Of a stretch of DNA of 64,000 nt, positions 1 through 64,000 are shown in pieces. This DNA comes from Nanobdellota archaeon. GTDB taxonomy: Archaea; Nanobdellota; Nanobdellia; Woesearchaeales; JBHPFW01. Both the position numbers and the translations under genes were made by a program. The stretch lies in assembly GCA_042571645.1 (NCBI GenBank), contig JBHPFW010000003.1, positions 24,898-88,897 of the forward strand. Direction: 5' to 3'. The notes beneath the pieces are model-generated. The model saw nothing but the letters and a program-made list of their open reading frames with translations. It searched no databases and was not told where the DNA came from. Position 1 is the stretch's first letter. Every line of letters starts with the position of its first letter.

Positions 1-935
1 TGTGAAATGTTATCAATATCTATTCCTCTAGCAGCAATATCAGTTGCTACCAAAACTTTGGTTTTGCCAGACTTAAAACCTTTAAGTGCTAAAGTTCTTG
101 CGTTTTGTGATTTATTGCCGTGAATTGCATCAGAAGATACACCATTTTTACTAAGAAACATAGCTACCTTATTTGCTTTATGTTTTGTTCTCGTGAAGAT
201 CAAAACACTGGTAAGATGTTTTTCTTTTAAGAGTTCTAATAATAGTTTTTCTTTTTCTTTTACATCAACAAAGAATGTGAATTGTTTTATTTTTTCCACA
301 GTAGTTGCTTGAGGTGTGACTTCAACATGAATAGGTTCTATTAATAGGGTTTTTGCAAGCTTGTTGATAGGTGAAGACATAGTTGCTGAGAAAAATAATG
401 TCTGTCTTTCATGAGGTAGTTGTGAGATTATCTTTTTTATATCATGAATAAAACCCATATCTAACATCCTGTCTGCTTCATCTAATACAAAGAATTTTAT
501 GTTTTTTAGATTGAGTTTTCTTTGATTTAATAAGTCTAAAAGTCTGCCTGGTGTTGCAACAACAATATTTACGCCTTTATTTAGTGCATTAACTTGAGGG
601 GATTGACCAACTCCTCCAAAAATTACAGTATGTTTAAATTTAAGAAATCGCCCATATTCATGAAAACTCTCGCCAATCTGCGCAGCAAGTTCTCTTGTAG
701 GAGTAAGGACTAAAACTGTGATTTTTCTAGGATATTCTTCTTTCATCCTTTGTAATATTGGTAGTATGAATGCTGCAGTCTTACCAGTACCAGTTTGTGC
801 TATGCCTATAAGATCCTTACCTCTCAATAAGCCAGGGATGGCTTTTAATTGAATGGGTGTTGGTATTGTGTAGTTTTGTTTAGCTAATGCCTGATTAAGC
901 TCAGGAATTAGATTTAATTCCTTAAATGTTGTCAT
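1..935 (-). CDS. DEAD-box ATP-dependent RNA helicase; C-terminal part lies beyond the window start
   Basis: Minus-strand translation from ATG (complement of 933-935) gives MTTFKELNL...PTPIQ...AQTGTGKT (Walker A)...TPGRL...VLDEADRML (DEAD box, about 461-500)...FSAT...HGN...ARGID. The ORF runs off the window edge, so it is absent from the ORF track. Confidence 0.8.
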   Translation of the reverse strand, partial: MTTFKELNLIPELNQALAKQNYTIPTPIQLKAIPGLLRGKDLIGIAQTGTGKTAAFILPILQRMKEEYPRKITVLVLTPTRELAAQIGESFHEYGRFLKFKHTVIFGGVGQSPQVNALNKGVNIVVATPGRLLDLLNQRKLNLKNIKFFVLDEADRMLDMGFIHDIKKIISQLPHERQTLFFSATMSSPINKLAKTLLIEPIHVEVTPQATTVEKIKQFTFFVDVKEKEKLLLELLKEKHLTSVLIFTRTKHKANKVAMFLSKNGVSSDAIHGNKSQNARTLALKGFKSGKTKVLVATDIAARGIDIDNIS

Positions 936-974
936 ATTCTTGAGAAATAAGGGTTTAGTTATAAATGTAGGGGT

Positions 975-1409
975 TTATAGGGGGGTGTTGTTACAAATTT
1001 CTTTGATAAGGTCTATTATATGCTTAAATTCAAGTTCATTTGTTTCCAGATATTCTGGTTTGACAAACAATCCGTCATAATTTATCCTGTTTCTAATATC
1101 TTTTAAATTATGTATTGTTAATGCTTCATATTCATATTTTGGATAATTTGTTTTGAAAAAAGATATTAAACATTCATGATTGTCTGATTTTAAGCTGTGC
1201 TTAAGGAGTAATGCAGTAAGAAGTTCTTTAATTGTTTCGTAATATCCTTCAACTATTATAGAAGTTGTTTCATTGTCTTTTTTTATTTGGTTTATTGCTT
1301 TTAATCTTGCATTAGCTACTTTTATTAGGGAAATGATTTTATCTGGATCTTCTTGTGCGGGTTTTAGATGATGTTTTTTGCAAACTTTGTAATTCATTAT
1401 CTCTTTCAA
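975..1409 (-). CDS. HEPN-domain protein, putative toxin partner of the adjacent nucleotidyltransferase
   Basis: 144 aa, all-helical composition. Its N-terminus overlaps the stop of the upstream MNT gene, the classic MNT-HEPN pair arrangement. A clear Rx4-6H motif is not seen (DIRNRINYDG), so the family call is by context and fold-like composition only. Confidence 0.5.
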   Translation of the reverse strand: MKEIMNYKVCKKHHLKPAQEDPDKIISLIKVANARLKAINQIKKDNETTSIIVEGYYETIKELLTALLLKHSLKSDNHECLISFFKTNYPKYEYEALTIHNLKDIRNRINYDGLFVKPEYLETNELEFKHIIDLIKEICNNTPL

Positions 1410-1899
1410 GTCTAATCAGTCCGTGTAGTGTAATTCCGTTGAGGATATTGTTTAGCAGTTCATTGCTTAATTTGTTGAGATTAGTTTCAAAAAATAAATT
1501 GATTTTGTGTTTGAGTTTGAAACTTAAGTCTAAGTTTGTTTTGTTGGATTGAACAAATATGTCGATGTCGCTGTCTTTTGTGTAATCTCCTTTTGCGCAG
1601 CTTCCGAATAATATAATTGCTTTTGGGTTAGTGTGTTTGTAGATATATTCTATTACTCCTGATTTATGTATGCGTTCTAAGATATCTTGTGTCTTGTAAA
1701 ATTTGTATAAGGGGTTTTCTGTATTGGCGGAGTAAGTATCATAAGGTTCGTTTTTGTTCCGGGTTATTAGCTTGTTTTTGATTAGTTGATTTAATGTTCT
1801 TGCAGCTGTTGTTTTTGGGGTGCGGGTAAGTCTTGAGAGTTGTCTTAAGTAAAACTCTTTTCCCGGGTTTTCGTAAAATAATTCTTCTATTTGTCCCAT
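1339..1899 (-). CDS. minimal nucleotidyltransferase (MNT, pol-beta superfamily) with N-terminal winged-helix domain; antitoxin-like
   Basis: Motif ILFGSCAKGDYTKDSDIDIFV (GS-x9-13-D-x-D) typical of MNT. The N-terminus ELFYENPGKEFYLRQLSRLT resembles a wHTH. Confidence 0.8.
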   Translation of the reverse strand: MGQIEELFYENPGKEFYLRQLSRLTRTPKTTAARTLNQLIKNKLITRNKNEPYDTYSANTENPLYKFYKTQDILERIHKSGVIEYIYKHTNPKAIILFGSCAKGDYTKDSDIDIFVQSNKTNLDLSFKLKHKINLFFETNLNKLSNELLNNILNGITLHGLIRLERDNELQSLQKTSSKTRTRRSR

Positions 1900-2096
1900 T
1901 TTTAGTCCAACTGTACCATAATCGGGACTACTATTTAAGGTTTATGCTTAATTAGGGTTTCTGGGAGTAATAAACCTTACTGAAAGAATGGGATAAACAT
2001 TTAAAATGAAACTTGGTTTGTTTGTGGGTATTGGGGTTATAGGAAGAGGAAAGAAGATAAAGAATAATTCTGAATTGGACATAACAAAGTTAGATC

Positions 2097-2210
2097 CCCG
2101 AGTGTTTTTCAGAGCGGAGTAGCAGGATATGAGCGTTAAACGACCTCGAAAAACACGAGGCCGAGCATTGCCTGAAAGGCAAGCGGAGGAGTCGCGTAGG
2201 GGCTTTTTCT
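2097..2210. ncRNA. GC-rich hairpin-rich segment of unclassified function (candidate structured RNA/leader) upstream of the ORF at 2297
   Basis: Local GC is well above the roughly 33% background. gtgtttttc (2103-2111) pairs with gaaaaacac (2148-2156). A short GAAA-loop hairpin ttgcc-tgaaa-ggcaa lies at 2168-2182. The segment ends in the outer inverted-repeat arm ggggctttttct (2199-2210). Confidence 0.3.
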
Positions 2211-2235
2211 AATTATTACAAAGGCTTTGGCGAAG
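2199..2235. repeat. left arms of two nested inverted repeats: outer ggggctttttct 2199-2210, inner ggctttggcgaag 2223-2235
   Basis: Perfect reverse complements are present at 3023-3034 (agaaaaagcccc) and 2973-2985 (cttcgccaaagcc). Confidence 0.7.
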
Positions 2236-2296
2236 CTACTTATAAAGAGTAAAGAAATGGAAAAGTTAATAAGCATATATTGAATACCCTTCAAAA

Positions 2297-2941
2297 ATGG
2301 ATTGGGAAAAATTAATTCCGGACTTTTTGAAGAGAGCAAAACAAAAACAATTAACTGATTTTGAAATAGAAGTGATAATGCCTTACGAACTAGAAAAGTT
2401 AGTAAAAGATTATAAGGATAGAAAAAATTCTCGGACTGCTGAATATGATCGCGTATTAGACTCAAATTTATTAGTTCCTCTTCATGGAGGATATGATACC
2501 GGAGAAAAAGTTGCAGAAAAAGCCAAAGAACTTGAAAGAATGTTAGTTCTTTATCAAAATTTTGAAAGACTTTTGAAACAGCAAGGTGACTCAGCTGTAG
2601 AAAGATATGGTGCTCACAAAGCAAAAGAATATACAGAAGGAGTTGCTTACTTAACATGGGATGCCCAATTCAAAATTAGTGGTGTTACTTCACTCAGACA
2701 AGTATGGCTACCAGAAAACATAAAAGAAAAGTTGGGTTCTGATTTTGAAGGAACTGTATTAATCCATCATGATACAGAAAATATAATCACTGGAGGCAGA
2801 CCAGAAGCTTATCACAAATTAGAATCCTCAGTTATCGCACTTCCTCAAACTTTAACAACAGAAAGAAGTGAACTTAGGAAACAAATGATTGCAGTAGCAC
2901 AACAAAAAGCAATAAATTACGCCGCAGGATTAGGTGGTTGA
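2297..2941 (+). CDS. hypothetical protein (214 aa) bracketed by nested inverted repeats
   Basis: Complete ORF with no recognisable catalytic motif. Codon composition is slightly GC-richer than the neighbouring genes. Confidence 0.55.
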   Translation: MDWEKLIPDFLKRAKQKQLTDFEIEVIMPYELEKLVKDYKDRKNSRTAEYDRVLDSNLLVPLHGGYDTGEKVAEKAKELERMLVLYQNFERLLKQQGDSAVERYGAHKAKEYTEGVAYLTWDAQFKISGVTSLRQVWLPENIKEKLGSDFEGTVLIHHDTENIITGGRPEAYHKLESSVIALPQTLTTERSELRKQMIAVAQQKAINYAAGLGG

Positions 2942-2972
2942 CTCCTATATTGCATACTATTCAAAATTCTTT

Positions 2973-3034
2973 CTTCGCCAAAGCCCTAAACTAAAATTTA
3001 CTTCTAAATTTTTATTGAAATTAGAAAAAGCCCC
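2973..3034. repeat. right arms of the nested inverted repeats: inner cttcgccaaagcc 2973-2985, outer agaaaaagcccc 3023-3034
   Basis: Exact reverse complements of the arms at 2223-2235 and 2199-2210. A weaker third copy, ccccaaagcg, lies at 3031-3040. Confidence 0.7.
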
Positions 3035-3235
3035 AAAGCGATTGGATCTAACGCAGGTTATGCCAATTCATTTATTTTTGTTTGAATTAAGGCTTGTACT
3101 TCTTGTTTTTGTGTTCCCATAAGGATATCTCTGATTAATTTCCTTCCATACTGAAAATAATTCCTTTCTTCAGGCCTTTGTTTTAGATAAATTTTATAAA
3201 TAATCCCCTCATTAACCTATATTAGGGGTGTTTAG

Positions 3236-4891
3236 ATGACTGAAAAGAGTGAATCAGCAAATAAATTGAGATCTGATGTATTGAAGCATGATATAGCTTG
3301 TCTGCCTCATAGAGCTCTATTAAGGAGTGCAGGTGTTAAAGCTGAGGACTTTGACAAGCCATTCATTGGTGTGGCTAATTCTTATAATGACATTATTCCA
3401 GGACATATTCATTTAGGTGAACTTACAAAAGAAGTCAAGAAAGGCATCAGGGATGCAGGTGGAGTGCCATTTGAATGGGGTGTGCCAGGAGTTTGCGATG
3501 GAATAGCAATGCATGTAGAAATGAGACTAAGCTTGCCATCTAGAGAACATATTGCAGACAACATAGAAATAATGATGTTATCACACTCTTTAGATGGATG
3601 GGTTGGAGTTACAAATTGCGACAAAATCACACCAGGAATGTTAATGGCAGCTGGCAGATTAGATATTCCGGCAATAATGTTAACTGGCGGACCAATGAAA
3701 GCAAATATTGAAGATGGGAAAAAACATCATCCAATTGAAGGCTTTGGAATAGTCGGCCAAGTAGAGGCAGGAAAACTCAAGCCAGAAGAAGCAGAAAAAA
3801 TGTTACCTTGCTTAAGTTGCGGAGCAGGAGCTTGTGTTGGATTGTTTACAGCAAACACAATGGCTGTTGTAACAGAAACATTAGGAATGTCTGTAACAAA
3901 ATGTGCAACAACATTAGCATTAGATCCAGAAAAAAAGAAACAAGCATATGAAACCGGCAAAAAAATTGTTGAATTAGTAAAAAATAATCTAACACCAAGA
4001 AAAATAATGACAAAAGAAGCTTTTGAAAACGCAATAAAAGTAGATATGGCTATGGGCGGTTCAACAAACACCGTCTTACATATTCCAGTAATAGCAAATG
4101 AGTGCGGGATAGATATTAAAACAGATAGATTTGATGAAATCTCAAGGGAAACACCAAATTTGTGCAAAATCATTCCTGCTGGTGAATCAGAAATGGCAGA
4201 TATCAATAATGCAGGAGGGGTTCCAGCAGTCCTAAACAGATTAAAGGATTCTCTAAAAGATTCTCCAACTGTAAATGGTAAATCAATAAAAGATATTGCA
4301 GAACAAGGCAAAGTAACAGATGATGAAGTAATAAGACCATTAGACAAACCATTTTTTGAACAAGGCGGCATTGCAGTACTAAAAGGAAATATTGCAGACA
4401 GCTCAGTAATAAAACAGACTGCAGTAGAAAAAGACATGATGCAGATTGAAGGAACTGCAAAAGTATTCTATACAGAAAATGATTTATTAGAAGCAATCAA
4501 ATCAAAAGGAATTCAGGAAGGGGATGTAATAGTTCTTCCATATCAAGGTTCTATCGGAGCTCCAGGAATGCCGGAAATGTTGACTCCGACTGATGCGATC
4601 AAGGGAGCAGGTTATAAAAAAGTTGCATTATTGACTGATGGAAGATTTTCCGGCGGAACATCAGGACCATGTATAGGCCATATAGAACCTGAAGCATACT
4701 TAGGCGGAGTAATTGCAGCAATAAAAGACGGAGATTATATAGAGATAGATGTGCCAAACAGAAAACTTAATCTGAAAGTAGATGAAGAAATTATTGAGAA
4801 ACGATTAGCAAAAGCAACTCCCCCAGAAAGAACAATGACACCTATGTTAGTTCATTACAAAAACAGGCAGCTTCATAAAACATTATGTTGA
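3236..4891 (+). CDS. ilvD: dihydroxy-acid dehydratase
   Basis: 551 aa with the IlvD/EDD family signatures CDKITPGMLMAAGRLDIPAIMLTGGPM and SCGAGACVGLFTANTMA. Confidence 0.95.
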   Translation: MTEKSESANKLRSDVLKHDIACLPHRALLRSAGVKAEDFDKPFIGVANSYNDIIPGHIHLGELTKEVKKGIRDAGGVPFEWGVPGVCDGIAMHVEMRLSLPSREHIADNIEIMMLSHSLDGWVGVTNCDKITPGMLMAAGRLDIPAIMLTGGPMKANIEDGKKHHPIEGFGIVGQVEAGKLKPEEAEKMLPCLSCGAGACVGLFTANTMAVVTETLGMSVTKCATTLALDPEKKKQAYETGKKIVELVKNNLTPRKIMTKEAFENAIKVDMAMGGSTNTVLHIPVIANECGIDIKTDRFDEISRETPNLCKIIPAGESEMADINNAGGVPAVLNRLKDSLKDSPTVNGKSIKDIAEQGKVTDDEVIRPLDKPFFEQGGIAVLKGNIADSSVIKQTAVEKDMMQIEGTAKVFYTENDLLEAIKSKGIQEGDVIVLPYQGSIGAPGMPEMLTPTDAIKGAGYKKVALLTDGRFSGGTSGPCIGHIEPEAYLGGVIAAIKDGDYIEIDVPNRKLNLKVDEEIIEKRLAKATPPERTMTPMLVHYKNRQLHKTLC

Positions 4892-4902
4892 GATGATAAG
4901 AA

Positions 4903-5169
4903 ATGACAGAACCCGCTAAGGACATCACTATTGATCTGGAAAAATGCTGTGCAAATGTTAAAAAAATAGCGTCTAAAGCAGATTTATCATTATTGCAGGA
5001 TTGGGTTGATCAAGCAGGTCATTCTGATGTGAAACTATCAAACGCTCTTGAACTTGTGTATCGTTGTCCTCATCAGACTTGTGAACATTTGATCCAGAGT
5101 GGGGTAAGTGATTATTGTATCGGCCCAGAATTGTATGAGATGTATGCTCACCAAGGAGACAGCTCATGA
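4903..5169 (+). CDS. small Cys-containing hypothetical protein (88 aa)
   Basis: ORF between ilvD and nadK whose stop overlaps the nadK start. Cys/His pairs (CC...CPHQTCEH...C) suggest a metal-binding mini-protein. Confidence 0.35.
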   Translation: MTEPAKDITIDLEKCCANVKKIASKADLSLLQDWVDQAGHSDVKLSNALELVYRCPHQTCEHLIQSGVSDYCIGPELYEMYAHQGDSS

Positions 5170-5963
5170 AAAAAATAACTCTTAACAATGTAATTGTAAT
5201 ACATATGAAGTCAAGCTCTAGTGAGCACAATAAAACTCTTAGACATGTTCATAGTGTGTTGAAAAAATATGGTATAACGCATAGAGTAAAAGAACGTACA
5301 GGAATAAATGGCAATACATTCAAAGGAAAAGACTTTGTAATAGTGGTTGGCGGGGATGGTACTTTCTTGAGAGCAGCTCATTTCATAAAAGATCAGGTTG
5401 TGCTGGGGGTTAATTCAGATGTCCATGCTAAAGAAGGATTTTTAACACAAGCAAACCGGTTTGATTTTGAGATGAAATTAGTCAAAATAATGCACAATGA
5501 TTTCAAGCTTCAGAAACTTACTAGACTGGCTGCATGGATTGATGGAAAGAAATTGCCTGATTTAGCTTTGAATGAATTTTACATAGGCCATAGAAATGCA
5601 TATGATATGTCAAGATATCATGTTATTATAGACGGAAAAAAAGCATTCCACAGAAGTTCTGGTTTATTAGCTGGTACTGCTGTTGGGTCATATGCCTGGT
5701 TAGTTAGTGCAGGCGGCAAGAGAATGCCTTTAAACTCCAAAAAGATGCAGTACATAGCAAGAGAAGTATATGAGGGCACATTATTCAAAAGAGAAATGCT
5801 TAAAGGATTTTTAGGGCAGGATAAAAAATTAGAAGTAATAAGTGCTTCAAACAAAAACATTGTAGTTGCAGATTCATTAAGCAAAGAATATACTTTAAGA
5901 AAAGGACATAAAGTCGTAGTTAAAGTTTCAAGACATCCTTTGTTAACAGCAGGGTTTAAATAA
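5166..5963 (+). CDS. nadK: NAD+ kinase
   Basis: GGDGT motif (VVGGDGTFLRAAH) and the NAD kinase-type C-terminal beta domain. Confidence 0.85.
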   Translation: MKKITLNNVIVIHMKSSSSEHNKTLRHVHSVLKKYGITHRVKERTGINGNTFKGKDFVIVVGGDGTFLRAAHFIKDQVVLGVNSDVHAKEGFLTQANRFDFEMKLVKIMHNDFKLQKLTRLAAWIDGKKLPDLALNEFYIGHRNAYDMSRYHVIIDGKKAFHRSSGLLAGTAVGSYAWLVSAGGKRMPLNSKKMQYIAREVYEGTLFKREMLKGFLGQDKKLEVISASNKNIVVADSLSKEYTLRKGHKVVVKVSRHPLLTAGFK

Positions 5964-5996
5964 AAGATATTAATATTCAAAACATACGGTGATATC

Positions 5997-6896
5997 ATGG
6001 ATAAAGTAGACAAGATTTGGATGGATGGAAAGCTAATCAATTGGGATGATGCTAAGGTTCATGTATTAAGCCACTCATTGCATTATGGTTCTGGAGTATT
6101 TGAAGGGATAAGATTCTACAAAACAGACAAAGGACCAGCAGTATTCAGGCTAAAAGAGCATGTAGAAAGATTATTCAAAAGTGCAAAAGTATTCAATATG
6201 GAAATACCTCACACCAAAGAACAAATAGAGGAAGCTGTAAAGGAAACAATAAAAGTAAACAAAACAGATGCAGGGTACATAAGGCCGTTAGTTTTTTATG
6301 GATATGGAAAGATGGGCTTGAATCCAGAAGGAGCAGATTTACATGTTATGATAGCAGTTTGGCCGTGGGGTTCTTATCTCGGGGATAAAGCAGTATCAGT
6401 AAAAACCTCAAGTTTCATACGTCATCATCCTAAAGCAGTTCATACAGAAGCAAAAGTATGCGGTTATTATGTTAATAGTATTTTTGCTAGTTTAGAAGCT
6501 AAAAAAGAAGGTTATGATGAAGCATTAATGCTGGATTATGAGGGCAATATAGCAGAAGGCCCGGGAGAGAATCTTTTCATTATTAAAGATGGCAAAATCT
6601 ACACACCTGGTGTTGGAAACATACTTGTAGGAATAACAAGAGATTCAGTAATGGACATAGCCAATCATCTTGGATATGATGTTGTAGAAAAAACACTGAC
6701 CTTGGAAGACTTAAAAAATGCAGATGAGGCTTTCTTCACAGGTACTGCTGCAGAAGTAACAGCAATAGGAAAATTAGATGGCAAGAACCTAGGAAACGGA
6801 GATACTGGCCAGATAACAGACAAGATAAGAACAACTTATCTGGATGTAGTGCAGGGAAAGAAAGAGAAGTATCTTGATTGGCTGAGCTTTTGTTAG
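5997..6896 (+). CDS. ilvE: branched-chain amino acid aminotransferase
   Basis: Fold-type IV PLP aminotransferase features: EGIRFY, YIRPLVFYG, and ADEAFFTGTAAEVTAIG. Confidence 0.9.
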   Translation: MDKVDKIWMDGKLINWDDAKVHVLSHSLHYGSGVFEGIRFYKTDKGPAVFRLKEHVERLFKSAKVFNMEIPHTKEQIEEAVKETIKVNKTDAGYIRPLVFYGYGKMGLNPEGADLHVMIAVWPWGSYLGDKAVSVKTSSFIRHHPKAVHTEAKVCGYYVNSIFASLEAKKEGYDEALMLDYEGNIAEGPGENLFIIKDGKIYTPGVGNILVGITRDSVMDIANHLGYDVVEKTLTLEDLKNADEAFFTGTAAEVTAIGKLDGKNLGNGDTGQITDKIRTTYLDVVQGKKEKYLDWLSFC

Positions 6897-6936
6897 TTGT
6901 GGTTCTTTTTCATGAAATCTATTAAGCAGATCTAAA

Positions 6937-7590
6937 ATGGCTAATATAAAAATTTCAAAATCTCCAAATCCAAAAATAATATCATCTGATGACAGACACA
7001 GAGGATATAGAAGATTCATAAGCAGATTCATTTTTTTCTATGTGCTTATATTTGCGATAGTTGGATATTTTCATAAGAATCTGGAATTCTTTTATTATTG
7101 TATAATCTTTCTGGTTTTCATACTTGCCATAAGGCATTATCAGAAAAAGAAAAGGGAGATAATACTGCCATTGTATATTTATATTGGTGTGGCTGTTTGG
7201 GGGATTCTTCATTTTCTTGGAGGATATCTTCCTGTTAATGAAGGAGTGCTTTATGATGTGCATCTTTTTGTGTTTGGTTATGATAATTTAGTTCACAGCT
7301 TTGGAATGTTTGTGACAACATTTATGGTATATAACTTATTAAGACCGCATCTAAGCATTAACATAAGAGAACATTATGGTTTTTTGACAGCAATACTTCT
7401 CCTGATGGTATTGGGAGTTGGGTCATTAGTTGAAATAGTTGAGTTTAGCGCAGTTAAATTATTCAATGCATCAGGTGTGGGAGATTATTTAAACAATGCC
7501 TGGGACTTGGTGTTTAACACAATCGGATCATTGGTTGCATGTTTTCTAATAGTCATGCATCAGAGAAGAGTAAAGAAGAAAAATGGCTAA
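6937..7590 (+). CDS. integral membrane protein, function unknown
   Basis: 217 aa with about six hydrophobic segments. Confidence 0.55.
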   Translation: MANIKISKSPNPKIISSDDRHRGYRRFISRFIFFYVLIFAIVGYFHKNLEFFYYCIIFLVFILAIRHYQKKKREIILPLYIYIGVAVWGILHFLGGYLPVNEGVLYDVHLFVFGYDNLVHSFGMFVTTFMVYNLLRPHLSINIREHYGFLTAILLLMVLGVGSLVEIVEFSAVKLFNASGVGDYLNNAWDLVFNTIGSLVACFLIVMHQRRVKKKNG

Positions 7591-7663
7591 AAAATGGAAT
7601 GAGCCGTAAGTTTTATAAACCCCTTCAAAATCCTAAGATTATCATATTTAAATAAATCTAAAG

Positions 7664-7876
7664 GTGAATGTTATGGGAAAATTACATACAAGACAGAAAA
7701 GATGGAAAGGCCTTAATACCAGTAAGAGGCATAAGAAAAGATCAGTAGTTAAGAAAGGTGCTAGGACATTTAATACAGAAGCAGCTGCAAAAAAATATGC
7801 AGAAGAGAATAAGATTACAGATTACACACTTGAGCCTGCTAAGAAAGGCAAGAGATTTAAGATTGTGAAGAAATAA
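7664..7876 (+). CDS. small highly basic protein (70 aa)
   Basis: Lys/Arg-rich ORF in an intergenic position. Confidence 0.35.
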   Translation: MNVMGKLHTRQKRWKGLNTSKRHKKRSVVKKGARTFNTEAAAKKYAEENKITDYTLEPAKKGKRFKIVKK

Positions 7877-7930
7877 GCTAAGTTAATATTTATTTTCTTT
7901 AATATTTTATAATCTTTTTTCTCAGGATTT

Positions 7931-8329
7931 TCAAAACTTATGCTCTAGTTTGTTTACTTGCTCGCTTATATTAAAATTAGGCAGATTTCTCTGGCAGGCA
8001 ATATTGGAGATTTTGTTCTTCATGTTTTGCAATGCAAAAGCCATCTTTTCCTCAACCTCTTCACCTTCAATATTGACAGAAAAATATCCTGCTAAGGGAT
8101 CATCAGGATCTAGGTCAACGGTTGAGTGTCTTTTTTGAGCAGAATCCTTTAGAGAATTTATTATTTGTTCAGTAATACCTCTAGAATCATTCAAGTCATT
8201 AATATTGAGGTTCAAGCCAACTTTTCTTTCAATTCCCTCAATATATGTAATGATCAGCTGGAATGTTTTATCTGCAGGCTGAAAATTAATTATTTGAGCT
8301 TTGTTTATCTTTATGTTTACGTCTGCCAT
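7931..8329 (-). CDS. hypothetical protein (132 aa)
   Basis: Complete ORF with a plausible start. No recognisable motifs. Confidence 0.45.
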   Translation of the reverse strand: MADVNIKINKAQIINFQPADKTFQLIITYIEGIERKVGLNLNINDLNDSRGITEQIINSLKDSAQKRHSTVDLDPDDPLAGYFSVNIEGEEVEEKMAFALQNMKNKISNIACQRNLPNFNISEQVNKLEHKF

Positions 8330-8451
8330 TTTATCTTAACTTGCAGTATTTTTGTTTTAATATTTTTTGTTTTTTTGACCAAATAATACCAAAATATTTA
8401 TATATAACTCAATTATACTATTCTATAACTAAGTTATAAAGAGATGATAAG

Positions 8452-9288
8452 ATGTTAACACCGTTTCATGCACTTGTAGAGGAAGTATATCCCAAATTGA
8501 ATGCAGAGATAGCTAGACAGCTAAAAACAGACCTCACACAATCTGAAATAGCTGAATTTCTTAGTGTGAGCCAAGTCATGGTGAGTAAGTATCTAAAGGA
8601 GAAAAAAGAGATTGATGATGAATTGGCCAATATTGCAACAGGTTTGACTAATGAAATAAAGGCAGGAATAACAAAGCAAGAGTTTACAAAAAAGGCGACT
8701 TTAGCAGGATTAAAATTAATCCAAAGTGGTTATTTGACAGAATATTCACAACAATTTGTGCTTGATGAAGAAATAATTGATGAAATATGCCATAAAAATG
8801 TCAAAGAAACTGTAATTAAGGATTTGAAAGCTGCATTAAAATTAATTGAAAAAGAAAATCCTGTAGAATTAATGCCTCAAGTAAGAATGAATATAGCAGT
8901 TTCAATAAAAAAGCCAACTAACAAGTATGATATAGCTGCATTTCCTGGAAGATTGAGTGTAGTTGATTATAAAGTAATTTCAAAAGAAGATCCAAGTTTT
9001 GGCGCAAGCAGGCATTTATCAGAGATATTATTGGAAATAAAAAAATCTAATACACATGTAAATTCTGTTGCGAATATAAAGAAGATTAAACTGCCAAAAG
9101 AAGTAAAGTCAATTAATTATCAAAGAAAAAAATTAAAAGATATTGGTGATTTTATAAAAAGTAATGATCTTGAAAATATTGATGCAATTATCGCCGAGGG
9201 AGATTTCGGTATAGAACCAGTAATTTATGTTCTCGGAACTTCTGCGATGGATGTTGTTAATAAAATAATAAAAATAAATAGAGGTTAA
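8452..9288 (+). CDS. HTH-domain protein heading the thiamine cluster; possible ThiR-like HTH-ThiN regulator
   Basis: N-terminal HTH (SEIAEFLSVSQVMVSKYLKE) plus a roughly 200-aa C-terminal domain, located immediately upstream of thiM-thiE-thiC-thiL. The ThiN assignment is inferred from context, not from a recognised motif. Confidence 0.4.
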   Translation: MLTPFHALVEEVYPKLNAEIARQLKTDLTQSEIAEFLSVSQVMVSKYLKEKKEIDDELANIATGLTNEIKAGITKQEFTKKATLAGLKLIQSGYLTEYSQQFVLDEEIIDEICHKNVKETVIKDLKAALKLIEKENPVELMPQVRMNIAVSIKKPTNKYDIAAFPGRLSVVDYKVISKEDPSFGASRHLSEILLEIKKSNTHVNSVANIKKIKLPKEVKSINYQRKKLKDIGDFIKSNDLENIDAIIAEGDFGIEPVIYVLGTSAMDVVNKIIKINRG

Positions 9289-9306
9289 ATACGGAGGGTT
9301 TTTAAT

Positions 9307-10122
9307 ATGGCAGAGACAAAAATAAATTCTTTTGAACTATTAAAGAAAATGAGAGAAAATAAACCATTAGTACACCATATAACAAATTGGGTGACAATAT
9401 ATGATTGTGCTAATATAACAAGAGCTTTTGGTGCACTGCCAGTAATGGCTCATGCAAAAGAGGAATCTGCAGATATGGCAAATATTGCTTCTGCATTAGT
9501 ACTTAATATTGGAACATTGACTCCAGATTTAATTGATTCAATGATAAGTGCAGGAAAATCAGCCAATAAAAAAGGAATTCCAATAATATTGGATGCTGTG
9601 GGTGCTGGTGCAACAAAGCTAAGAACAGATGAATGCCACAAATTATTGACTGAGCTAAAGATTGAAATAATAAAAGGGAATGCAGGAGAGATTGCTACTT
9701 TAGCAGGTGCAGAAGCAGAAGTAAAAGGAGTTGAGTCAATGGGCCATGAGGGAGATATAGCGGAAATAGCAAAAGAATTTGCCAAACAGAAGAACGCTAC
9801 AATAGCAATTACAGGAGCAAAAGACATAGTTGTGAGTCCAGAAGGCAAAGTATTTGAAATAAGCAATGGCCATGAAATGATGGGCCATGTTGTAGGTACA
9901 GGATGCATGGCCGCGAGTGTAATAGGCAGTTTTGCTGGTGTGGCTAAGGATAAAGACTATGCAGTATCAACAGCAGCAGCATTAAGCAGTTATGGGGTTG
10001 CTGGAGAATTAGCAGCTAAATCATCTAAAGGTCCAGGAACATTCAAGGAAGGATTTTATGATGCCGTTTACAACTTAACTGAGGATCAATTAACAAATAT
10101 GCAAAAAATAGAGCAGCAATAA
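9307..10122 (+). CDS. thiM: hydroxyethylthiazole kinase
   Basis: ThiM family signatures: PLVHHITNWVT, a GTGC region, and a ribokinase-like fold. Confidence 0.85.
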   Translation: MAETKINSFELLKKMRENKPLVHHITNWVTIYDCANITRAFGALPVMAHAKEESADMANIASALVLNIGTLTPDLIDSMISAGKSANKKGIPIILDAVGAGATKLRTDECHKLLTELKIEIIKGNAGEIATLAGAEAEVKGVESMGHEGDIAEIAKEFAKQKNATIAITGAKDIVVSPEGKVFEISNGHEMMGHVVGTGCMAASVIGSFAGVAKDKDYAVSTAAALSSYGVAGELAAKSSKGPGTFKEGFYDAVYNLTEDQLTNMQKIEQQ

Positions 10123-10133
10123 ACTGAGGAAAA

Positions 10134-10670
10134 ATGAAAATCTTAGCAATATCTGGCTCGCCAAGGACTGGCAATATAGAATTTATCTTAAAAACATTAT
10201 TGAGTGAGATAGATTCTCATGAAACTGAATTAATTCTCTTAAAAGATCTAAAAATTGAGAATTGCACTGGGTGTGATGTTTGTTTTAATGAGAAAAAAGA
10301 TTGTTATATCGATGATGATATGAAGCAGCTCTACCTAAAGTTGGTTGAAGCAGATTTGATTGTTTTTGGCAGTCCAAATTATTTCAATAATGTAAGTGGT
10401 TTGATGAAGACATTTATTGATAGAACAAATTCATTGCTCAAGCCGTCCAAGTTGAAGGATAAAAGAACAGTCATTGTTTGTGTCGGAGGACAAAGTTTGG
10501 ATGATATAAAAAAATGCGAGTCTGCTTTAGAAGAATTCATAAAGATACACAAACTTGGTTTGGTTGCTAAATTAATATTGAAAGCAGATGCACCAGATGA
10601 GATAAAAAATAATCCTGAAGCAATAACTCAACTAAAAGAAGTTGGGAAAAGAATAAATGAATTAAAATGA
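10134..10670 (+). CDS. NAD(P)H-dependent FMN reductase-like flavoprotein
   Basis: MKILAISGSPR N-terminus typical of the NADPH-dependent FMN reductase / iron-sulfur flavoprotein family. A CxxC is present. Confidence 0.55.
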   Translation: MKILAISGSPRTGNIEFILKTLLSEIDSHETELILLKDLKIENCTGCDVCFNEKKDCYIDDDMKQLYLKLVEADLIVFGSPNYFNNVSGLMKTFIDRTNSLLKPSKLKDKRTVIVCVGGQSLDDIKKCESALEEFIKIHKLGLVAKLILKADAPDEIKNNPEAITQLKEVGKRINELK

Positions 10671-11299
10671 AATATAATTTAGGAACTTTAGGAGTATATC
10701 TTGTAACAGACAGAAAATTATCCAAGAAACCCATAGGTGAGGCAGCAAAAGATGCAATCGTGGGCGGTGTAAAAATAATTCAATATAGGGAAAAAGAACT
10801 GTCTTATGAAGAAAAACTCAAACAAGCCAAAAAACTTAGAAGACTAACAAAGTCTTTTGGAGTAATCTACATAATCAACGACGATGTAAAATTAGCTAAA
10901 GAAGTTGATGCTGATGGAGTGCATCTAGGCCAGGATGACATGACTTATGAAGAAGCAAGGGAAATCCTCGGTGAGGATAAAATAATTGGGGTAACAGCAC
11001 ATAACAGCAGGGAAGCAATACTTGCAGAAGGAAAAAAAGCAGATTATATAGCATTAAGCCCAATCTTTCAAACAGATACAAAAAAAGATGCAGGAAAACC
11101 AGCAGGAATAAAACTTATCGAGGAAGTAAGAGCCAAGGTAAAAACTCCGCTTGTTGCTATTGGCGGAATAAATGAAAACAATATACTCCAAGTGGCAAGA
11201 GCTGGAATAAAGACAATTGCAATGATATCTGCAATAATAACAAAAGATGATGTTGCTGGAGAGATAAGAAAATATAATGAACTAATACTCAAAAATTGA
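10667..11299 (+). CDS. thiE: thiamine-phosphate synthase
   Basis: ThiE TIM-barrel signatures: VYLVTDR...; ADGVHLGQDD; ADYIALSPIFQT; VAIGGI. Confidence 0.85.
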   Translation: MKYNLGTLGVYLVTDRKLSKKPIGEAAKDAIVGGVKIIQYREKELSYEEKLKQAKKLRRLTKSFGVIYIINDDVKLAKEVDADGVHLGQDDMTYEEAREILGEDKIIGVTAHNSREAILAEGKKADYIALSPIFQTDTKKDAGKPAGIKLIEEVRAKVKTPLVAIGGINENNILQVARAGIKTIAMISAIITKDDVAGEIRKYNELILKN

Positions 11300-11358
11300 A
11301 AAGTGGATTAAAAACAGTATTATAGAGAAAATAGTGAGAAGATTATGGAGAGAATAAA

Positions 11359-12654
11359 ATGACACAATTAAAGAAAGCAAGAGCAGGCACAATAACAGAA
11401 GAAATGAAATATGTTGCAGAGCAAGAATCACAGGATCCTGAAACTCTTAGGAAGGCTATTGCAGAAGGTACAATAGTTTTGCCGGCAAATATTCTTCATA
11501 AAAATATCAAGCCAATAGGAATAGGCAAAGGCTTAAAGACAAAGATAAATGCTAATATTGGTTCTTCTCCAGATGCTTCGGATATAGACAAGGAAGTAGA
11601 AAAAGTAAAATTATGCATAAAATATGGCGCAGATGCTGTAATGGATTTAAGCACCGGCGGAGATTTAGATAAAATAAGGATCGCAATAATAAAAGAAAGC
11701 ACTGTTCCAATAGGAACTGTTCCAGTATACCAAGCAGTAAAAGAAAAAGACACAATAGAGAATCTTACTGAACAGGATTTTATTGATGTTTTTGAAACGC
11801 AGGCAAAGCAAGGCGTAGACTTTATGACGATCCACGCGGGTTTAGTCCAGAAAACAATACCTCTTCTAAAAAACCGTCTTACTGGTGTGGTGAGCAGGGG
11901 CGGCAGCTTCATGGTTAAATGGATGCTGGCAAATAAAAAAGAAAACCCATACTATACACAATTCGATAAGGTTCTGGAGATAGCAAAAAAATATGATGTA
12001 ACTTTAAGTTTAGGTGATGGTTTAAGACCTGGCAGTTTGCATGATGCAACAGACAAAGCACAAATAGAAGAATTGAAAGTTTTGGGAGAACTGACAAAAA
12101 AGGCATGGCAGGAGGATGTGCAAGTGATGATTGAGGGCCCAGGCCATATCCCAATTAATGAGATAAAGGAAAATATGGATCTTCAAAAGAAATATTGCCA
12201 TAATGCGCCGTTTTATGTTCTTGGGCCCATAGTTACAGATATTGCCCCGGGTTATGATCACATAACATCTGCAATAGGAGCAGCAATAGCAGGATATCAT
12301 GGAGCAGATTTTTTGTGTTATGTAACTAGAAAAGAGCATTTGGGGTTGCCTTGTGGGGAGGATGTAAAGCAGGGAGTTGTGACATTCAAAGCAGTAGCAC
12401 ATGCAGTTGATATTGCAAAGGGCATTCCTGGAGCAAGAGACAGAGATGATGAAATGTCAAAAGCTAGAATGAACTTCGAATGGGAAAAACAATTTCAGCT
12501 GGCATTAGATCCAGAACTTGCAAGAGAATTGCGCCAAGATCATACTGTAGGAAAAGATTTCTGCAGCATGTGCGGTTCAAAATATTGCTCTATGAAAAAC
12601 TTTAAAGAAGCTAAAGAGAAATATTCCCTTGAAATAACAAAAAAGTGCCAATAA
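11359..12654 (+). CDS. thiC: phosphomethylpyrimidine synthase
   Basis: 431 aa ending in the radical-SAM-like ThiC C-terminal CSMCGSKYCSMK motif. The central region is conserved with ThiC. Confidence 0.95.
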   Translation: MTQLKKARAGTITEEMKYVAEQESQDPETLRKAIAEGTIVLPANILHKNIKPIGIGKGLKTKINANIGSSPDASDIDKEVEKVKLCIKYGADAVMDLSTGGDLDKIRIAIIKESTVPIGTVPVYQAVKEKDTIENLTEQDFIDVFETQAKQGVDFMTIHAGLVQKTIPLLKNRLTGVVSRGGSFMVKWMLANKKENPYYTQFDKVLEIAKKYDVTLSLGDGLRPGSLHDATDKAQIEELKVLGELTKKAWQEDVQVMIEGPGHIPINEIKENMDLQKKYCHNAPFYVLGPIVTDIAPGYDHITSAIGAAIAGYHGADFLCYVTRKEHLGLPCGEDVKQGVVTFKAVAHAVDIAKGIPGARDRDDEMSKARMNFEWEKQFQLALDPELARELRQDHTVGKDFCSMCGSKYCSMKNFKEAKEKYSLEITKKCQ

Positions 12655-12846
12655 TTTATTTGCTCGTCCTATTAAAATCACAGATTTTTGGCATCCTAGA
12701 AATGCTAAACATTTCTATGAGGCAGGGATTTTTACGGACTCGCAATTTAATTGGCACTTTTTTGGAATTAAAAAAGGCGCACTAAAGTGCGGGGTTTTAA
12801 ACCCTGCGCCATTTTTAATAAACAAAGAAGAATCAGAGAAAAAAGA

Positions 12847-13821
12847 ATGAAAATAAAAGACATTGGTGGAGAATTTGCATTGATTAATAGAGTTACAAAG
12901 AAAGTCAAGAATAGAAAAGTAATTGTTGGGATTGGAGATGATTGTGCAGTTATTGAAAAAGATGCAAAAAAATATACTGTTATAACAACAGACATGTTAG
13001 TAGAGAATGATCATTTTAGATTAGATTGGGCTACTCCTTTACAAGTAGGAAAAAAAGCAATGGAAGCAAATGTAAGTGATGTAGCTTCTATGGGGGGAAT
13101 GCCAAAGTATGCATTGGTGTCACTGTCTCTCACACCAAAAACTTCTGTTGAAATTATTGATGAGTTGTATAAGGGATTCTATTCTGTTGCAAAAAAATAT
13201 GGTTTTGATATTATCGGCGGAGACATGACTCATGGCAGCGAGATGACGATTAGCATAACTATAATTGGCGAAGTTGAGAAGAATAAATTAGCCTTGCGCA
13301 GTAATGCAAAGCCAGGAGAATTAATATTAGTAACTGGTGTGTTGGGAGGATCAACTGCAGGATTGGAATTATTGTTGAAAGACAAAAATAATCTGAAAAA
13401 AAGAAAAAAACTTTTAGAATATCATCTAAATCCGACTTGCAGATTGAAAAAAGCAAGACATCTTGTGGGTTTGGGAGTAAAATGTATGATTGATGTAAGT
13501 GATGGTTTGGCTTCAGAGGTAAAACACATTTGTGAGATGTCAAAAACAGGAGCAGTAATATTTAAGGATTGCATACCCTTGGATAAATCAACTAGGAAAG
13601 CAGCAGAAATAGTTAGCAAAGATCCTTATGATTTTGCTCTTTCTGGTGGTGAGGATTTTGAATTGGTATTCACCTTATCCAAGAAAAATTACGAGAAAAA
13701 CAAATCAAAATTAAGGGATTGCTTTGTTGTTGGAAAAATATTGGATAAGAAAAAAGGAATTTATTTATTTGATGGTGTTAAGAAAGAATTGGCAGGAGGA
13801 TATGATCATTTCAAATCCTAA
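12847..13821 (+). CDS. thiL: thiamine-monophosphate kinase
   Basis: AIR-synthase-related fold: IGDDCAVI, GGDMTHGS. The start is taken at the internal Met (MKIKDIGGEF) rather than the upstream ORF-track start. Confidence 0.8.
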   Translation: MKIKDIGGEFALINRVTKKVKNRKVIVGIGDDCAVIEKDAKKYTVITTDMLVENDHFRLDWATPLQVGKKAMEANVSDVASMGGMPKYALVSLSLTPKTSVEIIDELYKGFYSVAKKYGFDIIGGDMTHGSEMTISITIIGEVEKNKLALRSNAKPGELILVTGVLGGSTAGLELLLKDKNNLKKRKKLLEYHLNPTCRLKKARHLVGLGVKCMIDVSDGLASEVKHICEMSKTGAVIFKDCIPLDKSTRKAAEIVSKDPYDFALSGGEDFELVFTLSKKNYEKNKSKLRDCFVVGKILDKKKGIYLFDGVKKELAGGYDHFKS

Positions 13822-14290
13822 TAATCTGTTTATGTTCTTCAAGCTGTTCTTCTAATTGTTCCATTGTTTTCTGAAGTTTGGGATGAACAAACTTAGGATC
13901 AATTTCTGCCATAGGCACAACTGCAAAAGAATGTTTTTCCATATCAGGATGGGGTACGATTAAATTATCTTCTTCAATAGTCTGATCACCATAGAATAAT
14001 ATATCTAAATCAATTGTTCTTGGAGCTTTTCTGTCTTCCTGGTTCCTTCCAAGTTTTTTCTCTATATCCATCAAGAAATCAAGAAGTTCTTTTGGACTTA
14101 AATCTGTTTCAGCTTTTACAACACCATTAAAGAACCAATCTTGGTCTTCAAACCCCATTGGCTCAGTTTCAAAAAGAGATGATTCCTGTAGAATATTTAT
14201 CTTTTCTTTCATCATATCTATAGCTTTATCTATGTGAATCTTTTTGTCCTCAATATTAGAACCAACACCAATATACACAATATTCCCCAT
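13811..14290 (-). CDS. folK: 2-amino-4-hydroxy-6-hydroxymethyldihydropteridine pyrophosphokinase (HPPK)
   Basis: VYIGVGSN, EPMGF, RTIDLDIL, and PHP motifs. Confidence 0.85.
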   Translation of the reverse strand: MGNIVYIGVGSNIEDKKIHIDKAIDMMKEKINILQESSLFETEPMGFEDQDWFFNGVVKAETDLSPKELLDFLMDIEKKLGRNQEDRKAPRTIDLDILFYGDQTIEEDNLIVPHPDMEKHSFAVVPMAEIDPKFVHPKLQKTMEQLEEQLEEHKQIIRI

Positions 14291-14383
14291 ATATTATTAC
14301 TATAGTGCAATTATTTTATAAAATTTACTAAATTCTTTATAAATGATGTTTGGAATTCTAGAGAATTGATGTAATAATAAAGT

Positions 14384-14658
14384 GGACAGGCACACCCACT
14401 GATGGACAGAAAATGAATACAAAGGTTGAACCTTGACTTTTTCTCATTTCCGCAACCCTGCAAGCACCGATCAACTCAGTTAACGCTGCTCCATTCCTGG
14501 TCTGACGTGGTTCCTGAAAAGATTAGTCGAGCAGGACAGAAAATCATTGGCCAAGCCAAGACCTAGTACTCAAAATCTGCCTCTCAGCAAGCTTCACTCC
14601 AACCATAAAGCTCGTTTGTTGTTACAAGAGAGAGCTATCCTCCCGAGCTAGCCTGTCC
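14384..14658 (-). ncRNA. ffs: signal recognition particle RNA (7S/SRP RNA)
   Basis: GC-rich island. The minus-strand segment GUCAGACCAGGAAUGGAGCAGCG matches the conserved SRP domain IV consensus (GGUCAGGUCCGGAAGGAAGCAGC). The 5' GGACAGGC pairs with the 3' GCCUGUCC to form the terminal helix. Length of about 275 nt fits an archaeal SRP RNA. Confidence 0.7.
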
Positions 14659-14708
14659 AAAGCAAAGAAGTAAAGGCCTTTTTAAATACTTTTTGGGTGA
14701 GTTGCGGA

Positions 14709-15632
14709 TTAAATAAAGAAAAGAATCAATCCTATAATCCCATATCCTAAGAAACAGCCTGTACTGATGAAAGGCATTGCAGGATAAAACTTCCCTTCTT
14801 TTGAGGAAAATAAAAGCCATGAGAGTGCAAGTGTAGTTGTGACAATTATTATGCAGGAAAGTAAGAAAGCATATAATTTTGGCATTCCCTGGCTCAAAAT
14901 AAGCCATTCAATCACAGTTCCTGAAAAAAGAAGCGGGAATGCAATATCTCCACCGCCTAAAATTGCTGATTTTCCTTTTTTCTTAACAAGCTTCTTTCCA
15001 GTAGCCTTCTTGGATGATAGGATTCTTGATTTTTTATCATAAGGAATAAACAACCCTGCAAACACTTTTGCTTCTGTCTGAAATTTTGCTAATTTAACCA
15101 TGTGTTTGGATTTCCAGACAGCATATGCATCATATATGGCTATTATTATCAATAAAATCGAGGCTGAGAAAAGATTGAGTATAGGAATAAAGATTAATGT
15201 AAGGCCAGTATAGATAAATGGTTCTGTGAGGTTATGGATGTATACATTATTTCTATAGACTTTTAATCCTGCCAAAATTATTGCAGCAAGAACAGCTAAA
15301 AGGCCCGGCATGTAAACACCTAATGCAACAGCCAATGTTAAAAAAACCGTGATCAAATACCAGTATTTCCAGACAAAGCCTGCTCTAAATCTTATGAGAA
15401 CAAACACCAGCAATGTACCTATGATTATTGCAATGAAAATCATCACAAAAGTATAATCTTTATTCTCAACTTCAGGAGCTTCCCCAATAACAGTTGCTGG
15501 ATGAGAAATTGTAATAGTGCCATTAACATCCTTTTCTACTTGAATATACTTAGTTACTGTACCAATCCCAATAAGCTGGCTGATTACAAAAAGCCCGATG
15601 AGGAATAGGGTTATTTTCATGGTATGTTTCAT
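14709..15632 (-). CDS. presenilin/signal-peptide-peptidase family intramembrane aspartyl protease
   Basis: Multi-TM protein carrying the YD (AIYDAYAV), GxGD (LGGGDIAFP) and PAL-like (YPAMPF) motifs. Confidence 0.75.
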   Translation of the reverse strand: MKHTMKITLFLIGLFVISQLIGIGTVTKYIQVEKDVNGTITISHPATVIGEAPEVENKDYTFVMIFIAIIIGTLLVFVLIRFRAGFVWKYWYLITVFLTLAVALGVYMPGLLAVLAAIILAGLKVYRNNVYIHNLTEPFIYTGLTLIFIPILNLFSASILLIIIAIYDAYAVWKSKHMVKLAKFQTEAKVFAGLFIPYDKKSRILSSKKATGKKLVKKKGKSAILGGGDIAFPLLFSGTVIEWLILSQGMPKLYAFLLSCIIIVTTTLALSWLLFSSKEGKFYPAMPFISTGCFLGYGIIGLILFFI

Positions 15633-15690
15633 AATAGGTGTTGATTTTGAGGTATTTTTATAAATATATTCATTTTAACTTCAAATATGA

Positions 15691-15796
15691 TGGCTACTGG
15701 GGCGAGTCCGATTGATCTGTAAATTAATCTCGCAATCTCAGTTGACCATGCAATATCATGAAGAAAAACCAGTGGACTCTAGGCGCCAGTAGCCAC
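15691..15796. ncRNA. unclassified structured element with a 10-bp closing helix upstream of the ORF at 15804
   Basis: tggctactgg (15691-15700) pairs with ccagtagcca (15787-15796). The interior is GC-richer than the flanks. The attempted tRNA fold failed. Confidence 0.25.
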
Positions 15797-15803
15797 ATAT
15801 AAA

Positions 15804-16268
15804 ATGAACAAAATAGCAAATTTCATTGAAATTAGAGCATTTTCAAACCCAGAAGATGATTATGATAAAGTATATAATGCATTTATTAGTTTACTGCCGA
15901 GCTTTGAATATGAAGAAGAATCTAAGAAGCCAAAGCCAACAGTAAAAAATACACAGGGCTTTGAAGAAAAAACAATTAGAATGATAGAAATTAAATTAGA
16001 GAAGAACAAACACATAAATGACTTCATAAAGAAATTGGCCAGTAATTTGAGTGATGATCAAAAAGAACTATTAGTTAGACAAGCTGATTCAAGATTGGAT
16101 GAACATTTGCATTTCTTTTTACGTTTGGATAAAGAGAAACTGCAAAACAATGAGTATCTGATGACAGATTCTGGAGATTGTTATCATGTTAAAATTGGCC
16201 TGAGTTGTTTTCCAGCAAAAAGAGAAAAAGCTATTGAGTTGATCGGGGAGATATTTGGCAAGACTTAA
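15804..16268 (+). CDS. hypothetical protein (154 aa)
   Basis: Complete ORF. The family was not recognised with confidence. Confidence 0.45.
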   Translation: MNKIANFIEIRAFSNPEDDYDKVYNAFISLLPSFEYEEESKKPKPTVKNTQGFEEKTIRMIEIKLEKNKHINDFIKKLASNLSDDQKELLVRQADSRLDEHLHFFLRLDKEKLQNNEYLMTDSGDCYHVKIGLSCFPAKREKAIELIGEIFGKT

Positions 16269-16519
16269 ATACCAGTTATCCATTACCATTTCTGATATAA
16301 AATGAAACAAAGTGATTGTCTTTGGCACGAGCAACCGTTATTCTAAGTTTTATATAGCTAAAGCAGTAAAAATATTGCTTATTTTTTCAAGAAACTGGCA
16401 TTGGTGCTAGCTAATTCTCTATAAACCATTTTTTAGCTGTTTTGGCCTTTAATACGTTTTTACAACTCTTTAGCCATTACAAACCTATATAAATTATAAT
16501 ATAACAGGAGGAGATATAA

Positions 16520-18190
16520 ATGCTTAAAACCTTAAAAAAAGCCAAGTTGGGGGATTTGGTGCCTATATACAAGTCTGTAAGGGCTCCAAAAGACGCAGTA
16601 GAGTATTTTGCACGGATTTCTGATTATGGCAGACAGCAGAATAGTATTTTGCTTGAGTCAGCAGATATTGTTCCTAAATACGGCAGATTCAGCTTAGGAA
16701 GTGCAGATCCTTGTTTAAGAATAACTGGAAATCAGGATGAATTTGAAATCTTAGCACTGAATGACACTGGCAAGAGATTTCTCAAATTCATAAGAGATGA
16801 TTTTGGTTTTGTGAGAAACAAAAAAATCACGCCATCAAAGATATCTGGCAAACTGAGAGCATCTGCAAAATCAAAACAGTCAGATGAGCAGGAAAGATTA
16901 AAACAACGCACTCACGCAGATATTCTCAGAACAATCGCATTCAAATTCAATCCAATATCAAAACCATTTATGGCATATGGCGGGTTGTTTGGCGCAATAT
17001 CTTATGACTTTATTGATCAGTTTGAAAAACTCCCGAAGAATAGAGATGACATAACAAAGGATCCGGACTATGAAATGTATTTCTTGGACAACTTATTCAT
17101 CATTGACCACAAAAAAGGAAAGATGAATATAATTGCAAATGCTTTGATAACAACAGATGATGAACAAAAGAAAAAAGAAATTCTGAAAGAATGCCAGAAA
17201 AAAATAAGCAATTACACAAAATCAGTAAAAAAATCTTTGCCAAAAAAAGGAAAATTCGAGAAAGCAGAGATTAAGACATCAACTGATACCTCAAAAGAAG
17301 AATATGAAGCAATAGTGGAAAAAATGAAGGAACACATAGTTCTTGGAGATATATTCCAGGTAGTTCCATCAAGGACAATAATCTCGACATATAACAATGA
17401 GCCTTTAGATATTTATACAACCTTAAGAGCACTAAATCCTTCGCCATACATGTTTTATATGAATATTAAATCGGGGATATTGCTTGGAGCTTCTCCTGAG
17501 ATGGCATTAAGAGTTGAAGGATCAGGGATAAAAAGAGATTCAGAAAAAACAGTTGAAATAAGACCTATTGCAGGAACAAAACCAAGAGGTTTCAACACCA
17601 AAGGAGAAATCGATCCTGATGCAGACTCTAGATATGAAACAGAACTAAAGATAGACACTAAAGAATTAGCAGAACATACAATGCTTGTGGATTTGGCTAG
17701 AAATGATATTGCAAAAGTCTCAAAACCAGGTACTAGAGTTGTTAATGAGCCGTTTGTGGTCGAGAAATATTCCCACGTACAACATTTAGTAAGTAATGTT
17801 TCAGGAAAACTGAGTGATGATCTGGATGCACTGCATGCTTATCTTGCAACAATGAACATGGGCACATTAACTGGCGCTCCTAAAATTGAAGCAATGAAAC
17901 TGATAAGAAAATCCGAAAAAAACAAACGAGGCTTTTATGGCGGAAGTGTTGGTTATTTAACTCCCTCTGGAGACATGGATACAACAATAGTGATAAGGTC
18001 AATGCAAATTAAAGGGAAAAAAGCATATGTCAGGGCAGGTGCGGGGATTGTTTATGACAGTGTTGCACCAAATGAATTCATGGAAACTGAAAAGAAAACA
18101 AGATCTTGCTTAGTTGCAATAGAAAATGCTTCAAAAGGAAAAAAGAAAGCAAGTAAGCCATCATTAAAGAAAAGAGGTGGCAGAAAATGA
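16520..18190 (+). CDS. trpE: anthranilate synthase component I
   Basis: LVDLARNDIAKVS, GTLTGAPKIEAM, and GAGIVYDS motifs. Confidence 0.95.
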   Translation: MLKTLKKAKLGDLVPIYKSVRAPKDAVEYFARISDYGRQQNSILLESADIVPKYGRFSLGSADPCLRITGNQDEFEILALNDTGKRFLKFIRDDFGFVRNKKITPSKISGKLRASAKSKQSDEQERLKQRTHADILRTIAFKFNPISKPFMAYGGLFGAISYDFIDQFEKLPKNRDDITKDPDYEMYFLDNLFIIDHKKGKMNIIANALITTDDEQKKKEILKECQKKISNYTKSVKKSLPKKGKFEKAEIKTSTDTSKEEYEAIVEKMKEHIVLGDIFQVVPSRTIISTYNNEPLDIYTTLRALNPSPYMFYMNIKSGILLGASPEMALRVEGSGIKRDSEKTVEIRPIAGTKPRGFNTKGEIDPDADSRYETELKIDTKELAEHTMLVDLARNDIAKVSKPGTRVVNEPFVVEKYSHVQHLVSNVSGKLSDDLDALHAYLATMNMGTLTGAPKIEAMKLIRKSEKNKRGFYGGSVGYLTPSGDMDTTIVIRSMQIKGKKAYVRAGAGIVYDSVAPNEFMETEKKTRSCLVAIENASKGKKKASKPSLKKRGGRK

Positions 18191-18786
18191 AAAAGAAAAA
18201 ATCCACCTCTATCAAGCCAAGAATTTTGTTTATAGACAATTTTGACAGCTTTACATATAATTTAGTAGATGAATTTGAAAAGAGAAACTGTGAAGTTTTG
18301 GTTTACAGAAATGACGTTGACTTGAAAATAATTGCAGACTGTGTTAAGAAATTCAAACCTCAACTAATAGTTATCTCTCCAGGACCAAGCAATCCAAAAA
18401 ATGCAGGTAATTCAGTTGCTATAATAAGAAAATACAAAGAAAAAATTCCAATATTTGGAGTATGCTTAGGCCACCAATGCATTATTGAAGCATTCAAAGG
18501 CAAAGTTGATAGTGCACCAGAGATTATTCATGGAAAACCATCTAAAATATTGCACGGAAGCACAGGAATTTTTCAAGGCTTAGAGAATCCGCTACAAGCA
18601 GGAAGATATCATTCATTATGCAGTGTAAAAATCACAGATGATTTAAAGGTGACAGCAGAAACAGACGGAATTGTAATGGCAATACAACACAAGGATCTGC
18701 CAATATATGGTGTGCAGTTCCATCCTGAAAGTATACTAACACCGACAGGAGGAAAGTTGATTGAGAATGTCATTAACATATTATAA
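18187..18786 (+). CDS. trpG: anthranilate synthase component II (glutamine amidotransferase)
   Basis: Class I GATase: GVCLGHQ plus the HPES catalytic triad region. Confidence 0.9.
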   Translation: MKKKKSTSIKPRILFIDNFDSFTYNLVDEFEKRNCEVLVYRNDVDLKIIADCVKKFKPQLIVISPGPSNPKNAGNSVAIIRKYKEKIPIFGVCLGHQCIIEAFKGKVDSAPEIIHGKPSKILHGSTGIFQGLENPLQAGRYHSLCSVKITDDLKVTAETDGIVMAIQHKDLPIYGVQFHPESILTPTGGKLIENVINIL

Positions 18787-18810
18787 TTTTGTTTGTAAAG
18801 GTGAATCAAG

Positions 18811-19842
18811 ATGATAAAAGATGCAATAGCAAAACTTGTGGAAAAGCAAGATTTAATATTCGGAGAAGCTGAAGCTTCAATGAATGAAATCATGAGCGGG
18901 GAAGCTACGCAAGCACAGATTGGGTCATTCCTAACAGCCTTGAGGATGAAGGGAGAGACAATAGATGAAATAGCAGCATGTGCAAAAGTTATGAGGGAAA
19001 AAGCTTCCAGAATCAAGCCCAAGAATCAAGATCAGCTAGTAGATGTTGTAGGAACAGGAGGAGATAAATCAGGCACATTCAATATTTCCACAACAACAAT
19101 GTTTGTGGTGGCAGGAGCTGAAGTGCCAGTAGCAAAACACGGCAATAAATCTGTCTCAAGCAAATCCGGAGCAGCAGATGTATTGGATGCACTAGGAGTA
19201 AAGATTGATCTTGAACCAAAGCAAGTTGAGCAGTGTATATCTGAAACAGGAATCGGTTTTATGTTTGCACCAAAATTTCATGGGGCAATGAAACATGCAA
19301 TAGGCCCAAGAAAAGAAATGGGCATAAGAACAATATTCAATATTTTGGGGCCATTAACAAATCCAGCAGAAGCACCTTATGAGTTGATGGGGGTTTTTAG
19401 TCCAGATTTAACAGAGCCATTGGCAGAAGTACTTGCAAAACTTGGATGTAAGCAAGCCATGGTGGTTCATGGTTCTGGGTTAGATGAAATTACAATAGTA
19501 GGAGAAACAAGAGTGTCAGAATTAAAGGAGGGTCATGTAATGACCTACACAATTAAACCGACAGACTTCGGTATAAAGATGGCAGACTTGTCAGAAATTT
19601 TGGGGGGAACAGCAGAGGAAAATGCAAAAATTACAATGGCTATTCTTGAAGGCAAAGAACAAGGCCCAAAAAGAGACATAGTTCTTCTGAATGCAGCTGC
19701 ATCTTTGGTAGCAGCTAAAAAAGCAGGGAACATAATAGATGGAATAGAACTAGCAAAGAAATCGATTGACTCAGGTAAAGCATTAGAAAAACTTGAAATG
19801 CTCAAGAAATTCACAAATAATCAAAAGGGTGAACAGAAATGA
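18811..19842 (+). CDS. trpD: anthranilate phosphoribosyltransferase
   Basis: [16 protein letters not shown] and AKHGN motifs. Confidence 0.9.
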
Positions 19843-20597
19843 TTTTGGATCAAATAATAAATCTCAAGAAGAGGGAAGTATTATATAAGAAAAACAAGGT
19901 TAAAATAAACAAGGCAAAACTAAAAAAATCAGACAGAGATTTCAGATCTTCAATACTGAAGAAGAGCTTTACCGAGGTAAATCTCATTGCAGAGATAAAA
20001 AACAAATCTCCCTCAGCAGGAAAACTGAGACAGAGATATGAGCCATTGAGAATGGCCAGGGTATATGACAAACTCGCAAACGCAGTTTCTGTAGTGACAG
20101 AAGAAGAATTTTTCGGCGGAAGTCTTGATGACTTGGAGAAAGTAAGAAAAGCAACAAAGCTTCCGATATTGAGAAAGGATTTCATACTCGATGAATATCA
20201 GATTTATGAGTCAAGAAAGTATGGGGCAGATGCTGTTCTTCTTATAGCGAGTCTGCTGTCAAAAAATAAAATCAATTCATTGATTACTCTGGCAGATAAG
20301 TATTGTATGGATGCAATAGTCGAGGTTCACACAAAAAGAGAGCTAATGGAAGTATTGCAGACAAATGCACAAATAATAGGCATAAACAACAGGAATCTAA
20401 GAACAATGAAGATAAACCTAAATACTACTTCCAGATTGGCTCCATTAATACCAAAGAACCGAGTTATAGTCAGCGAATCAGGAATAAGCTCAAAAAAAGA
20501 TGTTGATGAAGTAAGGGATCATGTAGATGCAATACTTGTTGGTACATCATTGCTCAAGGCAAAGGATGTAGCAAAGAAAATAGCAGAATTCAAATAG
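19839..20597 (+). CDS. trpC: indole-3-glycerol-phosphate synthase
   Basis: IAEIK, RKDFI, LLIAS, and INNRNL motifs. Confidence 0.9.
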
Positions 20598-20641
20598 GCA
20601 GATAATTCAAATAGGCGTATTATTGGAGTGAAAAAGAGCGA

Positions 20642-21280
20642 TTGATTCAGATGAGAAGAGTAAAAATCTGCGGAATAACGAACTTAAGTGATGCTAAATT
20701 AGCTGTAAAATTAGGCGCGAACTATTTGGGGTTTATATTTTATAAATCTTCACCGAGGAGAATAACGCCTCAGAAAGCAGACAGTATAATAAAGGAAATA
20801 AAAAACAAAAAACAAAAAGTTGTTGCAGTATTTGTCAACGAAACAAAAGAAAATATAATCAAGATTTCACAAAAGATAAAGCCAGATGTCATACAGCTTC
20901 ATGGGAATGAAACACCGCAATTTTGCAAAGACTTGAAAAAAGAACTCATAAAAATAAAAAAGCCAATAAAACTTATCAAGGCATTTAGAATAAAAAACAA
21001 GGCAACGCTTAAAAAGACAGAAGGATATACCTCTCCTGATTATTACTTATTTGACACTTATAAAAAAGGATCCTTCGGCGGTACAGGAAAAACATTTGAT
21101 TGGAAAATCATTAAGAAAACAAAAAAGCCAATATTCCTCTCTGGCGGGTTAAATCCAAAAAACATTAATAACGCTTTGAAAAAAAGAGTATTTGCTTTAG
21201 ATATAAGTTCAGGTATTGAGAAAAAACCAGGCAAAAAAGATCCAAAGAAATTAAAGGAATTGTTCAACAATTTGAAATAA
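20642..21280 (+). CDS. trpF: phosphoribosylanthranilate isomerase
   Basis: [24 protein letters not shown]. Confidence 0.85.
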
Positions 21281-21281
21281 A

Positions 21282-22463
21282 ATGAAAAAAGGAAGATTTG
21301 GAAAATATGGTGGACAGTATGTGCCAGAAACATTGATGCCGGCTGTGAAAGAATTAGAGGCAGCTTTTAATAAATATAAGGATAGTCCAAGCTTTAATGA
21401 AGAATTAAATATATTGTTTGAACATTATGTTGGCAGAGAAACACCACTAACATTTTGCCCTAACTTGTCAAGGAGACTCGGTTGCAAGCTTTACATCAAG
21501 CGTGAAGACCTTGCTCATTCTGGAGCTCACAAGATAAACAATGCTCTTGGTCAAGCGTTATTGGCTAAGTATATGGGTAAGAAGAAAATTATTGCAGAAA
21601 CAGGAGCAGGTCAGCATGGTGTTGCAACAGCAACAGCCGGTGCAAGATTAGGATTAGATACAAAAATATTCATGGGTACAATAGATATGAAACGTCAGGA
21701 ACTAAATGTCTTCAGAATGAAATTACTTGGTTCAGAAGTTATTCCAGTAGATTCAGGCTCAAAAACACTAAAAGATGCAGTAAATGATGCAATGAGATAT
21801 TGGACAGCAAATGTTAAAGACACATTTTATGTGTTGGGTTCAGTACTTGGTCCGCATCCTTATCCAGAAATGGTTGCACATTTTCAAAGTGTTATTGGAA
21901 AAGAAGCAAGAAAACAAATTATGCAGTTAGAAGGCAGACTGCCAAAAGCAATAATTGCTTGTGTTGGCGGCGGAAGTAATGCAATGGGAATATTTAAGGA
22001 GTTTATTGAAGATAAATCTGTTGAGCTAATAGGTGTTGAAGCAGGAGGCCATGGTATTAAAGGAGGCAAGCACGCTGCAAGATTTGCAGATAAAAAACTT
22101 GGTAGAAAAGGAATACTTCACGGCACACTCACTTATGTTTTGCAAGATAAATATGGGCAGATTTACAACACCCATAGTGTTTCTGCAGGTTTAGACTACA
22201 GTGCAGTTGGCCCAGAACATTCATTTTTACGTGAACTTAAACGAGCTAGTTATAGTTATGCAACAGACAAAGAAGCATTAGATGCATTAAGAGTATTGTC
22301 TGAAGAAGAGGGTGTTATACCTGCTTTGGAATCTGCACATGCTGTTGCATATGCACTAAAGTATGCAAAGAAATGCAAAAAAGATGATATTGTCATAATT
22401 AACTTATCTGGACGAGGAGATAAAGACATGGAAACAATTGCCAAAGAGATGAGGTTCAAGTAA
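21282..22463 (+). CDS. trpB: tryptophan synthase beta chain
   Basis: [13 protein letters not shown] (PLP-binding lysine), [18 protein letters not shown]. Confidence 0.95.
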
Positions 22464-22933
22464 TGATTAAAATAAGAAAAGCAAGATTAAAAGATATTCC
22501 TAGTATGTTTCCTTTGTGGTTAGATTTAATGAAACAGCACGAAAAAATCGATCATTTTCATTATGAGCTCGGTAAGGGATCGAAAGAGATTTTTAAAAAA
22601 TGGATAAGGAGTAATATTTACTCAAAAAATGCTCTTTACTTAGTTGCAGAAGATAATAATAAAATTGTTGGATATATTGGAGGAAGAATTGAAAAAAGAC
22701 CTCTTTGCTTTAAAATAAAAGAAAACGGATATGTGCTTGCCGCAGTTGTTTCAAGGAAGTATCAAAACAAAGGAATTGGAAAGAAATTAACAAACGAAAT
22801 GCTTGCATGGTTCAAAACAAAAAAAGTAAAATTTGTAGAATTACACGCTAACTCAAAAAACAAAAAAGGAATACTGGCCTGGAAAAAGATGGGTTTCAAA
22901 GAAAATAAGAAAATAATGGATAAATGGTTGTAG
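22463..22933 (+). CDS. GNAT family N-acetyltransferase, inserted between trpB and trpA
   Basis: Acetyl-CoA-binding motif A, RKYQNKGIGKKL (Q/RxxGxG/A). Confidence 0.8.
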   Translation: MIKIRKARLKDIPSMFPLWLDLMKQHEKIDHFHYELGKGSKEIFKKWIRSNIYSKNALYLVAEDNNKIVGYIGGRIEKRPLCFKIKENGYVLAAVVSRKYQNKGIGKKLTNEMLAWFKTKKVKFVELHANSKNKKGILAWKKMGFKENKKIMDKWL

Positions 22934-22934
22934 A

Positions 22935-23735
22935 ATGAGCAGATACAAAAAAACATTCAAGGAACTTGCAAAGAAAAAGCAAAAAGCTTTCATACCATTC
23001 ACAGTAGTTGGAGATCCAGATTACAAAACCAGCATCGAGATTGTTAAGGCAATGGTTGAAAATGGAGCAGATATTTTGGAGTTAGGTTTTCCTTTTTCTG
23101 ATCCAATAGCAGACGGCCCAACAATACAAGCAGCAGATGTAAGAGCACTAAAAAAGAAAATAAATACTGATGACTGTTTTAAGTTTATTGAGGATGTTAG
23201 AAAATTCACCAAAATACCTATTGGTTTGCTTGTATATTCAAATATAATCTATCAGCGAGGAATTGATAAGTTCTACAAAGATGCAGCTCAGGCCGGGGCA
23301 GATAGCATACTATGCACAGAAGTTCCACCAGAAGAAGCAGAAGAATATATTGCTGCAGCAAAGAAAAACAAGATTGACACAGTATTTATTGCAACAGAAC
23401 TAACATCAAATGAACGTCTTAATGATATTGTCAAAAAAACCACCGGTTTTGTCTATGTTGTGGCAAGATTAGGAGTTACTGGAGCTCAGAAGGAACTTGG
23501 GTCAGCTACTGTAGAAACACTAATGCGTATAAGACCTTTAACTAAGCTACCCTTGTGTGTTGGATTTGGGATATCTGAACCAAAACATGCTAAACAAGTC
23601 ATTAAGGCAGGTGCTGATGGTGTTATTGTTGGAAGTCAAATAGTCAAGATTATAGAGAAAAATTTAAAGAATAAGAACAAAATGATTAAAGAAGTAGGCA
23701 ATTTTGTCAAAAAGATGAAGGAAGCCTGCAAATAA
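22935..23735 (+). CDS. trpA: tryptophan synthase alpha chain
   Basis: FIPFTVVGDP, LGFPFSDPIADGPTIQ, GFGIS. Confidence 0.9.
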   Translation: MSRYKKTFKELAKKKQKAFIPFTVVGDPDYKTSIEIVKAMVENGADILELGFPFSDPIADGPTIQAADVRALKKKINTDDCFKFIEDVRKFTKIPIGLLVYSNIIYQRGIDKFYKDAAQAGADSILCTEVPPEEAEEYIAAAKKNKIDTVFIATELTSNERLNDIVKKTTGFVYVVARLGVTGAQKELGSATVETLMRIRPLTKLPLCVGFGISEPKHAKQVIKAGADGVIVGSQIVKIIEKNLKNKNKMIKEVGNFVKKMKEACK

Positions 23736-23744
23736 GCAGTATCC

Positions 23745-24884
23745 GTGATTATTATGCCAGAAGATTTCAAAGTAACACCCTGGGAAGTCTCAGGAAATGT
23801 GGATTATAACAAGTTGGTAAAGGACTTTGGTACAGAAATAATAGATGATGCTATGCTGAAACGACTCCAGAAGCACACAGGAGATCTTCACTTCATGCTC
23901 AAACGTAAGGTTTTCTTTTCACACAGAGATATGAAATGGTTGTTAGATGAATATGAGAAGAAGAATCCATTTTATCTTTATACTGGCCGAGGCCCATCTG
24001 GCCATACGCATATTGGACATTTGGTGTCTTGGGTATTTACTAGATGGCTGCAGGAAAAATTCAAATGCAAATTAACATTCCAATTAACAGATGATGAGAA
24101 ATTCTTATTCAAACAAAACTTGAGCTTAGAGCAGGCAAATAAATATGCTTATGAAAATGCTTTGGATTTAGTTGCTTTGGGTTTTAAACCAAAAGACACA
24201 CAATTAATTATTGATACTGAATATGCAAAGACAATGTATCCGCAGGCATTGAGGATTGCAAAAAAAATCACTTTGTCGACGGCAAAAGCTGCTTTTGGTT
24301 TTGGAAATGACTCAAATTTAGGACAAATATTCTACACGAGTATGCAGGCTGTACCTTCATTTTTAGAATCAGTTAAACAAGGCAAGAATGTTCCGTGCTT
24401 AGTTACAATGGCAATTGACCAAGATCCGCATTTCAGGGTTGCAAGGGATGTTATACCAAAACTTGGTTATCACAAACCAGCATTAATGCATTGCAGATTT
24501 TTGCCTGGCTTAGGCGGTCCAGGAAAGATGAGTTCTTCTGCAGAAGATTCTGCGCAATCAACTATTTACACAACTGATGATCCCAAGACAATCAAGAAAA
24601 AAATAAACAAATATGCCTTTTCTGGTGGAAAAGTTACTGTAGAAGAGCATAGAAAACATGGCGGCAATCCAGATATTGATGTAAGCTACCAATGGCTTAA
24701 TATGTTTTTTGAGCCAGATGATGGCAAATTAAAGAGTATTCATGATGATTACAGCTCTGGCAAGATGCTCACAGGAGAACTCAAGCAGATTCTGATTGAG
24801 AAAGTGGAGGCATTTTTGACTAAACATCAAGATGCCAGAGAAAAAGCCAAGGATAAGATTGAGGATTTTATTGTTAGGGATTAA
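23745..24884 (+). CDS. trpS: tryptophanyl-tRNA synthetase (archaeal/eukaryotic type)
   Basis: HIGH-type motif (GHTHIGHLV) and KMSKS-type motif (KMSSS). Confidence 0.9.
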   Translation: MIIMPEDFKVTPWEVSGNVDYNKLVKDFGTEIIDDAMLKRLQKHTGDLHFMLKRKVFFSHRDMKWLLDEYEKKNPFYLYTGRGPSGHTHIGHLVSWVFTRWLQEKFKCKLTFQLTDDEKFLFKQNLSLEQANKYAYENALDLVALGFKPKDTQLIIDTEYAKTMYPQALRIAKKITLSTAKAAFGFGNDSNLGQIFYTSMQAVPSFLESVKQGKNVPCLVTMAIDQDPHFRVARDVIPKLGYHKPALMHCRFLPGLGGPGKMSSSAEDSAQSTIYTTDDPKTIKKKINKYAFSGGKVTVEEHRKHGGNPDIDVSYQWLNMFFEPDDGKLKSIHDDYSSGKMLTGELKQILIEKVEAFLTKHQDAREKAKDKIEDFIVRD

Positions 24885-24930
24885 TTTAACAGGCTTTTTA
24901 AAGAAAACTATATAAATAAACACAGTTTAA

Positions 24931-25584
24931 ATGCTTAAAAAGGGGTGGTATAGGATGTCAAATAGATTCAGTCCATTATCGAGCAGTTTTATGATATTTG
25001 CCATGATTGGCTTTATAATAACAGCAGTATATACAAATTCTGGGGGATTAGATCCTTCTTGGGGTTTGACATTTCTAATAATATTCACAGTGCTTTTCTT
25101 TGCAAGTATTTTGTCAATGACAAAAGCACCTGTTGAAGCAGAATTAGAGATAGATTATAATAAGAGAAAAAGAGAACAACTTCACAGAGAGCTTTATGGC
25201 GAGGTAGAAGCTGCAGAAAAGCTAATAGAAGCAGCTCATCAGTATAAGCCAGAGATATCTGAAGGCTATCTTGATATTTCAAAACCAGCTAAACGCAGAA
25301 AAAAGAGAAAATCAGCTAAAAAGAAGCCTGCTAAAAAGAAAAAGGCCAAGAAAAAATCTTCAAAAAGAAAGCCAGCAAAAAAGGCTAAAAAAGCAGCTAA
25401 GAAAAAGCCAACTAAGAAGAAGAAAGCCACTAAAAGAAAGGCCAAGAAAAAACCTGCTAAAAAAGCAAAGAAAAAACCTGCTAAGAGAAAACCAGCTAAG
25501 AAAAAAGCCAAAAAGAAATCTGCTAAAAAAACAGGAAAGAAAAAAGCTAAAAAGGCTTCTAAAAGAAGGAAGAAGAGAAGGTAG
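24931..25584 (+). CDS. membrane-anchored protein with histone-H1-like Lys/Ala/Pro-rich C-terminal tail
   Basis: Two N-terminal TM helices, a central helical segment, then a roughly 95-aa tail of KKPAKK/AKKK repeats. Confidence 0.6.
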   Translation: MLKKGWYRMSNRFSPLSSSFMIFAMIGFIITAVYTNSGGLDPSWGLTFLIIFTVLFFASILSMTKAPVEAELEIDYNKRKREQLHRELYGEVEAAEKLIEAAHQYKPEISEGYLDISKPAKRRKKRKSAKKKPAKKKKAKKKSSKRKPAKKAKKAAKKKPTKKKKATKRKAKKKPAKKAKKKPAKRKPAKKKAKKKSAKKTGKKKAKKASKRRKKRR

Positions 25585-25659
25585 TTCTTTCTTTAATTTT
25601 CTTTCTTTTATATATTATTTTCAATAACTTTAAATTGATCTTCTAACTTCCTCATCCCC

Positions 25660-26394
25660 ATGAAACCATTAATATCATTCCAGGATATAACAAAGGCTTT
25701 TGGGCAGAAGGTGATTCTTGAGGATTTCAACCTGGATGTGGATAAAGGGGACTTTATTGGGTTGATAGGTAAGAGTGGTGGTGGAAAAACAACACTTCTG
25801 AGAGTACTTATAGGGTTTTATAATATCAATTTTGGCAGTATAATTCTTAATGACCAAGATATAACAAAGAACAAGAAGATACTGAAGAAAATAGTGGGCT
25901 ATTGCACACAGGAAAACTCCTTTTATCCTCAGTTGACAGTTAATGAAAACTTGGCTTATTATGGCAGAATGTATAATCTTTCAGGCAGGCAGATAAAGCA
26001 TAAATCAAGAGAGTTATTAGAGCTTGTAAAACTTAGTGGTAATGAAGATTCACTTGCAAGCTCATTGTCAGGGGGGATGAAAAGAAGATTAGATTTAGCT
26101 ATATCCCTTATACATGATCCTGAAATACTTGTTTTGGATGAGCCAACTGCTGGGTTAGATCCTGCTTTAAGAGAAAGTATTTGGGGTTTGCTGAGAAAAA
26201 TAAACAAACAGAAAAAGACAATAATCATAGTCTCGCATTTCTTGGATTTAATGGAAAAATACTGCACAAAAATAGCAATTGTGAGTAATGGCAAGATAAA
26301 GAAAATAGGGAGTCCTTCTGCTTTAAAGAAAAAGCACAAAGGCAAATCTCTGGTTCACATTTTTGAACATACTACCAAGGAAGTGGTTGACTGA
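25660..26394 (+). CDS. ABC transporter ATP-binding protein
   Basis: Walker A GKSGGGKTT, signature LSGGMKRR, Walker B LVLDEPT. Confidence 0.9.
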   Translation: MKPLISFQDITKAFGQKVILEDFNLDVDKGDFIGLIGKSGGGKTTLLRVLIGFYNINFGSIILNDQDITKNKKILKKIVGYCTQENSFYPQLTVNENLAYYGRMYNLSGRQIKHKSRELLELVKLSGNEDSLASSLSGGMKRRLDLAISLIHDPEILVLDEPTAGLDPALRESIWGLLRKINKQKKTIIIVSHFLDLMEKYCTKIAIVSNGKIKKIGSPSALKKKHKGKSLVHIFEHTTKEVVD

Positions 26395-26406
26395 GGAAGT
26401 AATAGA

Positions 26407-28119
26407 ATGTTAGCAGACATAAAAAGATTGTATTTCAATTTTATAAAAAATATGAGGATAGTTTTTAGGAGCTGGAGTTCTGTGCTTTTGTTAATAGTTG
26501 GGCCTTTATTACTTATACTTTTAGTTGGGTTTGCATTTGGCGGGGAGGATCTTCATGATATTAACATAGGGGTTTATGCAAAGAATTTTGAAAAGATAAG
26601 GCCGATTGCAGAGCAGCTTGGCAGTGGTGAGATCACAGTCAGCAGAGTTAGTTCAGTGGATCAGTGTACAAGTCTCCTTAAAATATCAGCAATGGACTTA
26701 TGTGCAGAGTTTTCAGATGATTTCACAGTAGAGCATGTAGGAAAAAAACCTCCTTCTGGAAAAATAACCTTTTACTTTGACAACACCAAGTATAATCTTG
26801 CTTCTGATCTGAAAGATTATGTTAAAACAAAAACCAGAATGTCATCAGAGCAGATAACTCTTGCATCCACAAAAGCAATCATTTCAGATATTGAAAGCTC
26901 TGTGGAATTCATGAAGGAAGCAGGACTTACAGTAGATGAATTCATGGAAAATGGCAAAAATATGAGACAAGATCTTCTCGAGACAAAGCAAGACCTCATT
27001 GAGTTAAAAGAGGATTTTGATCCAGTATATGCAGAAGCAAAAGATCTCCAGAAAAAAGTAAATGATAATACTATAAAACTAAATGAAAGCGCAGATACTC
27101 TTGTAAATTTGATAGATAAGGTTGTGCCTTTATTGTCCTTGATTAATATAGATGAGAATTCAACTGTCGGAAAAATACTTAATTTGACAGGGTTTAGTGA
27201 AACAGCATTGTTAGCAGAGACCCTGGAGTCCTTAAAGGGATCGATAAGAGAAAATAAGAATGATGTTATGTCATTAACCAGTTCATTTAATGACTTAATG
27301 ATTAAGCTGGATGAAATAAATGAGTTTCTTAACACATCAATTGAGAAAATAGACAAAAATCTTGAAATACTGGATAAAGAATTAGTGGAGATCAATTCAA
27401 TTGCTTTAGCTCTTGATGAGAATATTGACAAATTCTCAGGCTTAAACCAGTCTCAAGCAGATATTCTGCTTAATCCAATCACAACAGAATTTAGAACACT
27501 CCTTCCAAAAGCAGAAAAAATAACAATAATCTTTCCATTGCTGCTTGTATTTGTAATAAGCTTCATAAGCATACTTCTTTCTAATATAATTGTGCAGAAT
27601 GAAACTCATAGTCCTGGTTATTTCAGGAGTTTTTTGATCCCCACAGAAAACATAGTGTTCTTGCTTGGTTTATTCCTGACAAATATGGTCATAGTATGTT
27701 TCCAGATATTTATTCTATTGCTTGTGGCTTATTTTAGCTTTGGTATTGAGATTTTTTCTGTATTTGATTCATTAGGAATCAGCATCATATTGGTAACAAC
27801 AATATTTGTGCTTATAGGGATGATCTTTGGATTCTTAATTAGATCTGAACAAACTTCCACCTTGATGGGCACTTTTTTTGCTCTTGCTTTGTTCTTGTTT
27901 TCAGATATAATTTTTCCATTAGAAATAATGCCAAAACTGGCAGCTTATATAGCATCTTTTAATCCCTTAGTTATAGGTTCAGCACTATTCAGGAGAATAT
28001 TATTCTTCCAACTTCCCCTCGGAGTCCTCTATGATTTAATCTTTACTCTCTTGGTTTATGTACTGGTGCTTTTCTTTTTAGTTATGTTAGCGCAGTGGCA
28101 TAACAGAAAAAAAAGCTAA
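26407..28119 (+). CDS. ABC-2 family permease with large coiled-coil extracytoplasmic domain (YhgE/Pip-like)
   Basis: N-terminal TM, a roughly 330-aa hydrophilic coiled-coil domain, and five C-terminal TM helices. Adjacent to the ABC ATPase. Confidence 0.7.
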   Translation: MLADIKRLYFNFIKNMRIVFRSWSSVLLLIVGPLLLILLVGFAFGGEDLHDINIGVYAKNFEKIRPIAEQLGSGEITVSRVSSVDQCTSLLKISAMDLCAEFSDDFTVEHVGKKPPSGKITFYFDNTKYNLASDLKDYVKTKTRMSSEQITLASTKAIISDIESSVEFMKEAGLTVDEFMENGKNMRQDLLETKQDLIELKEDFDPVYAEAKDLQKKVNDNTIKLNESADTLVNLIDKVVPLLSLINIDENSTVGKILNLTGFSETALLAETLESLKGSIRENKNDVMSLTSSFNDLMIKLDEINEFLNTSIEKIDKNLEILDKELVEINSIALALDENIDKFSGLNQSQADILLNPITTEFRTLLPKAEKITIIFPLLLVFVISFISILLSNIIVQNETHSPGYFRSFLIPTENIVFLLGLFLTNMVIVCFQIFILLLVAYFSFGIEIFSVFDSLGISIILVTTIFVLIGMIFGFLIRSEQTSTLMGTFFALALFLFSDIIFPLEIMPKLAAYIASFNPLVIGSALFRRILFFQLPLGVLYDLIFTLLVYVLVLFFLVMLAQWHNRKKS

Positions 28120-28487
28120 GCCTTTTTCTTAAAGGCTTTAAGCTGAGTTTTTCTTTTACTAAACTTTTGTTTTGTATTGATGGTAGTTTTCTTGAACAAC
28201 TCATCAAACCTTTCTTTACATTTCTTCTCTTTCCAGAAGACTGCATGAGAGGCTTGTTTCCGAAAGAGATTCATGGCTAAAGAAATAACATCTGTTTGGT
28301 AATTCTTCAAACCCATGTCTTTCATAATTCTCTTTGCATCATTGAGGCATTGCTTGAGAACTCTTTTGTTTTCCTCCATGCAGTCTTTTTCCAGAACAAT
28401 CTCTTCCTCATCAGACAAATTTATTTCCTCCCATCTCGGGTATTGAGATCCTTTGATCTCTCTTGGAAACGTCTTTGCATATACCAT
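28116..28487 (-). CDS. hypothetical protein (123 aa)
   Basis: Complete ORF convergent with the permease gene. No motifs recognised. Confidence 0.45.
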   Translation of the reverse strand: MVYAKTFPREIKGSQYPRWEEINLSDEEEIVLEKDCMEENKRVLKQCLNDAKRIMKDMGLKNYQTDVISLAMNLFRKQASHAVFWKEKKCKERFDELFKKTTINTKQKFSKRKTQLKAFKKKA

Positions 28488-28617
28488 ATTTTACCCCCCC
28501 AAACTTTTTATTAAATCCTATGGATATTGTAGTTGGGATAAATTAAAAAGCCTTACGGAAGAATTGGGATAAAAAATAGGGGGATGGTGTAATCAAAAAT
28601 ATAATCAAAAAATAACA

Positions 28618-28751
28618 GTATGTGTATAGCATCTTCAAAACTCTTGATGAGTATGTTGTAAGGATCTGCATCCCCGGATGGGGCGACCCCCCGCGACGAT
28701 CAGGATGCAGAGAATGAAAGGAGTTTTGACCTTATGATGCTATGCACATAC
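28618..28751. ncRNA. unclassified highly structured element (134-nt multi-layer hairpin with GC-rich core)
   Basis: Outer stem gtatgtgtatagcatc (28618-28633) pairs with gatgctatgcacatac (28736-28751): 16 bp with one G-U. Second stem caaaactc (28636-43) / gagttttg (28721-28). Third stem tctgcatcc (28665-73) / ggatgcaga (28703-11). The GC-rich core spans 28674-28702. UGAUGA occurs at 28645-50. Confidence 0.4.
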
Positions 28752-28797
28752 AAAAAATAACAAAATATTTAAGTTAAATTCACGATTTTTATTTAAA

Positions 28798-29793
28798 ATG
28801 GCGGTTTTGATTATTTTACTGTTGCTTATGTTGGCCATTATACTAATCTGGAAAGGCTCAGATTGGATAACAGATTCTTTAGTTCCTGTGGCTAATAGGC
28901 TTGGAACAGGGTATATAGCAATTACAACACTGATGGTTTCATTCTTGTTGAGTATTCCAGAGGTTTTTACAACAGTCTATTCTTACATACTTGGGCATTT
29001 GGATGTTGGCTTGGGTGTAGTTTTGGGTTCAGTGATGATGAATATAGGATTAGTTGCTGGGTTGAGTGCTGCTATTAAGCCTTTGAATGTAGAAAGATCA
29101 GTAGTGGTCAGGGACGGTGTCTTTCTGATTATAATTGCGGTAGTTGTGCTCTTGTTTGGTTCAGATCTTCATTATTCAAGACCTGAGGGAATAGTACTTT
29201 TGCTGTTATATATACCATATGCACTTAATGTTTGGTCTTTTGAAAAATGGCGGCCTCACAAGAGCAAGAAAGAAAAGATCAAGAAGATTAAAGAAAGTTT
29301 AAATTTAATTGGAGAGCTAAAAATATTTAAGTTTAAGCCTTCAGTTCTAACATTCTTTTTGGGTGGAGGAATGTTAATTATAGGTTCATATTTATTTTCA
29401 TTAGCATTAGTTAACTTAAGCAAAATTTTGCCATTGCCTGGAATCTTGGTAGGATTAATATTTGGTGCAATAGGTACAGGCATACCAAATATTGTTGCAG
29501 CAGTACAAGGAACTATAAAGGGATTTGAAGATGTTGCAATAACAGAAACCTTTGGTTCAAATGTATTTACATTGTTAATAGCTTTAGGGGTAATAATTGT
29601 ATTACAACCATTCTCAATTGTAGGCAAACTATTTTATTTTGACATGACCTGGATGATTATAATGCACTTGCTTTTAATTGCATTAATCTTTAAAGGTTAT
29701 AGATATAAGGAAGAATCTCTGACAAGATATGAAGGTGTGGCTCTTGTCTTGTTTTATTTGGTTATTGTTGTAATTAATGTAGTGGTTTTTTAG
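28798..29793 (+). CDS. Ca2+/Na+ antiporter (CaCA family, YrbG-like)
   Basis: Alpha-1 repeat (LGTGYIAITT...SIPEVFTT) and alpha-2 repeat (GAIGTGIPNIVAAV), about 10 TM. Confidence 0.8.
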   Translation: MAVLIILLLLMLAIILIWKGSDWITDSLVPVANRLGTGYIAITTLMVSFLLSIPEVFTTVYSYILGHLDVGLGVVLGSVMMNIGLVAGLSAAIKPLNVERSVVVRDGVFLIIIAVVVLLFGSDLHYSRPEGIVLLLLYIPYALNVWSFEKWRPHKSKKEKIKKIKESLNLIGELKIFKFKPSVLTFFLGGGMLIIGSYLFSLALVNLSKILPLPGILVGLIFGAIGTGIPNIVAAVQGTIKGFEDVAITETFGSNVFTLLIALGVIIVLQPFSIVGKLFYFDMTWMIIMHLLLIALIFKGYRYKEESLTRYEGVALVLFYLVIVVINVVVF

Positions 29794-29821
29794 AATAAGA
29801 GGAGTAATTTGGAGATTATAA

Positions 29822-31138
29822 TCAAATCTCTTTCTTTTTCTTATGAACTGCAACAGGTGCTTCTCCACCATGCCAGGTCGTTCTCGGGCGGATTCTCATA
29901 GGATACATTCTTTCATTGCTGTCATCAAATAATATTCCTGCACCTTTAACTCTTGGGAGATGATCGAGTTGGACACTAAGCCCTTCTCTCATATAACTTT
30001 GCATTAACATACCTAAGGCTTCAGTATCAAGTTTAGCAGTGATTCTATGACTAAGAACAGTGTCAGATTGAGTCATAACATCGGTATGTATTTTCCCTGG
30101 CTGTTGTGTAGCCAAAATCAAACAAATTCCTGGTTGGCGGCCTTCTCTCATAATAGTAATAAGAGCATTACTTGCTGCAGTTTTTCCTTTTACTGGCAAA
30201 AATTCATGAGCCTCATCAATAATCAGCCAAACAATTGGAAAATCAATTTTTTCTTTAGCCTCTTCTGAAGAGAAATAACTCATAGAACTGTGAACTTGAT
30301 CATATTCTTCATTCTTTCTTGCAATCATTCTTTCAATAAATAGTCTTTGACCTACTAAGCCAACAATTAATGCTTTAACCTTCCAGCCACCGGGCATTGT
30401 TGCATAACAGCTAACATCTAGTACAGTTACTTGGCCTCCAATAACAAGATCAGTAAGTTTAGTTCCTTCAGCATCAAAAACACCCCATTCTTTTGTACTT
30501 AATAGTCTGTTTTCTAAAGCATCCTTAACACTTTGTTCTCCTTTTGTTTCTTTCTGTATTTCTTGGATTAACTGATCAATATCAAAGTTTACTCCTTCCC
30601 TTTTTAACCTACCAACAACTTTTTCAAGAAGAATTCCAGCAGGGTCATTCGCTGTCAAGTCAAAGGTAAGATGCCAGTCTTCAGGGGTTAATTCAGCAGG
30701 CCTAAGAGTAAAAGGAAAATCTGTAGGGATGCCTTGGTCTTTGTATTTGTAATAGAATTCTTTTGGTGTAAATATTTTCACATCTAAGCCTTCTGGTTTA
30801 AGTCCCCATTGAGCTAATAGAGTTTCGTCTTTTTTGTTGGGGTATTTCATTGTCCAGTATATACCCATAGTATCAAGAAGAATAAAACTGAGGTTTTGTC
30901 GTATACGCATTGGAAGAGATGCCATTCCTTCAGCAATAACACCCATTGTATATGACTTACCGCCGCCTCTTTTTCCGCAAATAAACAATACATGGCCTTT
31001 TGCAACGTCAAGATATATGTTATTAGAAAGGGTTGTAATTCTACCCATTTTAATATATTGTTTACCAATTAAAATAGTGCCTTCTTTTCCGAACTTGTCA
31101 ATATCTGATTGGTTTCTGCCTACAATAATATCTCTCAA
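29822..31138 (-). CDS. HerA/FtsK-like P-loop ATPase (DUF87-type)
   Basis: Walker A CGKRGGGKSYTMG and Walker B VWLIIDEAHEF, with a HerA-like N-terminal barrel region. No NurA-like partner is adjacent. Confidence 0.7.
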   Translation of the reverse strand: MRDIIVGRNQSDIDKFGKEGTILIGKQYIKMGRITTLSNNIYLDVAKGHVLFICGKRGGGKSYTMGVIAEGMASLPMRIRQNLSFILLDTMGIYWTMKYPNKKDETLLAQWGLKPEGLDVKIFTPKEFYYKYKDQGIPTDFPFTLRPAELTPEDWHLTFDLTANDPAGILLEKVVGRLKREGVNFDIDQLIQEIQKETKGEQSVKDALENRLLSTKEWGVFDAEGTKLTDLVIGGQVTVLDVSCYATMPGGWKVKALIVGLVGQRLFIERMIARKNEEYDQVHSSMSYFSSEEAKEKIDFPIVWLIIDEAHEFLPVKGKTAASNALITIMREGRQPGICLILATQQPGKIHTDVMTQSDTVLSHRITAKLDTEALGMLMQSYMREGLSVQLDHLPRVKGAGILFDDSNERMYPMRIRPRTTWHGGEAPVAVHKKKKEI

Positions 31139-31324
31139 AATGCCACCTCTTTTATTCCATTCTTTATACTATGTTTTCTTTATTGTTCTCTTTTTTTAAA
31201 TATTATTATAACCTTATTTATAAAGGAAGTTATCTAAAACTGATAACAAAACGAAATATTTTTATTCTATCACTATTATGTACTATCACATATAGAACTT
31301 TATAGTTCTTAGGGGGTTGGGAAT

Positions 31325-31807
31325 ATGGGTGATACAGATGAAGCAGGTTCTGATCTAGAGAGAGAAGTTGCAATTGAAGATAGGCTTCCAACAAAGGATG
31401 GAATTGTTAATCATATTTGGTATCAGGGAGACTTAAGAGTTGAAAAAGGTTCAGAAGCTAAATCAGGTGTTGTGGATGGCAATAATGGTGGTGCTTTAGG
31501 AATTTCTCCAGATAGCGGTGTAGTATATGTTAAATATTTATTGACTTGGCTTGATCCAGAATCATCAAGAGGATGTTTTGGAGCACATGTAGACGGTTAT
31601 AAATATGAAAAGTCAGAGGTTGTTAATGGTAATGGGGGTTCTTCAGCAGATGTTGTTTCTCCTTTTGTGTCAACAAGGGATTCACAAGGAAAACCTGTAC
31701 ACTTATCAAGCGGCAAACCTTTTGTTTTAGAAGTAGATTCTGAAGAAAAGGCAATAGGTTATTGCAGAGATTTATTGACTCAGAAATATGACTTTTTAGG
31801 GAGTTAA
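31325..31807 (+). CDS. hypothetical Gly/Ser-rich protein (160 aa), divergent from the HerA-like ATPase
   Basis: Complete ORF with GC higher than its neighbours and no motifs. Confidence 0.4.
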   Translation: MGDTDEAGSDLEREVAIEDRLPTKDGIVNHIWYQGDLRVEKGSEAKSGVVDGNNGGALGISPDSGVVYVKYLLTWLDPESSRGCFGAHVDGYKYEKSEVVNGNGGSSADVVSPFVSTRDSQGKPVHLSSGKPFVLEVDSEEKAIGYCRDLLTQKYDFLGS

Positions 31808-32205
31808 ACTTTAATTATTTAATTATTTATTTCTTTTTATTTTTGGGTTTAGCTACAAGGTATTGTACTGCCATGCTTAACCTTCCAAGTATAAGGCCTA
31901 TGCAGAAAAAGCTGAAGTAAATAACATATTTCATCCATTCTTCCATTTTGGGGGTTCTCCTTTTTCTTTATTGAACTATTCTTAATGTCACTGTTTCAAT
32001 GCTTTACTTAGGTCTCGCAAGCAACTCCTTTTTAAGGGTTATCTAAGTTTTCTATATATAATACTTGTATTGGCCACATCTGCTGCCTTAATCAATATAA
32101 TCTAGAAAACCCCTCTTATACTTATCTGATGATTATATCCAGAAACCTACTCTATATCACCATAAACTATATAAATAGACACTATTTGGTTGCTATTTAG
32201 TAGGG

Positions 32206-33087
32206 GTGGATAAGCTAATGGAAATACGAAATATCCAGAAAACAGGCAATATGCACTATTTGTACCTTCCTACAAAGTGGTGCAAGGCAAATAAAATCAA
32301 TTCTGATTCAAAGGTATCTGTTGATCTTGATGAAAGAGGGAATTTGATTGTATCCCCAAAGATAGTGGAAAGGCTTAAGAAGAAATTAATGCTTAAAGTC
32401 TCAGAAGATAATCAGGAGCTTATAAACATGCTTTTGGTAGCATGTTACATAAATCCTACTGATTCATTCAAGATAAATCTTGATAAAGAACTTGATTTTA
32501 CAAAGATTCTTGATCAAAAAAAACTAATAAGCTTGGAAGTTGTTGAGCTGGATGGAAGCACAATATCTTGTGATTCTCCGATAACAATAGCTGATACAGA
32601 ATCTTTGCTTAAGACATTGGTAAGCAAGATAAGAAATATGCTTTTTGTCATGAGCAATAATTACAACCGGGAGCTTATTGAGAGATATGAAGAGGAAGTT
32701 GACAGGACAAAACTGCATTTAGAGAAGTCAGTGATAGAAGCATTCACTTTTGGCAGATCTTCGAGGACAAAAGCAATAGATTTGTATTATTATTCTCTTA
32801 TAGCAAGACAGCTTGAGCAGGCAGTGGATTATCTTGTATCGCTTGATGAAAAAGAACAAAAGTTCTTCAAAATAATGCTTGATATAATAAACACTTTAAA
32901 GGATATCTTGGATAATCAGGACCATTTTGATTATAATACTGTGTTAAAATTTACAAAGAAGGTAATGGATATTGAAAAAATTAGAGTTAAGGATGTTGCG
33001 ACATATGACAAGAGAAGAGCCAAGAGATGTATGCTTAATGTGGCAGAGGTTCTCTTGGATAAATCGATAACAAAGGAGCTGGAATAG
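32206..33087 (+). CDS. AbrB/SpoVT-domain regulator with PhoU-like helical domain
   Basis: N-terminal swapped-hairpin motif (MEIRNIQKTGNMHYLYLPTKWCKANKINSDSKVSVDLDERGNLIVSP) followed by a helical-repeat domain, as in archaeal phosphate-uptake-regulator-like proteins. Confidence 0.6.
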   Translation: MDKLMEIRNIQKTGNMHYLYLPTKWCKANKINSDSKVSVDLDERGNLIVSPKIVERLKKKLMLKVSEDNQELINMLLVACYINPTDSFKINLDKELDFTKILDQKKLISLEVVELDGSTISCDSPITIADTESLLKTLVSKIRNMLFVMSNNYNRELIERYEEEVDRTKLHLEKSVIEAFTFGRSSRTKAIDLYYYSLIARQLEQAVDYLVSLDEKEQKFFKIMLDIINTLKDILDNQDHFDYNTVLKFTKKVMDIEKIRVKDVATYDKRRAKRCMLNVAEVLLDKSITKELE

Positions 33088-33282
33088 AATACAGTTAGAA
33101 TAAAAATAAAAAGGGATGAAAATAGGAAAACTAATATACTAACAATATACTAAATATTTTTCATATAATATATAGAACATATTATTAATTAGGGAGAAGA
33201 AAAAAACAAGAGAACAATAGAGCTAAAAAATCTTTAAAAAAGCCTTTTATTTGTTTATGGGGGTTTAGGATAGGGGATCAAG

Positions 33283-33603
33283 ATGAAAAAAGACATTATA
33301 ATCCAAATAAAACAATCTGAACAACAAGCTAAGTCTAAAATTGAGAAAGCTGAGCAAAAAAAGCAGGAAATAATCCAAGATGCGAAAAAAGAGCTTCTAA
33401 ACAGGCTTGATAAACTCAATGAGGACTTTGAAGGAAAAAAAGAAGAAGCCATAACAGTTAAGAGAGAGGAATTAGAACAGGAACGCCAGAAAATTCTGAA
33501 AAATACAGAAAAGGAGCTTTCTGAGCTTGAGTCAGAAGCAAGTAGCAATATGACTGATACAATAGAACATATTGTCAAGAAATTTGAAGATATTAATAAA
33601 TGA
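33283..33603 (+). CDS. atpH: A-type ATP synthase subunit H
   Basis: 106-aa charged coiled-coil protein immediately upstream of atpI, in the canonical operon position. Confidence 0.6.
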   Translation: MKKDIIIQIKQSEQQAKSKIEKAEQKKQEIIQDAKKELLNRLDKLNEDFEGKKEEAITVKREELEQERQKILKNTEKELSELESEASSNMTDTIEHIVKKFEDINK

Positions 33604-33713
33604 GACAGTTATATAAATGAGACATTTGGGGTTTGATTTAGAATTTAAGTTTAATGTGATTTATTCATTTATTCATTTGTGAGAATTCATTTGCGAGATT
33701 AAGGAAAACTAAA

Positions 33714-36161
33714 ATGCTAAGAGCAAAACGAATGACTAAAGTTGGTGTAGTTGGGCCAAAATCTGAGCAGGAAAAGCTAATCGAGAAGCTTCATGAATTG
33801 AATGTAATGCATATCGAGCAGCACAAAGCAGATGAAGAGTTGGATATTGGCAAACCATTGGGTAAGGCAGCCGAATTATCTGAAGTGCTGGTGAAACTTA
33901 GATCTGCTGCTTCTCATTTAGATGTTACTGAGCCAACAAGTAGGCATGTTATAAAAAAGCTTAAGAAAAAAAAGCTTGATCTAAAGCAAGTCAATAAAAA
34001 TACCCACAAGATATATTCAGAAATTCTCACAATTATAAATAAGAAAAACGAACTCCAAGAGAAAAGAAATGTTCTTGCAGATCTGAGAGAAGAACTCAAT
34101 CTATTGGTGCATCTAAATCTTCCTCCAGAAGCTATTGAACAATCTGAATCACTAGCAGCATTTATAGGTTATACTGAAAAGGAAATATTGAATCTTAAAG
34201 GGAAGATAGAGCAGATAACCAAGACTTTTGAATTAAGACAAAGGAAAAATGAGAAAAATTATGTTGCTGTTTTTGTATCCAAAGAAGATGAAGAAAAAGT
34301 AAAAACCTTGCTTAATGAAATTAAGTTCATACCTATAGAATTTAAGAAACTTGGGAATATAAGGGGTATGCCTTCAGACCAAATATCTCAAATAAATAAA
34401 CAAACTTTGCTTTTAGAAAAGTATGATAAGGAATGTTCAAAAGAGCTTGATAAAATTAAGACTGACTGGGCAGAATTTGTCTCTGCTCATATTGCATTGA
34501 TAGAGGAAGATCTGGAAAAAGCAGAAGCTCCATTAAAATTTGGAGCTACAGAAGAAGCTTTTTTCATAACTGGCTGGGTTCCTAAGAAAAGATTTGAAAA
34601 AGTGAAAGACGAGTTAATCATTTCAACAGATGAGCATCTTTATGTTGAAGAAGTTTCAATAGAAAAGACAGACTCAGTGCCAATAGAACTTCAGCACAGT
34701 GCTTTAGTTAGGCCGTTTCAGTTTTTCATGGACCTATACTCACTGCCATCTTACAAAGAAATAGATCCAACTGTTCTGATGTTTTTTACATTCCCTTTGT
34801 TTTTTGGCATAATGCTGGGGGATGTCGGTTATGGGATTGTTACCCTTCTACTTTGGGTTTTCTTGAAGAGAAAAATTCCATCAGCCAGAGCATTGTTGAA
34901 TATAATGATTTTTGCGTCAATATTCTCAATTATTTTTGGTGGAGTATATGGTGAGTATTTTGGATTTGAGACTGTTTCAGAAGGAACAGGAGAGTGGATG
35001 TGTAGTAATACAGGCATATGCCTTCAAAAAGTGTTGAATGGCCACGGAAATGGCAATGGAAATGCAGAGGCTGAACACAATGGTGCTGCAGAGCATAATG
35101 GTGAGGCTGAATATAGCACATTAGAAGAACATGAGACCGAAGTTGTTACTCAGACTTATTCAAGTATGGAGCAAGAAATTATAGATGAAGAATCAGAAGA
35201 TGATAATGTTGCAGATTATGAAGATTATGAATTAAAAAATACAGAAGAAGTTGCAGAAGAAGTTTATGAAGATTCAGAATATGTTGATTTAGAATATGTG
35301 GATTCAGAAGATTCAGAAGAAGCTGAAGAATCAGAATATTATGAAGATCATGAAGAAGAAACCATCACTCAAGTGGCTTCTACCTATGAAACAGAACAGG
35401 GTGCAGAGACTGAAGAACTTGAGGAAGGAGAGGAAGGAGAAGATCATGCAACATCTGCAGCAGCCGCAACTACTTCGGCAAGTGCTTCTCATGAGGATAA
35501 TAATGGTGGAAATAATGGTCATAGCGAAGTTGTTTATACATTTCCAAGACTGCTTAACAGACTTCATGGAGAGCTTGATCTTGGGGGAGTAAGACTTCCT
35601 GTTATTCTTGCAATAGGTGCATTTATCGGTTTTTTGCATCTTAATCTAGCTTTGGTGCTGGGTTTCATAAATGAACTAGGACATGGACTATGGAAAGCAT
35701 TTTGTGCAAAGATAAGTTGGATGGTGTTGCAAGCAGGAGTAGTATTGCTTGCGTTAGGTTATACTGGACAGGGTATTCCTGTTTTTGTAGGTTGGATTGT
35801 GTTAGTAATATCAATGGTATTGTTATATCTTGGAGAAGGAGTTAATGGTTTAGTTGAGATGCCGGCAATCTTTAGTAACATGCTGTCGTATATGAGGTTA
35901 GGTGCTGTAGGATTAGCTTCAGTAGGATTAGCAGTAGTTGTGAATGAAAACTTCGGCATTCCATTTATCCAAAAAGGAGGGATCTTTATTTTTGTTGGTT
36001 TGCTGCTTATGTTTTTAGGGCATGCAGTTAACATTGCATTAGGGGTAATAGGCCCATTTTTACACTCATTAAGACTTCATTACGTGGAATTCTTTACTAA
36101 GTTTTTCCGCGGTGGAGGCAAAAGATATGAGCCTTTCGGTCAAAATGGTGAAGGAAATTAG
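33714..36161 (+). CDS. atpI: A-type ATP synthase subunit I (a-subunit) carrying a large acidic low-complexity insertion
   Basis: N-terminal cytoplasmic coiled-coil domain plus a C-terminal membrane domain with the conserved LSYMRL/arginine helix. A roughly 180-aa D/E-rich insertion lies between them (about 35040-35530). Confidence 0.85.
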   Translation: MLRAKRMTKVGVVGPKSEQEKLIEKLHELNVMHIEQHKADEELDIGKPLGKAAELSEVLVKLRSAASHLDVTEPTSRHVIKKLKKKKLDLKQVNKNTHKIYSEILTIINKKNELQEKRNVLADLREELNLLVHLNLPPEAIEQSESLAAFIGYTEKEILNLKGKIEQITKTFELRQRKNEKNYVAVFVSKEDEEKVKTLLNEIKFIPIEFKKLGNIRGMPSDQISQINKQTLLLEKYDKECSKELDKIKTDWAEFVSAHIALIEEDLEKAEAPLKFGATEEAFFITGWVPKKRFEKVKDELIISTDEHLYVEEVSIEKTDSVPIELQHSALVRPFQFFMDLYSLPSYKEIDPTVLMFFTFPLFFGIMLGDVGYGIVTLLLWVFLKRKIPSARALLNIMIFASIFSIIFGGVYGEYFGFETVSEGTGEWMCSNTGICLQKVLNGHGNGNGNAEAEHNGAAEHNGEAEYSTLEEHETEVVTQTYSSMEQEIIDEESEDDNVADYEDYELKNTEEVAEEVYEDSEYVDLEYVDSEDSEEAEESEYYEDHEEETITQVASTYETEQGAETEELEEGEEGEDHATSAAAATTSASASHEDNNGGNNGHSEVVYTFPRLLNRLHGELDLGGVRLPVILAIGAFIGFLHLNLALVLGFINELGHGLWKAFCAKISWMVLQAGVVLLALGYTGQGIPVFVGWIVLVISMVLLYLGEGVNGLVEMPAIFSNMLSYMRLGAVGLASVGLAVVVNENFGIPFIQKGGIFIFVGLLLMFLGHAVNIALGVIGPFLHSLRLHYVEFFTKFFRGGGKRYEPFGQNGEGN

Positions 36162-36254
36162 ATAAGTAAGAGTATATAAAATATAAAATAAAATTGAAAA
36201 TAAATTGGAAATGAAAACAAGGAATGTTCCAAAACAAATAGGGAGGTTAAGAAA

Positions 36255-36482
36255 ATGGAAATAACCACAGCAGGAATGGCTGCTTTTAGTGCAGCAATAG
36301 CAATAGCTGGGACTGCAATAGCAGCAGCAATGGCAGAGAAAGCTATCGGTGCAGCAGCAGTTGGTGCCATGGCTGAGAAAGAAGAGCTATTTGGTAAGGG
36401 GTTAATCCTTACAGTTATTCCGGAAACAATTGTAATTTTCGGTTTAGTAGTAGCTATTCTGATAATAGGTCTTGCTGGATAA
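36255..36482 (+). CDS. atpK: A-type ATP synthase subunit K (proteolipid c)
   Basis: Two-helix Ala/Gly-rich proteolipid with the ion-binding Glu (IPETIVIFGL). Confidence 0.9.
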   Translation: MEITTAGMAAFSAAIAIAGTAIAAAMAEKAIGAAAVGAMAEKEELFGKGLILTVIPETIVIFGLVVAILIIGLAG

Positions 36483-36618
36483 ACCTGTTAGACAATAACA
36501 GGTGACAGCTATCCTTTAAGGGTAGTTGACATCCTTATGACCTTTTATCAGCCATTTTTATAATAAAAACAATAGAACCTTTATGTAGTAACCATCAAGG
36601 TTAATTGGGTGGAGAAAA

Positions 36619-37167
36619 ATGGGCTTAGAAAAAGTAAAAGATGAAATTTTGAATAACGCAGACAAGAATGCTCAGTCAATAATAGCTGAAGGCCTGAAAG
36701 AAGCAGACTTAGTACTTTCAGAGTTAGGAGACAAAACAAAAGAACTAGAAGAGAAAACACAAGGAGAAATAAAGAATCTATTGGCGGCTGTAGAAAGAAG
36801 AGATATTGCTTCTGCAAAGTTTGAAGCCAAAAGAATGATCCTTGACAAAAAGAAAGAGCTGATTGACGAAGCATTTGAGAAAGCAAAGCAAAACATAGCA
36901 AATTTGGAATCAGGCAAAAACAGGCAGATAGTAAAAGATCTCATAAAGAAAGCAAAATTAGAGTTGCCAGATATAAAAACAATATACGCCAATAAAAAAG
37001 ACAAAGCCAATGTTACAGGCTTAAATTTCAGAGAAATAGACATAATTGGCGGGATAATAGCTGAAAACTCTGACGCTTCAATACGAGTAGATTACAGTTT
37101 TGATACACTGCTTGAGGACATGAAAGAGAAAGAGCTTCAAAATATATCTGAGATGCTATTCAAATAA
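36619..37167 (+). CDS. atpE: A-type ATP synthase subunit E
   Basis: 182 aa with an N-terminal long helix and C-terminal globular domain. Operon position. Confidence 0.85.
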   Translation: MGLEKVKDEILNNADKNAQSIIAEGLKEADLVLSELGDKTKELEEKTQGEIKNLLAAVERRDIASAKFEAKRMILDKKKELIDEAFEKAKQNIANLESGKNRQIVKDLIKKAKLELPDIKTIYANKKDKANVTGLNFREIDIIGGIIAENSDASIRVDYSFDTLLEDMKEKELQNISEMLFK

Positions 37168-37221
37168 TATGTTGAAATTATGTTAAAATAGGAAAAGGTA
37201 GAGAAAAGAAAAGGTAGACTG

Positions 37222-38313
37222 ATGAAACAAACATTAAAGTCTTTAGAGCAGCAGGAAAATGGAGGAATCACATTAGGATTCTATCCATACACTCTTGTTA
37301 GAGTAATCGTGATGAGAAGCAAACTTCTCAAGAAGGAAGAATATCATAAACTCATGAAGATGAAGTTTGGGGAAATAGCCAAACATCTGCAGGATTCAGA
37401 ATACAAGAAAGAAATAAATGAGTTTGGTGTAAGATATTCCGGGGCGAATTTACTGGAGGTTGCGCTTACCAGAAATCTTGCAAGAACATTCCAAAAACTC
37501 AGGAGAATAGCTGAAGGAAATCTTCAGCTTGTTGTAGATGCTTATATGCATAGAAATGATATCTGGAATATCAAAAATATTCTGAGAGGGAAATTTGTGG
37601 GTATGTCAGAACAGGAAATAGAAGACACTTTAATACCCTCAGGAAATATAAAAGAAGAAATCCTGAGTGCCATAGTAAGAAAAGATTCAATTGAGGATGT
37701 AATATCATTAATTCCAATTTTGAGCAAGGAAGAGACAAAAAGTTCTTTAGAGTCATATAAACAGAATAAAGATCTTATTGGTGTTGAAAATATTTTGGAG
37801 ATGAATTATATAAATTTCACACTTAGATTTGCAAACAGACTCACAAAACAAGGAAAACTCTTCAAAGAACTTCTTGAGCAGGAAGTTAACATTAAGAATC
37901 TTATAACTGTTTTAAGGCTTAAGAGAGAAAACCTTGATAAAAAAGACATAGAAAAAAGCATGCTGGTATCAAAAGAACTCAAACAAAGCAAGGAATATCA
38001 AAAACTAGCAGAACTTCCGAGTTTTGAAAAAGCATTAGAATATCTTAAGAAACATCCTGAATACAAGAAAGTTGTTCAGAGAGGAATAGAAAGCTATCAA
38101 AAGGATGGTTCGCTTATAGCTCTCGAGGCAGACCTAAATAAATACATACTGAGGAAAGCACTTCTTCTGCAGCATCAACATCCATTATCTGCGGATATAA
38201 TACTTGGATTTATGCTGGCAAAGGAGCAGGAAGTGAGGAATCTTAAAGCCATAATAAAAGGAAAACAACTGGGTCTTGAGGATGAATTCATAGAGAGTAA
38301 TCTAATAATATAA
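37222..38313 (+). CDS. atpC: A-type ATP synthase subunit C
   Basis: 363-aa helical protein in the canonical operon position. Confidence 0.8.
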   Translation: MKQTLKSLEQQENGGITLGFYPYTLVRVIVMRSKLLKKEEYHKLMKMKFGEIAKHLQDSEYKKEINEFGVRYSGANLLEVALTRNLARTFQKLRRIAEGNLQLVVDAYMHRNDIWNIKNILRGKFVGMSEQEIEDTLIPSGNIKEEILSAIVRKDSIEDVISLIPILSKEETKSSLESYKQNKDLIGVENILEMNYINFTLRFANRLTKQGKLFKELLEQEVNIKNLITVLRLKRENLDKKDIEKSMLVSKELKQSKEYQKLAELPSFEKALEYLKKHPEYKKVVQRGIESYQKDGSLIALEADLNKYILRKALLLQHQHPLSADIILGFMLAKEQEVRNLKAIIKGKQLGLEDEFIESNLII

Positions 38314-38392
38314 ATATAATATAAATTCAAGATATGAAATATTCAAGATATGAAATTAAAATAACAGAATTAAAATAACATGCCGGATTAAA

Positions 38393-38704
38393 ATGAGAGA
38401 GATATGTGTTGTCGGGGGAGGAGATTTTGTGCTTGGTTTTGCACTTTCAGGAATAAAAAGACTAATTGAGATAGATGAAATAGAACAGACTGCAAATACA
38501 ATCAAGGAATTAATGTCTGATAAATCATTAGGAATAATACTTGTCGATGAAAAATTGATGACCAACATGGATGCAAGAGACAGAGAAGACCTAGAAGCAT
38601 CTGCAGATCCAGTAATAATATCATTATCAACTGAAGCAAGCCAGGAAAGTTTGCGGAAGCTAATCAAAAAATCAATAGGCATAGACCTAATGGCTGATGA
38701 TTAG
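38393..38704 (+). CDS. atpF: A-type ATP synthase subunit F
   Basis: 103 aa. MREICVVGGGDFVLGFALSGI is typical of subunit F. Confidence 0.8.
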   Translation: MREICVVGGGDFVLGFALSGIKRLIEIDEIEQTANTIKELMSDKSLGIILVDEKLMTNMDARDREDLEASADPVIISLSTEASQESLRKLIKKSIGIDLMADD

Positions 38705-38803
38705 CTAAATTAAAATTATATTATACTTATTCAAAGCAAATATGGAGAAAAACTAATAAGAAAAAACATAACAAAATTACACTAACTGAGAAGGTGGTAA
38801 AGA

Positions 38804-40552
38804 ATGACAAATGGAACTGGAACTAAAGGAAAATTGGCAAGGATCGCCGGCCCAGTAGTTGTTGCAAAAGAATTGGCAGCAAGGATGTATGATCTTGTAA
38901 GAGTTGGCAATGAAAAATTAATGGGTGAAGTAATCCAAATAGATGGAGAAAAAGTCATAATTCAGGTTTATGAAGATACATCAGGCATAACTCCTGGAGA
39001 ACCTGTCGAGAATACAGGACAGTCTCTTTCAGTTGAGCTTGGTCCGGGCTTGCTTAGAAGTATCTATGATGGAATTCAGAGGCCTTTGCCTGTATTGGCT
39101 GAAAAAATGGGTGACTTTATCGAGAGAGGAGTAGATGCTCCAGGATTAGATGAAGAAAAGAAATGGGAATTTAAAGCAACAGCTAGTAAAGGTGATGATG
39201 TTCAAGGCGGAGACATAATTGGAGAAGTAAAAGAAACAGAAGGATTCACACACTATATAATGATTCCACCAAATATCAAAGGAAAAATAACTGAGATAAA
39301 TTCAGGAAGCTTTACTGTGAATGAGGCTGTAGCTAAAGTTGATAATAATGAAATAATCATGAAACAAGAATGGCCAGTGAGAATTCCAAGGCCAGTAAAA
39401 CAAAAACTTGCTCCAACTAGACCATTAATAACGGGCCAAAGAATATTTGATGTTCTTTTTCCATTGGCAAAAGGAGGTTCAGGTGCTATTCCGGGGCCGT
39501 TTGGTGCAGGTAAAACAGTATCCCAGCAGCAGTTAGCTAAATGGTGCGATGCTGACATCATTGTATACATTGGTTGCGGGGAAAGAGGAAATGAAATGAC
39601 AGAAGTATTAACAGAATTTCCTCATCTAAAAGATCCAAAATCAGGAAGACCGTTAATGGACAGAACAGTACTTATTGCAAACACATCTAATATGCCAGTA
39701 GCAGCAAGAGAGGCTTCAGTATATACTGGAGTCACAATTGCAGAATACTTCAGGGATATGGGTTATGATGTGGCGTTAATGGCAGACTCAACTTCAAGAT
39801 GGGCAGAAGCAATGAGGGAGATCTCATCAAGATTAGAGGAGATGCCTGGCGAGGAAGGATATCCTGCTTATCTCTCGACAAGATTAGCGGAATTCTATGA
39901 AAGAGCTTCTCCAGTAAAAACATTAGGATCTGACAAAGAGGGTTCAGTCACAATTATTGGAGCAGTGAGTCCACCTGGCGGGGATTTTTCAGAGCCAGTA
40001 ACACAGAATACCTTGAGAGTAGCTAAAACATTTTGGGCGTTAGATGCAAAACTAGCTCAAAGAAGACATTTTCCATCTATAAACTGGCTTACATCATACA
40101 GCCTTTACCTGACTACACTTGAACCGTGGTTTGCAGAAGAGGTTGCAGGTGATTGGAGACAATATGTTGACAGAGTGATGACAATTCTTCAAGAAGAAGA
40201 AAAACTAATGGAGATTGTGCAGTTAGTTGGTAGTGATTCATTGCCAGACAGACAACAATTGACTCTTGAAGTAGCAAGGTTGATAAGGGAGTTTTTACTT
40301 CAGCAAAATGCTTTCCACGATGTAGATACATTCTGCACATTGGCTAAAAGCTACAGGCTGATGAAGACAATCATGCATTTCAATGATACAGCAAATAATG
40401 CACTTGATAAAGGAGCTAGAGTAAAGGATATCCTGGGAACAACAGCAAAAGAAGATATCTCACTAGCTAAATTCGAGAAGGATTATGAAAAAGTCCTTAC
40501 TCAAGTAGAGAAGGACATGGCATCAGAGTTTAATAAACTCAAGTTTGCTTAA
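38804..40552 (+). CDS. atpA: A-type ATP synthase catalytic subunit A
   Basis: P-loop GPFGAGKT, and the non-homologous region typical of A subunits. Confidence 0.97.
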
Positions 40553-40690
40553 AGATCATAGTTAAAGGTGATAAGAAATGAAACAAAAAAAATCAAAGAC
40601 ACTAAAAAATTCTAAAAAAATTTTGTGTGTGCCAGAAATCAAAAGATTTCTGAGCATTTTTGAGTTCCATAAAATCACAGGGGTGATTTT

Positions 40691-42241
40691 ATGAAAGAAT
40701 ACAAAACAATATCGAGGGTCGCAGGACCATTAGTATTTGTGGAAAAAACAGAACCAATAGGTTATGGTGAACTTGTTAAACTTCAACTACCAGACGGGAG
40801 CGTAAAAAACGGTCAAGTTTTAGATACGTCAGATGACACGGTGGTTGTCCAGATATTTGAAGGGACTGCAGGTATAGACAAGAAAACAGGAGTCAAGTTT
40901 TTGGGCGAGACAATAAAGCTGGCAGTTTCAGAAGATATGCTTGGCAGAATCCTTAATGGAGCAGGAAAACCAATAGATGGCGGTCCAGACATAATTCCAG
41001 AAAAAAAGACAGACATAATTGGAGCTGCTATCAATCCATATACAAGAGGACCTCCTGCAGATTTTATCCAGACAGGTGTTTCTACAATTGACTGCATGAA
41101 CACATTAGTCAGAGGACAAAAACTACCAATATTTTCTGGTTCAGGATTGCCTCATAATGAGATTGCTTTGCAGATTGCTAGGCAGGCAAAAGTAGTCGGC
41201 CAGGAAAGCAACTTCGTTGTTATATTCGCAGCAATGGGAATTACAAATGAAGAAGCGCAATACTTTATGAAAGATTTTGAGCAAACTGGAGCTTTAGAAA
41301 GAAGTGTTGTTTTCTTGAATTTAGCAGATGATCCAGCAGTAGAGAGATTAGTTACGCCAAGAATGGCTTTAACAGCAGCAGAGTATCTTGCTTATGAAAA
41401 AGATATGCATGTCTTGGTAATATTGACAGACCTAACAAACTATTGTGAAAGTTTGAGGGAAATAGGAGCAGCAAGAGAAGAAATTCCAGGAAGAAGAGGA
41501 TATCCTGGGTACATGTATACTGACTTGGCAACAATCTATGAAAGAGCAGGAATGATAAAGGGCAAACCAGGTTCTATAACCCAGATTCCAATTTTGACAA
41601 TGGTTGGTGATGATATAACACATCCAATTCCTGATCTGACTGGTTACATTACAGAAGGTCAGATAGTATTAGCAAGAGACCTTCATAGAAAAAACCTTTA
41701 TCCGCCAATAAATGTTCTTCCATCTTTGTCGAGGCTGATGAATGCAGGTATTGGCAAAGGTAAAACAAGGGAAGATCACAAGCAAGTTTCAGACCAGATG
41801 TATGCTAACTATGCAGAAGGTGTAGATTTAAGAGGATTAGTTGCTATTGTTGGAGAGGAAGCATTAAGTGATAGAGACAATAGGTTGCTTAAGTTCGCAG
41901 CTAAATTTGAAGATCAGTTTGTAAGACAAGACAAGAGAGAAGACAGAACAATCCAGGACACATTGGGAATAGGTTGGAAATTACTTGGAGATATTCCAGA
42001 AAGAGAACTGACAAGAATCAGCCCAGAGTTTAAGAAGCAGTTTTACAAAGCGAATACTGCAGAAATTGCAGCAATGGCAAAAGAATCAGCTTCTGAAGAA
42101 TCTTCTGAGGAGAAAAAGGAATCCGCTAAAGAAGAAACAACTGAAGAAAAAGTAGAAGTAAAAAAGACTCCTGCAAAAAAATCTTCAGCCAAGAAGCCTG
42201 CAAAAAGGAAATCAGCAAAGAAAAAAGCCAAAAAGAAATAA
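40691..42241 (+). CDS. atpB: A-type ATP synthase subunit B, with an unusual Lys-rich C-terminal extension
   Basis: Conserved B-subunit core. The last roughly 55 aa are Glu/Ser- then Lys/Ala-rich (..[26 protein letters not shown]). Confidence 0.95.
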
Positions 42242-42247
42242 TAAAAA

Positions 42248-43444
42248 ATGGACAACACACATTTAATTGTTGGAGAATTACTGCTTAAGCTTGCAATAAT
42301 TCTTGCATCAGCAAAAGTAGCAAGGATAATTTGCCATAAGATTGATCAGCCAGCTGTGCTTGGAGAGTTAGTTGTTGGAGCATTACTTGGGCCGAGCCTT
42401 TTGAATGTTATTATTCCAGGACAGAGTGAAGTTCTCACATTTCTTGCAGAAATAGGAGTTATTTTGCTATTGTTCCAGGTAGGATTGGAATCAAATATCT
42501 ACCAGCTTCTTAAAGTTGGATTAAGCTCGTCGTTGGTGGCTTTAATTGGCATTATTGCGCCTTTTGGATTGGGTTATCTTTATTTTGCATATGTAAATGG
42601 GGCTAGTAGCTTGATTTCATTATATGTAGCTGCAACACTCACTGCAACATCTGTTGGTGTCACAATGAGAGTATTAAGTGAAATAAAGAAACTTAATAGT
42701 GATGAAGGCAAAATAATACTCGGAGCAGCAGTAATAGATGACATAATTGGCTTAATAATCTTATCTGTTCTTGTTGGTATAACTGAACTAGGCAGAGTGT
42801 CCTTATTGAACATAGGTAAAATATCATTTTATTCTATAACATTCCTTGTGCTTACAGCATATTTGGGAATTAAGTTTGCGCCTAAAGTGCAAAATGCAAT
42901 GCACAAGCTGGTAACTCAAAGAACTTTCATAGTGCCTGCCTTTATTTTTGCAATATTCTGTGCATATCTGGCTAATCTTATAGGTTTGGCAACAATTGTG
43001 GGTGCGTTTGCAGCAGGACTTGTTTTGGAAACAACAAAGGAGAAAAAAGAGATAGAAAAAAGATTAAAGCCAGTGGCAGATTTGTTTGTGCCTGTATTTT
43101 TTGTTATGGCAGGAGCATATTTCAATTGGAAGGCTTTGTTGGAACCAGGAATAATTCCTGTGATTATAATACTTTCAATAATTGCAGTAGTTAGCAAAAT
43201 AGTATCTGGTTTAGGAGTAGTCAGAACAAAAGCAAGCAGATTAGCAGTTGGTGTTGGAATGATTCCTAGAGGAGAAGTAGGCCTGATATTTGCGACTTAC
43301 GGTTTAACAAACGGTATTGTTTCTGCAAGTCTGTATTCAGCTTTGGTTCTTGTTATAATGATCACAACAATAATCCCGCCACCAATTTTGAAGAGGATTA
43401 TGCATGCTAAAACCCAAGTAGAACCGCATACTTTTGTTGACTGA
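42248..43444 (+). CDS. cation:proton antiporter (CPA2 / Kef-type), inserted between atpB and atpD
   Basis: About 12 TM Na+/H+ exchanger-family architecture with GLxxG-rich helices. Confidence 0.8.
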   Translation: MDNTHLIVGELLLKLAIILASAKVARIICHKIDQPAVLGELVVGALLGPSLLNVIIPGQSEVLTFLAEIGVILLLFQVGLESNIYQLLKVGLSSSLVALIGIIAPFGLGYLYFAYVNGASSLISLYVAATLTATSVGVTMRVLSEIKKLNSDEGKIILGAAVIDDIIGLIILSVLVGITELGRVSLLNIGKISFYSITFLVLTAYLGIKFAPKVQNAMHKLVTQRTFIVPAFIFAIFCAYLANLIGLATIVGAFAAGLVLETTKEKKEIEKRLKPVADLFVPVFFVMAGAYFNWKALLEPGIIPVIIILSIIAVVSKIVSGLGVVRTKASRLAVGVGMIPRGEVGLIFATYGLTNGIVSASLYSALVLVIMITTIIPPPILKRIMHAKTQVEPHTFVD

Positions 43445-43489
43445 ATTAAGACTGATTTAATGATTAATATAATAATAACTGATTAATGC

Positions 43490-44113
43490 GTGATAAACAT
43501 GGCAATTGATGTAAAACCAACAAGATCTGAGTTAATGAAGCTGAAGAAAAAGATTAAATTAGCTCAGTCAGGATACAATCTGCTTAAGAAAAAAAGGGAC
43601 GGTTTGATATTAGATTTCTTTGAGATAATGAAAAAATCAAAGACACTAAGACAGGAATTAGCAGAGGAGTATAAAATTGCTCTAAAAAAAATTAACCAGG
43701 CCAGAGTAATGGAATCCGATTTGAAGATAAGATCATTAGCTAATGCAATTAAACAAACACCTATGATTGAGCTTGAAACAAAAAACATTATGGGTGTTGT
43801 AGCACCAAAAATCAAGGCAGAAGCAATCCAGAAGCATTTTTTGGAGCGTGGCTATGGTACAGTAAGCAGTTCTGCAGCAATAGATGAAGCAGCATTTGCT
43901 TATGAAAAAGTGCTGGAGAAAATAATAGAAGCAGCTGAAGTAGAAACATCAATGAAAAAACTGCTTAAAGAAATCGAGAAAACAAAGAGAAGAGTAAATG
44001 CATTAGAGTTTTCTGTTATTCCAAAAATGGAAGATGTTAAAGCATTTATCACTTTGCGTCTTGAAGAGATGGAAAGAGAGAATGTCTTTAGAATGAAGAG
44101 GATAAAGGCTTAA
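43490..44113 (+). CDS. atpD: A-type ATP synthase subunit D
   Basis: Typical N-terminus IDVKPTRSELMKLKKKIKLAQSGYNLLKKKRD. Coiled-coil central stalk protein. Confidence 0.9.
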   Translation: MINMAIDVKPTRSELMKLKKKIKLAQSGYNLLKKKRDGLILDFFEIMKKSKTLRQELAEEYKIALKKINQARVMESDLKIRSLANAIKQTPMIELETKNIMGVVAPKIKAEAIQKHFLERGYGTVSSSAAIDEAAFAYEKVLEKIIEAAEVETSMKKLLKEIEKTKRRVNALEFSVIPKMEDVKAFITLRLEEMERENVFRMKRIKA

Positions 44114-44170
44114 TAATAATTGAATTCTAAAAACAATTAAGAATAATAAACAGCAATAGGTGATGAAGAA

Positions 44171-45367
44171 ATGGCATATCAATTAAGAGCAGAAGCACCA
44201 GAAGTAGCTCCGAGTATTCTTGTAGACACGAAGATTGATTACAGGGTTTTAATACCTAGACTAAGAAATCTGGTTTTAGGGCATTATGAGTTTGACTCAA
44301 AAAAGACACTTCCGTGCAGATCATTTTGTTCTGATGAGACGCAGATGGTAATAGCTGATCTTCTTTCAAGTTATTTTGGTGCTAGACCATTTAATTTTGG
44401 AAGAGTAGGAGCTTTGTTGGCTTTAGACAGAAGTCCGGCAGCTGCTCATCATGGAAAGAATTTGGTTATTGTATCAGCAGCTCATGTTGGTTATGATCCA
44501 AATGCATCTAATTCTGCAGAACAATATGGGAGAATTTTCAGGCCTCAGATGGATTGTTCAGTGGATGATGATCATTCGCATAGTTCTTGTTGTGGAAAAA
44601 TTGTAGGTACTATAACTCCGTTTAAAGAGTCATATGACAGAACTTCACAGGATAAATTACATCTTATAAAGAAAGAAGTTGGGGGTACTGAAAAATATTG
44701 CATTGTGATAAACAATTCCAGACTTGCGCCTTTTAATGATGATAAAATTTTAGAGCTTCACCTTGAGAAATTACTCAAATTCAAGAATGATTCTCCTGTT
44801 GAGATTGATAGAGAAGCAAACAGCATTATTTATGAAGCAAACCCCGGATTTGTTGAAGATATTGGTGAAGAGAATTTCTTAGCAGACAAGCCTACTCCTA
44901 TAGGTAAGAATTTGACTGGGAAATACTTCGATTTCAGGAGGGAAGTCATAAAAGAAAATGAGGACGGCAGTCACTTAATACTGAAAGGACTTCTTCCATA
45001 TATGAATAGAGTAGTAACTTCAGATATTCCCTCATTTGAAGCAGCAAGAATTGTTTCTTGGGGAGAATTCGGTAAAGCAGTTAATGCATTTGGACATCAT
45101 ACTTCAGAGTTAGATCTTGGAGAAAGATCAATCTTTCTTATAAGCGGCATAAATCTGGATTATTTTGACCATGAAGCAGCCAAGATAAACCCTCTTGCAG
45201 GAAACCAGGTTTATTTTATACCAATGGCGGCATATGTCAAAAATATTGATGATCCAAATCACCCCGATGGTCAGGTGTTAGAAAGAGAGGAACTTCTTGA
45301 TTTGTTATTAAAACAAGAAGCTACAGCTGAAAGATTCTCATTAGATGAAGTTCTTGAGTTGGGATAA
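44171..45367 (+). CDS. hypothetical protein (398 aa)
   Basis: Complete ORF following the ATPase operon. Cys/His cluster (HSHSSCCGK). Family not recognised. Confidence 0.5.
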   Translation: MAYQLRAEAPEVAPSILVDTKIDYRVLIPRLRNLVLGHYEFDSKKTLPCRSFCSDETQMVIADLLSSYFGARPFNFGRVGALLALDRSPAAAHHGKNLVIVSAAHVGYDPNASNSAEQYGRIFRPQMDCSVDDDHSHSSCCGKIVGTITPFKESYDRTSQDKLHLIKKEVGGTEKYCIVINNSRLAPFNDDKILELHLEKLLKFKNDSPVEIDREANSIIYEANPGFVEDIGEENFLADKPTPIGKNLTGKYFDFRREVIKENEDGSHLILKGLLPYMNRVVTSDIPSFEAARIVSWGEFGKAVNAFGHHTSELDLGERSIFLISGINLDYFDHEAAKINPLAGNQVYFIPMAAYVKNIDDPNHPDGQVLEREELLDLLLKQEATAERFSLDEVLELG

Positions 45368-45473
45368 TTTACAAGCATTTTTTTAGTTGTTTATTTCTTT
45401 ATTTTTATAATATTCCCTTATCAATGCTGGATCATTGAAAAGCTTTTTAAACTAATTCTGAATTTCAAACTAT

Positions 45474-46529
45474 ATGGCTTTAACAAAAAAACAAATTGAG
45501 CAAATTAGGAAAGAATTGGATGAGTGCAATAATCCATTGTTCTTTTTTGATGATGATGCAGACGGACTATGTTCATTTCTTTTGCTTTATAGGCATAAAC
45601 AGGAAGGAAAAGGCGTTCCTATGAAAACACTGCCTGTTTTGGGTATGAAATTATTCCCTAAAATTGAGGAATACTCTCCTGACAAAATCTTTGTGCTTGA
45701 TATACCCATGATTGATCAGGAATTTCTTGATGAAATTGCAAAATTAAAGATTCCTGTAATTTGGATAGATCATCATGGTCCTTATGAACGTGAGCATGTC
45801 AAATACTTTAATCCTAGGGTTGATAATCCTGAAGAAAGTCCTTGTGTGACATCCATATGTTATGAAGTTGTTGATGAGCCAGAGGATTTATGGTTAGCTG
45901 CCATAGGAATTGTGGCAGATTGGCAGTTTATGCCTATATTAGATGATTTTTCTAAAAAATATTCTGATTTATTGCCTGCTGAAATAAAAAAACCAGAAGA
46001 TGCATTGTTTGCTTCAAAGTTAGGCAAGTTTGTTAAGATATTTTCTTTTATCTTAAAGGGAAAACTAAGCGAAGTTTACAAATGTGTGAAGATTCTCACT
46101 AGAATAAAAGATCCTTATGAAATTCTTGAAAAGAAAACAGCACAAGGAAAATACATTTATGACAAATACCAAGAAGTAAATTCTGTTTATGATGAACTTC
46201 TTAATGAGGCAAAAGCACAAAAACCAAAAGACAATGTGTTAAAGTATATTTACGACGAGAGTAATAGCAGTTTTACAAAAGAACTTTCAAATGAGCTTTT
46301 GTATCTTCATCCTGATAATGTAATTCTTGTTGCCAGAGACAAATCCGGCGAGATAAAGATGAGTTTGAGGTCAAGCAAACATAATCTAAAGCCTGCTTTA
46401 CAGAAAGCATTAGTTGGTGTTGAGGGCTATGGTGGTGGGCATGAACATGCTTCGGGAGCTTGTGTCAAGAAAGAAGATTTTGAAGTGTTCTTGGAACAGT
46501 TGAAAGAAGCTTTGAAGGAGCAGGAATGA
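45474..46529 (+). CDS. DHH/DHHA1 family phosphoesterase (NrnA/RecJ-like)
   Basis: DHH motif (VIWIDHHGP) and DHHA1 motif (GYGGGHEHASGA). Confidence 0.8.
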   Translation: MALTKKQIEQIRKELDECNNPLFFFDDDADGLCSFLLLYRHKQEGKGVPMKTLPVLGMKLFPKIEEYSPDKIFVLDIPMIDQEFLDEIAKLKIPVIWIDHHGPYEREHVKYFNPRVDNPEESPCVTSICYEVVDEPEDLWLAAIGIVADWQFMPILDDFSKKYSDLLPAEIKKPEDALFASKLGKFVKIFSFILKGKLSEVYKCVKILTRIKDPYEILEKKTAQGKYIYDKYQEVNSVYDELLNEAKAQKPKDNVLKYIYDESNSSFTKELSNELLYLHPDNVILVARDKSGEIKMSLRSSKHNLKPALQKALVGVEGYGGGHEHASGACVKKEDFEVFLEQLKEALKEQE

Positions 46530-46614
46530 AGGAATTAAAACTTCGTTTGATACAGTCACATAGGTGAATTCTGAGTTAGAAAAACTTTATAAACAATATT
46601 AATTCAATTAAAAC

Positions 46615-47028
46615 ATGCTCAAAAAAATCATATCTTTAGTAAGTAGAAAATTTTTAGGGAGGGGTTTCTCCTTAGTGATTAATATACATCCTGAAATGTC
46701 AAAAAAAGAACAGAATGAATTAAGAAAAATAATTCTTAAAGAAACCAATTTAAACAAATATTTTAATAAAATTCGAATAAAATTCAAATCAAGTATGATC
46801 ATAAAAAAGAAAGTGCGAACAGATACAACCAACTTAAAAATTACATGCGAAGAAACTAATTTTTACATAACAAAATTTGAAAAAACAGAATTTTATGAAA
46901 AAATTCAGAATGAAGTTTTAAATCAGATAAAAAAACAATTAAATAAAAGAAATCATAAAATAATTGAAAAACCTCTTTTTGCATTTCGATATAACAAATC
47001 ATTAGATTCTGAAAATATGTTACCTTAA
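46615..47028 (+). CDS. doubtful ORF in a very AT-rich spacer (137 aa, Lys-rich)
   Basis: Lys/Asn/Ile-rich composition typical of AT-rich noncoding DNA. Retained only as a possibility. Confidence 0.2.
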   Translation: MLKKIISLVSRKFLGRGFSLVINIHPEMSKKEQNELRKIILKETNLNKYFNKIRIKFKSSMIIKKKVRTDTTNLKITCEETNFYITKFEKTEFYEKIQNEVLNQIKKQLNKRNHKIIEKPLFAFRYNKSLDSENMLP

Positions 47029-47057
47029 TTAAGAAAAATAAAATATTTGAAAAATTA

Positions 47058-48599
47058 TCATTTATTTCTTGATCTGTCTCGAGAGCTATTACTTTTGTTA
47101 TCGTTTCTGTTGCTTCCGGATCTTGACCTATCGCTTTTATTGTCGCTTCTGTTGCTGCCTCTGCTGCTGTCATTTCTGTTGCTTCTTGCTCCGGATCTAT
47201 CGCTTCTACTATCACTTCTATTACTTCTTCCGCCTGATCTGTTGCTGTTTCCATCTCCGGATCTTTTATTGCTGCTTTGTCCTCTGCTAGAACTTCTATT
47301 GCTATCGCTTCGTCCTCCGCTGCTTCTATTTCCAGATCTGCCAGAACTGTCATTGCCACTACTTCTTCTGTCTCCAGATCGTCTATTTCCAAATCCACCT
47401 CTAGATTGTCCAGAAGATCTACGGCCTCTAGAGAATCCACCTCTAGAATCTCCACGTCTATCATCATCTCTTTGGCCAACATCAAATCTTAATTGAGGAA
47501 AATCTTCTTTCTCAAGCATTTCGATAGGGGTTGGGTTTTTGTCAACTATTTCTCTGAATACAAAATGGTCTTTATCACTCAATAGAGTTATTGCTTTTCC
47601 AGTTTTTCCAGCTCTTGCAGTTCTTCCAACTCTATGAATATATTCTTCTGGGTCATCAGAAAGATCATAATTATATACATGGGATACATGTTCGATGTGC
47701 AAGCCTCTTGCTGCAACTGCAGAAGCCACTAGTATATCAAATTTATTTTTGTTAAAATCATCAATTACAGCAGTTCTTCTGTGTTGGGTTAGCTTTCCAT
47801 GAATGCTTTCAACTTTAAAGCCTTGTTTCCTGAGGTTTTTTGAAACAATATCAACTGTTCTTCTAGTTGCGCAGAATACAATAACTCTTCCAGCTGTTTC
47901 TTTTTTTAGTAAATGAACCAGATAAGAAAATTTCTCATTATGTTTTAAATTGTAATAATATTGCTCCAAAAACTCTTCTTTAACATGACTCTCAGTCCTG
48001 ATTGTTTCTGGGTTGTTCATATATCTTTTCTTGATTATTGAAACATCTTTCTTAGTTGTTGCTCCAAAAAGAAGAACCTGGCGTTCATTAGGAGTGTAGT
48101 TGATAATTCTTGTGATGTCTTCTATGAAACCCATTTCTGCCATCTTGTCTGCTTCATCTAGAATAACGCATTTAATCTTTGAAAGATTTAAAGTTCTTCT
48201 TTCAAGATGATCCAGCAGTCTACCTGGTGTTCCCACGACAATTTGTGATCTTGCAATACTTTCCATCTGAGGATTAATAGCAACTCCTCCATAAACTGTG
48301 GCAACTTTACAATCAACATATTTTGCGAATTTTCTCAATTCTTCTCCAATCTGCACAGCAAGTTCTCTTGTCGGGCAAAGAATAAGAATCTGCACACCTT
48401 TTTTTGGCTCAACCATTTCAATAGCTGGCACACCAAATGCAGCAGTTTTTCCAGAGCCAGTCTTTGATATACCAACAAGATGTTTTCCAGATTTTATCAG
48501 AGCTATTGTTTCTTCTTGTATTGGTGTTGGATCGGTTATGTTAATTTCTTTTAATGCTTTTATTATTTCAGGCCTAACGCCTAGTTTTTCAAATGTCAT
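47058..48599 (-). CDS. DEAD-box ATP-dependent RNA helicase with RG/RS-rich low-complexity C-terminal tail
   Basis: Q-motif, AKTGSGKT, PTRELA, DEAD (VILDEADKM), SAT, HRVGRTARAG. A roughly 140-aa RGG/SR-rich tail follows. Confidence 0.9.
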   Translation of the reverse strand: MTFEKLGVRPEIIKALKEINITDPTPIQEETIALIKSGKHLVGISKTGSGKTAAFGVPAIEMVEPKKGVQILILCPTRELAVQIGEELRKFAKYVDCKVATVYGGVAINPQMESIARSQIVVGTPGRLLDHLERRTLNLSKIKCVILDEADKMAEMGFIEDITRIINYTPNERQVLLFGATTKKDVSIIKKRYMNNPETIRTESHVKEEFLEQYYYNLKHNEKFSYLVHLLKKETAGRVIVFCATRRTVDIVSKNLRKQGFKVESIHGKLTQHRRTAVIDDFNKNKFDILVASAVAARGLHIEHVSHVYNYDLSDDPEEYIHRVGRTARAGKTGKAITLLSDKDHFVFREIVDKNPTPIEMLEKEDFPQLRFDVGQRDDDRRGDSRGGFSRGRRSSGQSRGGFGNRRSGDRRSSGNDSSGRSGNRSSGGRSDSNRSSSRGQSSNKRSGDGNSNRSGGRSNRSDSRSDRSGARSNRNDSSRGSNRSDNKSDRSRSGSNRNDNKSNSSRDRSRNK

Positions 48600-48808
48600 G
48601 TTTATTCCTCTGTATTCTTAATTCTATTAAGTATAATGTCAATTACATGCAAAAATCTGTACTTGATTTTTTGGTGTATAGTGAAACAGAATGAGTATAT
48701 TTTGAGTTACACCATCTGTTTCTGACGTTTACTATCAATATTACTATAGTTTTGTGGATTCATATATAAACCTATGCTTTTTTTTAATCTAGAAATAGTG
48801 AAAAAAGG

Positions 48809-48943
48809 TGCGTCGGCCGGGAATTTCGTGAATATTTGCCTATGCAATATATTATTCGAACCCGGATCAACGGCTTGGAAGGCCGCTATACTTTATGGCA
48901 ATTCCTACAAATTAGGCAATTGTAGCCATTGTACTACCGACGC
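48809..48943 (-). tRNA. tRNA-Gly (anticodon UCC) with two apparent introns, one in the D-loop and one at T-loop 60/61
   Basis: Minus strand: acceptor GCGUCGG/CCGACGC with A73, U8A9, D-stem GUAC/GUAU, anticodon stem GCGGC/GCCGU with loop CUUCCAA, variable UGAU, T-arm CCGGG-UUCGAAU-[32 nt]-CCCGG. About 30 nt are inserted in the D-loop. The mature length would be 73 nt. Confidence 0.6.
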
Positions 48944-48976
48944 ATGAACTCAAGGAAAGACAAGTCATTTATAAAG

Positions 48977-49816
48977 TTAATGCCCTTTTCTCATAAACTT
49001 TTTGTATCTTAATAAGTGCTTTGTATTTGCAGGGCTTATTTCAGAAAAGAATTTGCCGCTTTGATTATATAAATAGAGGTTTTTACCGCTAATAGAAGGT
49101 CTGAAGCCTAAATTCTCAAAACCCTTCCTGACCTCTTCCAAAAAGGCTTTATCCCTGCTTATTATGGATACTACGCTCTCATTTCTTCGTAAATAAATGC
49201 TCCCATCAGTATCAAACAAGCCCCTTAGATAGCTTTGTAGAAATTTCTTATTTAGTTTTATCTTTTTAGGGATATGCAATTTTCTCATCTTCTTGCCTAG
49301 TGGCAACTTATATCTCCCAGTTAAAAACTCAGACAATTCTTTTGAGTTAATAACGCATCTTAGATTATTGTTTGGTTTATATTTCTTAATCTTAACATTA
49401 ACGTTGAATAAGTTTCTGAACAAAAGAGATACTCTTCCTAGAATGTAATCTTTATCTGCCATTAAATGACCGCTAACAACTATTTCATAATTGTATTTAG
49501 AAATGTGACCGTCGCCTGCTAGTATTCCTATCAACTCAGCTAAATGTTCATTAAGAGATGGTTTTTTGATCGTCTCAACTTTATTTCGAATTTCAACATA
49601 ATTGTTATAACTTTTCCTCAGTCTTGAAATATTACAAAGCTTTTCATAATTCTCTTTTGGAATCTTAGATGAACCGTCAAGATAGACAAAAATCATACTT
49701 CTGCTAATTCCCAAGAAAGAGGCAAGTTTTTCCCAGCTAAGACTGGTGCGTTCTTTAACTGATCTCATAAATCTAGTTTGCTCTTTTTTGTTGAAGTTTA
49801 TATATTTCATTTTCAC
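48977..49816 (-). CDS. LAGLIDADG homing endonuclease (double-motif, N-terminal HTH)
   Basis: Two LAGLIDADG-type motifs (LIGILAGDGHISKY and LRGLFDTDGSIYL). N-terminal HTH (SWEKLASFLGISRSMIFVYL). Confidence 0.8.
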   Translation of the reverse strand: MKMKYINFNKKEQTRFMRSVKERTSLSWEKLASFLGISRSMIFVYLDGSSKIPKENYEKLCNISRLRKSYNNYVEIRNKVETIKKPSLNEHLAELIGILAGDGHISKYNYEIVVSGHLMADKDYILGRVSLLFRNLFNVNVKIKKYKPNNNLRCVINSKELSEFLTGRYKLPLGKKMRKLHIPKKIKLNKKFLQSYLRGLFDTDGSIYLRRNESVVSIISRDKAFLEEVRKGFENLGFRPSISGKNLYLYNQSGKFFSEISPANTKHLLRYKKFMRKGH

Positions 49817-49903
49817 TAATTAGCAAATGAAATATATAAAACCTTCTATTAAACCTAACCATTAGACTGTTAAAGAAGTTATTCAATCATAAAGGTTTAT
49901 TAA

Positions 49904-49923
49904 CCATTGTACTACCGACGCAT
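49904..49923. repeat. direct-repeat copy of the tRNA-Gly 5' segment (att-like / target duplication)
   Basis: Exact 20-nt match to 48926-48945. Confidence 0.7.
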
Positions 49924-50034
49924 ATGGTTTAAGGGAGAAATAGGGGATTTATAAAGGTTTCTTAGGCTTTTATTGGTCTTTTTTTCATATCTCCAACCAA
50001 CAACTATTTAAATAATGACTACTTCCCGGTAGTT

Positions 50035-50940
50035 ATGATAATCGATTTAGGTCATAGCAAGGTCATCAAAGAGTACTTTTCAGAGTTTGACATGGCTCAA
50101 CAAATCATTGATCGGCTAGAGCCTCAAGAAATGCCGCCAATTGAGTTTGGATGCCCCAATGATGAAAAGTTTCATAGAACACAATCAACTGAAGACAGTG
50201 ATTTTGATGAGAGAAGGAAATGGAGGAAAGATCAACTAATAAAACTCACTAATTTTTTATGGGAATATTATAATCTTCCAAGAGAAAATATTACAGAATA
50301 TGGTGCTGGTTCTACAGGATATTATTGGGCAAACTTAAGACCAAAAGGCATTGAGGATTGGTTGCAAGTAGATATAAACCCATTAGCAAATAAAGAGAAT
50401 GGGAGAAGAAATCCCGGTGCAAAAATTATCGAGGGGTCTTGTTATGATATTCCGTCTAGGGGTTGTCATCTTATAACAGGATTAGCTCTTCTCGATACAG
50501 TTTCTGACATACCTTTGGCCGTTGATCAAATTGCGGAAGCATTAGCTGAAGGAGGATACCTTTTCCATATTCTGGATAACTATCCAGGTCATCGTGGTGT
50601 TAAGGAGTATTTAATCGCTAGTCGTGGAAGTATTCCGGAGGAGGGGTTTAGAGCGAAATTCAGGGGTAATATATTTGCCCAGCCAACAATTCTAGGATTT
50701 GTAATAGACCAGAAGAGAGAAACTCTTATTAATCTTTTTAGAGATGCAATGGGGGATGCAATCAAGAAGCAACCAAGTCTCGATTTAATAGCAAATGACT
50801 ATTTTACTTATAGTGAGCCTATAGACCGTCCAGAACATCAAGCTTTATTTATGGGGTTGAGATATGAGAACCCTGCTGAAAAGGGAGTAAAAACCACCAC
50901 TGCTCTTATTACTCTAGCTCAAAAAAAAGAAGTTTATTGA
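50035..50940 (+). CDS. class I SAM-dependent methyltransferase-like protein
   Basis: Motif I-like TEYGAGSTGYY, motif II-like IIEGSCYDIP. Codon composition is noticeably GC-richer than the surrounding genes. Confidence 0.5.
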   Translation: MIIDLGHSKVIKEYFSEFDMAQQIIDRLEPQEMPPIEFGCPNDEKFHRTQSTEDSDFDERRKWRKDQLIKLTNFLWEYYNLPRENITEYGAGSTGYYWANLRPKGIEDWLQVDINPLANKENGRRNPGAKIIEGSCYDIPSRGCHLITGLALLDTVSDIPLAVDQIAEALAEGGYLFHILDNYPGHRGVKEYLIASRGSIPEEGFRAKFRGNIFAQPTILGFVIDQKRETLINLFRDAMGDAIKKQPSLDLIANDYFTYSEPIDRPEHQALFMGLRYENPAEKGVKTTTALITLAQKKEVY

Positions 50941-50943
50941 CAA

Positions 50944-51219
50944 TCAAACCTTTTTCTTAGCTCTTTGCACACCCAAAGCAACAACTCCACCACCAATGGC
51001 TGTGCCCAATTGCAAAGGTCCCATGGCAATTAAGAATACTTTTGGAAGAATGCTTAAAGTAACAAATAGCAAAGCAAAAGCAAATAAGAACAAAGTCTTT
51101 GCAACTGAACCAATAACTAAAGTAATCCACTTATTCTTCTTATTTTGAAGATTAAACTTTTTGAAAGCTAAAACCAAAATACTATTCCCCATCCAAATAA
51201 ATGGGATCATGTAAATCAA
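50944..51219 (-). CDS. small membrane protein (91 aa)
   Basis: Three hydrophobic helices. Confidence 0.4.
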   Translation of the reverse strand: MIYMIPFIWMGNSILVLAFKKFNLQNKKNKWITLVIGSVAKTLFLFAFALLFVTLSILPKVFLIAMGPLQLGTAIGGGVVALGVQRAKKKV

Positions 51220-51287
51220 GAAAACAGTATAGGTCCAAAAATTAACCCTCTACTTAGTACACCCAAGCTTGAAATGCTAATATTAGC

Positions 51288-52223
51288 TCATCTACATGTA
51301 TAACTGGTCTCTAGAACTTGGCCTTCTTGGTCACAGAAATAGATATTATCTTTTTCAGACAATATTACTTGAGTATTAGGATCTGTGATGGGGTCTTCAA
51401 ATCTTAAATGATAAACCAAAGCAATGTAATTTTCAGTATTGTTTCTTTTGCAGATAGGGTAGTTGCTAGCGGTCTCATATTGTGCTGCAAAATTCTCAGC
51501 ACCAGCTTTATTATCGAATTTTTTGTAATTGATTATGTCAGCAGAAAAACTAATTTTGGCTTGGGTTCTGTAATCAAAGATAAGCTTATCAGTGTTTTCT
51601 TTGCAGACACTCATTTCTGGTTTGCTTTTGATATCCATTAGTAAAACTTCACTTTCAGACCTTGCCTTATCTTCTTCAGAATAAAGTGGATTGAAATGAT
51701 ACAGCTCAATAGAGTCTGCAGTATTTTTAATATTAGTAACATAAATATCTTGGTTAATATAAAATTGAATAACTGCTAAAAGAAGAAGTATGCCCAGGAT
51801 GATTTTTACGCCATCGCCTAATATGGCAAAGAGCATTTTCAAGTATTTTAAAGATCCGATGAAAAACATTAAGGTAAACATTGTTGCAATAATAAGAAGA
51901 ATAGACCCAAATTTTACAGATACAATGACAACCTCATTAAGGATCAGTATTTTGTTATAAATTATCAAGGTTATCAGAAGAGAAACAATAAAGTATATTA
52001 TGTCCATAATTAATTTACGCATATCTGGCTTTTTTTCAGCTGTTTTGAAATAAAACCATTTTTTTAGAAGATTAATAACTTTCTCACCTAATTGAGAAGT
52101 TTCTTTTTGTTGCTCTGGTTTTTGTTCAGGCATTTTTCTAATATCTTTCTTTTTTTTAGCTATTTTTAAATTTTTCTTGGCAATTGGGATAATGTGCCTT
52201 ATTTGTGTCATTATTAAACTCAA
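51288..52223 (-). CDS. membrane protein, function unknown (311 aa)
   Basis: N-terminal basic region, three TM helices, and a C-terminal extracytoplasmic domain. Confidence 0.5.
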   Translation of the reverse strand: MSLIMTQIRHIIPIAKKNLKIAKKKKDIRKMPEQKPEQQKETSQLGEKVINLLKKWFYFKTAEKKPDMRKLIMDIIYFIVSLLITLIIYNKILILNEVVIVSVKFGSILLIIATMFTLMFFIGSLKYLKMLFAILGDGVKIILGILLLLAVIQFYINQDIYVTNIKNTADSIELYHFNPLYSEEDKARSESEVLLMDIKSKPEMSVCKENTDKLIFDYRTQAKISFSADIINYKKFDNKAGAENFAAQYETASNYPICKRNNTENYIALVYHLRFEDPITDPNTQVILSEKDNIYFCDQEGQVLETSYTCR

Positions 52224-52307
52224 TTTAAATACTTTTAGGTGTGATTACTCAAGAATTAAGAGTTAGCTATATAAATAATAACAAAACATACCATTTTCTG
52301 TGATAAA

Positions 52308-52655
52308 ATGACTACAAAAACAATACTGCTGATATTTGGTTTGTTAATAATTTCGACTGTCATTAGTGGCTGCGGCCAAACAATAAACTATGACAATTTC
52401 GCAAAATGCCTTACAGAAGCAGGAGCAGTAATGTATGGAACAGAATGGTGCAGTCATTGCAAATCCCAGAAAAAAGCATTTGGAGATTCTTTTCAATACA
52501 TAGATCATATTGATTGCAATCTTGAAGAAGATAAATGTGATGAAGCAGGAATTGAAGGCTATCCCACTTGGAGTATAGATGGCAATAATTATCCAGGAGA
52601 GCAGACAATGGAGCAATTGGCGTTTTTGAGTGGTTGTGAATTGCCTTTGAAATAG
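52308..52655 (+). CDS. thioredoxin-fold lipoprotein (CxxC)
   Basis: Lipobox-like signal (ISGCGQ) and the WCSHCK active-site motif. Confidence 0.65.
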   Translation: MTTKTILLIFGLLIISTVISGCGQTINYDNFAKCLTEAGAVMYGTEWCSHCKSQKKAFGDSFQYIDHIDCNLEEDKCDEAGIEGYPTWSIDGNNYPGEQTMEQLAFLSGCELPLK

Positions 52656-52725
52656 TTCTAAAATAAGCTGCCAGCGCCTAGAGTGCTAAGGATATTCTGT
52701 ATGCATTTGCATCTATCCATCATGA

Positions 52726-53742
52726 TTGCGAGATGCTATTTTTACATACTTGGCACTCGCCCTGGCAGCTTATATTTTGCTTGAATTTTATTACTCAACC
52801 CTAAAGTTTATATACTCCTTTTTTTCTCCCAGTTATATGCCAGAAGAAGAAATACCTGATTCAAGATTTAAGCCATATTTTGAAAAGAAGATAAGGCGGA
52901 CTATCAGGAAATACAAATTATGCACAAGAAAGGACAAGATAGTTGTAGCTGTATCTGGAGGCAAAGATTCAACAGTATGTTTGTATGTTCTAAATAAGAT
53001 GGGCTATGATGTAGAAGGCATCACAATAGATGCAAACATCGGCAATTACACAAAAAAGAATCTTGAAAATTTAAAAGAAGTCTGCAAAAAATACAAAATC
53101 AAGCTGAATGTGATATCTTTCAGAGAGGAGTTTGGCAGATCATTGTGCTATATGAGGTGTGTGTTGAAGGAAAAAGGATTTGATTATTCTTCATGCATGC
53201 TTTGTGGTATACTAAAAAGATACCTACTAAATAAATATTCAAAAAAACTTGGTTTTGATGTTTTAGCCACAGGCCATAATCTCGATGATGAAGCTCAAGC
53301 ATTTTTAATGAATTTGTTTAGAAATGATACAAAATTAGCATTGAGACAAGGACCAATCTCAGGTATTTCCACATCAACAAAATTTGTTAAAAGAATAAAG
53401 CCATTATATTGGCTTTCTGAAAAAGAAGTAAAAAGATATTCTAAAAAGATGAAATTCCCAGTAAATTACGGCATATGTCCCTGTTCTGTTGATGCATACA
53501 GAAGAAAACACATCAACATACTTAATGATTATGAGAAAAAGCATCCTTCAGTCAAGTATAATCTTCTGAACTTTCATGAAGGCTTAATAGCACCATTAAA
53601 AGAAAATCTTAAAGACAAACAGATAATAAATTCTTGCGAGGTTTGTGGGGAGCCTTGCAGCAAGACTATTTGCAGGACATGTGAAATTTTTAGTTCCTTG
53701 GAGAAAGGGAAAAATAATACCAAAAAAAGGCCAAAAGCTTAA
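52726..53742 (+). CDS. PP-loop ATPase of the TtuA/NcsA/TtcA tRNA-thiolation family
   Basis: PP-loop VAVSGGKDS. Zn-finger CxxC pairs at both termini (CEVCGEPC...CRTC). Confidence 0.8.
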   Translation: MRDAIFTYLALALAAYILLEFYYSTLKFIYSFFSPSYMPEEEIPDSRFKPYFEKKIRRTIRKYKLCTRKDKIVVAVSGGKDSTVCLYVLNKMGYDVEGITIDANIGNYTKKNLENLKEVCKKYKIKLNVISFREEFGRSLCYMRCVLKEKGFDYSSCMLCGILKRYLLNKYSKKLGFDVLATGHNLDDEAQAFLMNLFRNDTKLALRQGPISGISTSTKFVKRIKPLYWLSEKEVKRYSKKMKFPVNYGICPCSVDAYRRKHINILNDYEKKHPSVKYNLLNFHEGLIAPLKENLKDKQIINSCEVCGEPCSKTICRTCEIFSSLEKGKNNTKKRPKA

Positions 53743-53768
53743 TAAACAACATATTCTATCTAAACAAT

Positions 53769-54452
53769 ATGGCTAGAAAAAAAGAAACCCTCTTGATATT
53801 TGGTGCGCATTCAGATGATTTTGTGATCGGAGCAGGAGGCACTGTTGCAAAGTGCAATGAAGAAGGGAAGAAGGTAATTTCTGTAGTTTTTTCATATGGA
53901 GAAAAAAGCCATCCTTGGCTTAAAAAGAGAGAAACTGTAGAGATGAGACTTAGGGAAACAAGGAATGCAGAAAAAGCATTGGGCAGTGGAAAAAGCATAT
54001 TTTTGGGTTTGAATGAAGGCAATTTTGAAAAGGAATTCAAAAGAAAGAAATTAGCAGAAAAAATCAAGAGAATAGTAACTAGAAACAAACCAGATAAGAT
54101 ACTATTGCATTCAAAAGATGATCCTCATCCAGATCATAGAGCTCTTAATAAGATAATCAAACAGCTGCTTACCGAGATCAGATATAAAGGAGAAGTTTAT
54201 GTTTATGATATTTGGGGCCCAAATATCAAAAAAGGAGAAAGACCCAAATTGGTTGTTGATATTAGCAAAACATTCAAAACAAAGATTAAAGCTTTGAGAT
54301 GTTTTGAAAGCCAAAGATTCAATGCTATATTACCTTTGATTGGAAGTGTTTTTTTCAAGGCGATTGCAAACGGCTTCAAAAGTAATACCAGGTTTGCAGA
54401 GCTTTTCTATAGGATTCAGATACAGCCCAAAAAAAGGTTAAAAACAAAATGA
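53769..54452 (+). CDS. PIG-L/LmbE family N-acetylglucosaminyl deacetylase
   Basis: IFGAHSDDFVIGAGG and HPDHRA motifs. Confidence 0.8.
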   Translation: MARKKETLLIFGAHSDDFVIGAGGTVAKCNEEGKKVISVVFSYGEKSHPWLKKRETVEMRLRETRNAEKALGSGKSIFLGLNEGNFEKEFKRKKLAEKIKRIVTRNKPDKILLHSKDDPHPDHRALNKIIKQLLTEIRYKGEVYVYDIWGPNIKKGERPKLVVDISKTFKTKIKALRCFESQRFNAILPLIGSVFFKAIANGFKSNTRFAELFYRIQIQPKKRLKTK

Positions 54453-55594
54453 AAAAACTATTAATAATATCGGATTCATTTTTGCCGAAGAGAGATGGAG
54501 TTGTGAGGTTTATAGTCGAGGTAGCTTCAAGGCTTACAAAGTTATATGATGTTACTCTCCTTGTTCCTGATTATGGGGGGAAAAATGCAGCTTCCTTAAA
54601 AGATTTTAATATAATCAAAATTCCTTTGAGCAAGCCAAGTATAGTTGGTTATAACATGACCAAGCTTAAATCAGGGCTTGTAAAAAAGCTTGTAAAGGAA
54701 AATGATCTTGTGTTTGTTCAGAGCGGGTTTCCTTTATCAACATTAGGCATAAGATATGCAAAAAAACTGAAAAAACCTGTGGCGGTGTTTGTTCACCAGT
54801 TGGTATGGGAGCAGTTTGCCAATATTGTAACAAAGAACAGAGTGATTCATAATATTATGGAGAAGTTGACTTTGTTTTTTGCCAGATTATCCTGGAATAA
54901 AGCTGATTTAATTATAGTTCCATCTCTTTCTTTAGTAACGCGTTTAACAGAACTAGGTTTTAAAGGAGAAAAAAAGGTTGTAATGCTTGGCTGCAATAAT
55001 GATGTGTTTTTGAAACCTGCAGATAAAGAAGAGAAAAAAAAGAGAAAGGGTTTGAGTAACAAAATAGTGATTGGTTATTCAGGAAGAGTAAGCCCTGAAA
55101 AGAATTTGGAAACTCTGCAGGAAGCGTTTGTAGAGCTCAAACTTGAACATCCAGAGATTTTTTTGCTTATAGTGGGTGATGGATCAGAAAAGTATGTTGA
55201 GAGATTTAAAGCAATAAAGGACTGCAAAATAACAGGCTTTGTCGAGGATGTTGTGCCTTATCTTCAGGCTATGGACATCTTTGTTATGCCTTCTCTCACA
55301 GAAACTACTTCTTTGTCAACATTAGAAGCAATGAGCTGTGAAATACCAGTTATTGCAACTCCTGTTGGAAATATTAAGGATTATATTATTAGCGGTGAGA
55401 ATGGGTTTTTGTTTCCAAGAGAGAATACAGCAATATTAAAGAAATTAATTCTTCGGTTAGTTCAGGATGGAAAGTTAAGGTCAAATATTGGAAGCAAAGC
55501 CAGAAAAACAGTCATTGAAAGCTATAACTGGGACAAAACAGCAGAAGGCATTAAAGAATCTTTGGATAGAATTATGAAAAAGCATTATGCTTGA
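54449..55594 (+). CDS. glycosyltransferase family 4
   Basis: GT-B fold with the EAMSCEIPVIAT (E-x7-E) motif. Its start overlaps the stop of the PIG-L gene. Confidence 0.85.
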   Translation: MKKLLIISDSFLPKRDGVVRFIVEVASRLTKLYDVTLLVPDYGGKNAASLKDFNIIKIPLSKPSIVGYNMTKLKSGLVKKLVKENDLVFVQSGFPLSTLGIRYAKKLKKPVAVFVHQLVWEQFANIVTKNRVIHNIMEKLTLFFARLSWNKADLIIVPSLSLVTRLTELGFKGEKKVVMLGCNNDVFLKPADKEEKKKRKGLSNKIVIGYSGRVSPEKNLETLQEAFVELKLEHPEIFLLIVGDGSEKYVERFKAIKDCKITGFVEDVVPYLQAMDIFVMPSLTETTSLSTLEAMSCEIPVIATPVGNIKDYIISGENGFLFPRENTAILKKLILRLVQDGKLRSNIGSKARKTVIESYNWDKTAEGIKESLDRIMKKHYA

Positions 55595-55623
55595 GGAATT
55601 TCTTAGTTGATTTGTAATTTGAT

Positions 55624-58600
55624 TCAAATCTTCAAACTCACAACATTACTAGAACCATGTTCGTTCATGGAAACTCCATAAAGAATATCTGCTTCTGCAA
55701 TAACACCGTCATTGTGGCTTATTACAACATATTGTGCTTTGTCTGTATATTTACGGACAAGCTTTGCCAATAACTCAGAATTCTTTTTATCTAAAGCAGC
55801 ATCAACCTCATCTAAAACATAGAATGATGCAGGATCATGCTCTTGGATAGCAAATATGAATGCAAGTGCAGTTAAAGTTTTCTCGCCGCCAGAAAGACTT
55901 CTTATGTCCATGAACTTAGTTCCAGTAAGCTTAACTTTAATCATTAGGCCGCCTTCAAAAGGCTGCTGAGGGTTTTCCAATACCAAGGAACATTCTCCTT
56001 TAGTTGATAACTGAGCAAAGGTGCTCTGGAAATGGCCATTCACAACTTCTAAAGTTTTCATAAACAACTCTGTTTTTTTGGCTTCAATCTCGTTAATCAT
56101 CATAAGGACATCTTCTCTTTCCTTTCCAAGCCGTTCTTTCTTCTCAACAAGTCCATAGTATTCTTTCTCTGCAGAATCATATATCTCTAATGCCTTCATA
56201 TTTACACTGCCAATATTAGCAACCATCCTCTCAAATTGGGAGATTTCTCTTTTTAATTCTTCATCAGATTTTTTCTCGTCTATTTTGGCTTCTTTATATT
56301 GTTCGAATTCCTGATCAAATGCTGCCAGTTCTGCTTTGTACTTGGCATTTTCCAATGAGAAAGCTGTTATTTTCTGTTCATATTTTTTAATATCATCATT
56401 TGTAGTATCAATTTTTGTATCAAGTTTCTTTAGCTTCTCATCCAAGCTTCCTCTCTTGCCAAACAAACCCTTAAACTGCTCATGGAATTTCTGCTGGGCT
56501 TTTTCTTTTTCTTTCAAAGAGGTTTCCATATTTTTCATTTCATCTTCACTCTTTTTGATCTCTGATTTGAAATCCTGCTCTTCTTTGTTGTGTTGTTTCA
56601 GTATTTTGTTTATGTTTTCTTTTTCAGGCTGAAGTATATTGGTTATCTGAGCATCAAGATTCTTTACATTTCCTTCTTTGGCCATTATTTCTTCTTTTAG
56701 CTGGGAGAGTTTTTCTTCAAATGTGTTTAGCTCTGCTAACAGCCTAGGATTTCTAAGCTCTGTGATTTTAGTTCTTAATCCTTGGCGACTAATCTTATTC
56801 TGAGCAAGAACTTTATTTAATTCAGAAACTTTCATATTAACAGAATCAATAGTTTTATCAAATTCTTTTGATTGTTTTTTCAGGTCTTCTTTGAGTTTTT
56901 TGGTAGCATCCATATCATCTGAATCAAGGTGGAGAATCTTTTCAAGCTTTATTATATCCGCCTCAAGATTGGCTTTCAGCTGTCTTATGTTTGTTATGCG
57001 TTCTTCTCCTTTCTGCTTTTTCTCTTCCAGAGCCTGGATTATAGTTGCTGTATCAGATGCATCATGCTCATATCTATCTATATCTCTTATAAGCTCTTTT
57101 TGCTGGAAGCCCATTCCTTTTTTCCTTTGTCTGAAGCCGCCTTGCATTGCTCCAGATGTCTTTGTGAGATCGCCTTCAAGAGTGGTCATCTTTGCATTGC
57201 CGATGCCGATTCTTCTGGCTGTGTTTATATCATCTACAACAAGAGTGTTGCCAAAAACATATGAAAAGACATCTTTGAACTTTGAATCAAAGCTGATAAG
57301 ATCAATAGCAAATCCTTTAACACCATTAGCATTTTCATATTTCTTCAGTTCTGGTCTTTTTGTAACGCTTTTTATTTTATTCAATGGAAGGAAAGTAGCA
57401 ACTCCAAGTTTGTTTTCCTTTAGAAACTTGATGCATTTAGAAGCAGTTGCATCAGACTCAACCACGATGCTTTTTATTTTGGCTCCTGCTGAAATCTCCA
57501 AAGCTAAAGCAAATTCAGAACTGACCTGGCCAAGCTCAGATACTGTGCCGTAAACTCCGCCAAGATTCTTTTTGTTTTCCAGTATTTTCTTAAGTGCAAT
57601 ATCTCCTGAAAGATGCTCCTGAATGCTTGTGTTTTTGGCTCTGAGTTTTGAGAGCTGTTCATTAGCATTCAATAACTTGGATCGGGCATTTGATAATTGA
57701 CCAGAATAAGCCGCATCATCATTAACCATTTTGTTAAGCTCGAGAGTAGATTCCTTAAACTGCTTTTTCTTTGCCTTGAGTTCTTCAACTTGGACTTTGT
57801 TTTCTTTTTCAACTTCAAGTACCTTGGAAATCTTTTCATCTGCTGACTGAATCTGGAATTCTATCCTGTCTTTTTCCCTTAGAATGTCCTGCTGGTTTTT
57901 TCTTAATTCCTGTATTTCTCTTTGTTTATCTTCAGCTTCCTTGTCAAGCTTATCTACATCTTTTTCAATGTCACCAATATTATCAAGATTGTTCTTTTTT
58001 CTGAAATCAGCTATTCTTTGCTGTATTTCCTGCTTTTGATTGTTTCGAGCTTTTATCTGATCATCATATTCCTTTTTTTCAGTATCAATTTTTGAGATTT
58101 TTTCTTCGAGTTCCTTAAGGTTTATGCTGAGTTGTTTTTTCCTTGTATTAATCCTTTCTATCTCGTTATTTAAGCTTTCAATCCTGTTTTTTCCTGTGCC
58201 GAGGTCCACCTTAAGCTTTTCAACTTCTTTGTGCATATCAACCTGGTCTTTTTCTCCTTTCTGCTCAATCTCTTGATTGATCTTGTCAATATTTTCTTTT
58301 ATCTCAGAAACATTTTGTTTAAATTCTTGAAGTTCTTTGTTTTTAGCATCAAGTTTTTCTTGCTGTTCTGCAATCTTTTTATCATATTCTTCTTTTTGGG
58401 TAGTTTTTGCTTTAATTTTTCTGTGAATAACAGTTGCTCTGTTTGTTGTTATCTTATCATTCAAATCCTTATACTTTGATGCTTGATCTCGTTCTTTTTT
58501 TAACTGGTTTAAGCTTGATTTTCTTTCTGTCAGAACAATGTCTGCTTCTTTCAGTCGTTCTTCAACTCTGTTAAGTTCATTGAGAGCTTTCTGCTTTTTT

Positions 58601-59118
58601 TCTTCATAAATTCTTATGCCTGCAATTTCCTCAACTAACTGCCTTCTTTCTACTGTGGGCATCTCTACAAAACTGACAATATCTCCCTGGAGAATAATAT
58701 TGTAACCATCTGGATTAATTTTTGCCAGGCTCATCAATTCAAGCATTTCCTGTCTCGTTTTAGTTTTATTGTTGATCTTGTAAACACTTTGGCCTGTGGC
58801 TCTTACAATTCTGCTTATCTTTATCTCTTTGTCATCTGAAGGAAAAACTTTGCTTGCATTATCAAAGTAAATAGAAACTTCACCTTCTTTTGCAGGCTTT
58901 TTAGATTTGCCACCATTGTAAATAAGATTAGCTGATTTCTCTGATCTCAATGCTTTTGCAGAGCTTTTTCCTAGAACAAAGCACAGAGCATCTAGAATAT
59001 TGGATTTTCCAGAGCCGTTTGGACCTAGAACACAATTAAATTGATTCCCAAAAACTAGTTCTGTGCGCTTAGCAAAACTCTTGAAACCATGCATTACAAG
59101 TTTGTTTATTTTAGTCAT
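55624..59118 (-). CDS. smc: chromosome segregation protein SMC
   Basis: 1164 aa. N-terminal Walker A GPNGSGKSN, long coiled coils with a hinge, and C-terminal LSGGEKTLTALAFIFAIQ and YVLDEVDAALD. Confidence 0.95.
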   Translation of the reverse strand: MTKINKLVMHGFKSFAKRTELVFGNQFNCVLGPNGSGKSNILDALCFVLGKSSAKALRSEKSANLIYNGGKSKKPAKEGEVSIYFDNASKVFPSDDKEIKISRIVRATGQSVYKINNKTKTRQEMLELMSLAKINPDGYNIILQGDIVSFVEMPTVERRQLVEEIAGIRIYEEKKQKALNELNRVEERLKEADIVLTERKSSLNQLKKERDQASKYKDLNDKITTNRATVIHRKIKAKTTQKEEYDKKIAEQQEKLDAKNKELQEFKQNVSEIKENIDKINQEIEQKGEKDQVDMHKEVEKLKVDLGTGKNRIESLNNEIERINTRKKQLSINLKELEEKISKIDTEKKEYDDQIKARNNQKQEIQQRIADFRKKNNLDNIGDIEKDVDKLDKEAEDKQREIQELRKNQQDILREKDRIEFQIQSADEKISKVLEVEKENKVQVEELKAKKKQFKESTLELNKMVNDDAAYSGQLSNARSKLLNANEQLSKLRAKNTSIQEHLSGDIALKKILENKKNLGGVYGTVSELGQVSSEFALALEISAGAKIKSIVVESDATASKCIKFLKENKLGVATFLPLNKIKSVTKRPELKKYENANGVKGFAIDLISFDSKFKDVFSYVFGNTLVVDDINTARRIGIGNAKMTTLEGDLTKTSGAMQGGFRQRKKGMGFQQKELIRDIDRYEHDASDTATIIQALEEKKQKGEERITNIRQLKANLEADIIKLEKILHLDSDDMDATKKLKEDLKKQSKEFDKTIDSVNMKVSELNKVLAQNKISRQGLRTKITELRNPRLLAELNTFEEKLSQLKEEIMAKEGNVKNLDAQITNILQPEKENINKILKQHNKEEQDFKSEIKKSEDEMKNMETSLKEKEKAQQKFHEQFKGLFGKRGSLDEKLKKLDTKIDTTNDDIKKYEQKITAFSLENAKYKAELAAFDQEFEQYKEAKIDEKKSDEELKREISQFERMVANIGSVNMKALEIYDSAEKEYYGLVEKKERLGKEREDVLMMINEIEAKKTELFMKTLEVVNGHFQSTFAQLSTKGECSLVLENPQQPFEGGLMIKVKLTGTKFMDIRSLSGGEKTLTALAFIFAIQEHDPASFYVLDEVDAALDKKNSELLAKLVRKYTDKAQYVVISHNDGVIAEADILYGVSMNEHGSSNVVSLKI

Positions 59119-59201
59119 GCAAACACACTCTTATAGTGCTTAAACCGTAGCAGGGCATTTATAAAGGTTTTGGTATCTTTATTTTTAAATATTTAAAGGC
59201 C

Positions 59202-59870
59202 TCAGAATTCACCCAAACTCTTCTGATTTTTGCCTTTAACTAATTTCTTATAGCAAGCCCAACTCTTCCTGAAAATACCTGCATCTTTTAGTTTTTCATA
59301 GTTTTCTGCTAAAAACTTTTGAGTAGTTGGATCTGCTGGATAACCAGAGCCAATATTGCCGTATTTTTGTTTTAGTTTCTCAATTTCTCTGTCTCTTGTG
59401 ACTTTAGCAAGTATAGAAGCAGCTCCTGCAACTGGATAATTTAAATCAGCTTTATGCTCGCATTTAATATTAACTTTATCTCTTATATCGTCAATTAATA
59501 ATTTCTTAAAATATTCTGTAAATGCTTCAATATTAGTGCTTGGACAATCAACTATGATTGTATCTGGCTTAAGATAATTTGTTGCAATAGCATAATGTGT
59601 TGCTTCAAGCCAATTTAGATTAGTTGTTTTAGAATTAACTGCTTCATCTATTTCTTCAGGAGAAATAACTATGATTTTGTAATCCTTAACTTTTTCTTTT
59701 ATTATATCAAATAGTTGCTCACGTTTTTTTGGTGCAATAAGTTTAGAATCAGTAATACCCATTCTAATCAAATCTTCTTCAAGTTTTTCATCTATTACTA
59801 CGCCTGCTACTACTAAAGGCCCTAAACAAGGTCCTCTTCCTGCTTCATCCACACCAGCTATTAATGCCAT
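59202..59870 (-). CDS. rnhB: ribonuclease HII
   Basis: IAGVDEAGRGPCLGPLVVAGV active-site region. Confidence 0.9.
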   Translation of the reverse strand: MALIAGVDEAGRGPCLGPLVVAGVVIDEKLEEDLIRMGITDSKLIAPKKREQLFDIIKEKVKDYKIIVISPEEIDEAVNSKTTNLNWLEATHYAIATNYLKPDTIIVDCPSTNIEAFTEYFKKLLIDDIRDKVNIKCEHKADLNYPVAGAASILAKVTRDREIEKLKQKYGNIGSGYPADPTTQKFLAENYEKLKDAGIFRKSWACYKKLVKGKNQKSLGEF

Positions 59871-60013
59871 ATTCCTAATCTTACTAAAGTCTTTTATAAA
59901 TATTATTAAGAATATAAATAAAACATATAGGTAATATTTATAAATATGAAAGTTAATAGAGTCATTGAGAAAGATATGGGAATAAATAACAGAAATTCTA
60001 TGGGGTGTGAATC

Positions 60014-60370
60014 ATGGCAGAATTAACATCAGAGATGGAAGTCTCAAATAATGTTGAATATGTGGGTATAAGAGAGATTAGTGTAGAGCAAAAGGAAAAG
60101 CTTGATATGATTGCAGAAGAATACCAAGAAAAGATATCTCATAGCCTTAAGAATGATTTCAGACTTCAGGTTCACATAAAGACTTATCGTAATAAAGAAC
60201 TCAAACCAGGAGAAGAGCCAAAAAGAGTAAAATATTCTATTCATGTAAAGGTTTTATGTGCAGGCAAGGACTTTGCCTCCACCAACCACAATGACTGGGA
60301 TTTTGTAACTGCACTTAGAAAGTCTTTCAAGTCAGTGCTTAGTGAGATCAGGACATTTTATAAGGAATGA
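60014..60370 (+). CDS. hypothetical protein with a possible HPF/RaiA (ribosomal S30AE) fold
   Basis: Pattern VEYVGIR-EISVEQKEKLD..(helix)..FRLQVHIKTY..KRVKYSIHVKVLCAGKDFASTNHNDWDFVTALRKSFKSVLSEI aligns by eye with E. coli HPF (LNITGNNVEITEALREF..INQVYVVLKVEK..TLHVNGGEIHASAEGQDMYAAIDGLIDKLARQL). Confidence 0.35.
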   Translation: MAELTSEMEVSNNVEYVGIREISVEQKEKLDMIAEEYQEKISHSLKNDFRLQVHIKTYRNKELKPGEEPKRVKYSIHVKVLCAGKDFASTNHNDWDFVTALRKSFKSVLSEIRTFYKE

Positions 60371-60428
60371 TGGGCTTTTATTTATTTTCATTATGGAAAG
60401 TAATTATTGTCTTATGATCTCTTGCGAA

Positions 60429-61607
60429 TTAAATGGTTTTATAGAACTTCCTTTGAAACTTATCTTTGTGCGATAATATGATTTTATTCTTTTTTAATAA
60501 GCGCTTTAGTACATCCCTTACTGTTGAAGTATTAATTCCTAGTTCTCGGGTGATTTCTGAGTTATAACTACTTTCTTTTAATCTTATAAACTTAAATATC
60601 TTAATCTCGTTTTCTAAGGGATAAGTTCTTAAAGAACTAATTCTGACTATTTTCTTCAGTGAATTAGCCTTTCTTAATCCTTTTTTTGTAAAAGAATAAC
60701 CCTTAGATGATAAAGCTAGATAATTCATATCCTTCAAAATTGTAAGACGATAATGAATAGCACGTTTAGAAAGATAAGGAAATAAGCTATTTACATGTTT
60801 TGTAGAAAAATAAGTTCTATTAATATCCAAAACTTTCACTAATGTTATTTCCCAAGCTTTTGATTTAAAATTTTCTACAATTCTTTTTAATCTTCTCTGA
60901 TGCGATTTTAGAGCAAATCCAATTTGTTCATAGAACTTTGTTACATTTTTAATATCAGCAAAATATAAATAATATTTCCATCCATAATTCTTAATATAAT
61001 ATTTGTAAATCTTAGGTTTGATTCCAAATTTTTTCTTCAATAGAAGTTCTAACTCATCTAAATAAGTTTTATCACAACTATGAAATCTCACTTCAGTTCC
61101 TTTTTTTGGATCGTAAACAGAACCCTCCATTGCAAATGCATATCTTAGATATTCTCTTATTACAGAAATAGGAGAGTACCAAATCCACTGAGGTATTTTT
61201 GCTGATTCATCTGATTTATGGATGTCCAAACAATGATAAATAAAGGATGTAAAAGCCTTTGCTGGATACGCAACTATAGGGGTACCACTATTCTTATGAA
61301 TTGAAAAATTACCATTCAGACCAAATTGTTTTTTGATTATATGAGAGAATTCTTTTACTTTGGATTTATCTTTTTTCTGTGAAAATATACAAGAATTGAG
61401 ATTCTTTTCTATAGAACCATCTAGAATCATTGCAGAAATTTTAGCAAGATCTTCATCTAATATCAAAGGCGACTTAATCAAGAAAGGTTTCGCTTTTGAA
61501 TTTTTTAAATAAACTTTATTATCGTCTATTCTAAAAATATCAGGGAGTTCTTCTTTTGTAATTTGGAAATATTTTTTATCTAAATTGGTATAATTATTTA
61601 ATTTCAT
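60429..61607 (-). CDS. LAGLIDADG-like (DOD) endonuclease-fold protein with C-terminal winged-helix domains
   Basis: Degenerate motif pair (ISAMILDGSIEKN and LRYAFAMEGSVYD). C-terminal MarR-like wHTH (ITRELGINTSTVRDVLKRL). Located immediately downstream of a tRNA gene. Confidence 0.4.
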   Translation of the reverse strand: MKLNNYTNLDKKYFQITKEELPDIFRIDDNKVYLKNSKAKPFLIKSPLILDEDLAKISAMILDGSIEKNLNSCIFSQKKDKSKVKEFSHIIKKQFGLNGNFSIHKNSGTPIVAYPAKAFTSFIYHCLDIHKSDESAKIPQWIWYSPISVIREYLRYAFAMEGSVYDPKKGTEVRFHSCDKTYLDELELLLKKKFGIKPKIYKYYIKNYGWKYYLYFADIKNVTKFYEQIGFALKSHQRRLKRIVENFKSKAWEITLVKVLDINRTYFSTKHVNSLFPYLSKRAIHYRLTILKDMNYLALSSKGYSFTKKGLRKANSLKKIVRISSLRTYPLENEIKIFKFIRLKESSYNSEITRELGINTSTVRDVLKRLLKKNKIILSHKDKFQRKFYKTI

Positions 61608-61851
61608 TTTTTATCACCTCTAAGATTTTCATAAATCTAAATCTTAGAGTTCGCTAAAAAGTCCATATGTAAAACTCACAAAAAATCTTTAAAAAGACCT
61701 TTTGACATTTTGATGGAAAGATTTTTGTAAAGAGTTCTACAGACTTTTTTAAGAAAATGATAGAATAGGTTATTAATATCAGTACCGACCATAAATGTCC
61801 AGTGCTAATAAAAAGAAAAAACCAGAAAGGGATAACCCTTTCCAGTTCGCA

Positions 61852-62022
61852 TAGCGGAGAGTGGACTTTCTCACTGACGTTCGAAGCATTGCCTTAAACG
61901 TCAATATTTGAACCACTGACCTCCGGGTTTCGCCTAGAGCACATATACTCTTATATGAGCCTTCCGCACCCATTAGAAGTTCTAATGAATTCGACGGGCA
62001 CTCCTGGCTGCCCTACTCCGCT
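61852..62022 (-). tRNA. intron-containing tRNA (anticodon unresolved) with an insertion at T-loop 60/61
   Basis: Minus strand: acceptor AGCGGAG/CUCCGCU with A73, U8A9, D-stem GGGC/GCCC, D-loop AGCCAGGAGU, T-arm AGUGG-UUCAAAU-[41 nt]-CCACU. About 55 extra nt lie between the D- and T-arms. Confidence 0.5.
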
Positions 62023-62124
62023 ATAATATTGAGGACTTCTGGCTTATTTATAAATGTTACCCCTTCTAATCTTTTTAAAAAGAGAAACTAATTTAAATCA
62101 AATCCTTACTCTGGTGCTTTATAC

Positions 62125-62294
62125 GCCCTGGTCGCATAGTCTGGCTATTGCGGTAATCCATTAAGGCATCTTGATGGACTGTTAGATTGCTAAGTGCATA
62201 TTGTGCTTACAAAATACAATAGCCACAAAGATCTACTGTCCCTAGGACACGTGAGTTCAAATATCAGAAATGATTGAAAGTCTCACCCAGGGCG
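62125..62294 (+). tRNA. intron-containing tRNA (anticodon unresolved) with a 19-nt insertion at T-loop 60/61; its 3' end overlaps the integrase start
   Basis: Acceptor GCCCUGG/CCAGGGC with G73, D-arm GCAU-AGUCUGGCUA-UUGC, T-arm GUGAG-UUCAAAU-[atcagaaatgattgaaagt]-CUCAC. About 76 extra nt lie in the anticodon region. Confidence 0.55.
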
Positions 62295-63121
62295 TTTTTA
62301 TTTCTAAGGCAGATGTTAATATTAAGAATAATTTTGAAGAGTTTGTCGTCTATATTTCTAAGAAAAACTATTCGCAAAGACACTTTACAAAGTTGAAGAG
62401 TTGTGTTAAAAAATTGAGTTATTATACACACTTTTTCAGTTATAAAGAGCTATTGAAGATTAGAGATAAATTGTATTCTGACCAATATTATAAGGCTCTG
62501 AGAGCACTTTGTAATTTCTTTGAAGAGAAGTATCTTGAGAATCCAGCAGTGCTTGTAGATCTTGAGAGGATTAGAAAGAACTTCAAGAGACCTAAAGCAA
62601 CTCCAGATATTTACACTCCTTCGGATGAGCAGTTAGTAGAGACTTTAGCAAAGCTCAAGGCTCTTAATAAAAAGTATTATGAGTTCTACGTAGCCTTGAT
62701 GTTTTCAGGTGTTAGAATCAAAGAAATGGCCTATTATATCAATTCTGACAAGGACTTTAAAACCATTGAAAATGGCAATTATCACAAGGTATTATTGAAT
62801 TATAAAAGACATTGTAAAAATGTATTTTTCCTATATTTTCCAAAGGGTTTTGAACTTTCTGAAGGAGTTATTGTTGAGAACCTCAGTAGATTTCTCACGA
62901 GACATCCCGAGATTATAAGACCTAAGTATATTAGGAACTGGTTTTATTCTAAGTGTCTGGATTTAGGAGTTCCCTCAGCGATAGCAGATTTCTTTCAAGG
63001 AAGAACTCCTATTTCTGTAGGAGACAGACATTATCTTGATCGTGAGAGAATGGCTGATAAGTGTTATTCTGAGAAGCTAAATCCTTATTTAGAAGAAAAG
63101 TTTATAAAAATGAATAGGTAA
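62270..63121 (+). CDS. tyrosine recombinase / phage-type integrase
   Basis: Box I-like ALMFSGVRIKEM, K...HxxR region (HKVLLNYKRH), and C-terminal GRTPISVGDRHYLDRER carrying the catalytic Tyr. The annotated ATG lies inside the tRNA T-loop insertion. Confidence 0.75.
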   Translation: MIESLTQGVFISKADVNIKNNFEEFVVYISKKNYSQRHFTKLKSCVKKLSYYTHFFSYKELLKIRDKLYSDQYYKALRALCNFFEEKYLENPAVLVDLERIRKNFKRPKATPDIYTPSDEQLVETLAKLKALNKKYYEFYVALMFSGVRIKEMAYYINSDKDFKTIENGNYHKVLLNYKRHCKNVFFLYFPKGFELSEGVIVENLSRFLTRHPEIIRPKYIRNWFYSKCLDLGVPSAIADFFQGRTPISVGDRHYLDRERMADKCYSEKLNPYLEEKFIKMNR

Positions 63122-63130
63122 TTATACCTC

Positions 63131-63643
63131 ATGGTTTATGTGAATTTGAAAAAAGAGGAAAAAGAACAGTTAATCAAAACATGGGTTATTCTTGCTAAAA
63201 GGTATGAGAGATTTAATTATAAACCTACTGAAGCAACAGAAGAACAAATAGAGTACATTATCGGTTTATCAAAATCTCTTGATAGAAGAGATGCTGCCAC
63301 ACTCATAACTTTGTTACAAATACTTAACAAGGAAAGGGGAGAAGTAGAAACAGAAATGAAAAAACCAACTCCTAGCAAGAAAAAGAAGAAAAAGAAGAAA
63401 AAAAAGAAAAAAAAGAAAAAAAAGAAAAAGAGGGAAAAGAGGGAAAAGAATCCATCAAGCTATCAGGAGAGACTGGCTGAAATAAAGGCAAAATATCCCA
63501 ATGCATATGAACCTTGGACAGATGAAGCAAACAACGAATTAAAGAAACTATGTATTGAAGGAAAATCTGTTAAAGAACTTTGCCAAATCTTCAAAAGACA
63601 ACCTGGCAGCATCAGATCAAGATTAAAAAAGCTTATTATATAA
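63131..63643 (+). CDS. small HTH protein with an internal poly-Lys tract
   Basis: C-terminal sigma-70 region-4/LuxR-like HTH (KSVKELCQIFKRQPGSIRSRLKKL). A 23-residue Lys run is encoded by the (aagaaaaag)n repeat. Confidence 0.5.
   Translation: MVYVNLKKEEKEQLIKTWVILAKRYERFNYKPTEATEEQIEYIIGLSKSLDRRDAATLITLLQILNKERGEVETEMKKPTPSKKKKKKKKKKKKKKKKKKREKREKNPSSYQERLAEIKAKYPNAYEPWTDEANNELKKLCIEGKSVKELCQIFKRQPGSIRSRLKKLII
63377..63450. repeat. simple-sequence repeat (AAGAAAAAG)n / (AGGGAAAAG)2
   Basis: Direct reading. Slippage-prone homopurine tract inside the ORF 63131-63643. Confidence 0.85.
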
Positions 63644-63685
63644 ACGAGTAAAACAAAACAATTAAAGGTTGGATGTGTAATATAA

Positions 63686-64000
63686 TGGATTTTGATAAAT
63701 TTTTTGAAGAGTTTAAACAACACATGTATGACACAGATATGGAAAAGGTTCTATATGATGATATGGATGAAAAACCTAACAAAGAAGATGTTAACGTTAT
63801 AGAAATAGGAACTTTCACCTATTTGTTTAATGTTGCAATGTATAATCTTGCAAAAGCTAATAACTTATACTTAACACCCGAAAATGCAACTGGCAGAGGT
63901 GGTTATTCAGATATTCTTTTAACAAGAAAAAATGGCGAGATTTTATTTGAGATTGAACATGAAAATGATGGATTGGCAAGATCAAAAGATCCTGAAACTA
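63686..64000 (+). CDS. hypothetical protein, partial (runs off the window end)
   Basis: Open frame from ATG 63686 to the window end (MDFDKFFEEFKQHMYD...). Confidence 0.35.

Follow-up and report, generated by a model that had tools for sequence, protein, structure and literature searches.

Homing endonuclease genes that carry a replacement for part of their host gene are known from fungal mitochondria, where the mORFs of Allomyces macrogynus (atp6) and Glomus (atp6, atp9, cox2, nad3) bring in a replacement gene terminus (PMC3630166). The host gene receives a LAGLIDADG or GIY-YIG gene that comes with a foreign copy of the gene end, the native end is displaced and its relic lies about 1 kb away, and in fungi it is the hybrid gene that is expressed (PMC3630166). 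In collaborative (trans) homing, a free-standing endonuclease acts together with an ORF-less intron at the target site, as for F-CphI and psbA in cyanophages; the intron-bearing allele is immune, and gene and intron travel together (PMC3984707). T4 mobE/I-TevIII is reported as another example (PMC2790892). In intronless homing, as by T4 SegF, the endonuclease gene lies beside its target and is co-converted after cutting of an endonuclease-free genome (PMC3984707). In archaea, the monomeric two-domain enzymes I-DmoI, I-Tsp061I and I-PorI are encoded by ORFs inside spliced rRNA introns, and tRNA genes are the targets of integrative elements with tyrosine or SSV-type integrases, where a partial tRNA copy restores the gene and direct repeats flank the element. 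SegB is a further free-standing phage homing endonuclease, the gene of which lies beside its target in the T4 tRNA gene cluster.

The locus described here is a 1.1-kb stretch within a window of 64 kb (the whole stretch of DNA that was analysed), and it shares features with each of these systems. We propose, with a probability of roughly 0.6, that it is a free-standing, intron-like homing-endonuclease cassette in the D-arm of a tRNA-Gly(UCC) gene. Like a fungal mORF, it would be an endonuclease gene that entered a host gene along with a foreign gene end, the native end being displaced to a position about 1 kb away. The mORFs replace the 3' (C-terminal) end of a protein-coding gene, often with the ORF fused in frame, whereas here the 5' part of a tRNA and its promoter would be replaced, in archaeal chromosomes and with bulge-helix-bulge (BHB) mini-introns. 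As in collaborative homing, an endonuclease gene that stands free has as its neighbour a gene with a small ORF-less intron at the expected cut site. The introns of the phage systems are self-splicing group I introns in protein genes, whereas a protein-spliced BHB intron in a tRNA is involved here, and that the enzyme cuts where the intron lies is only suggested by the end points of tRNA relics (stubs). With I-DmoI, I-Tsp061I and I-PorI the enzyme has in common its monomeric two-domain fold, an archaeal host and the connection to BHB introns of stable-RNA genes; unlike their ORFs, this one lies outside the introns of the tRNA. The position of the gene beside its presumed target also recalls SegF and SegB, but those are GIY-YIG enzymes of phages that act without partial gene duplication and without introns. 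The partial tRNA copy and the direct repeats resemble those of integrative elements, which, in contrast to this locus, use an integrase with att sites and replace the 3' part of the tRNA instead of the 5' part and promoter.

An interrupted tRNA-Gly(UCC) gene

The minus strand of the window from 48943 to 48809 contains a tRNA-Gly(UCC) gene, which was reconstructed by hand because ARAGORN and Rfam (gathering thresholds) gave no tRNA match on the raw 64-kb sequence. Deletion of 48923..48893 (31 nt) and 48854..48823 (32 nt) yields a 72-nt perfect cloverleaf that ARAGORN calls tRNA-Gly(tcc). With the unspliced sequence, or with the D-loop intron alone removed, the program returns nothing, and with only the T-loop intron removed just an aberrant Gly(gcc). 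The gene, all parts of which are on the minus strand, consists of exon 1 (48924..48943; positions 1-20a, from the fold and ARAGORN on the spliced sequence), a 31-nt intron in the D loop (48893..48923; ACAATTGCC...GCCATAA), exon 2 (48855..48892; position 21 to 59, anticodon TCC), a 32-nt intron in the T loop (48823..48854) and exon 3 (48809..48822; position 60 to discriminator A73, with no encoded CCA). A run of six T residues at 48801..48806 (minus strand) is likely an archaeal terminator.

The minimum free energy structure predicted for the unspliced RNA already includes the stems of the cloverleaf (acceptor, D, anticodon and T) together with two BHB-like cores. Both intron junctions have a core of a 3-nt bulge, a 4-bp helix and a 3-nt bulge. 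At the D-loop junction the order is 3' bulge AAA, helix AUGG:CCAU, 5' bulge CUA and intron hairpin, with slightly relaxed outer and inner helices and A14 opposite the AAA bulge; at the T-loop junction it is 3' bulge AUU, helix UUCG:CGAA, 5' bulge AAU and intron hairpin, again with slightly relaxed helices and with a CA spacer. A reading made earlier from the sequence only had claimed a tRNA-Gly(UCC) with introns in the D and T loops, and the clean cloverleaf obtained after both deletions and the BHB-type junctions bear this out. The 32-nt T-loop intron that it described is real, but the BHB cores place the introns at 20a/21 and 59/60, and not the second one at 60/61; the repeated U makes 59/60 and 60/61 ambiguous by one nucleotide from the sequence itself. 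Two related loci (L010 and L035) have homologues of the D-loop intron, the inner helices of which differ by a compensatory change (CAAUU:AAUUG versus CAACU:AGUUG), and T-loop introns of about 50-90 nt are present at the same place in L001, L004 and L087.

The endonuclease gene

Upstream of the tRNA gene and on the same strand, 48977..49816 encodes a homing endonuclease with a helix-turn-helix (HTH) domain and two LAGLIDADG motifs, as follows from the ORF list, Pfam, the relatives and structure prediction. The gene ends with TAA at 48979-48977 and may start with GTG at 49816 (279 aa) or ATG at 49810 (277 aa), of which the ATG appears the more likely start, as in the identical database protein P0001. 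The protein matches Pfam LAGLIDADG_3 (PF14528) with E=2e-14 and a score of 53.9 bits, the curated cut-off being 22.5, and the Asp-Gly pairs of its motifs LAGDGH (D102-G103) and LFDTDGS (D204-G205) are invariant in 50 relatives. An AlphaFold2 model (pLDDT 95.9) shows the LAGLIDADG fold with its two pseudo-symmetric alpha-beta-beta-alpha-beta-beta-alpha domains. Its best structural matches are intein endonuclease domains (VMA), followed by I-Tsp061I (Foldseek E=3e-9, TM 0.73 on target) and I-DmoI (E about 1e-7); profile matches in the PDB are 7qss, 2dch and 1dq3. The two-motif LAGLIDADG ORF recognized earlier is thus well founded, and from its sequence and model the enzyme looks intact. Unlike I-DmoI, I-Tsp061I and I-PorI it has about 75 additional N-terminal residues that form an HTH domain, and its sequence identity to them is only 16-21%; its structural similarity reaches WhiA.

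Between the two copies of the direct repeat described below, this is the only gene of at least 60 aa, the other frame being a 51-aa ORF on the opposite strand inside the LAGLIDADG gene. A group I intron was also considered and rejected, as Rfam gave no match between the repeats.

Direct repeat, stubs and putative promoters

The 20-mer ATGCGTCGGTAGTACAATGG occurs at exactly two sites in the window, 48926-48945 and 49904-49923 on the minus strand, even when three mismatches are allowed. Such a repeat has an expected number of 0 and was absent from 100 dinucleotide shuffles. The recurrence of the 20-mer upstream of the tRNA noted earlier is confirmed. Its copies represent the tRNA 5' end twice, bracketing the endonuclease gene, and identity is limited to -2..+18, with a sharp end 2 nt upstream of tRNA position +1.

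The upstream copy, stub A (49901..49921, minus strand), is identical to tRNA-Gly positions 1-19 of the functional gene (GCGTCGGTAGTACAATGG) and is followed by TTA (local alignment score 18.5, p=0.003). The endonuclease ORF lies between stub A and exon 1, of which exon 1 alone runs on into the rest of the tRNA. Upstream of stub A, at a distance of 25 nt, is a TATA-like box (CTTTATAAAT; 49947..49956, minus strand), here called P1, presumably the original tRNA-Gly promoter; the box and the CCCC that follows it are like the promoter of the endonuclease-less allele L087 (ATTTATAAATCTCCCC). The same TATA-like box, CTTTATAAAT, is found as P2 (48967..48976, minus strand) directly after the endonuclease stop codon and 23 nt before tRNA +1, where it may serve the functional tRNA gene. 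Similar junctions of stop codon and TATA box occur in L008, L010, L011 and L018. The TATA box is the sole element that P1 and P2 have in common. Since identity stops 2 nt before +1 and the promoters share TATA only, the repeat is probably better read as a resident and an imported 5' part than as a target-site duplication. Of the earlier suggestion that insertion duplicated the tRNA 5' end, the two 5'-end copies stand and the duplication would give way to this reading. As the copies in stub A and exon 1 are identical, it is only the promoter context that may indicate polarity in the window.

The window holds a second stub nested within the first. Stub B (49854..49868, minus strand), located between the repeat and the ORF, is an apparently older D-arm relic, AGTCTAATGGTTAGG, corresponding to tRNA positions 9-23 and followed by TTTAATAG. 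Its 15-mer is unique in the window. Without any mismatch it also occurs upstream of the orthologous genes in L002, with the same 43-nt spacing to the ATG, and in L008, where it equals the D-arm of the functional tRNA. The orthologues that are preceded by this identical 15-mer have only 48-57% protein identity. Closer to the gene, a TATA-like sequence (GGTTTTATATATTTC; 49829..49843, minus strand) about 20 nt before the start codon probably is the promoter of the endonuclease gene, and at the homologous positions in L002, L008, L010 and L011 there are TTTAAATA/TTTTATA boxes. Because the stub overlaps this promoter region, its conservation could reflect promoter function rather than use as a homology arm.

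Occurrence in DPANN archaea

The arrangement is the rule for this endonuclease family across DPANN archaea and not a one-off. A genome scan in which relatives were picked by protein motif alone gave 33 distinct full-length relatives, from DPANN archaea and with 29-57% identity, and in 30 of these no more than about 125 nt separate the 3' end of the endonuclease gene from a tRNA-Gly gene (22 on the same strand, 8 convergent). More distant paralogues lie 5-25 nt before tRNA-Gln(UUG), and others are in front of tRNA-Val(UAC). The Gly, Gln and Val identities were confirmed by brute-force deletion of D-arm segments followed by ARAGORN, a procedure that gives no intron positions because the program accepts almost any D-arm. 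Upstream stubs of the tRNA 5' part were detected at 8 Gly loci, 6 Gln loci and 2 Val loci, with p values of 0.003-0.02 in a comparison with 300 random segments. The layout of stub, endonuclease gene and functional tRNA is found in at least 16 loci. These stubs consistently lie 30-65 nt ahead of the start codon and break off at tRNA positions of about 21-25. Several same-strand Gly loci (L004, L018, L020, L023, L024, L029) have no recognisable stub. What looks like a stub in the CPR locus L074 is a whole tRNA-Ser gene lying upstream and not a relic, and no stub is claimed for bacterial loci.

In the loci in which stub and functional copy hardly differ up to the break (the window, L002, L008, L011, L039, L043, L052 and L065), a D-arm mini-intron lies a few nucleotides from the stub end, and in the intron-less loci L014, L019, L028, L033 and L041 the stub and the functional D-arm differ in sequence. 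The stub ends (positions 19-25) and the D-arm introns (20a/21 to 24/25) fall within the same few nucleotides in at least eight loci. A D-arm intron is absent in half of the same-strand Gly loci, the association of intron and endonuclease being counted without phylogenetic correction and against a background in which odd-intron tRNAs elsewhere are invisible to ARAGORN.

Differences between stub and functional copy also occur in L002, L014, L019 and L033. In L002 and L014 the acceptor strand of the stub misfits the resident 3' strand (with two mismatches in L002) and the downstream, functional copy fits it, which points to different histories of the two copies; the better fit of the functional copy in L002, however, weighs against a native stub with an imported functional copy. 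Across the loci, the endonuclease stop codon either abuts the tRNA TATA box or lies within the tRNA, with the ORF stopping at U8-A9-G10, so that the tRNA 5' part is physically within the gene cassette. Synteny on both sides is kept in some Pacearchaeota (L019, L033), an observation that fits long vertical inheritance as well as repeated homing and to that extent speaks against a homing cassette.

An endonuclease-free tRNA-Gly(UCC) allele with identical exons, without the D-arm intron and without a stub, was found in L087, the one contig returned by an 18-mer scan of metagenome contigs; its D-arm reads ...GGTAGTACAATGGCCAGTATAGCGGCC... and its locus is not orthologous. An orthologous empty site was sought via synteny and not found, because the divergent neighbouring ORF (50035-50940) has no homologue but itself among 5.8 billion proteins and because synteny based on the DEAD-box helicase failed, its closest homologues being at most 64% identical and their loci (L146-L148) not syntenic. 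Consequently, L087 counts only as a non-syntenic endonuclease-free allele. Viral contigs contained distant LAGLIDADG relatives only and thus gave no sign of a virus-borne cassette.

Origin of the locus

In the proposed cassette the older stub B and the endonuclease promoter come first; the HTH-LAGLIDADG gene follows, and then P2, as second promoter for the tRNA, and a replacement tRNA 5' part. The replacement would join the resident 3' part and so restore a functional tRNA on the downstream side of the endonuclease gene, and the displaced resident promoter and 5' part (P1 and stub A) would remain upstream as a dead end. The implied cleavage specificity, homing and immunity can be envisaged as follows. 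The enzyme would cut endonuclease-free tRNA-Gly genes around positions 19-25, and the break would be repaired from the cassette-bearing allele, with the tRNA 3' part as right and the stub as left homology arm, so that the cassette could home whatever the flanking genes. The 31-nt BHB mini-intron at 20a/21 would split the recognition site and shield the rebuilt gene from cleavage, and in intron-less relatives D-arm substitutions would give equal protection. Finally, the splicing endonuclease of the host would take both mini-introns out of the pre-tRNA; introns at non-canonical positions need such an enzyme with broad specificity. The fungal mORFs and collaborative homing are precedents for the two halves of this model. 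The sequence-only reading had left the choice between a free-standing homing endonuclease gene and an att-bounded islet; the former gains support, and the latter does not, since the endonuclease is the only gene between the repeats.

A single ancient entry of a LAGLIDADG gene beside tRNA-Gly, followed by vertical inheritance as a host factor, would also account for a linkage that is kept over phylum-level diversity with nearly all ORFs intact. The protein could then be a WhiA-like DNA-binding regulator, as its conserved N-terminal HTH domain and its structural similarity to WhiA might suggest, or a nuclease acting on the tRNA-Gly locus, and the stubs would be decaying remains of one event; the flanking synteny shared by L019/L033 and by L001/L002/L012/L014 agrees with such a history. 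We nevertheless consider domestication unlikely. The catalytic Asp of both motifs is invariant, a fresh and perfect stub A lies outside the older stub B in the window, the stubs of L002 and L014 mismatch the resident acceptor stem, and an endonuclease-free allele exists in L087. Moreover, paralogues with the same layout of stub and mini-intron occur at tRNA-Gln and tRNA-Val, and L028 and L040 are two paralogues on one contig, so that insertion must have happened more than once.

A giant BHB intron seems improbable. Transcripts from P1 would in that case be spliced from stub A to exon 2, releasing an RNA of about 1 kb (circular) with the ORF, as in archaeal rRNA introns, with the downstream 5' exon acting as another possible donor. 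Stub A indeed retains the AUGG that can pair with the intron CCAU, with UUA where the functional copy has the CUA bulge, the P1 TATA box is well placed, and there is no T-run before the ORF. Some archaeal splicing endonucleases are reported to act on relaxed BHB motifs (PMC5829648), which also counts in favour of this reading. Against it, the trailer of stub A has no complementarity to the 3' part of the intron (duplex -4.3 kcal/mol versus a mean of -5.6 for shuffled sequences), what follows stub A is unlike the 5' end of the mini-intron, the acceptor strand of the L002 stub has the two mismatches mentioned, and several family members lack any stub.

An integrase-type islet with the repeat as att duplication, or a split-tRNA half gene with stub A as trans-joined 5' half, can hardly be correct, for even though the direct repeat overlaps a tRNA gene and other archaea do have split tRNA-Gly genes, there is no recombinase, the LAGLIDADG gene is the sole ORF between the repeats, the repeat spans the 5' part instead of the 3' part, the gene has its full 5' exon in cis, and the duplex energy given above shows no complementary trailer and leader.

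Implications

The arrangement appears to be a new variation on known homing-endonuclease behaviour. The literature searched, with partial coverage that leaves room for an earlier account, contained no description of a stub, an endonuclease gene and a replacement 5' part in this order, and the locus would be the first case found there in which a stable-RNA gene is made whole again through a promoter and 5' part imported with an endonuclease cassette and not by splicing out the cassette.

It has long been asked why archaeal tRNA genes are split or have introns at odd positions, and one proposal is that interruption protects tRNA genes from mobile elements that target them. This locus and its relatives juxtapose an apparently active endonuclease family, its presumed cut site, to which the stub ends point, and a mini-intron in the same spot, which makes the protection idea testable with one enzyme and three DNA substrates. 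We tentatively suggest, as a possibility that is still doubtful, that non-canonical BHB introns in the D-arms of DPANN tRNAs arise or persist as immunity against a LAGLIDADG family that targets Gly, Gln, Val and other tRNA genes, that the enzymes spread as pseudo-introns with their own promoter and tRNA 5' part, and that the promoter-bearing stubs are raw material for split tRNA genes. If this is true, it would provide a concrete molecular driver for the debated idea that fragmentation of tRNA genes protects against mobile elements. The family would also offer many natural LAGLIDADG enzymes with targets that are predictable from the adjoining tRNA. The layout explains that standard tRNA finders miss such DPANN genes, and its presence in dozens of related genomes may explain the introns at odd places in the tRNA genes to which these endonucleases are linked.

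Structure of the tRNA-Gly(UCC) locus

The window is archaeal, since it carries an Archaea_SRP RNA (Rfam, 14384-14658), and all features of the locus lie on its minus strand. Neither ARAGORN nor Rfam finds a tRNA in the whole 64 kb. Folding of the unspliced sequence 48943..48809 yields acceptor, D, anticodon and T stems together with two inserted hairpins, and deletion of a 31-nt D-loop intron (48923..48893) and a 32-nt T-loop intron (48854..48823) leaves a 72-nt cloverleaf, GCGUCGG UA GUAC AAUGGCUA GUAU A GCGGC CUUCCAA GCCGU UGAU CCGGG UUCGAAU CCCGG CCGACGC A, which ARAGORN calls tRNA-Gly(tcc). No tRNA is called by this program in the unspliced sequence or when the D-loop intron alone is deleted, and deletion of the T-loop intron alone gives merely an aberrant Gly(gcc). 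The core of archaeal splicing endonuclease substrates consists of two 3-nt bulges on opposite strands with 4 bp between them (bulge-helix-bulge, BHB), and cuts are made after the second bulge nucleotide. In the predicted fold such a core is present at both junctions, as AAA / AUGG:CCAU / CUA in the D-loop, followed by an intron hairpin CAAUU:AAUUG, and as AUU / UUCG:CGAA / AAU in the T-loop, again followed by an intron hairpin; the cleavage rule therefore places the introns at 20a/21 and 59/60. Both introns had been proposed in the sequence-only reading, of which only the T-loop position, 60/61, has to be shifted, by a single nucleotide, a repeated U. Homologues of the D-loop intron occur in two of the compared loci (L numbers denote loci or contigs with relatives of the window endonuclease, tRNA or helicase), namely in tRNA-Gly(UCC) of L010 and tRNA-Gly(GCC) of L035, where AUGG:CCAU is kept and the inner helix, CAACU:AGUUG, shows a compensatory change relative to the window. 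The 59/60 site also holds introns of about 50-90 nt in L001, L004 and L087.

The 20-mer ATGCGTCGGTAGTACAATGG from the tRNA 5' end, already reported to recur upstream, has exactly two copies in the window (48926-48945 and 49904-49923), with no third copy at up to 3 mismatches and zero matches in shuffled sequences. Directly downstream of the tRNA lies a DEAD-box helicase gene (47058-48599, minus strand) whose product has, at its C-terminus, some 130 residues that are nearly all R, S, G, N or D. The sequence TTCTGTTTCAC in the 5' leader of this gene recurs in the long conserved leaders of homologues in L147 and L148.

The endonuclease and its relatives

Between the two copies of the 20-mer lies an ORF (48977..49816 with a GTG start) for which ATG 49810 is the likelier start, yielding 277 aa as in the database entry; it encodes the same sequence as a protein from a 'Nanoarchaeota archaeon' MAG (100% identity). 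The Pfam LAGLIDADG_3 match exceeds the curated threshold, the N-terminal HTH match is weak, and Asp-Gly is invariant in both motifs in an alignment of 50 relatives. In a confident AlphaFold2 model (pLDDT 95.9), about 75 N-terminal residues form a helical domain, after which come two alpha-beta-beta-alpha-beta-beta-alpha domains. The model is structurally closest to endonuclease domains of inteins and to I-Tsp061I and I-DmoI, which are encoded by archaeal introns. The same PDB entries are recovered by sequence profile, and the HHpred check suggested with the earlier assignment as a LAGLIDADG endonuclease thus has a positive answer.

About 78 related proteins of roughly 280 aa (35-57% identity) occur in Nanoarchaeota, Woesearchaeota and Pacearchaeota assemblies. 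Loci were gathered by exact-protein look-up and by a motif-based genome scan, with one genome per species, the scan being chosen on the protein alone. Among 33 distinct full-length relatives, window included, a same-strand tRNA-Gly (UCC; CCC once) begins 0-95 nt past the ORF in 22, and a convergent tRNA-Gly (UCC, GCC or CCC) lies 25-100 nt past it in 8, mostly with Iainarchaeota proteins that have a C-terminal extension. This extension resembles VPRHRDIDY at eight loci with a convergent gene, and in the subfamily that carries it the gene sometimes lies between two tRNA-Gly genes. L035 is a mirror image: the complete tRNA-Gly(GCC) with the window-like intron (about 2150-2290) precedes the ORF by some 210 nt, and just past the ORF comes a 3' tRNA fragment, TTTGAATCTCGGCTGGCGCA (about 3400-3425). 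In L013 the gene (2501-3193) seems truncated or degenerate, aligning over residues 57-277 only with a longest ORF of 157 aa, and may be a decaying copy; an intron-containing tRNA-Gly(UCC) still follows it.

Distant paralogues (25-32% identity) are found 5-25 nt before tRNA-Gln(UUG) at eight loci (L039-L043, L053-L055), before tRNA-Val(UAC) in L052 and L065, and, in CPR bacteria, before tRNA-Ser(CGA); L028 and L040 represent two paralogues on one contig, at two different tRNAs. The CPR/Patescibacteria relatives (14 contigs) are shorter, comprising the LAGLIDADG core only, and precede a same-strand tRNA-Ser(CGA) by 1-20 nt, or by 91 nt in L048. A 5' tRNA relic was not established at these tRNA-Ser(CGA) loci; the candidate in L074 proved to be a whole tRNA-Ser gene. 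The arrangement is present in single-cell genomes (L002, L003, L009) as well as in MAGs and is thus not an assembly artefact. It is widespread in DPANN archaea.

Upstream relics and D-arm introns

Relics (stubs) of the tRNA 5' part were sought in the 300 nt ahead of each ORF by local alignment to the first 26 nt of the tRNA downstream, with 300 random segments as the null. Significant relics were obtained for Gly at eight loci including the window, for Gln at six and for Val at two, with a 20/20 match in L065. Their location is constant, 30-65 nt ahead of the start codon and ending at tRNA positions of about 21-25, and directly behind them come A-rich sequence and, some 22 nt before the ATG, a TATA-like box of the form TTTAAATA(G)/TTTTATA; a promoter overlapping the stub could alone account for its conservation.

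Two stubs are present in the window. Stub A (49921-49901, minus strand) matches the functional gene exactly as far as G19, and a separate TATA box precedes it by 25 nt. Its identity with exon 1 ends 2 nt upstream of +1, and the two promoters have the TATA box alone in common (13/43 ungapped matches). Divergent from stub A is a 301-aa methyltransferase-domain ORF (50035-50940, plus strand) with no homologue except itself among 5.8 billion proteins. The older stub B (49868-49854, minus strand; AGTCTAATGGTTAGG) differs in its D-arm from the tRNA of the window. Its sequence recurs exactly in the stub of L002, where the spacing to the ATG is likewise 43 nt, and in that of L008, which equals the D-arm of the L008 functional copy, despite only 48-57% identity of the L002 and L008 proteins to the window protein. 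In L002 the resident 3' strand CCAGCGC pairs with the downstream copy, GCGCTGG, but cannot do so with the acceptor strand of the stub, GCGTCAG; L014 shows a similar mismatch. Hence, stub and functional copy need not share a recent origin.

Functional copies that are nearly identical to the stub as far as the break have a BHB mini-intron at most a few nucleotides away from the stub end: at 20a/21 in the window, 23/24 in L002, L008 and L011, about 22/23 in the Gln loci L039 and L043, and 21/22 in the Val loci L052 and L065. Functional copies with no D-arm intron (L014, L019, L028, L033, L041) have a D-arm sequence that differs from that of the stub. The association of mini-introns with the endonuclease is a matter of raw locus counts that ignore kinship. 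The sole endonuclease-free tRNA-Gly(UCC) found with the window's exons is that of L087. No intron interrupts its D-arm and it lacks a stub; it shares the 59/60 intron with the window and has a canonical 37/38 intron. A stretch of about 140 nt upstream of it (about 1270-1410, minus strand) is rich in GC, appears to be structured and could be an unannotated RNA gene. Comparisons of neighbouring genes and helicase homologues gave no orthologous empty site for the window locus.

At the downstream end, the stop codon is directly followed by the tRNA TATA box (TAA-CTTTATAAAT) in the window and four other loci, and at nine loci the ORF enters the tRNA and stops at the TAG of U8-A9-G10. Judged by these junctions, the ORF and the tRNA 5' part are one unit.

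Proposed mechanism and alternatives

Most likely, as far as can be read from sequence comparison, the locus is a homing cassette acting at the tRNA-Gly D-arm. The enzyme would recognise the region from D-arm to anticodon stem and cut near positions 19-25, after which break repair would copy stub, endonuclease gene, promoter and replacement 5' part from the donor allele. The tRNA 3' part would provide right-hand homology and the stub left-hand homology; where the stub has diverged too far, repair on this side would rely on end joining within the upstream flank of the donor. The recipient would then keep its promoter and 5' part as an additional stub beyond the existing one, precisely the nested A/B arrangement seen in the window. 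As promoter and 5' part come with the cassette, the tRNA gene would stay functional and 1 kb need not be spliced out. The rebuilt gene would regain the recognition site and must therefore be made resistant, possibly via a mini-intron at the cut site or via substitutions.

Domestication of the endonuclease gene, with which its deep conservation and local synteny agree, is considered unlikely, since the invariant catalytic residues, the mismatched stubs, the freshness of stub A and the recurrence of the layout at other tRNAs are hard to account for on that view. A giant intron combined with an alternative 5' exon is far less probable still, given the absence of complementarity after stub A and the mismatched stub of L002. 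Integrase/att and split-tRNA readings were rejected on gene content and the same absent complementarity; of the two options offered by the sequence-only reading, the free-standing homing endonuclease thus survives and the att-bounded islet fails.

By analogy, the homing-cassette mechanism would be a combination of two known homing-endonuclease behaviours. In Allomyces and Glomus mitochondria, endonuclease mORFs import a replacement gene terminus, leaving the native one as a relic (PMC3630166), and in collaborative homing a free-standing endonuclease acts with an ORF-less intron located at its target (PMC3984707). The window system differs from both in that the target is a stable-RNA gene, the 5' end is replaced, promoter included, and BHB introns, spliced by protein, are involved on archaeal chromosomes. 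A full-text literature search yielded no earlier description; the nearest recent work, on group I introns in Patescibacteria tRNAs, reports no such arrangement. It is a variant, previously undescribed in the literature searched, of known homing-endonuclease behaviour. The original observation at this locus is borne out, and its interpretation is supported and widened to a family-wide arrangement in DPANN archaea.

Implications for tRNA genes

A second LAGLIDADG_3 ORF (60429-61607, minus strand; 392 aa, PF14528 E=7e-11, C-terminal winged-HTH) follows another tRNA-like gene (about 61850-62022, minus strand) at a distance of about 240 nt. The latter is missed by every finder, has acceptor strands AGCGGAG/CTCCGCT and its own ACATTTATAAAT box, and carries an insert of about 43 nt that splits the T-loop at 59/60, as in tRNA-Gly. 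At least two tRNA genes in the 64-kb window are thus hidden by non-canonical introns, and DPANN tRNA genes with D-arm introns are invisible to standard finders. Since such introns conceal tRNA genes from ARAGORN and Rfam, the tRNA complements of these genomes are probably under-annotated. The arrangement bears directly on how non-canonical tRNA introns and tRNA gene fragments originate.

Follow-up and report, generated by a model that had tools for sequence, protein, structure and literature searches.

In a low-G+C DPANN genome (Nanoarchaeota), the end of a 64-kb stretch of DNA (hereafter the window) carries two divergent tRNA genes that are each split by three introns, and next to one of them the gene of a tyrosine integrase belonging to the self-splitting, or suicidal, kind. 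There is good confidence that the locus combines two intron-split tRNA genes with an element of ~8 kb whose suicidal integrase gene was divided upon integration at the 3' end of tRNA-Ser. Both the intron-split tRNAs and the self-splitting integrase are of known kinds, found here in a new host.

The tRNA genes escape standard tools. ARAGORN called no tRNA in the whole window, and Rfam reported none at gathering score within the window and none at E<=10 over 61700-62400. On the unspliced 64 kb, the two programs made zero calls and missed three intron-bearing genes, those of this locus because each is split by three short introns; an intron-less prediction, which would speak against intron-rich tRNAs, was obtained with neither program. 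With its thresholds lowered, ARAGORN returned 18 weak calls, none of which was treated as a gene. A custom scan for a T-arm plus acceptor stem, with an insert permitted in the T-loop, found exactly three G+C-rich candidates, at 62125-62294 (plus strand), 61852-62022 (minus strand) and 48809-48943 (minus strand), with T-loop inserts of 19, 41 and 32 nt, respectively, in agreement with the lengths originally given, so that the insertion point proposed as common to all three tRNAs is indeed shared. Following in-silico splicing, ARAGORN calls tRNA-Ser(gct) of 84 nt, tRNA-Met(cat) of 75 nt and tRNA-Gly(tcc) of 72 nt. The spliced cloverleafs are canonical and every stem is perfect, bearing out the claim of the original prediction that both loci at the window's end are intron-rich tRNA genes. 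The G+C content is 54-61% in exons and 25-41% in introns, compared to 34.5% for the window. The ORFs annotated were those between ~47 and 64 kb.

The plus-strand gene, recognized by the scan, splicing and the ARAGORN call, encodes tRNA-Ser(GCU) (62125-62294; 170 nt, three introns), with a mature form of 84 nt that has a long variable arm and G73. Its 29-nt intron at 29/30 (62156-62184) lies in a BHB motif (two 3-nt bulges and a 4-bp helix) with central helix GCGG/CTGT, including two G.U pairs, and a 9-bp inner helix, which was reached by 31 of 20000 shuffles, while the 38-nt intron at 37/38 (62193-62230) has a relaxed BHB with three of four central-helix pairs. The T-loop intron at 59/60 (62262-62280), TATCAGAAATGATTGAAAG, is only 19 nt long and forms a perfect hBHBh' structure, in which GTGAG/CTCAC is the outer helix, TTCA/TGAA the central and ATCA/TGAT the inner one, with AAT and AGT as bulges and GAAA as the loop; 29 of 20000 shuffles reached it. 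No orthologue of this tRNA-Ser(GCU) gene was found in the orthologue comparison. The divergent spacer (62023-62124) has two TATA-like boxes, TTTATAAA at 62047-62054 (-25 to -32 of tRNAi-Met) and TTTAAAT at 62092-62098 (-27 to -33 of tRNA-Ser), which may act as promoters. As read from the sequence, each tRNA gene is preceded by such a box and followed by a T-run that would serve as terminator.

The minus-strand gene, identified by the acceptor/T-arm scan, in-silico splicing and ARAGORN, encodes initiator tRNA-Met(CAU) (61852-62022; 171 nt, three introns), whose mature form of 75 nt shows A1:U72 and G29-31:C39-41. The 30-nt intron at 29/30 (61962-61991) has a strict BHB, with central helix CCGT/GCGG and a 10-bp inner helix, that 17 of 20000 shuffles reached. 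For the 25-nt intron at the canonical 37/38 position (61929-61953) the junction was set from the cloverleaf and may shift by one A, folding and the shuffle test giving no convincing BHB. Large inserts in the anticodon region, as had been predicted, are hence present in both genes (29 + 38 nt on the plus strand, 30 + 25 nt on the minus strand). The 41-nt T-loop intron at 59/60 (61866-61906) forms a near-BHB in its MFE fold, in which AGTGG/CCACT is the outer helix and TTC/GAA, together with an A.A mismatch, the central one; the bulges measure 3 nt and the inner helix 11 bp. Directly past the 3' end of the gene, on the same strand, is a terminator-like hairpin followed by a T-run (61819-61848). 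An alternative BHB-like excision of 25 nt would take out the CAT anticodon, with CGCGAAA left as the loop; it was rejected because the tRNA body is of the initiator type. In the orthologues of tRNAi-Met at two related loci (L020 and L022), the spliced sequences are collinear and stem changes are compensatory, and the L022 gene has five introns, one of them at 59/60.

The third hidden gene, tRNA-Gly(UCC) (48809-48943, minus strand), was obtained in the same way by scan, splicing and ARAGORN, and has introns at 20/21 (48893-48923) and 59/60 (48823-48854), so that a 59/60 intron is common to all three tRNAs of the 64-kb stretch. Since loosely defined BHB-like motifs are uninformative by count in the A+T-rich window (170 vs ~130 in shuffles), a test in the register that the cloverleaf dictates was used instead; of the eight introns found across the three tRNAs, five have a 4/4 central helix in that register, which shuffled introns attained in 0.09-1.8% of trials each. 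Judged by bulges and helix, the BHB is strict in five of eight, near-strict at tRNAi-Met 59/60 and relaxed or absent at the two 37/38 introns, neither of which has a significant BHB in the shuffle test. The BHB is the MFE or a near-MFE fold of the introns, and the T-loop helix has undergone compensatory change, being TTCA/TGAA in tRNA-Ser and TTCG/CGAA in tRNA-Gly. BHB motifs are found at introns of the locus, where a search for them had been proposed. Among the orthologues of tRNAi-Met (L020, L022) and tRNA-Gly (L014, L016, L018), exons are kept while the number and position of inserts vary, with examples of intron gain or loss at 20/21, 29/30, 43/44, 53/54 and 59/60, and one tRNA-Gly orthologue has no insert at all. 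The T-loop insertion was thus rightly seen, but its proposed position, 60/61, gives way to 59/60, where BHB geometry sets the cuts; because T flanks both junctions, the two positions are indistinguishable from sequence alone. By their fold and register, the T-loop inserts are archaeal BHB introns and not integration scars. Since tRNA-Gly and tRNAi-Met, neither of them next to an integrase, are interrupted at this T-loop position too, as is the tRNAi-Met of L022, position 59/60 is a lineage-typical intron site, the first of the two possibilities originally raised, and not a signature of elements that target the T-loop.

Downstream of, and overlapping, tRNA-Ser is the 283-aa ORF of an SSV-type tyrosine integrase (62270-63121, plus strand; MFC1690816.1 on an 89.8-kb NCBI contig), which matches PF16795 at 7.8e-28; this domain is a published hallmark of suicidal integrases (PMC8371274). 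Its catalytic domain matches the SSV1 integrase structures 3UXU, 3VCF and 4DKS (~2.5e-13), with the SGVR, YIRNW, QGR and HY motifs aligning. The predicted start of an integrase ORF inside a tRNA is confirmed, its ATG (62270-62272) falling inside the 19-nt insert at 62262-62280 and the ORF sharing the last 25 nt of tRNA-Ser. The frame itself is open from 62255, right after a TGA in the T-stem. About 62 N-terminal residues are missing: the match to PHROG 5127 is limited to profile positions 131-348 of 355, and the ORF aligns from about residue 63 to rebuilt relatives of 342-345 aa. In three relatives that are 47-50% identical (L003, L001 and L010), Int(N) and Int(C) flank the element, the missing Int(N) lying ~8 kb away and in frame across a short repeat of the tRNA 3' end. 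Joining the att copies, which are 10-18 nt long and located at the extreme tRNA 3' end, restores uninterrupted ORFs of 342-345 aa with a conserved N-terminus, MPRPTK..KKVRVNITLDKSVY. More broadly, homologous ORFs in nine relatives (L001-L008 and L010) abut tRNA 3' ends and most are without a start codon. L004 and L005 resemble tandem or rearranged elements. Scans of genomes and metagenomes for the integrase recovered relatives only, and scans of viral contigs by protein, protein alignment and att sequence gave no matches. Exact-protein look-ups of the integrase, the 170-aa ORF product, RNase HII and the identical database protein P0001 were likewise negative.

Given that its N-terminus is missing and that the relatives' Int(N) sits ~8 kb off across the repeat, the ORF is in all likelihood the Int(C) part that stayed behind at attL. 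By analogy to L001, L003 and L010, the tRNA-Ser 3' end is most likely attL, its candidate core being the 14-nt 3' exon plus the T-run (62281-62299, plus strand); of the proposal that the tRNA/integrase junction is an integration scar, the attL part is retained in this form while the T-loop insert is removed from it. Because the intron lies 14 nt from the 3' end of the target tRNA, the Int(C) frame starts inside that intron. The ATG there is probably incidental to the junction and probably not the integrase's own start, contrary to what had been assumed, most homologous ORFs having no start codon and continuing from an Int(N) ~8 kb away; still, the presence of an in-frame ATG, unlike in most relatives, makes translation of a 283-aa protein possible. 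As anticipated, the DNA to the right of tRNA-Ser most likely belongs to an integrated element that extends past the end of the window. It contains, on the plus strand, a gene whose 170-aa product has an HTH at its C-terminus and a poly-Lys run (63131-63643; phrog_323, 1.6e-6), the poly-Lys, for which slippage had been suggested, being encoded by a tandem repeat at 63377-63450 (9-nt period, 8.2 copies), and an ORF that continues past the window (63685-64000) and had no family match among domain and PHROG profiles. A comparison with the relatives' loci revealed no homologues of the cargo genes. The 3' ends of tRNA-Ser and tRNAi-Met each occur once within the window, and no further copy was found in the loci compared.

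The proposed course of events is as follows. Each pre-tRNA would be transcribed from its own TATA box; EndA would cut two nt into each 3-nt bulge of the BHB motifs, and an RtcB-type ligase would join the exons to give normal tRNAs of 75 and 84 nt. A broad-specificity splicing endonuclease is expected for such a genome (PMC5829648); the same paper describes an L3-type loop of EndA. Splicing in vivo may accordingly be presumed from the folds. In the integration step, an element of ~8 kb with an SSV-type integrase would have recombined with the tRNA-Ser 3' end, and, as attP lies inside the int gene in the suicidal family, that gene is divided upon integration. This would have placed the catalytic Int(C) (62270-63121) directly against the tRNA, so that its reading frame comes in from the tRNA, while Int(N), of ~62 aa, and attR are expected ~6 kb beyond base 64000, attR being predicted to carry a direct repeat of TCTCACCCAGGGCG.

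Three other explanations have to be weighed. That the integrase is complete, a 283-aa enzyme that begins at the intron ATG, is domesticated or non-partitioning and has its att beside the gene, would fit an ORF that has an ATG, no internal stops and catalytic residues that align with SSV1 integrase; yet this is unlikely, since the N-terminal domain of ~62 aa that it would have to do without is conserved in the three rebuilt relatives and in the PHROG profile, since relatives at 47-54% identity adjoin different tRNAs and mostly have no start codon of their own, and since the T5 run of the tRNA (GTTTTT) falls within the first 30 nt of the ORF. There is a very slight chance that pseudogene decay or fortuitous similarity accounts for the tRNA-like sequences and that their inserts are random indels. 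Standard tools do not recognize them and loose BHB-like motifs are common in the window; however, the perfection of all stems once spliced, the in-register central helices, the covarying stems of orthologues, the TATA-like box and terminator-like T-run at each gene and the essential nature of an initiator tRNA all stand against decay.

The remaining explanation holds that the 19-nt T-loop insert was brought by the element, whose attP would include an intron-containing 3' part of the tRNA and would have installed the intron by recombining upstream of it, making it an intron vector. This model is published (PMC3293823; cited in PMC8371274), and it draws on the integrase frame being open across the entire insert and on a 10-mer at the intron/exon junction, TGAAAGTCTC, that is found again where Int(N) meets attR in L001. 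It nevertheless appears quite improbable, for the relatives' att repeats span only 10-18 nt at the very 3' end of the tRNA, tRNA-Gly and tRNAi-Met (with no adjacent integrase) have introns at this position too, as does the L022 tRNAi-Met, and an RNA motif this perfect, GNRA loop included, would be hard to maintain under simultaneous coding constraint. The sequence of attR separates the two possibilities: if it includes ATCAGAAATGATTGAAAG, the element carries the intron, while a repeat ending in the 14-nt 3' exon would make the intron chromosomal. Integration of a suicidal-integrase element at a tRNA gene that is split by chromosomal introns continues to be the favoured reading.

On the other side of tRNAi-Met is a gene for a 392-aa protein (60429-61607, minus strand; MFC1690815.1 at NCBI) that has two LAGLIDADG motifs (..AMILDGS.. 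and ..FAMEGS.., each with an acidic residue; PF14528, 7e-11) and a C-terminal winged helix. The original prediction had placed it in a mobile hotspot, and its membership of a mobile element was considered and rejected: the protein belongs to a conserved chromosomal family of ~390 aa, with 62 further matches, ~56 of them near-full-length at 41-61% identity, whose gene keeps its synteny with those of tRNAi-Met and RNase HII in L020 and L022 (two of the three other genomes sampled). Whereas homing endonucleases are expected to have a sporadic, mobile distribution, this family is conserved at full length and in synteny. The combination of two LAGLIDADG motifs with an HTH or winged helix recalls WhiA-like and free-standing LAGLIDADG proteins, but the family is archaeal, carries its winged helix C-terminally and scores below the WhiA cut-off (16.5 vs 44.1 bits). 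A second LAGLIDADG gene (48977-49816) lies 33 nt upstream of tRNA-Gly(UCC), so that two conserved free-standing families adjoin tRNA-Gly(UCC) and tRNAi-Met in these DPANN genomes. Both might be homing endonucleases directed at tRNA genes, or derived from such enzymes, and linked to the unusually fast turnover of tRNA introns, although this is a long shot; if true, the introns would interrupt and shield the recognition site, or would spread from one tRNA gene to another by copying when the endonuclease's breaks are repaired.

Compared with known systems, the tRNAs resemble the multi-intron tRNAs of Thermoproteales, Nanoarchaeum, ARMAN and other DPANN in having short A+T-rich BHB introns, up to three or more per gene; DPANN tRNAs are reported to be heavily disrupted and overlooked by prediction tools (Kaneta et al. 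2018, PMC5829648), and positions 20/21, 29/30 and 59/60 are on the published list of intron sites (PMC4090602). They differ, by their predicted structures, in that all three have a 59/60 intron, that the initiator has three introns (five in L022) and that the weakest motif is at the introns of canonical position. The integrase shares with the SSV1, pTN3 and pT26-2 families the PF16795 domain, a tRNA 3'-end target and an Int(C) abutting the tRNA, and its relatives share with SSV1-type systems an attP inside the int ORF and a split int(N)/int(C) (PMC8371274, PMC7253208). The hosts of suicidal integrases covered by these two reviews are mainly hyperthermophiles and a few Methanosarcinales, and DPANN hosts are absent from them; here, in contrast, the host is a low-G+C DPANN archaeon, the relatives' att sites are 10-18 nt and an intron interrupts the target tRNA 14 nt before the 3' end. 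An integrase-bearing element at an intron-containing tRNA gene is also known from Caldiarchaeum subterraneum, for which Sugahara et al. (2012) compared alleles with and without the intron (PMC3293823), whereas in the present case the same intron position is also found in element-free tRNAs.

Because standard tools miss intron-split tRNAs, tRNA counts and completeness estimates of such DPANN genomes are too low unless a BHB-aware search is used, a need already argued by Kaneta et al. 2018 (PMC5829648). The orthologue sets provide concrete cases of rapid gain and loss of tRNA introns, and the SSV-type self-splitting integrase system extends to low-G+C DPANN genomes. With its att site 14 nt from an intron, the locus offers a natural test of element-borne movement of tRNA introns; should att extend as far as the 59/60 intron, that intron would be ferried between genomes by the element.

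The tRNA/integrase locus adjoins SMC and RNase HII genes in archaeal DNA of 34.5% G+C, and neither ARAGORN nor Rfam called a tRNA across the entire 64 kb. A custom scan combining a 5-bp T-stem, a TTCRAN T-loop (insert optional) and a 7-bp acceptor stem gave only three G+C-rich candidates, recovering the three tRNAs of the original prediction with the T-loop insert lengths it had proposed: 19 nt at 62125-62294 (+), 41 nt at 61852-62022 (-) and 32 nt at 48809-48943 (-), later assigned to tRNA-Ser(GCU), initiator tRNA-Met(CAU) and tRNA-Gly(UCC), respectively. The sole RNA gene obtained with standard tools was an archaeal SRP RNA at 14384-14658 (-) (Rfam RF01857, 126.9 bits). A G+C-rich intergenic element of ~135 nt at ~28618-28752 (+), closed by GTATGTGTATAGCATC...GATGCTATGCACATAC pairing over 16 bp and containing a 9-bp inner helix, had no Rfam match at E<=1 and may be an unannotated structured RNA.

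Once spliced in silico, the genes were called by ARAGORN as Ser(gct), 84 nt, and Met(cat), 75 nt, bearing out the claim of intron-rich tRNAs at both loci, while the third, interrupted at 20/21 and 59/60, became Gly(tcc) of 72 nt. The tRNA-Ser carries introns at 29/30 (62156-62184, 29 nt), 37/38 (62193-62230, 38 nt) and 59/60 (62262-62280, 19 nt), all on the plus strand; its acceptor stem is GCCCTGG/CCAGGGC with discriminator G73, its variable arm is long (GTCC-CTA-GGAC), and its anticodon arm without inserts reads GTAGA-TTGCTAA-TCTAC. The initiator tRNA has minus-strand introns at the same positions (61962-61991, 30 nt; 61929-61953, 25 nt; and 61866-61906, 41 nt), together with A1:U72 and an anticodon stem, TCGGG/CCCGG, whose three G:C pairs adjoin the loop CTCATAA. 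The two 29/30 introns are alike in length and hairpin layout, with partial sequence likeness (..TCCATTA../..TTCATTA.. and ..GATGGA../..TAATGGG..), which could stem from convergence or from a shared origin via intron transposition.

The archaeal splicing motif, the bulge-helix-bulge (BHB), consists of an outer helix, a 4-bp central helix, a 3-nt bulge on each strand and then an inner helix; one strand of the central helix is made of four exon bases, the last of them two bases short of the 5' cut, and the other of the intron bases numbered -6 to -3 relative to the 3' cut. Since a loosely defined BHB motif is common in the A+T-rich DNA of the window, only an in-register test carries weight, in which junctions were set by the cloverleaf and introns were shuffled in 20000 trials. 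Five of the eight introns in the three tRNAs had a complete (4/4) central helix, a score reached, intron by intron, in 17 to 367 of the 20000 shuffles, whereas the 37/38 introns of tRNA-Ser and tRNAi-Met showed no significant motif in this test, their junctions deriving from the cloverleaf alone. The 19-nt tRNA-Ser insert fits the motif perfectly (GTGAG-TTCA-AAT-ATCA-GAAA-TGAT-TGAA-AGT-CTCAC, cuts at 59/60), and the tRNAi-Met 59/60 intron has three central pairs and an A.A mismatch, the motif being its minimum-energy fold. The T-loop helix shows a compensatory change, TTCA:TGAA in Ser versus TTCG:CGAA in Gly, and G+C is 54-61% in exons versus 25-41% in introns.

Via neighbouring proteins, tRNA orthologues were located in other DPANN genomes. 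In one tRNAi-Met (L020), inserts interrupt three sites, 29/30, 37/38 and about 43/44; another (L022, about 2195-2390, +) apparently carries five, at 29/30, 37/38, about 43/44, 53/54 and 59/60, the last of 16 nt with the same TTCA/TGAA helix as the window tRNA-Ser. The L022 anticodon loop is CCCATAA, with C33 instead of U33. The three spliced initiators are collinear and their stems covary, the T-stem, for example, being AGTGG/CCACT, GGAGG/CCTCC or GATGG/CCATC. Heavy tRNA disruption escaping prediction has already been reported in DPANN archaea (PMC5829648), and published non-canonical intron sites include 20/21, 29/30, 53/54 and 59/60 (PMC4090602).

The LAGLIDADG/winged-helix protein of 392 aa is a member of a conserved ~390-aa family (41-61% identity over full length), and the order tRNAi-Met, LAGLIDADG/wHTH gene, RNase HII (window 60429-61607, -; L020 2168-3715; L022 2195-3670) is kept in at least three DPANN genomes. 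The left flank is thus core chromosome and no mobile hotspot, contrary to the placement of this gene in the original prediction. A more distant homologue (L024/L025) is without a tRNA upstream. A second LAGLIDADG family, of ~280 aa with an HTH and a double LAGLIDADG (roughly 78 near-full-length homologues, 35-58% identity; window member 48977-49816, -), sits directly upstream of, and in the same direction as, tRNA-Gly(UCC) in each of the four genomes reached through the protein (window 48809-49816, -; L014 2501-3520; L016 2501-3542; L018 2501-3399). Intron content of this tRNA differs in each of the four, from none to two: L018 has none, L016 has inserts in the D-loop and anticodon region, and L014 in the D-loop and at 53/54.

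The predicted tyrosine integrase overlapping the tRNA-Ser 3' end held up. The ORF at 62270-63121 (+), identical to MFC1690816.1 ("integrase [Nanoarchaeota archaeon]"), matches PF16795 ("Archaeal phage integrase", 7.8e-28), and its residues 112-267 align to SSV1 integrase catalytic-domain crystal structures, with the SGVR, YIRNW, QGR and HY motifs in line; PHROG 5127 is matched only at profile positions 131-348 of 355. The frame is open from 62255, where it follows directly on a TGA in the 5' strand of the T-stem, and passes through the intron, 3' exon and tRNA T-run. PF16795 marks "suicidal" integrases with attP within their own gene (PMC8371274). Homologues of 40-54% identity (L001-L005, L007, L008) lie against the 3' ends of different tRNAs, in one orientation or the other, and a start codon is missing from most of them. 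The tRNA-Thr 3' end of L003 recurs as an 18-nt repeat at a distance of 7.8 kb, and joining the copies adds 65 codons, reaching an ATG; in L001, a homologous N-terminal exon is found ~8 kb downstream and reads in frame through GAGGAGGCTT, and in L010 the halves are likewise ~8 kb apart. These Int(N) exons (L001 17886-18062; L003 17593-17778; L010 10434-10595) share the N-terminus KKVRVNITLDKSVYKNLK...INQLLK, which looks like a ribbon-helix-helix DNA-binding motif, and the rebuilt integrases of 342-345 aa have zero internal stops and begin MPRPTK..KKVRVNITLDKSVY.. The gene in these relatives is, as the rebuilt frames indicate, split on integration. The window ORF aligns to the rebuilt proteins only from ~residue 63 onward and, by analogy, is most likely Int(C), the C-terminal half, at attL, so that Int(N) and attR would be expected near window-equivalent position 70 kb. 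Within the presumed element, a 170-aa HTH protein contains a ~20-residue poly-Lys run encoded by 8.2 copies of the 9-nt repeat AAGAAAAAG (63377-63450, +). In L004/L005, a second copy of the 3' end of a multi-intron tRNA stands 4.5 kb downstream, immediately in front of an Int(C), and an 83-nt upstream segment occurs once more 5.7 kb further on (5384-5511, 9924-10018, 15654-15741), a pattern suggestive of integrated elements that are in tandem or have been rearranged.

The junction had been proposed to be an integration scar as well as, or instead of, an intron. Because att repeats in relatives are of 10-18 nt at the extreme tRNA 3' end, the 59/60 intron position also occurs where there is no integrase, and the window holds no further integrase, attL is most probably the tRNA-Ser 3' end and the 19-nt insert an intron, the scar interpretation standing for the former and falling for the latter. 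By the relatives' standard, the 14-nt 3' exon and T-run would be enough for att. The occurrence of 59/60 introns without an integrase, at a published site, likewise speaks against the shared insertion as a signature of T-loop-targeting elements. An att extending into the intron would fit the 10-mer TGAAAGTCTC, common to the intron/3'-exon junction (62274-62283) and the point in L001 where Int(N) meets attR (about 18062-18090) and encoding ..ESL.. just ahead of the att-encoded residues at both; the short, terminal att repeats and the integrase-free introns speak against such an extension, which is unlikely.

The original observation is confirmed and its interpretation partly supported, the intron-bearing tRNAs and the integrase both being already-known kinds of feature. 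Attachment sites have been modelled as intron vectors through attP (PMC3293823), and if att did include the intron, the tRNA-Ser locus would be an example of that model.
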